Of a stretch of 15,492 nt of DNA, positions 1 to 15,492 are shown piece after piece. The position numbers were made by a program, and so were the translations under genes. Where the stretch lies: NCBI GenBank assembly GCA_003144275.1, contig NJBF01000056.1, positions 1 through 15,492 of the forward strand, given 5' to 3'. Under the pieces are notes generated by a model that saw only the letters and a list, made by a program, of their open reading frames with translations, was not told where the DNA came from and ran no database searches. This stretch comes from Candidatus Heimdallarchaeota archaeon B3_Heim. Its GTDB lineage: Archaea; Asgardarchaeota; Heimdallarchaeia; Hodarchaeales; Hodarchaeaceae. The first letter of the stretch is position 1; each line of letters opens with the position of its first letter.

Positions 1-262
1 AGTCACGGAGTGCTTCTTGTGGGACACATTTCGAGACCTCATACATCCAGGGAAAATCAGTGTGTTTCAAGCGGTTTAATTCTTTATGTTGTCTCATGGC
101 ATTGGTATAACGAGCCGCACCTGTTTGGGTTTGGTAACGCGATTTCCGCGCAGCTAATCCCCAGTTCCAGGCAAATCGTGATATGCCTGCACATTTGGTC
201 AGTAGCGTCCGTTCTTTGTTATTTACAAATAATTCGTACTTGTATCCTCGTGTCAGGAGCAT
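1..262 (-). CDS. tnpB: TnpB RNA-guided endonuclease (IS200/IS605/IS607 OrfB), N-terminal 87 aa; runs off the window's 5' edge
   Basis: Manual translation from ATG at 262: MLLTRGYKYELFVNNKERTLLTKCAGISRFAWNWGLAARKSRYQTQTGAARYTNAMRQHKELNRLKHTDFPWMYEVSKCVPQEALRD. The start (YKYEL..N..ERTLL...AG..RFAWNWGL) and the W.YEVSKC.PQEALRD motif are characteristic of TnpB N-termini. Absent from the ORF track because there is no stop in the window. GC is 108/240 (45%) over 1-240, visibly above the AT-rich flanks. Confidence 0.93.
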   Translation of the reverse strand, partial: MLLTRGYKYELFVNNKERTLLTKCAGISRFAWNWGLAARKSRYQTQTGAARYTNAMRQHKELNRLKHTDFPWMYEVSKCVPQEALRD

Positions 263-276
263 CCCTGACCATCCTT

Positions 277-316
277 CCTAGTACCAACTAGTTCCAGCTA
301 GCATCACATAGCAATA
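277..316. repeat. Four imperfect 10-bp tandem repeats directly upstream of tnpB
   Basis: CCTAGTACCA / ACTAGTTCCA / GCTAGCATCA / CATAGCAATA; CTAG at 278, 288 and 298. Confidence 0.7.
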
Positions 317-340
317 CGGATTGAGTAGGAGCTTTTCTGC

Positions 341-347
341 TTATAAA
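341..347 (-). promoter_or_regulatory. Candidate TATA box for tnpB
   Basis: Minus strand TTTATAA about 80 nt upstream of the tnpB ATG; motif match only. Confidence 0.3.
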
Positions 348-554
348 CCTATTAAACCCTTTGATCCACATCAAATTTGCTTGTATCCCGTTATTCTAGT
401 ATCAAGAGGTTAACTAGTTCATCACTAGAACCATAATTGCATGAGATCGGTTCAATCATCCGTTATTTTTATGGCTTAATATCTATCCTCTTTTCTTCCC
501 TTTTGCTTCAGTAACTAGCTAGCTGTTTCTCTCTTCCCCTTGAAACCTTCTTTT

Positions 555-590
555 CCTATTTGGCCATAAATGTCCCTATTTGCCCATAAA
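555..590 (+). repeat. 16-bp direct repeat, 20-bp period, putative operator
   Basis: CCTATTTGGCCATAAA (555-570) and CCTATTTGCCCATAAA (575-590), 15/16 identical, about 25 bp upstream of a TATA-like box. Confidence 0.65.
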
Positions 591-613
591 ATAATAGATA
601 ATTGGCATCCCTT

Positions 614-654
614 TTTATATAAACACCAGCATAATTCATTTACACAAAAGGTGA
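614..654 (+). promoter_or_regulatory. TATA box and archaeal Shine-Dalgarno for the small ORF at 662
   Basis: TTTATATA at 614-621; GGTGA at 650-654, 7 nt before ATG 662. Confidence 0.6.
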
Positions 655-661
655 TTGAATC

Positions 662-796
662 ATGACTTGTCCCCACTTTGATGCAGATAATAGTATGTGT
701 AAGGAACTCGGTCAAAAATTCTACACAGGGATGCAGAAACCATGTCTGGACTTAGATGATCCAGCTAAGTGTCCAATCCTCCTAATGCGTGGATAA
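662..796 (+). CDS. 44-aa Cys-rich small protein, possibly metal-binding
   Basis: MTCPHFDADNSMCKELGQKFYTGMQKPCLDLDDPAKCPILLMRG*; 4 Cys (C3, C13, C28, C37) plus H5; well-spaced GGTGA and upstream TATA. Shorter than any ORF in the track (smallest 60 aa). Confidence 0.7.
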   Translation: MTCPHFDADNSMCKELGQKFYTGMQKPCLDLDDPAKCPILLMRG

Positions 797-903
797 CTAT
801 TATTTTCACGAATTTCCCTGGAAGATTTTAAGACGGAAACAATATCTCCTCTTCGTACTCATTCGTCTGATACAATATATTTCTATCAGAAAGGTTTTTT
901 CTC

Positions 904-1731
904 GTGGAATTTTTAATCTATATCTTCTTTTTCATTCTGAGTATTGGAATTGGCATTGTAGGAGTCGTTGGGGGTTTTGGAGGAGGAGTTTTTTTATTCC
1001 CAATCCTCATTCTGGCAGGATTTCCTATTGAAATAGCAGCGGCAAATTCATTGATTTCATTGTTTCTACCTTCAGTGCTGGCTACAATTCATAATCACAG
1101 ACGAAATGAAATCAATTATAAACTAGGTATAGGATTCGAGATTCCTACTGCATTAGGTGCAATAATAGGAGCAAATCTGACATTACTTCTCCCACCAACC
1201 CTTCTTTATGTGACTTTTGGGCTTATAGCCTTCATTATGGCCTATATGATGGTAAAAGACTTGAATGAGAAAAATTCAAAGATAAAGGGGGAGAAATCAT
1301 TTTTCAAACTTATAATGGGGTTTGGACCTAAGTTAAAGTATGGTGGTAGCGAAAAAACCAGCAATACTGGTTATTTGATGTTAATAATCAGTGGTTTAAC
1401 AAGTGGTATGCTAGCTGGGCTGTTTGGAATAGGAGCAGGATGGATAAAAGCACCTTTAATGATAACAGGCTTTGGCGTACCATCCAACATAGCCTCTGCC
1501 ACTGCTACATTTATGATTGTCATAACATCTGCAGTTGGCGGATATACTCATTTCCTTCATGGGAGTCTGGATGTTATCTTCTTCCCGTTAACGCTAGGAT
1601 TACTCGTTGGAGCAGAAATTGGATGTAAAATTCGGGACCGCATCCAGACTTTAGTGATCACCAAAGTCGTGATAATTTCGTTAGTTATAATCGGTGGAAC
1701 GATGATTGCTAGAATCTTCTTCTCATTTTAG
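904..1731 (+). CDS. TSUP family (TauE/SafE sulfite-exporter-like) membrane protein, 275 aa
   Basis: GTG start; two internally repeated halves (GVVGGFGGGVFLFPILIL...AAANSL and AGLFGIGAGWIKAPLM...ASATA); about 8 hydrophobic segments. Confidence 0.9.
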   Translation: MEFLIYIFFFILSIGIGIVGVVGGFGGGVFLFPILILAGFPIEIAAANSLISLFLPSVLATIHNHRRNEINYKLGIGFEIPTALGAIIGANLTLLLPPTLLYVTFGLIAFIMAYMMVKDLNEKNSKIKGEKSFFKLIMGFGPKLKYGGSEKTSNTGYLMLIISGLTSGMLAGLFGIGAGWIKAPLMITGFGVPSNIASATATFMIVITSAVGGYTHFLHGSLDVIFFPLTLGLLVGAEIGCKIRDRIQTLVITKVVIISLVIIGGTMIARIFFSF

Positions 1732-1758
1732 AAACACAAATACTAGAATATCTTAAGC

Positions 1759-3687
1759 TCAATTTTCTACAGATAATAGAATTTTTTCTTCAATGAACAG
1801 GTTTACGATATACTTAATATCGTCATACATCACATCAGGGTAAGGAATTTTAAGTAGGAGGAAGATATCTTCGACATTCATTTTCCCATTCGCCAAATTT
1901 AATAATTCCAAGACGAGTCCGCCCCAGTATTTTTTTGTCAGAGACCCAAGCCTTAATTGATTGGATTCAGAACGACTAGGATCCATTAGACGCTTAAAAG
2001 GTAGGGGCCCAATAAAATTACATTGTATAATGATTTGATTCGAAATATTTTCCATTCTTTCTTTTTCCTCAGAGTTCGTGTTCTTTTGAATAAGATGATT
2101 AAAATGCAGTTTCACCAATTTTGAAAAGTGTTCTATATCTTCCTTGAGATTACCTTCAAAATCTAGTTCTAATATACTTTTCAACCTGTTAGTCGACATT
2201 TGTGCTAGCAACTCTTTTTGTCGAAGTTGTTGAGCTTGAGATAATTCCCCTGATTTATTCAATCTGTGGTTAAGTGAATTAGCTTCCTCTATGATATCTG
2301 AAAAAACACTTGCTAATATTTCCTGCAGAAATAGCGAATTTGAGGTAGCTAAACTGTATGCAGTCACTCCCGTTATGACACCAGCACTCCGACATTCCAA
2401 TGGTTCAACTTTGTCAATACTATCAGCACTTGTATGATGATAGGGATCATCATGACCAAACATAACTCCTGGAATCGAAAAATAACTGTCATTAAAAATG
2501 AGATGATCGCTTCCACCCGCAAAGGATTGAATATCGTAATTTAATTGATAAGTCCACCCGTTTTTTGCTACCTTTTGTTTCTTAACACACTCTGAAACGT
2601 ATCTTATCATCCCTGGTAAGAATGAAGGAGTGGAGATACTAGGAGAGCTGATGGTTAATGGCGTGCCCACTTTTACAGGGGATTCTCCCACCATGTCAAG
2701 ATTAAAAACCGAGAGGATTTTCCTCCCTTCAGTATTCCGTTGTTGATCATATTCAGCTAGCCAAGGAATTGTTCCTGAAAATTCAGGAACCCACAAAAAA
2801 CGTAAGGTTCTTTTTGGTTGAGCTATTTGTCCTGTTTTAATCATCCTGTTTAAACTTAAGGCAATTTCAAGAAGCGTAGCACTCCCAGAAGCATTGTCAT
2901 TCGCGCCAGGAGAAGGATGACATAGATGAGCAATTATCACTATTTCTTCTAGTGGTCTTTCGCTCCCAATAAAAGGCGTTTCTAAGACATGTAATTTTCT
3001 TTTATCATCTGAAAAGTTTGCATCGATCTTAAAATGTAGTTTTACTTCCTTTTTTCCCCTCAAATAATTTTGTAATTCTCTAGCTTGTGCATGGGATATT
3101 GAAAAACCCGACGTAACATCTGATAAGTTCTCGTTAACAGGCCAAAATCCATCATACTGAACTGTTGTATCACCGATCTGAGCGGCTCGATTCAGATCTG
3201 GATGTAAAATTATTCCTTTAACATCATGTCTAGCGGCATACGAGAAGATTCTGCGAGGACTTGCTGTAATTAAAGCAATTTTACCCTTTGCTTTCGCATA
3301 ATCAGACGGTTTGTCTCCCTTTCCTATATCTACCAATGTTCCTTCAAAATCAGCTGCTTTGGAATGTGTTATAACGCTCATAGGATGATCAATAAAGCGG
3401 CTTAATCGTTTTTTAACAGGTTTCATGAGCCAACATTCCCCTGATTTTATATCCCAGGATATTGGACTAACCCAACCCCATTTTTCCCATTTTCCATCTG
3501 CTGGATATTCGTATATCTTTGAAAAAATACTGTTATTGGATAAAATGGCTTGAATATGCTTAGCGCTTTCGTGAAATTTCATCGATCCTTGAATTCGGTG
3601 ATATTGAGAAATTTGAGAAATCTGATCCATGATTGACTGAGTAGAAATTTCTTGGGTAAAAATATCAACTAATTGAGAAATGTGCAT
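1759..3687 (-). CDS. M28-family (DUF4910-type) Zn aminopeptidase-like protein with PA-like insert, 642 aa
   Basis: AHLCHPSPGANDNASG, WVPEFSG, NLDMVG, GGSDH and PYHHTSAD metal/catalytic motifs; LVDIGKG..SDY..AKGKIAL PA-domain signature; no signal peptide. Confidence 0.88.
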   Translation of the reverse strand: MHISQLVDIFTQEISTQSIMDQISQISQYHRIQGSMKFHESAKHIQAILSNNSIFSKIYEYPADGKWEKWGWVSPISWDIKSGECWLMKPVKKRLSRFIDHPMSVITHSKAADFEGTLVDIGKGDKPSDYAKAKGKIALITASPRRIFSYAARHDVKGIILHPDLNRAAQIGDTTVQYDGFWPVNENLSDVTSGFSISHAQARELQNYLRGKKEVKLHFKIDANFSDDKRKLHVLETPFIGSERPLEEIVIIAHLCHPSPGANDNASGSATLLEIALSLNRMIKTGQIAQPKRTLRFLWVPEFSGTIPWLAEYDQQRNTEGRKILSVFNLDMVGESPVKVGTPLTISSPSISTPSFLPGMIRYVSECVKKQKVAKNGWTYQLNYDIQSFAGGSDHLIFNDSYFSIPGVMFGHDDPYHHTSADSIDKVEPLECRSAGVITGVTAYSLATSNSLFLQEILASVFSDIIEEANSLNHRLNKSGELSQAQQLRQKELLAQMSTNRLKSILELDFEGNLKEDIEHFSKLVKLHFNHLIQKNTNSEEKERMENISNQIIIQCNFIGPLPFKRLMDPSRSESNQLRLGSLTKKYWGGLVLELLNLANGKMNVEDIFLLLKIPYPDVMYDDIKYIVNLFIEEKILLSVEN

Positions 3688-3798
3688 GCCGAACGCCTAA
3701 TTTTCTTTGCATTCCACTTCCAAGATTAAGAAAGAGGTGAGATATTATAAGTTAACCAGAATTTTAAAAAATTAATCAGTAAGCGAAAAAAATCGTCT

Positions 3799-5028
3799 GT
3801 GAAATACTTGAGTGAAAGTTATCTACCATTACAATTGAAGGCTAAGATTCTTCATGAGAAACATGAGCAAATACCAAATATAATGAAACGATCTGAATTA
3901 GATTGCTGGTTAATATTTGTACGAGAAACTTCTACTACCCCTGACTCAGCTATGAATTTTGTTGTTGGTTCAGAAGTAGTAGCTCAATCTGCGTTCATTT
4001 TTATTGCGAATGATGAAACAGTACGGAAGATCGCGATTGTAGGAAATTTTGATGCGGATACTGAACGTAATAAAGGGATCTGGGATGAAGTAATCGGATA
4101 TGATTTAGGAATTACTGCTTCTCTTCTAGCTAAAATCAAGGAATTTGATCCTTCCAAAATTGCCTTAAATTATTCGTTAGATGATTATTCCAGTGATGGT
4201 TTGACACATGGAATGTTTTTGGTACTAGAAGAACTATTATCCGATTTCAAAGATCGCTTTGTAAGTGCTCAACCCATTGTCAACGCTATTCGAAGTATAA
4301 AGTCAGAAACTGAACTTGGACTAATTAAACAAGCATGTGAACTTACTGAGGAAATTAATGACGAAATTTCTGAGACATTAGACGTTGGTCAACGAGAAAC
4401 TGAAATTCAAGCCAAGTTCCACAAGAAAATCAATGACCGAGGATTTGGTTTCAGCTGGCAGCGGGATCAAAATCCTGCAATTGATGCTGGTAAGGACAAA
4501 GATTATGGTCATGTGTTACCTCAGGAAACCAATTTTACTGTAGAGGGACAAACACTCCATAATGATTTTGGTATTAAATATCAAGGGTATTGTTCTGATT
4601 TACAAAGGATGTGGTTTTTTGGGAAAAAACACGAATTACCTGATGAGCTAAGACATGCAATGGATACTGTACTGGAAGCGATCCAATTAGCAGCAAAAAA
4701 AATTCGCCCAGGATTACAAGGATACCAAATAGATAAACTAGCACGGGAGTATATAATTTCTCAAGGCTATGAGGAGTATAAACATGGATTAGGTCATCAA
4801 GTTGGTATTATGGCCCACGATGGAGGTTGCATGTTTGGTCCATTATGGCCTCGATACGGGAATGCACCGAAACAAGTGATAGAAGTAGGACAAGTGTTTA
4901 CAATTGAACCGAATGTCAAAACTAAGAATCACGGGATGGTCTCTATGGAAGAAATGGTTGTTGTGACGTCCACTGGATGTGAATTTTTAGTCGAGCCTCG
5001 AAAAGATTTCATTTATATTCATAAATGA
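3799..5028 (+). CDS. M24 family Xaa-Pro peptidase (prolidase/aminopeptidase P-like), 409 aa
   Basis: GTG start; pita-bread-fold metal ligands in HNDFG, YCSDLQR, HGLGH, FTIEP and SMEE. Confidence 0.93.
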   Translation: MKYLSESYLPLQLKAKILHEKHEQIPNIMKRSELDCWLIFVRETSTTPDSAMNFVVGSEVVAQSAFIFIANDETVRKIAIVGNFDADTERNKGIWDEVIGYDLGITASLLAKIKEFDPSKIALNYSLDDYSSDGLTHGMFLVLEELLSDFKDRFVSAQPIVNAIRSIKSETELGLIKQACELTEEINDEISETLDVGQRETEIQAKFHKKINDRGFGFSWQRDQNPAIDAGKDKDYGHVLPQETNFTVEGQTLHNDFGIKYQGYCSDLQRMWFFGKKHELPDELRHAMDTVLEAIQLAAKKIRPGLQGYQIDKLAREYIISQGYEEYKHGLGHQVGIMAHDGGCMFGPLWPRYGNAPKQVIEVGQVFTIEPNVKTKNHGMVSMEEMVVVTSTGCEFLVEPRKDFIYIHK

Positions 5029-5060
5029 ATTTTTTGCAATAATACATCGGAAGACGAATC

Positions 5061-5918
5061 ATGGATCTTGAAAATCTGGAATTAACAGATAAGGTGAGAA
5101 ATACATTACCTGGAAGTTTTATTCAGACGTCAAACGGTTATGTGCACTATCAGTTGAAGGGAGATGGAGAGCTAGTGGTCTTAGTTCATGGAATGACAAC
5201 CCCACTGTTTGTTTGGGATCCACTATTTGAGACGTTGTCAAATAATGGTTTTCGGGTCCTAAGATATGATCTATTTGGGCGGGGATATTCTGACAGGTTC
5301 CCAGGAAAGAATGATGTCGATCTTTACAATAAACAATTATATGAACTATTGACTACCCTGAGATTGGTCGACCAAAAAATAACTTTAGTGGGCTTATCCT
5401 TAGGAGGGGCGATATGTGCGAATTTTGCAATTCGCCATAGCGAGCTTATAAAAAGAATTTGTTTGATTGATCCTGTTCATCCGTCAAAACTCCCAAGAGC
5501 AATGAAATTATTACGGGTGCCAGGATTAAATATTTTACTACGCAAATTTGTGGGTCACAAGATGCTATTCGCAAGTTTGTCTGATAACTTCTACAACTAT
5601 GAAGATTTTCCTAATTTCAAAGATAATTTCAGCGAACAATTACAATTTATGGGGTATTCCAAAGCTGTTATCTCAACAATGGTTCATTATGACCTTAAAA
5701 ATTTAGATAGAATTTATAGGGCTATTGGGAAGTTGAAGGTTCCAATATGTCTATTCTGGGGAGAACAAGATACAGTTGTACCTTATGAAGCAAATGAAAA
5801 ATTACGTACCGCTATTCCAGATATTATATTTCACTCCATAAAAGAAGCGGGTCATCTATCTCATTATGAGAAGCCCGAAATTGTCAATCCGCTACTATTA
5901 GCATTTTTAGATACCTGA
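5061..5918 (+). CDS. Alpha/beta-fold serine hydrolase, 285 aa
   Basis: LVHG oxyanion motif, YDLFGRGYS, nucleophile elbow GLSLGG, WGEQD acid, AGHLSH catalytic His. Confidence 0.93.
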   Translation: MDLENLELTDKVRNTLPGSFIQTSNGYVHYQLKGDGELVVLVHGMTTPLFVWDPLFETLSNNGFRVLRYDLFGRGYSDRFPGKNDVDLYNKQLYELLTTLRLVDQKITLVGLSLGGAICANFAIRHSELIKRICLIDPVHPSKLPRAMKLLRVPGLNILLRKFVGHKMLFASLSDNFYNYEDFPNFKDNFSEQLQFMGYSKAVISTMVHYDLKNLDRIYRAIGKLKVPICLFWGEQDTVVPYEANEKLRTAIPDIIFHSIKEAGHLSHYEKPEIVNPLLLAFLDT

Positions 5919-5947
5919 AGAGCTGAAAAGACAATTATTTCCAATTT

Positions 5948-7825
5948 CTAACTCATTTCAATGGCTTTTTCGATATATTCTAAGCTTTGATGTCGAAAAT
6001 AGGTATTGTACAACTGGGCATAAACACCGTTCTTCTCTATCAATTGATCATGATTTCCTTCTTCTACTATCTTACCATGGTCAAGAACAATTATTCGATC
6101 AACTTGTCGAACTGTCCATAGCCTATGTGCGATTATAATTGATGTTCTCCCTTTAATGGTCTTTTCTAATGCTTCCTGAATTCTAGTTTCAGTAAAAGGA
6201 TCGACTGACGCAGTGGCCTCATCTAACACCAATATCGATGGGTTTTCCAGTAATACTCTTGCTAAGGCTACTAGTTGTCTCTGTCCCATCGAAAGCAGGG
6301 AACCTCTTTCACGAATATTAGTATTTAATCCTTGGGGAAGATCATCTACCCAATCTGCTCCACCTGCTTGCTCCAGTGCCCAACGAACATCCTCTGAACT
6401 CGCATCGGCCCTTCCATACTTCACGTTATTTTCAAGAGTATCTCCCCAAAGAAAAGGAACTTGGTGAATGATACCAATATGTTTCCTGTACTCTTTCAAA
6501 TTGTAATCTCTAATATTTACATCATCAATTAAAATATCACCAGATTGGAACTCATAAAATCGAGCTAAAAGTTTAGCTAAGCTAGATTTCCCAGCTCCCG
6601 TATGACCAACAATAGCCAATGACTCTCCAGGTTTAATAATTAATGAAAAGCCATCGAAGACCTTAACTTCCTTCTTTGCTTTCATTTTATTATCTGATGT
6701 TTTTCCTTTGTCTAGGACCTCTTTTCCCTCAACATAGGAGAATGTTAAATCTTTAAAGATGATTTTTCCTTCTATTTTCTTGGAAACGATGGTATCGTTC
6801 TGTATGACAGCAGGTGGAGTATCTATTAGAGCAAAGATTCTTTCAGCTGCAGATAAACCAGATTGAAAACTTGGCCAAAAGGATGCGATTATAAAAAGCG
6901 GAAAGAAAAACAATTGAAGACTTTGTAGAAAAAGGTAGAAATCCGCCGCCTGAAGTTCATTATTGAGAGTTGCGGTTCCACCTACAATAACTAGTAAAGC
7001 TAAAGCTATTCCTTGGACTGTTGACATCGCTGGAAAAATGAAATTTAGTAAATAGGCTCTTTTAAGGTTAGCTTGATATGACTGTTTATTTACTGATTTA
7101 AACTTTCCAAACAGTTTGGATTCTTGTCTGAAAGTCTTGGCTATTTGGATACCAGTAAAAGATTCTTGTACAAACGCGTTTACTACCGCCAATGCCCGTT
7201 GACCAACCAGAGTTAATCTTCGGGCGGCTTTTCTGAATGAAAGTGCTATAACAAAAATAAAGGGGACGAGTAAAAGGACAACCAATGTGAGTTCCACATT
7301 TATTGTTAGCATAACTGCAAACATAATCCCTACAAGCAATATTGAAGAAATGGTTTGACTTAACTGATCAGCTGTCTGACCAAAATCCCTGGAATCTGTG
7401 TTGATGCGGGATACGATTTTACCAGTTGGATATTTGTCATAGAATGACATATCGTGATTCAAGACGGAAACATTGACATCTTTTCTTAGGTCTAATACTG
7501 CATCACCTATGACCTTGGAACTTAACGTTTGTCGGTAATAGTTGAATACCCATCCAAGGGTATTAAGAATTAATGTTATACCAATTAGAAAAATAATGTA
7601 TAGCTGTTGTTGTTCAATATCTTCAGCTATCTCGAGTTGGAGAATGGCTTCCCTAGAAATTATAGGAATTAATGCATTTACAATACTCTGTGCAAATAAA
7701 AATAATGTCACGATAATTAAGGAATTTTTATAAGGACTAAAATATGCCAATACACGACGTACTAAATCTCGATCCTTATATGATCGATCATATTCCTCTG
7801 CTCCTAATCCTATTCCAAAACCCAT
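5948..7825 (-). CDS. ABC exporter subunit (fused TMD-NBD) carrying the canonical Walker B, 625 aa
   Basis: Six-helix TMD; Walker A GHTGAGKS, signature LSMGQRQ, Walker B ILVLDEATAS, H-loop IIAHR. ATG directly follows the upstream TAG, with GGAGGT just before. Confidence 0.95.
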   Translation of the reverse strand: MGFGIGLGAEEYDRSYKDRDLVRRVLAYFSPYKNSLIIVTLFLFAQSIVNALIPIISREAILQLEIAEDIEQQQLYIIFLIGITLILNTLGWVFNYYRQTLSSKVIGDAVLDLRKDVNVSVLNHDMSFYDKYPTGKIVSRINTDSRDFGQTADQLSQTISSILLVGIMFAVMLTINVELTLVVLLLVPFIFVIALSFRKAARRLTLVGQRALAVVNAFVQESFTGIQIAKTFRQESKLFGKFKSVNKQSYQANLKRAYLLNFIFPAMSTVQGIALALLVIVGGTATLNNELQAADFYLFLQSLQLFFFPLFIIASFWPSFQSGLSAAERIFALIDTPPAVIQNDTIVSKKIEGKIIFKDLTFSYVEGKEVLDKGKTSDNKMKAKKEVKVFDGFSLIIKPGESLAIVGHTGAGKSSLAKLLARFYEFQSGDILIDDVNIRDYNLKEYRKHIGIIHQVPFLWGDTLENNVKYGRADASSEDVRWALEQAGGADWVDDLPQGLNTNIRERGSLLSMGQRQLVALARVLLENPSILVLDEATASVDPFTETRIQEALEKTIKGRTSIIIAHRLWTVRQVDRIIVLDHGKIVEEGNHDQLIEKNGVYAQLYNTYFRHQSLEYIEKAIEMS

Positions 7826-9688
7826 CTAGTTTACCTCCTCCAGAAGAGATTTTTCGTCCAAATTAAAACGTTTGACAAAGATCTTTCGATATTCTTCGGA
7901 GGTCTTCAAAAGATTTTCATGAGACCCTTTCGCAATTATTTGCCCTTTCCTCATGACAAGAATTAAATCCGCCCAACGGATCTGGCTCAATCGATGTGTA
8001 ATTAGAAAAGTTGTTCGTCCATAGAGAATTCGTCTCATAGCTTTCTGAATTTTGTCTTCTGTATCACTGTCGATTGCGCTGGTTGAATCGTCTAAAATAA
8101 GTATACGGGGATCAGTAAGAAAAGCTCGTGCGATCGCTATTCGTTGACGCTGTCCCCCACTTAGTTGGACTCCTCTTTCTCCAACTTCACTCTCATACTT
8201 TTGTGGAAGTTGTTCAATAAATTCATCAGCTTGTGCTTCTCTTGCCACACGTTGAATCTCTTCTATCTCACTCGTCCTTCCAAATGATATGTTTTCAGAT
8301 ATTTTATCAGAGAAGAGAAATGTATCTTGTTCAATATAAGAAATTTGACTTCTCAAGGAATCTAATTTCCAATCCCGTACATCTATATCATCTATTAATA
8401 TGCGTCCCTCGTTGGGGTCATATAATCGAGATAGAAACTTAGTAACTGTTGTTTTTCCGGATCCAGTTGTTCCAACGATTGCAACAGTTTGTCCTGGAGC
8501 AACCATGATATCAATCTTATTTAAGACCTTTTTATCAGATCCAGGGTAGATGAATGAGACGTTTTCAAAAACAACTTTCCCTGCGATTTTCTGTTCAATT
8601 CCTTCTAAGTTTTCATCGATCTCAGATTCTTTTGTCATAATATCGAGCAGTCGATCAGCTCCAGATATGGCCAATCGAATTAAGGCAAATACCCAAATTG
8701 ATATGAATGTTGGAAATCTGAGAGTCGAAATTAGTCCCACATATGAGATAATCGCTCCTACAGTCATTTTTCCATCGATGTACAAGATAATTCCATGACC
8801 TAGGGAAGCAGTGATTGCTAATCCGATTAGAAGAAGTGGAATATATCTAGCCATTATCCTTCCCTGATCTACAAAGGCATCTCTATAGCCTTTAGCATTA
8901 ATGAAATATCTATTTAGCTCATATTCTTCAGTTGTACTTCCTTTAACAACTTCGATTCCAGATAAGGTTTCATTGAGAACAGCATTCATCTGGCCGAATT
9001 CCGCTCTTAATCTGTTAGCCACTGGATCTAATTGTCTTGTATATCCTCTTAATGTTATGATAAAGAGAACAATAAAAATTAACGGAGTGGCTAGTAAGTC
9101 AATAGGATAGAAGATTGCTACAAACATAATGGGAATTACTAATCTCATAAAAGATTCAAATAAGAGCGATAAGCCTGGAGATACCATGAAATTCAACATT
9201 CTAACATCATTTGTCGCTCTTGCCATGATATCCCCAATACGCTGGGATTCGTGAAAGGATTGACTTTTACCCAATAAACTAACATAAAATTCTTGACGTG
9301 TGTCCCTTTCAATTCTCTGAGCCAGATTTTCCCTTGTTAAACTCATTAAGAGATTTAGTAAGGGTGATCCGACCGCGAAAATGAAGAAGAATATTGCATA
9401 GGATAACATATTAGAGCTATCACCGACAGAAAATTCGTCGATAGCCGTACCAATAAGTACCATCAAACCTGAACCGAGTAAGGATGAGATAATTGTACCA
9501 AAGAAGATTATGACAATAATAAATTTGTTTGGTCCAGCAAGAAGATGAGCAATGATCCATCTTCGAGAACTTGTCCGAACACGCGAAAATTTATCCTCTT
9601 CTGGGGAAAATTCTGTTTTTACGTTGTCATTCGCTGATTTTAATACTTCTTTCTGCATGTGACCCGATATCCTATCCTCTTCTATCAA
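7826..9688 (-). CDS. ABC exporter subunit (fused TMD-NBD) carrying the degenerate Walker B; start may be ATG 9658
   Basis: TMD; Walker A GTTGSGKT, signature LSGGQRQ, Walker B ILILDDSTSA (Asp replaces the catalytic Glu), H-loop ITHR. Confidence 0.95.
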   Translation of the reverse strand: MIEEDRISGHMQKEVLKSANDNVKTEFSPEEDKFSRVRTSSRRWIIAHLLAGPNKFIIVIIFFGTIISSLLGSGLMVLIGTAIDEFSVGDSSNMLSYAIFFFIFAVGSPLLNLLMSLTRENLAQRIERDTRQEFYVSLLGKSQSFHESQRIGDIMARATNDVRMLNFMVSPGLSLLFESFMRLVIPIMFVAIFYPIDLLATPLIFIVLFIITLRGYTRQLDPVANRLRAEFGQMNAVLNETLSGIEVVKGSTTEEYELNRYFINAKGYRDAFVDQGRIMARYIPLLLIGLAITASLGHGIILYIDGKMTVGAIISYVGLISTLRFPTFISIWVFALIRLAISGADRLLDIMTKESEIDENLEGIEQKIAGKVVFENVSFIYPGSDKKVLNKIDIMVAPGQTVAIVGTTGSGKTTVTKFLSRLYDPNEGRILIDDIDVRDWKLDSLRSQISYIEQDTFLFSDKISENISFGRTSEIEEIQRVAREAQADEFIEQLPQKYESEVGERGVQLSGGQRQRIAIARAFLTDPRILILDDSTSAIDSDTEDKIQKAMRRILYGRTTFLITHRLSQIRWADLILVMRKGQIIAKGSHENLLKTSEEYRKIFVKRFNLDEKSLLEEVN

Positions 9689-9941
9689 GAAAAAATCATT
9701 ATTACTTTCCTGAGTGTATAAACGAAGTTATGTGTCTCAAGGTAAGGTATCTGGAATTTTGATTTAAGCTAGAAAATACTTTCGTGTTATTAACATAATT
9801 ATTTGTGAATGAGGTTTAATATCCTTTTTGGATTATGTCTGATAGTAAGAAGGTAAATATACCTTACTAAAGATTATAGAAAATCTGTAACTATATAAAG
9901 GAAGAACCCCTTAATGTGTTAGAATAATAAAACTCTGAATG

Positions 9942-11015
9942 TTACGCTCTAGTGCTCTGGATAAACGGTCGGTGTTTTGCGTGTTCTATTTCCCATCTCT
10001 TTCGTTCTGAGCGTAATCGGAACAGGTCAACATCTTTGTAAATGATAGATTCCTCCTTGGGAGGAATATTTCTTTCCTGTTGTTCTCTCTCGGGGGTGAA
10101 TATAAACGAGTTTCCAATTTCTGCGATATTTGCAAAGAAACAGTAAGCAAAAATTGATCTTCTGGCGTCAAAGTGAACAGCTTTAAAATCTTCGGTAACT
10201 GGTGTAAATGCAGGGTTGAACACCAAATCTACGGGAGGATCAGCATTTTTAAGTTCTACACGTAGGTCCATATCTAAGAAGTCTCGGCAAATGACAATGG
10301 CCATTGTCCCATACTCCGTTATCCCCACAATCGTCTCTCTTTGACCCGTTTCCACGTCTATTCCTTCCTTAAACCGTCTCCCTTGGTAATGGATTATTGC
10401 AGGAATATGTTTCTCTTGTTGCCAAAGGATTCCAGATGGGCCTATTACCAAGCTAATATTTCTCTGGGTTTCTTGGTCATGGTAGGATCCTGGAATTATA
10501 TACATCTTGTAGTTGTTGGCTAGTTCAATGATTTCTTCTAACAATTGATGATAATTCAGGTCAATGGCTAATTCAGGGAAAATAATGATCTTTGCTCCCT
10601 TCTTATTCGCCGTTGCTATCAGCTCTTTTACTCTCGTTCTTACTGTGGGTACTTTTTCTTTCTTGAGAAGAAATATGCCTTCCCTCTGTTCACTATAGAA
10701 CTCGTGTAATAGATCGCCTGATGTAGATTTACCGATTTGTGCGATTGCTACTCTAAAATTCGGTTTTTCTACTGTTGAGCTATCTTTCAAGAGATTTACA
10801 TACCTTAGGCGATACTTACGTTTGGGTAGGGCTTCGAATGGTATAGCAATATCTTTTGCTCTCACGGTATACTGCTTGACTTCCTCCTCTGTTATTTCAG
10901 GTCGTTCCTTCCCGACTCGGCTGATCAATTCTTCTAATCGTGTTAACTCGAGCCGTTCGTTTAATGGAGCTTTTTGTTTGACAAGAAACTTCCATTTCTC
11001 TATCTCTGTTTCTAG
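9942..11015 (-). CDS. Carbon-nitrogen hydrolase (nitrilase-superfamily) domain with N-terminal helical linker; probably the C-terminal part of the frameshifted TPR gene
   Basis: Intact Glu-Lys-Cys triad (IIFPEL, QEKHIP, VICRDF) and RVAIAQ first strand. The frame stays open 29 codons upstream of the track's TTG (10928), back to a TAA at 11016-11018, reading LETEIEKWKFLVKQKAPLNERLELTRLEEL. Confidence 0.88.
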   Translation of the reverse strand, partial: LETEIEKWKFLVKQKAPLNERLELTRLEELISRVGKERPEITEEEVKQYTVRAKDIAIPFEALPKRKYRLRYVNLLKDSSTVEKPNFRVAIAQIGKSTSGDLLHEFYSEQREGIFLLKKEKVPTVRTRVKELIATANKKGAKIIIFPELAIDLNYHQLLEEIIELANNYKMYIIPGSYHDQETQRNISLVIGPSGILWQQEKHIPAIIHYQGRRFKEGIDVETGQRETIVGITEYGTMAIVICRDFLDMDLRVELKNADPPVDLVFNPAFTPVTEDFKAVHFDARRSIFAYCFFANIAEIGNSFIFTPEREQQERNIPPKEESIIYKDVDLFRLRSERKRWEIEHAKHRPFIQSTRA

Positions 11016-12645
11016 TTAAGGTTTTTTCACTATAAATTTTGATTGCTAAATTTCGTAGGCCTCGTTCCTCCGCAGTTACTAATGCCTGTTCTAGTAGTTT
11101 CTGTGCTGTTTGTATATCCATTTCTAGAAGTGCCAGTTTGGATTGAAGGACGTATGTTTCCGTCAGTAGGGAATGAGACGCCTGCTGTTTTGCTATGTTA
11201 TGGAGTTTTTCTGTTAGATTTTTGACTTCAATAAGTATCTCTTCTTCTCCCGTCATCTTCAGTTCAAATAACAGTAAGTCACACAGATGGATCATTGCGG
11301 TAACAGTAAGTACGTGATCAACAATCTCGTCTTCCACTACCTCAATGAGAAGTTCTTCAGCTTTCATTTTATGGCGAGTTCGTTTGTGAGATTTCAATAT
11401 GAGAGCATTAGCAATTAGGTAGCGATGTTTCACTATTTGGTTTTCTATTCTCTCAGTAATCTGTCTGAGTTTTTCCAAATGTTCCTGTGCAAGTCCAAGT
11501 TCATTACTGTCAATAGCTAGCAATACAAGCTCATACAGGACCGTAGCTGCTGAGGAATCGTTTTTTAACTCCTCATACATGGCTAAGCTTCGTTCATAGT
11601 ATTTTAATGCCCACTCAGGATTTCTTTTCTTTCTGTACAATTCACCTATGTTCGTAAGTGACATGGCAACATCCTGCTTTATCCCTAGCTCTTCATATAG
11701 CGTGAGACTTTCTTGGTAGTATTCCAATGCGAGACTGAGGTTTCCTTTCAGCTGGTAGACGTCACCTAGGTTGTTTAGGGAGAGTGCAATTCCTTTTTTA
11801 TCTTTAATTTCCTCATAAATCTTCTGTCCTTCCTGGTAATGTTCAAATGCATTGGAAAGCTCTCCCTGCATCCTATAGACGGCACCTAAATTTATGAGAG
11901 TCAACGCTATGTCTGCCTTGTTTCCTAATTCCTGTCTAATTTTATGGGTTTTTTGAAAATATTTTAATGCTTGTTCCTGATCACCTATTGAGGAATAGGT
12001 AATTCCTATATTGTTTACCAATTTGGAAATACTCTCTTTATCCTCAAGACCTTCATAGATAGGTAAACTTTGCTGATAGTATTCTAATGCACATTTGAAT
12101 TCCCCTTTTGATTGATAAATAAGTCCTAAATTATTGAGCGAATCCGCAATCCCTTTTTTATCCTTTTCCTCTTCCGAAATTACTAAACTCTGCTCAAGGA
12201 ATGCAGCTGCATCGTCAAGCTTCCCCATATACCAGCAAATTATCCCCCTATTGCGTAGTAAATTTCTTTTTCTTTTTGTAAAAGCCTTTTTCTTTCCTCC
12301 TTCATTAAGTAACTTCTCCCCTTCTTGTACTGACTGGAGACCTTCCTCCAAATTCCCTAACCGCCAAGAAATCTCTGCTTTGAGTATGAATGTGTCTATT
12401 ACCTTCAATTGGTCTATCGTTTTTCGATCTAGTGATAAGATTTCTTCCACAATTACCCGAGCTTTTTGTAACTCCCCGATTTTGGTTCTTATTCGACTTT
12501 CGAACAACATACCAGTAACTTTGCCATCTGCGGTCAGTTTTTCTCTTGAAGAAATCGTTTCCAGTATTTCAAGAGCATTTTTATACTCCCCCTGTTTCAG
12601 TAGCATTTCTACCTGTTGTAAGATCTCTTGAGGGGTATTATTCAT
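10897..12645 (-). CDS. Tetratricopeptide-repeat protein (about 40-aa repeats); last ~39 aa appear out of frame. Track start is TTG 12660; ATG 12645 preferred
   Basis: Repeats such as IADSLNNLGLIYQSKGEFKCALEYYQQSLPIYEGLEDKES and IALSLNNLGDVYQLKGNLSLALEYYQESLTLYEELGIKQD. After ...IYSEKTL the reading becomes non-helical (TRNRDREMEVSCQ...) while the +1 frame continues as an amphipathic helix. Confidence 0.9.
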   Translation of the reverse strand: MNNTPQEILQQVEMLLKQGEYKNALEILETISSREKLTADGKVTGMLFESRIRTKIGELQKARVIVEEILSLDRKTIDQLKVIDTFILKAEISWRLGNLEEGLQSVQEGEKLLNEGGKKKAFTKRKRNLLRNRGIICWYMGKLDDAAAFLEQSLVISEEEKDKKGIADSLNNLGLIYQSKGEFKCALEYYQQSLPIYEGLEDKESISKLVNNIGITYSSIGDQEQALKYFQKTHKIRQELGNKADIALTLINLGAVYRMQGELSNAFEHYQEGQKIYEEIKDKKGIALSLNNLGDVYQLKGNLSLALEYYQESLTLYEELGIKQDVAMSLTNIGELYRKKRNPEWALKYYERSLAMYEELKNDSSAATVLYELVLLAIDSNELGLAQEHLEKLRQITERIENQIVKHRYLIANALILKSHKRTRHKMKAEELLIEVVEDEIVDHVLTVTAMIHLCDLLLFELKMTGEEEILIEVKNLTEKLHNIAKQQASHSLLTETYVLQSKLALLEMDIQTAQKLLEQALVTAEERGLRNLAIKIYSEKTLTRNRDREMEVSCQTKSSIKRTARVNTIRRIDQPSREGTT

Positions 12646-12724
12646 GTTTATTTCTTCCAAAACTTTCCGACAAGTATTTTACAGAGGAAGTGATTTAGTA
12701 CAGGTTTTTTTATCAATAGATAAG

Positions 12725-13204
12725 TCAGATTTTTCCATCTTTCGCCATGGCTAGACATTTTCTCATGGTATAGTTCAAAAAAATATCACAGGTTTGTTTC
12801 CATCCTTTTTGTATCATCCATTCTGATATCTCTTCCCCTTTTCGAAAATCGACCTTATTTAGAATTTTACAGTCTGTGCTTCCAAATTTTGTTAAAAATT
12901 CGGTATATAGTTCATTTACTGCCTGAATGGCTTTCTCTCTTTCATCATCATTTTCTTCTGGTATTCCTTTTGAATTTCGTCCACATTGAAGACCGATTCC
13001 GATAGTACTCCCAATTAGAAGGCCACACGTTGTAGTTCCTGATCCAATCGCTCCTAAATACCCTGCCGTTGCCCAAGAATTAGCATCGTATGGTAAATCC
13101 CATAATTCTAGCAATGCTTGAAGTGAGGCTTCTCCACACGTATATCGGTGCATCCTTTTGTATGCTCTTGTTAGAATATTATCAAAATTCTTTTGTTCAT
13201 CCAT
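12725..13204 (-). CDS. C_GCAxxG_C_C family putative redox-active protein, 159 aa
   Basis: YTCGEASLQA, AGYLGAIG...TTCGLLIG, FGSTDCK and TCDIF match the Cys pattern of this family. Confidence 0.85.
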   Translation of the reverse strand: MDEQKNFDNILTRAYKRMHRYTCGEASLQALLELWDLPYDANSWATAGYLGAIGSGTTTCGLLIGSTIGIGLQCGRNSKGIPEENDDEREKAIQAVNELYTEFLTKFGSTDCKILNKVDFRKGEEISEWMIQKGWKQTCDIFLNYTMRKCLAMAKDGKI

Positions 13205-13436
13205 TTTAATGCCACATTGGATTTTATTCTGAACTTAAGTTATTCTCAATCCCTATACATATCTTAATCACTTGTTTTCTGTTTCTTTATTTAATTTTTT
13301 ATTTGGTATACTAACCAAGTAGTATTCTGAAATTTTAGGAGATCACCGCGCAACATTCAAAGACAATTAATCGTTTCTCCTGAATCTGAAATAATTCTTA
13401 GGAATAATCCATCATCAAACTATAATGGCTCAATAG

Positions 13437-13745
13437 TTAAATTTCTGGATTATGATTCATTGCCCATCGATCGTCCCCTTCCCACGAATTGAATACTTCT
13501 CCAAATCCTTCAGCTCTAAATATTCTCTCTACTTCTCTTAAAATCAACTGTTGGCTTCTATAATCACCAGTTTCCAAGATTTTTAATAATAAGTTTATAA
13601 AATAATCAGAATTTAACGCTAATTTCTTTAGAGGATAGTTGGTTATTGCACATCTGTTATATAAAAATCAATCATTGGAGTGAGCCCTTTAAAATGCTTG
13701 TCAAAAGTAGTAATATCGAGATTTTCTTCAAAGAGCTGTACTAAG
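13437..13745 (-). pseudogene. Possible eroded coding remnant
   Basis: Open minus-strand frame 13667-13437 (76 codons, no ATG until the last 7 codons) reading ...PLKKLALNSDYFINLLLKILETGDYRSQQLILREVERIFRAEGFGEVFNSWEGDDRW..., with a protein-like fragment (VLVQLFEENLDITTFDKHFKGLTPMIDF) in another frame upstream. No family recognised. Confidence 0.25.
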
Positions 13746-13810
13746 ACCTAAAGGGAACAACCAGAAAATAAGAGACCTTTTTAATGGAAAAATTGAATAA
13801 AATTAGAAAA

Positions 13811-14578
13811 TTATTTCTGACCTATGAATATCCCTAAATTTAAAAACTGTGTATGTGTTTCTGACTGCCATTTCTTGAAATTTGACTTAGATAATAAAGT
13901 CTCCCAGAAATTTTTTGTTTTCCAAACAAATGCAAAATATAATAGTGCTAAATATAATCTTACATCCCTTAATATTTCAATGCTTACAAATTTTCCTCCT
14001 GGTTTCAGTACACGATGAATTTCATTTAATACAATTAATTTTTCTTTATCATCATGTATTTCATGAAGTACTGAACCTGCGGTAACTAAATCAAATGCAT
14101 TATCTGGGAATGGAATGTCGAGAACATTACCGTACTTAAATTCAACCTTATCTCGTACCCCTTCAATTTCTGCATTGTAATATGCTGTATCAGGGGAGCT
14201 ACCACTAACTCCACTGTAAATATCTATTCCCACAACATTTCCAGACACTAAATGTTTTGCTATATTGATGGAAACTCTTCCTGTACCACATCCTATATCT
14301 AGAACCTGCTCATCTCCTCTAAAATCTTTCAAAATATGTTTCCAAACATCTTTAATAGGATTAGTTCGAAGTATAGAATGATAGAGAGGAATATACAAAG
14401 CTCCGATATAAAGGCCAGTAATAGCGATAGGAAAAATTAACATGAAAATAATACTCTTTAAAGGATCTTCGATAAAAAAGGTAAACATCACGACTATTAA
14501 TCCTATTAAACCAACAATTGATATTCCAATAAAATATTTGATCGCAGTATAACCATAATTAGGTTTTTCAGAATTCAT
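13811..14578 (-). CDS. Class I SAM-dependent methyltransferase with two N-terminal TM helices, about 255 aa (track start 14626; ATG 14578 preferred)
   Basis: Motif I VLDIGCGTGR, VVGIDIY, GNVLDIPFPDNAFDLV, RVLKPGG; hydrophobic N-terminus; GGAG 9 nt before ATG 14578, which overlaps the end of the AbrB gene. Confidence 0.92.
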   Translation of the reverse strand: MNSEKPNYGYTAIKYFIGISIVGLIGLIVVMFTFFIEDPLKSIIFMLIFPIAITGLYIGALYIPLYHSILRTNPIKDVWKHILKDFRGDEQVLDIGCGTGRVSINIAKHLVSGNVVGIDIYSGVSGSSPDTAYYNAEIEGVRDKVEFKYGNVLDIPFPDNAFDLVTAGSVLHEIHDDKEKLIVLNEIHRVLKPGGKFVSIEILRDVRLYLALLYFAFVWKTKNFWETLLSKSNFKKWQSETHTQFLNLGIFIGQK

Positions 14579-14822
14579 TATTTTTTTCTCCTTGTTCATC
14601 CTGGTTTTCTCCCCCAAGAGCTCCAAGAGCTTTTAGAGCATAAGTTTTCAATCCTGATACCTTTGTGATAGCTATTCCTTTGTTAATATCTCCAGCGACA
14701 AACAATATATCACCTGAGCGTATATCGAATGTTTTTCTAGCATTTTTTGGAATAACGATCTGCCCACGCTCCCCAACTTTTACTGTTCCGAATATATACT
14801 TTCCTTTAGCAATTTCAGCCAT
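14568..14822 (-). CDS. AbrB/MazE/SpoVT-family DNA-binding protein, about 84 aa (alternative start ATG 14837)
   Basis: GTVKVGERGQIVIPKNARKTFDIRSGDILFV is the swapped-hairpin signature. Confidence 0.92.
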   Translation of the reverse strand: MAEIAKGKYIFGTVKVGERGQIVIPKNARKTFDIRSGDILFVAGDINKGIAITKVSGLKTYALKALGALGGENQDEQGEKNNEF

Positions 14823-14836
14823 TCTCTTACCAACCA

Positions 14837-14890
14837 TTAATTCATGTTTTTCATATTATTCATACTATTCATGTTTTTTATATTATTCTG
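14837..14890 (-). promoter_or_regulatory. Six 9-bp tandem repeats over the AbrB promoter, putative autoregulatory operator
   Basis: Minus strand: CAGAATAAT ATAAAAAAC ATGAATAGT ATGAATAAT ATGAAAAAC ATGAATTAA. Includes a 22-bp direct repeat with 27-bp period (14840-14861 vs 14867-14888, 21/22 identical) and a TATAAAA at 14882-14876. Confidence 0.7.
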
Positions 14891-15205
14891 TAGAAGCAAA
14901 ATTCTCTTTTACTGAGAATCAAAGCGAAGTAGAACTCAGAATGTATAGTACCAATAATTTCCTAGTTATGTTTTATCGTACCATATACGAAAAAGAAATA
15001 AGACATCTCGCAATCAAGTCCTTCAAGTAAAAACTAACAGGAACATGAATAGATTGACGACATTAAGAATGAAGGAGTTATATCCAAAGTTTTGCTTAAT
15101 ACATGAATTATGTTAAATATTCCTATACCAAGTTTTTTACGGAATATTTCGTTAGAGGGAACGACTTTTCATAGGAATCTTCCATTTTTATGTCTTTGTT
15201 CGTTG

Positions 15206-15492
15206 CAGTACTTCGTATCACCCCCTCGAAAACACCACCAGTCCTTTAAAAAGCGCACGATGCCATGAAGTACGGATGAATTCACAGAAATCATTAGCTG
15301 TATAAACAAAATCGACACGACAACGACGACTAGTTGATTTTAAGAAATCAAGTGGAGATTTAAAATAGGCCCAGAAATTACATAACCAAAATGCGAGAAG
15401 AACGATAATAAATCGGACAGCTGGGTGTTGGGAGCAACTAAAAATCTGAAAGCGATGCATCTGCCTATAATAGGTCTCAATCGTGAAACGCT
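15206..15492 (-). mobile_element. ISH3-type (IS4-like DDE) insertion sequence, downstream end; continues beyond the window
   Basis: Terminus CAGTACTTCG at 15206 matches the CRGT end described for the ISH3 family; the transposase stop (15218-15220) lies just inside it. Confidence 0.75.
15218..15490 (-). CDS. DDE transposase, C-terminal 90 aa (partial)
   Basis: The frame is open to the window edge: RFTIETYYRQMHRFQIFSCSQHPAVRFIIVLLAFWLCNFW matches the ISH3/IS4-type R-(W/F)-x-IE-xx-(Y/F)R...S....VR......A..L.N.W motif containing the catalytic Glu. The track's Met 15460 is internal. Confidence 0.85.
   Translation of the reverse strand, partial: RFTIETYYRQMHRFQIFSCSQHPAVRFIIVLLAFWLCNFWAYFKSPLDFLKSTSRRCRVDFVYTANDFCEFIRTSWHRALFKGLVVFSRG

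Follow-up and report, generated by a model that had tools for sequence, protein, structure and literature searches.

Positions 1–611 of the window, the 15,492-nt stretch of DNA analysed here, very probably make up the left-hand 611 bp of a copy of a ~1.65-kb non-autonomous element of the IS607 family in a Hodarchaeota-type archaeon, with a leader, a tnpB gene and a guide-RNA scaffold. The element is of a known kind, a solo-TnpB IS607-type insertion sequence, and one more copy truncated by the assembly is of little significance in itself. What is added here is an empty insertion site, relatives with a serine tnpA in the same genus and in metagenomes, figures for selection on tnpB, and a series of negative results for the leader. 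Read in the sense of tnpB, the element starts with a GG-core left end after a host A-G, followed by ~60 bp with phased repeats, ~270 bp of leader up to a putative TATA-box promoter, tnpB itself (426 aa), and a ~175-nt scaffold that shares the final ~55 codons with the gene and terminates in ...CAGAAC-GG, from which it follows that the guide would be read from host DNA just beyond the right end. The features that lie in the window are these:

2–262 (minus strand): 5' part of tnpB, codons 1–87, with the HTH_OrfB_IS605 domain, from Pfam and the paralogue alignment; the remainder lies past the contig end.
263–339 (minus strand): putative 5' untranslated leader, from the TATA-like box to the ATG, ending in conserved AGGATGGTCAGGG-ATG.
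340–347 (minus strand): TATA-box-like TTTATAAG, the best-conserved leader block.
348–551 (minus strand): middle leader, with conserved blocks, among them ATCTCATGC at 440–448, and a purine-rich part whose length varies.
552–590 (minus strand): subterminal phased repeats AAATAGGGACA / TTTATGGCCA / AAATAGGAAAA, with a period of about 10 nt, 20–60 nt from the left end.
609–611 (minus strand): left end, GGG in the tnpB sense, where the homology stops; the outer GG (610–611) is the presumed crossover core.
612: host base, the A of the A-GGG motif adjoining the left end.

The coding part of the window copy is an ATG-started frame on the minus strand that runs from 262 to 2, comprises 87 codons and is open at the window edge. 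Its 87 residues match the Pfam family HTH_OrfB_IS605 (PF12323) with an E-value of 3.8e-14 (52.4 bits, cut-off 21), placing this TnpB domain at the N-terminus of the fragment. The match supports the TnpB N-terminus that had been proposed from the letters of this stretch (the sequence-only reading), and the motifs RFAWNWGL and WMYEVSKCVPQEALRD are present in the frame as quoted there. The frame thus stands, but its description as a hidden gene has to be amended: the window comprises bases 1–15492 of contig C59, one of 103 contigs in a 3.95-Mb assembly that is 94% complete, and since window base 1 is contig base 1, the gene is cut by the contig end. Indeed, the break in tnpB coincides exactly with that end and decay is not visible. 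The fragment has no stop in its 87 codons and is 78–90% identical to residues 1–87 of six intact paralogues. The tnpB of the window is truncated by an assembly break inside a repeat: the repeat interrupted the assembly, and the copy stops where the contig does. When the adjacent sequence was sought, no other contig of the genome overlapped window 1–262 at >88% identity, so the missing part of this copy is not assignable. As the window copy stops at codon 87, what is said below of the RuvC triad, of the zinc finger and of the guide RNA was seen in paralogues.

Window 1–611 recurs on other contigs at 77–88% nucleotide identity. Six copies are complete (on C82, C96, C61, C38, C63 and C48), and each encodes a TnpB of 426–427 aa with three TnpB Pfam domains, the six paralogues being 77–90% identical in amino acid sequence. 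Contig ends interrupt two more copies (C61:3-959 and C25:24303-23803), and left ends are found at the ends of C100 and C1. Fifteen left ends were detected in the genome's contigs by a profile search with the upstream region, and ~18 right ends by a search with the right-end 18-mer; the count for the genome, which had been left to be made, is about 15–20 copies of the element, including at least 9 copies of tnpB plus gene-less mini-elements. The full copies measure 1632–1654 bp and the six gene-less minis 432–475 bp, and a 106-nt left-end piece lies on C4. Four subfamilies of minis can be told apart by their deletion joints, all of which resume at GTCGCCGAGAG, and the minis keep the ends, a promoter-like block and the guide-RNA scaffold. 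On C96, a full copy (25293-23643) is nested at an A-GGG site inside a mini-element (25525-23420; positions 218-2323 of locus L003), and the uninterrupted paralogous mini at C82:8638-9094 provides a second "empty site" for this nested insertion. Every copy has a different right flank, and hence the guides differ. The genome contains 19 matches to the TnpB zinc ribbon (PF07282), which means that other TnpB families are present too. In short, the element is a tnpB-only, non-autonomous, IS607-type insertion sequence that is multi-copy in an Asgard archaeon. The sister genome G013 carries far more minis than the window genome, with about 20–25 right-end matches spread over many contigs, and their insertion sites, and hence guides, also differ between copies.

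The Asgard host that had been thought probable is borne out by the nearest loci, which are 75–88% identical in protein and belong to MAGs whose titles name Heimdallarchaeota, Hodarchaeota or Promethearchaeota. L011, one of these loci, shares its right flank with the C82 copy and is therefore orthologous to it. Of 41 related genomes, 8 contain the family, and all 8 belong to the genus of the window.

Both ends of the element are sharply defined. Homology among copies starts abruptly at GGG(T/A)TG (window 611), and the right boundary reads ...CAGAACGG, in its full form ...GGGTAAGTCTTTCAGAACGG, about 60 nt past the stop codon. An A precedes the G-run in about 26 of 29 left ends, giving an A-GGG flank, and the right end of the element reads ACGG. 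For the C38 paralogue, the boundary is defined by an empty site in sister genome G013, ...CCAAG-GG-AATTTT..., the occupied junctions being ...CTAAG-GG-TTGTTAAC... and ...CAGAAC-GG-AATTAT...; the comparison shows exchange at the GG without target duplication. The full copy nested in the C96 mini also landed at A-GGG. The recombination features seen here are those of the IS607 type, namely a GG dinucleotide, no target-site duplication and no terminal inverted repeats, and for published IS607 elements the same core is described, together with a (G)GG target (PMC6188088). Short phased subterminal repeats of the IS607 type, which share a GACA core and a ~10-nt period, are also present at the element ends, and in most copies the motif CAAATAGGACA occurs about 50 nt from the left end and again, in inverted form, 19 nt from the right end. 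The repeats, whose layout agrees with that of the IS1535/IS607 ends in PMC6188088, are candidate sites to which a serine transposase would bind.

The left end is separated from the ATG by a leader of ~330 nt (window 263–611) that is non-coding. Its best-conserved block, the box that reads GGTTTATAAG in nearly all copies and in relatives at 58–62% protein identity, stands about 75 nt before the ATG and has the appearance of an archaeal TATA box, with a promoter and start site presumably attached to it; in the minis, the guide-RNA scaffold begins about 31–50 nt downstream of this box. A ATCTCATG block is likewise conserved in the leader. Three other identities for the leader were tried and rejected. 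No frame of >=25 codons is conserved among seven copies, which rules out a small protein gene. A decayed tnpA was rejected on the grounds that a profile built from 23 IS607 TnpA proteins scored ~0 bits in all six frames of 22 leader copies and that tblastn was negative. Finally, a conserved fold, be it a structured RNA or an IStron-like group I intron, is contradicted by RNAalifold, which gave a consensus energy of 0 for each of four segments whichever strand was folded, and by Rfam, where no intron or other family was found at E<=1. These results also uphold the earlier statement that positions 263–660 contain no Y1 or serine-recombinase ORF, the signature being absent, the TnpA profile at ~0 bits and the short frames unconserved.

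What is conserved in the leader are its blocks only. Compared pair by pair, its divergence falls below the synonymous divergence of tnpB in some cases and exceeds it in others, and there are two subtypes, that of C63/C48 and that of the rest. We read the leader as end and promoter sequence acting at the DNA level, a putative role that covers all but about 200 nt of it. The blocks are kept in relatives at 58–62% protein identity, and four metagenome loci in that range (L162, L163, L172 and L173) carry the same leader, from which it follows that the tnpA-less form is old. The 263–339 segment holds a 10-bp insertion that, in the alignments, is present only in the window copy. This insertion, CTGGAACTAG in the tnpB sense, overlaps CTAG repeats at window 277–316 and is absent from the other full copies and from relatives; being copy-specific, the CTAG repeats are unlikely to be conserved transposase-binding sites. 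In L162, the sequence upstream of the left end (about 2081–2125) resembles the 3' part of a tRNA gene (GGGGTCATGAGTTCGAATCTCATCGGGCCCGC), which suggests an insertion next to a tRNA.

The RuvC D, E and D residues and a CxxC...CxxC zinc finger, both singled out earlier for inspection, are conserved in all six complete paralogues, in the motifs LDKG/LDTG, TEDL/LEDL and DRDQNAA and in CSxC...CPLC, respectively, and the intact paralogues match both PF01385 and PF07282. Among solved structures, the TnpB of ISDra2 matches the protein over its full length with catalytic and zinc-finger motifs aligned. ISDra2 is a Y1-transposase element with a TTGAT TAM. The TnpB-like protein L79 of mimivirus (a PDB chain), which we take to be a Fanzor2, matches only the RuvC part (E 1.2e-10), and a special tie of this family to Fanzor2, hinted at in the sequence-only reading, gained no support. 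The dN/dS ratio among paralogues is 0.15–0.26, and tnpB is under purifying selection. Synonymous divergence is 0.10–0.25 in the last 56 codons vs. 0.22–0.59 elsewhere in the gene, as would be expected if an RNA is encoded at the 3' end of tnpB.

The right end and the omegaRNA had also been named as things to look for, and candidates for both could be located in paralogues and minis. Full copies, minis and relatives alike show strong conservation over the ~175 nt that lead up to the right end, and the consensus fold of this region has an energy of -30.6 kcal/mol with 5 pairs at which two-sided changes keep the pairing. At the 3' end of tnpB there is a weak match to RAGATH-18, its 25.5 bits lying below the Rfam gathering score of 44.9; the guides published for IS607 TnpBs are RNAs derived from RAGATH-18 (PMC11061315). 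We consider the conserved right-end region to be the putative guide-RNA (omega/reRNA) scaffold, the 5' limit of which is likely GTCGCCGAGAG.

As for the transposase with which this TnpB clade is associated, linkage to an IS607-type serine tnpA was seen in genome loci, in the genus and in a metagenome. In 23 of the 80 closest genome loci, all 23 bacterial and with 44–53% protein identity, an ORF of ~190 aa overlaps the tnpB start, and the five of these ORFs that were scanned with Pfam have a Resolvase domain at residues ~50–190, which is the IS607 TnpA architecture. A rough HUH-motif screen upstream of the 80 closest loci flagged four candidate ORFs of atypical size (155–375 aa). In the same genus, G007 has a broken serine tnpA immediately followed by a gene for a TnpB that shares 62% identity with the window family, and in a tree of 90 proteins on which the gene neighbourhood was read, this TnpB is sister to the window family with 100% SH-aLRT. 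The two G007 copies, L100 (G007:C14, 1838-3493) and L101 (G007:C59, 3-1600), both lie at contig ends and have an open TnpB of 416 aa; the tnpA is frameshifted in one and interrupted by an in-frame TGA in the other. In the metagenome locus L190 (59% amino acid identity) the serine tnpA is split between two frames, and a left end A|GGGTTGACAAC, the same as that of the window element, lies ~60 nt before the tnpA start. The IS607-type assignment, previously made from the motifs of the fragment, is thus corroborated by the serine tnpA in the nearest transposase-bearing relatives as well as by the GG core, the A-GGG and ACGG ends and the weak RAGATH-18 match. Because no serine-recombinase TnpA is present in the element itself, neither as an ORF nor as a relic in the 330-nt leader, we file it as a non-autonomous IS607 derivative and not as a full member.

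The non-autonomous state, one of two options in the sequence-only reading, extends to the assembly, in which there is no tnpA either. The Y1 family (PF01797) has no match in the 94%-complete assembly, and no IS607 TnpA was found by tblastn or by a six-frame profile search of the genome's contigs. It had been held that an ordinary multi-copy TnpB mobilised by a tnpA elsewhere would make the case routine; the multi-copy, tnpB-only element largely answers to this description, but the tnpA "elsewhere" was not found in the assembly. The single Resolvase-family gene of the genome is a Hin-like invertase beside a reverse transcriptase. On a short contig, locus L009 (G000:C2, 98-1908) holds a 416-aa RT-like ORF next to a 183-aa Hin-type serine invertase; judged from RT motifs read by eye, the locus might represent a retron or some different RT-based system. 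Within the genus, the serine tnpA that adjoins this TnpB clade is broken, and the intact serine tnpA genes (G012, G016) adjoin a different, larger TnpB-like protein that is ~28% identical. These loci, L090 (G012:C120, 1-2052) and L091 (G016:C133, 887-2937), to which L092 and L094 can be added, have an IS607-type serine tnpA of 187 aa, intact in G012 and G016, and in L090 and L091 it is followed by a TnpB-like protein of at least 470–500 aa that runs off the locus, the ~28% identity applying to the RuvC part. In such loci these Asgard genomes carry a second IS607 lineage, distinct from that of the window.

The sister genomes, ~94% identical in the flanks concerned, differ in whether they carry the C38 insertion, and so the lineage was still mobile after the sister species split. 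In Hodarchaeota-type genomes its clade is accompanied by a broken serine tnpA or by none. Among viral contigs (IMG/VR), the closest relative is 45–46% identical and none is closer than 46%. A search of metagenomes for an autonomous parent of the exact family gave loci at 58–62% as the closest, four with the same leader and one with a frameshifted serine tnpA.

Several other explanations of these observations deserve consideration. The window copy could be a truly truncated, dead tnpB fragment instead of an intact gene interrupted by an assembly break; only 87 codons of it are visible, after all, and partial copies of the family do exist, such as the 106-nt piece on C4. We consider a relic quite unlikely, as the break is exactly the contig end, other contig ends also fall within copies (the 3' parts on C61 and C25, the left ends on C100 and C1), the stop-free codons are close to those of intact paralogues, and the leader and left end of this copy are complete. 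Domestication of the TnpB had been the second option of the sequence-only reading; it would mean a host role, RNA-guided regulation for instance, and an end to mobility, and the lack of a transposase and the purifying selection on tnpB would suit it. It is nevertheless barely credible in view of the many tnpB copies and gene-less minis, all with conserved ends, the different right (guide) flank of each copy, the patchy presence confined to one genus and the polymorphic insertion, and we have dropped it. The catalytic triad is intact, unlike that of inactivated domesticated forms, and this, along with the multi-copy state, the differing flanks and the patchy distribution, speaks against a domesticated, inactivated TnpB.

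The non-autonomous IS607 derivative that we favour must also be weighed against other transposases. An ordinary tnpB-only element of the IS1341 type, belonging to the Y1-transposase group IS200/IS605, would have the same layout of tnpB alone, and the best solved-structure match, ISDra2 TnpB, comes from a Y1 element. Yet traits of IS200/IS605 were looked for and not seen: the genome has no match to PF01797, the leader has no consensus fold, and the left end is flanked by A-GGG, each junction showing a GG core, instead of by a conserved motif of the TTAC/TTGAT type. Serine recombinases were moreover found at 23 loci, the HUH-motif screen having flagged the four candidate ORFs of atypical size, and we hold a Y1 origin to be very improbable. 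It is also conceivable, if unlikely, that a tnpA-less IS607 lineage with a conserved ~330-nt leader has diversified to about 60% protein identity and spread as full and mini copies while something other than a canonical IS607 TnpA moves it, be it an enzyme so far unrecognised, a transposase encoded on a plasmid or virus outside the bin, or a mechanism to which the leader contributes. Such a mode of movement would account for an assembly with neither a Y1 nor an IS607-type tnpA, for the frameshifts and stops in the tnpA of the nearest relatives in the genus and on a metagenome contig, for an insertion that is polymorphic between sisters, and for leader blocks conserved down to 58–62% protein identity. 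However, junctions with a GG core and no duplication, A-GGG as the target and phased subterminal repeats at either end would all be expected of a serine transposase, the MAG is incomplete and repeats are under-assembled in it, and the search of viral contigs gave nothing closer than 46% identity. Mobilisation of solo TnpB elements in trans is reported to be common, and loss of the transposase frequent (PMC10691335).

For the tnpB-only IS607 derivative, the anatomy, the copy number, the boundaries, the purifying selection and the polymorphic insertion are direct observations, and by analogy with known systems a cycle can be proposed around them. A serine-recombinase TnpA supplied in trans would excise the element and insert it at (A)GGG sites, with exchange over the GG. 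TnpB with its guide RNA would then cut the empty donor site, recognised by the TAM A-GGG plus the guide-matching flank, and repair from the sister chromosome copy would restore the element, the occupied site being spared by the ACGG at its right end. Since the minis keep ends, promoter and scaffold, they would depend on TnpB made by full copies.

Beyond the single copy in the window, Asgard archaea of the Hodarchaeota type host an IS607-type TnpB family with intact catalytic residues, a readable scaffold and a likely A-GGG TAM, and its members are potential compact editors. The family and its relatives also form a natural series, from an autonomous relative with a decaying serine tnpA, to a tnpA-less element with its own putative promoter, to minis in which the promoter is fused to the scaffold. 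That no mobilising transposase was found though an insertion is polymorphic makes a puzzle of the family.

The closest parallels are the published IS607 TnpB systems. IStron TnpB combines a TGGG target and TAM with a UCGG scaffold end and discriminates at position -3 (bioRxiv 10.1101/2023.11.20.567912), while ISFba1-type systems use G-rich TAMs, including GAGGG, and RAGATH-18-derived guide RNAs (PMC11061315). Like these, the element has a TnpB of about 390–430 aa with RuvC D-E-D and a zinc finger, a scaffold that overlaps the tnpB 3' end and ends in CGG, a G-rich motif adjoining the left end (here A-GGG; TGGG, GAGGG and AGGAG in the published cases), a GG core at both junctions with no target duplication, and occupied and empty sites that differ at position -3 (C vs. 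G). Unlike ISFba1 and the Clostridium botulinum IStron, it has no tnpA, in the place of which stands the 330-nt leader with its putative TATA box. It further differs from these systems in its lack of a group I intron (Rfam), its Asgard host and its RAGATH-18 match of 25.5 bits, below 44.9.

With IS607, IS1535 and ISC1926 (PMC6188088) the element shares GG at the termini and in the target, the (G)GG preference, the lack of terminal inverted repeats and of a duplication, and helically phased subterminal motifs 20–60 bp from the left end, with a shared motif inverted at the right end; it departs from them in the absence of the defining tnpA, and TnpA binding to its repeats is putative. ISDra2 TnpB (PDB 8BF8/8EXA/8H1J) resembles its protein along the full length (E 8.9e-49), most positions being different. 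Lastly, solo-TnpB (IS1341-type) and PATE-like mini elements (PMC10691335) likewise have tnpB as their only gene, are multi-copy and retain their ends, and the gene-less PATE-like minis also keep ends and guide-RNA scaffold. The present family is set apart from them by ends of the IS607 (serine) type, not the Y1 type, and by minis that keep the promoter-like block fused directly to the scaffold.

Follow-up and report, generated by a model that had tools for sequence, protein, structure and literature searches.

The window studied here is the whole analysed stretch of 15,492 nucleotides from the assembly of Candidatus Heimdallarchaeota archaeon B3_Heim (accession numbers GCA_003144275.1 and NJBF01000056.1). 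ORF inspection confirmed two minus-strand open reading frames at positions 9942-12645, as an earlier note on this sequence had them. ORF1 (10897..12660) has its likely ATG at 12645, and ORF2 (9942..10928) represents the CN-hydrolase frame. Reading through the region on the minus strand yields 543 aa of TPR array, followed in the +1 frame by 357 aa of linker and nitrilase-fold sequence, i.e., 900 aa in total, in agreement with the earlier proposal that both frames join to a protein of about 900 aa. The whole gene (9942..12645, minus strand, ATG at 12645, stop at 9942-9944) spans 2704 nt, corresponding to 900 codons, the stop, and one extra base, and is colinear with the 900-aa homologs P0003 and P0005. 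The reconstructed product has the same length as these homologs, its CN part shares 87% identity with 900-aa homologs, and 738 longer homologs of the gene product were found, which is far beyond chance.

All features of the gene lie on the minus strand. The TPR scaffold (11017..12645; 543 aa, frame 1) was delimited by the Pfam families TPR_12, TPR_1, and TPR_MalT and by the model of homolog P0003. It ends at the extra-A site (tta-A-cta; 11016..11017), which shifts the frame by +1. From there, ORF1 continues out of frame for 39 codons and a stop (10897..11016), a frameshift product for which no counterpart was found in the alignment to homologs. In frame 2, a helical linker beginning with LETEIEKW (10824..11015) corresponds to helices 548-596 of the P0003 model and is conserved among the forms of about 900 aa only; the linker string LETEIEKWKFLVKQKAPLNERLELTRLEEL reported previously reads exactly at 10926-11015 in the ORF2 frame. 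The CN-hydrolase (nitrilase-fold) module (9945..10823) comprises 293 aa and ends at the C-terminal FIQSTRA. The locus codes for a single cytosolic protein of 900 aa, interrupted in the assembly by one inserted A.

At the break, homologs read ...SEKTL-LETQIEKW..., and the window reads agt gaa aaa acc tta [a] cta gaa; the G020 orthologue has TTA CTC at this site and no extra base. Contigs from three runs belonging to three other metagenome studies all lack one letter at 11016 (the comparison leaves out run X2, in which no contig covers 10728-11055), and these three site-spanning contigs differ from the window by one to two further mismatches. A contig carrying the extra A was not found in any run searched. 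Furthermore, every relative found in genomes consists of one stop-free frame of 827-1297 aa, none being split at the site, which speaks against the possibility, raised beforehand, that the two parts are regularly encoded as separate genes. Since the contigs lack the base and the relatives are all single ORFs, the split is, judging from the sequences compared, either an error of the assembly or a mutation private to this genome. A programmed +1 frameshift was ruled out, because no homolog is shifted and the near-identical contigs are devoid of the extra base; to our knowledge, UUA-A-CUA is not a known slippery motif. Two genuine overlapping genes were likewise ruled out by the single-ORF homologs, the contigs without the base, and the unmatched ORF1 tail.

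A genuine, recent loss of the gene in this genome (a pseudogene), or its expression as a shortened TPR protein of 582 aa that starts at the ATG at 12645, possibly together with an enzyme that has its own start, is quite improbable. The given assembly does contain the extra A, and no long homopolymer is present at the spot, so that a homopolymer sequencing error is not an obvious cause; moreover, ORF2 might conceivably be initiated at the TTG at 10928, and TPR-only proteins of about 600 aa as well as stand-alone CN modules occur elsewhere. Opposed to this are, besides the three spanning contigs, the intact relatives, and the orphan tail, a depth of only about 3x at the frameshift site with contigs breaking nearby, a setting typical for indel errors, and the otherwise intact state of both halves, the window copy keeping all family-invariant residues.

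Within the TPR part, ORF1 matched TPR_12 (E=4.4e-58) and MalT-like TPR in Pfam. In the AF2 model of the 87%-identical homolog P0003 (pLDDT 81), about 27 helices (residues 4-546) are arranged in a superhelix. According to this model, residues 1-546 are a superhelix of approximately 13 TPR repeats, predicted to be of the peptide- or protein-binding kind. The nearest Foldseek matches of the TPR part were the peptide-binding TPRs of LGN/Pins and Rap, and the match list for the full-length model includes SPY and OGT, which combine a TPR array with a catalytic domain. Among orthologues, the TPR part is colinear, with identities between 42% and 77%. The scaffold also occurs in proteins ending in TIR_2, Pkinase, a KaiC-like ATPase, or nothing, and its scaffold-specific C-terminal part is 44-59% identical between such differently ended proteins. 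An NTPase domain gave no family match in the 900-aa form in the profile search, the TPR helices beginning at residue 4. The 'HTH' match PF04297 on TPR paralogs was considered spurious, as it falls within the TPR region.

ORF2 matched CN_hydrolase (PF00795) with 34.9 bits compared to a cut-off of 23.2, and with 35.1 bits in the genome scan. In an alignment of 36 diverse family members, the CN module showed a mean column identity of 72%, and E119, K173, and C214 (P0002 numbering) were invariant and aligned with the triad motifs of 3IVZ. These residues correspond to the catalytic Glu (FPE; 10572..10574, codon checked), the catalytic Lys (QEKHIP; 10410..10412), and the catalytic Cys nucleophile (ICRDF; 10287..10289); the intact E-K-C triad read from the sequence beforehand is therefore present in these codons and family-invariant. 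The catalytic role of the Glu motif in 3IVZ, and hence of the aligned E119, is taken by us as given. Presuming the usual position of the second-Glu motif, the canonical residue aligns with a variable column, and an invariant Glu (KEGI; E188 of P0002; 10365..10367) follows four to six residues later, representing a candidate fourth catalytic residue.

The AF2 model of the CN module (pTM 0.75) features an alpha-beta-beta-alpha sandwich, with low confidence for residues 243-290. All of the top 50 Foldseek hits were nitrilase-superfamily chains, 2w1v being the best (E=3.6e-12, TMt 0.68). Matches to Nit2, an archaeal amidase, and CPA reached E values of about 1e-11 to 1e-12 and TM scores of up to 0.68, and no single nearest nitrilase branch emerged from Foldseek. 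Sequence searches against solved structures, using both the single protein and a profile, retrieved remote housekeeping enzymes only (E 1.9e-4 or worse), and a DRT1 chain was not among these matches. Taken together, sequence and model identify the module as a probable amidohydrolase of the nitrilase superfamily whose Glu-Lys-Cys triad is intact.

Homodimer prediction for the module gave an ipSAE of 0.59 versus 0.00 for the best control, with at least 36% of contacts shared between runs and a partner pLDDT of 81 or higher. In calibration, 20 out of 30 proteins with homo-pair structures attained the mark, compared to 1 out of 23 solved as single chains. Since structures of nitrilase dimers exist, this score may stem from resemblance to them. 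The predicted interface (P0002 residues 218-228 and 246-259; 10152..10277) is made up of invariant columns and coincides with the most invariant part of the CN module. The module is thus predicted by the complex model to form the canonical nitrilase dimer through the helices after the catalytic Cys. The invariant tail FIQSTR(A) (9945..9965) marks the module end in nearly all architectures. A DRT1-like lid was considered for it; the tail has a pLDDT below 50 in the AF2 models of the module and of P0003, and it lies outside the confident contacts of the dimer model.

Regarding the affiliation of the module within the superfamily, the best-scoring PADLOC profile was CARF_nitrilase (51 bits, 1.5e-14), and the RT-nitrilase models reached about 41 bits each (RT_UG5-nitrilase 2.7e-11; RTasNitrilase 3.1e-11). 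Pfam gave 35 bits (1.3e-8), and the NCBIfam housekeeping models gave at most 26 bits (5e-6), remaining far below their equivalog cut-offs (aguB 26 versus 410 bits, nitrile_Arch 20.9 versus 500, and lnt 15.2 versus 132.9). In the tree, a branch with 96% SH-aLRT separates the family together with the Drt1a nitrilase (a Pseudoalteromonas protein with 1440 bits to the Drt1a model) from six CN hydrolases of the genome's own, the sampling being biased in that the non-family rows are the query's own best matches and six housekeeping sequences form the root. The family appears as its own tight clade, and Drt1a sits on a long branch at another place on the non-housekeeping side. These results suggest that the module shares a broad clade with the nitrilases of anti-phage effectors, namely the DRT1/UG5 RT-nitrilases and CARF-nitrilase; because the tree rows were picked by the query and only six housekeeping sequences served as roots, this grouping is suggestive and not proven. 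Profile scores and the tree split both speak against the placement with housekeeping Nit/omega-amidases that the earlier note had named as a refuting outcome. The next-nearest relatives beyond the tight family, i.e., HEAT-CN, nSTAND3-CN-PUA, and tandem-CN proteins, score 60-140 bits on these defence models, and the nSTAND3-CN relative also matches the PADLOC candidate-defence models PDC-S73 and mad8. The profile search detected neither an RT nor a CARF domain in the protein or its neighbours, and the protein is therefore not a member of a DRT or CARF system.

The same CN module, with about 60-66% identity, was found after TPR arrays, after TPR-like arrays of about 950 aa, and after FIST. In other proteins, it comes after an extracellular clostripain with a TM helix or lies within a STAND AAA_16 NTPase (P0057). 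The link to TPR arrays is therefore recurrent, its absence having been named in the earlier note as refuting, and the survey of other C-terminal domains suggested there recovered TIR, protein kinase, and KaiC-like modules on the scaffold. In the Asgard genomes searched, the CN module was always fused, in contrast to the broad, single-copy distribution of stand-alone housekeeping enzymes of about 260-320 aa or of the fixed NadE/Lnt architectures. The family is present in 51 out of 201 Asgard genomes and in 4 out of 27 families, with one to eight copies per genome, zero to eight copies among congeners, and tandem arrays of three to four copies. One stand-alone CN module adjoins PIN/DUF433 and MNT-like genes. 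No conserved partner genes recur across the loci examined, and a defence island was not recognisable at the loci inspected, including the window, where the neighbours are ordinary metabolic and transport genes; likewise, the profile search revealed no CRISPR context at the window. Between species, at 80-87% identity, an ABC pair and peptidase genes remain neighbours of the orthologue in conserved order, a pattern suggestive of vertical inheritance.

Among characterised systems, nitrilase effectors are known from reverse transcriptase-based defence. The DRT1 nitrilase acts as the effector, tetramer assembly is thought to be needed, and its substrate is unknown (PMC13275509); UG5/DRT11 defence depends on the nitrilase Cys (PMC13436386), and virus protection dependent on the catalytic Cys was shown for both DRT1 and DRT11 (PMC13275509, PMC13436386). 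The TPR-CN protein resembles DRT1 (UG1) and UG5/DRT11 in carrying a C-terminal nitrilase with intact Cys after alpha-helical repeats within one large polypeptide, in matching the PADLOC RT-nitrilase models, and in a conserved extreme C-terminus. Moreover, oligomerisation through this domain plays a central part in DRT1 (PMC13275509), and the same is predicted for the TPR-CN protein. In contrast to these systems, the protein is archaeal and only remotely related in sequence, features a TPR array as its putative sensor, and is devoid of a reverse transcriptase, DNA adduct chemistry, and a small TM partner gene. CARF-nitrilase (PADLOC PDLC01989), a type III CRISPR-associated candidate effector and the source of the best profile, likewise fuses a ligand-sensing domain to a nitrilase, but the TPR-CN protein lacks both a CARF domain and CRISPR context. 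We know of no characterisation of CARF-nitrilase itself, and a functional paper on it was not found in the literature searched.

The arrangement of a TPR sensor with an interchangeable effector is shared with STAND/Avs and TPR-TIR immune sensors, as the scaffold also occurs with TIR_2 and relatives of the module sit in STAND proteins (AAA_16, nSTAND3); however, an NTPase (NOD) domain is missing from the 900-aa protein, whose effector follows the repeats on the C-terminal side. Housekeeping nitrilases (Nit2/omega-amidase, the archaeal amidase PH0642, N-carbamoylputrescine amidase, beta-ureidopropionase, and the NadE glutaminase domain) share their alpha-beta-beta-alpha fold and a Glu-Lys-Cys triad with the module and provide the nearest solved structures, but they are only 15-22% identical, with E values of about 1e-4 or worse by sequence. 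Unlike these stand-alone enzymes, the TPR-CN module is joined to a scaffold of 600 aa, and it lies apart from the genome's own six CN hydrolases in the tree. OGT and SPINDLY, which are among the full-length Foldseek matches, also combine a long TPR superhelix with a subsequent enzyme domain; their catalytic fold and chemistry are unrelated, making this an analogy of layout only.

The architecture of the protein, its conservation, its clade affinity, and its modularity are what the analysis shows. With a probability of roughly 0.5, we interpret it as a single-chain sensor-effector, probably serving in conflict or defence; TPR gating, activation by assembly, and the conflict or defence role are what we infer for it. 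The TPR scaffold would bind a trigger, probably a peptide or protein, and would control whether the nitrilase modules pair through the conserved helix-helix surface. Such pairing is presumably needed for activity, as in the superfamily, and the active nitrilase may then hydrolyse an amide on a conserved cellular molecule. The sensor-effector idea put forward previously is favoured by the architecture and the affinity to effector nitrilases; its variant of an Nta1-type N-terminal protein amidation found no specific support. Several findings weigh against a role in defence, i.e., the ordinary metabolic and transport genes at the loci inspected, the vertical-looking synteny of the orthologue (80-87% identity), and the absence of an NTPase switch in the 900-aa form. 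Furthermore, the CN (72%) and TPR (42-77%) parts are much better conserved than usual for fast-evolving immune sensors, and the kinase and KaiC-like ends on the same scaffold fit general signalling equally well.

Part of these findings would also be explained by a substrate-recruiting protein amidase, whose TPR superhelix serves as a capture arm, as in OGT/SPINDLY, and whose enzyme deamidates Gln/Asn side chains or N-termini for regulation or quality control. The nitrilase superfamily includes protein N-terminal amidases, the Foldseek list for the full-length model contains SPY and OGT as well as the LGN and Rap TPRs, and a conserved, colinear TPR part would be expected for a conserved client; the ordinary genomic context and vertical synteny fit as well. 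We nevertheless regard this reading as unlikely. FIST, the extracellular clostripain with its TM helix, and the STAND insertion are unable to capture proteins of the cytosol in such a manner, TIR, for which only small-molecule substrates are known, sits on the scaffold as well, and the nearest HMMs represent effector nitrilases instead of Nta1-like or housekeeping enzymes. The patchy, multi-copy, and tandem pattern would also be unusual for a housekeeping modifier. That pattern, with zero to eight copies among congeners, is also at odds with a non-immune signalling output, in which the CN module, as the output domain of one-component-like sensors, makes or destroys a small amide signal or metabolite once TPR, FIST, or extracellular domains perceive an environmental or cellular cue. 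The receptor-like architectures with FIST or a transmembrane helix, kinase and KaiC-like ends, very high module conservation as for one fixed substrate, and loci without defence-island context are in favour of such an output. The HMM and tree affinity to defence-linked nitrilases, TIR as an alternative end module, the STAND fusions with the PDC-S73 and mad8 matches of the nSTAND3-CN relative, and the stand-alone module beside PIN/DUF433 and MNT-like genes point away from it, and it appears to us just as improbable as the protein amidase.

The preferred reading as a sensor-effector can be extended tentatively, and with more doubt than belief, to a large, hitherto undescribed Asgard class of NTPase-less innate-immune receptors. 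In these, one TPR scaffold would sense a viral or cellular peptide and deploy nitrilase, TIR, kinase, or KaiC-like modules. The unusually conserved nitrilase cassette, which also occurs in STAND, FIST, and transmembrane receptors, would cause cell death or arrest through deamidation of an amide-bearing molecule that is universally conserved. If true, this would point to the substrate of the bacterial DRT1/UG5 nitrilases.

The earlier statement that no characterised protein has the TPR-nitrilase architecture is consistent with our literature searches, and a TPR-nitrilase in Asgard archaea was not found in the literature searched; coverage being incomplete in both cases, this is weak evidence of novelty. 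In current annotation, genes of the family carry only the label 'tetratricopeptide repeat protein', and the TPR-nitrilase gene is wrongly split in two in the B3_Heim assembly. Nitrilase effectors have only recently entered anti-phage immunity, through DRT1 and UG5. The family described here presents the same kind of module in a simpler setting, with neither a reverse transcriptase nor DNA adducts, and the highly conserved module, which can be studied alone, may offer the simplest access to how nitrilase effectors act chemically. Asgard archaea are the closest prokaryotic relatives of eukaryotes, and the family is expanded in them; its scaffold, occurring there also with TIR and protein kinase, bears on the organisation of modular receptor-effector proteins in these archaea.

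The minus strand of the window carries two overlapping open reading frames, ORF1 (10897-12660), which encodes the TPR array and matches TPR_12 at E = 4.4e-58 besides having a MalT-like TPR region, and ORF2 (9942-10928), whose CN_hydrolase match is significant though weak (34.9 bits vs. a cut-off of 23.2). The earlier note had described a TPR and nitrilase gene in two frames at 9942-12645; the ORFs, the profile matches and the junction in homologues showed both observation and coordinates to be correct, and the helical linker string quoted there was located at 10926-11015. Homologues start at the counterpart of the ATG at 12645 and read straight through the junction (...IYSEKTL-LETQIEKW...). 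The window junction reads agt gaa aaa acc tta [a] cta gaa, the extra A at 11016/11017 causing a +1 frame shift; on reading through, the product comprises 543 + 357 = 900 aa, as had been estimated from joining the frames.

To evaluate the split, Logan contigs from four metagenome runs were compared with window positions 10400-11600. All three contigs spanning the site, obtained from three different studies, lacked exactly one letter at 11016 and featured one or two other mismatches each, and the extra A was seen in no Logan contig from the four runs, depth being approximately 3x at the site and contigs breaking nearby. The closest genome-resolved orthologue (87%, genome G020) reads TTA CTC at the junction within one open frame of 905 codons, with conserved synteny. 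Likewise, the search for intact fusion copies, covering 41 relatives and 201 Asgard genomes, returned all matches in stop-free open frames, mostly of 827-1297 aa, except for fragments at contig ends. Because the spanning contigs lack the extra A, the frames of the relatives are open and all family-invariant residues are retained in the window copy, it was concluded that the split stems either from an error in the assembly or from a recent, private mutation. Programmed frameshifting was ruled out by the near-identical contigs without the extra base and the absence of a split in relatives, and two separate genes by the single open frames of the relatives and the G020 junction. A real pseudogene in the B3_Heim strain would account for the shifted frame as assembled, but is quite improbable given the intact residues.

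The conserved unit of the enzyme part comprises the last ~293 residues (residues 36-328 of the homologue P0002), ending in almost every architecture at the protein C-terminus, where FIQSTR is invariant. Mean column identity amounted to 72% in an alignment of 36 members with different architectures. The E-K-C triad previously read as intact was verified: E119 (FPE), K173 (QEKHIP) and C214 (ICRDF) are invariant across the 36 members and, in an alignment with the Pyrococcus nitrilase 3IVZ, coincide with its catalytic motifs. The column expected to hold the canonical second Glu varies within the family; E188 is invariant and is a candidate replacement. Structure searches with the AlphaFold model of the CN module (pLDDT 71.6, pTM 0.75; residues 243-290 poorly defined) matched the nitrilase superfamily exclusively, the best hit being Nit2 (2w1v, E = 3.6e-12), followed by archaeal amidase, CPA and D-carbamoylase; at identities of 15-22%, none of the branches stands out as nearest. 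By sequence search, the nearest solved structures were found at E ~2e-4 or worse. The window protein is a bona fide, divergent nitrilase-superfamily member.

Regarding its closest relatives, the CN module achieved 51 bits on the PADLOC CARF-nitrilase profile and 41 bits on each of two RT-nitrilase models, compared to 35 bits on Pfam and ≤26 bits on NCBIfam housekeeping equivalogs (cut-offs 133-500). When 1.84 billion representatives were searched exhaustively with HMMER, 47 of them formed a tight family at E ≤1e-30, after which scores fell steeply, to matches of ~31% identity. The first proteins past this gap were HEAT-repeat-CN, CN-nSTAND3-PUA, CN-aldolase and tandem-CN proteins, whose CN domains match RT-/CARF-nitrilase models with up to 143 bits, the nSTAND3 relative additionally matching two candidate systems of PADLOC, PDC-S73 and mad8. 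Six other CN hydrolases of the B3_Heim genome reach 71-210 bits on Pfam; in a quick IQ-TREE analysis of 69 domains, a branch with 96% SH-aLRT separated them from the TPR-CN family, its HEAT-CN sisters (90%) and a verified Drt1a nitrilase encoded on a Pseudoalteromonas plasmid. The proposed comparison of DRT1-linked and housekeeping nitrilases is thus suggestive, at sequence level, of a grouping with Drt1a apart from housekeeping CN hydrolases, with sampling biased to best hits, since the non-family rows of the tree were the query's own, and with Drt1a on a long branch, such that a clade claim calls for a broader tree.

The model of the 87%-identical 900-aa homologue P0003 (pLDDT 81) features a TPR superhelix of 27 helices (residues 4-546), linker helices (548-596) and, last, the CN domain. 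Foldseek placed it nearest to the peptide-binding TPRs of LGN/Pins and Rap proteins. The window's TPR-CN protein has neither an NTPase nor a transmembrane segment or signal peptide. Tandem paralogues resemble each other less in their TPR parts (58%) than in their CN parts (71%); even the TPR part, however, comes nowhere near hypervariability.

At 60-66% identity, the CN module ends ~900-aa TPR proteins, ~1275-1400-aa proteins whose N-termini are TPR-like but divergent, and a FIST protein; it is also terminal in proteins that carry a signal peptide and a single TM helix together with clostripain and Ig-like domains on the extracellular side. Receptor-like P0101 (1586 aa) and P0094 (1374 aa) combine a signal peptide and an extracellular clostripain (Peptidase_C11) domain with Ig-like and InlB B-repeat domains, followed by a single TM helix and a cytosolic CN module. 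In bacterial, Zixibacteria-labelled proteins of ~1090 aa (P0057 and relatives; L016:550-3852), the module interrupts an AAA_16/STAND NTPase behind its Walker-A part, and the NTPase continues into TPR and then an alpha/beta hydrolase, an enzyme module within an NTPase domain being an unusual arrangement. A stand-alone CN module (P0148, 332 aa, L032:1075-2073) adjoins DUF433/PIN, MNT-like nucleotidyltransferase and Nmad3 genes in a toxin-antitoxin-like neighbourhood. The survey of other C-terminal domains on paralogous TPR proteins, for which the C-terminal part specific to the scaffold in the window served as query, was also productive: at 44-59% identity, the scaffold ends in TIR_2 (P0316, P0341), a Ser/Thr protein kinase (P0276) or a KaiC-like ATPase (P0290), and TPR-only P0272 (607 aa) has no end module. 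An Arf/Ras/Roc-type small GTPase gene follows P0272 in two Hodarchaeales assemblies (L030:2625-5654, L031:4001-7030).

The CN module was detected in 51 out of 201 sampled Asgard genomes (26 out of 85 high-quality ones), belonging to only 4 out of 27 families and 9 out of 59 genera, with 1-8 copies per genome; in the window's genus, 14 out of 21 genomes carry it. In other Asgard genomes, two to four paralogous scaffold-nitrilase genes stand in tandem, at G212:C1:157695-170593, G148:C33:148257-157122 and L017:2077-8662. No conserved neighbours of CN-module genes were found across the loci examined, the neighbours being ordinary genes. A block encoding a pair of fused ABC exporters (5948-9688, minus strand), an alpha/beta hydrolase (5061-5918, plus), an M24 peptidase (3799-5028, plus) and an M28 peptidase (1759-3687, minus) lies beside the window gene and is syntenic beside the orthologous gene in two relatives, separated from it by an inserted M28 peptidase gene in G020 (C188), and by a metallo-beta-lactamase-fold gene and a 213-aa gene at the P0006 locus. 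A C_GCAxxG_C_C redox-protein gene (12725-13204, minus) lies 79 nt upstream of the TPR-CN gene and shares its strand, and a gene for a SAM methyltransferase (13811-14626, minus) is located further upstream; this arrangement is not conserved beside the orthologues examined. An open-ended 87-codon ORF (1-262, minus) occupies the window edge.

Nitrilase-superfamily enzymes work as dimers or higher oligomers. A CN-module homodimer was predicted with an ipSAE of 0.59 (best control 0.00), a pLDDT of at least 81 and agreement between runs in at least 36% of contacts. In calibration, this mark was reached by 20 out of 30 solved homo-pairs and 1 out of 23 single chains; the pass may stem from likeness to known structures, because solved nitrilase dimers exist. 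The predicted interface (residues 218-228 and 246-259) is the most invariant stretch of the module. In DRT1, the nitrilase is the effector, its substrate is not known, and tetrameric nitrilase assembly is thought to make it active (PMC13275509); the nitrilase Cys is required for UG5/DRT11 defence (PMC13436386). Both these effectors and TPR-effector immune proteins resemble the window protein in the mode of working proposed for it; however, it belongs to neither, because RT, NTPase and the CARF of CARF-type systems are all absent. In agreement with the earlier note, which knew of no characterised protein of this kind, no description of the TPR-nitrilase architecture or the TPR-CN family was found in the searchable literature.

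What counts against a role in defence is the ordinary gene neighbourhood, the vertical synteny seen for the window's orthologue and the high conservation of both halves. SPY and OGT, among the Foldseek matches of the P0003 model, are analogues in layout, and the protein might instead be an OGT-like, TPR-guided protein amidase, which appears unlikely; a non-immune signalling output, with which the ordinary neighbours would also agree, is similarly doubtful. The reading preferred here, with a probability of about 0.5, is that of a single-chain sensor-effector with a role in defence against viruses or in other conflict. A peptide or protein trigger would be bound in the TPR groove, assembly or release of the CN module would then allow CN modules to pair, and the paired modules may hydrolyse an amide group of a conserved molecule in the cell.
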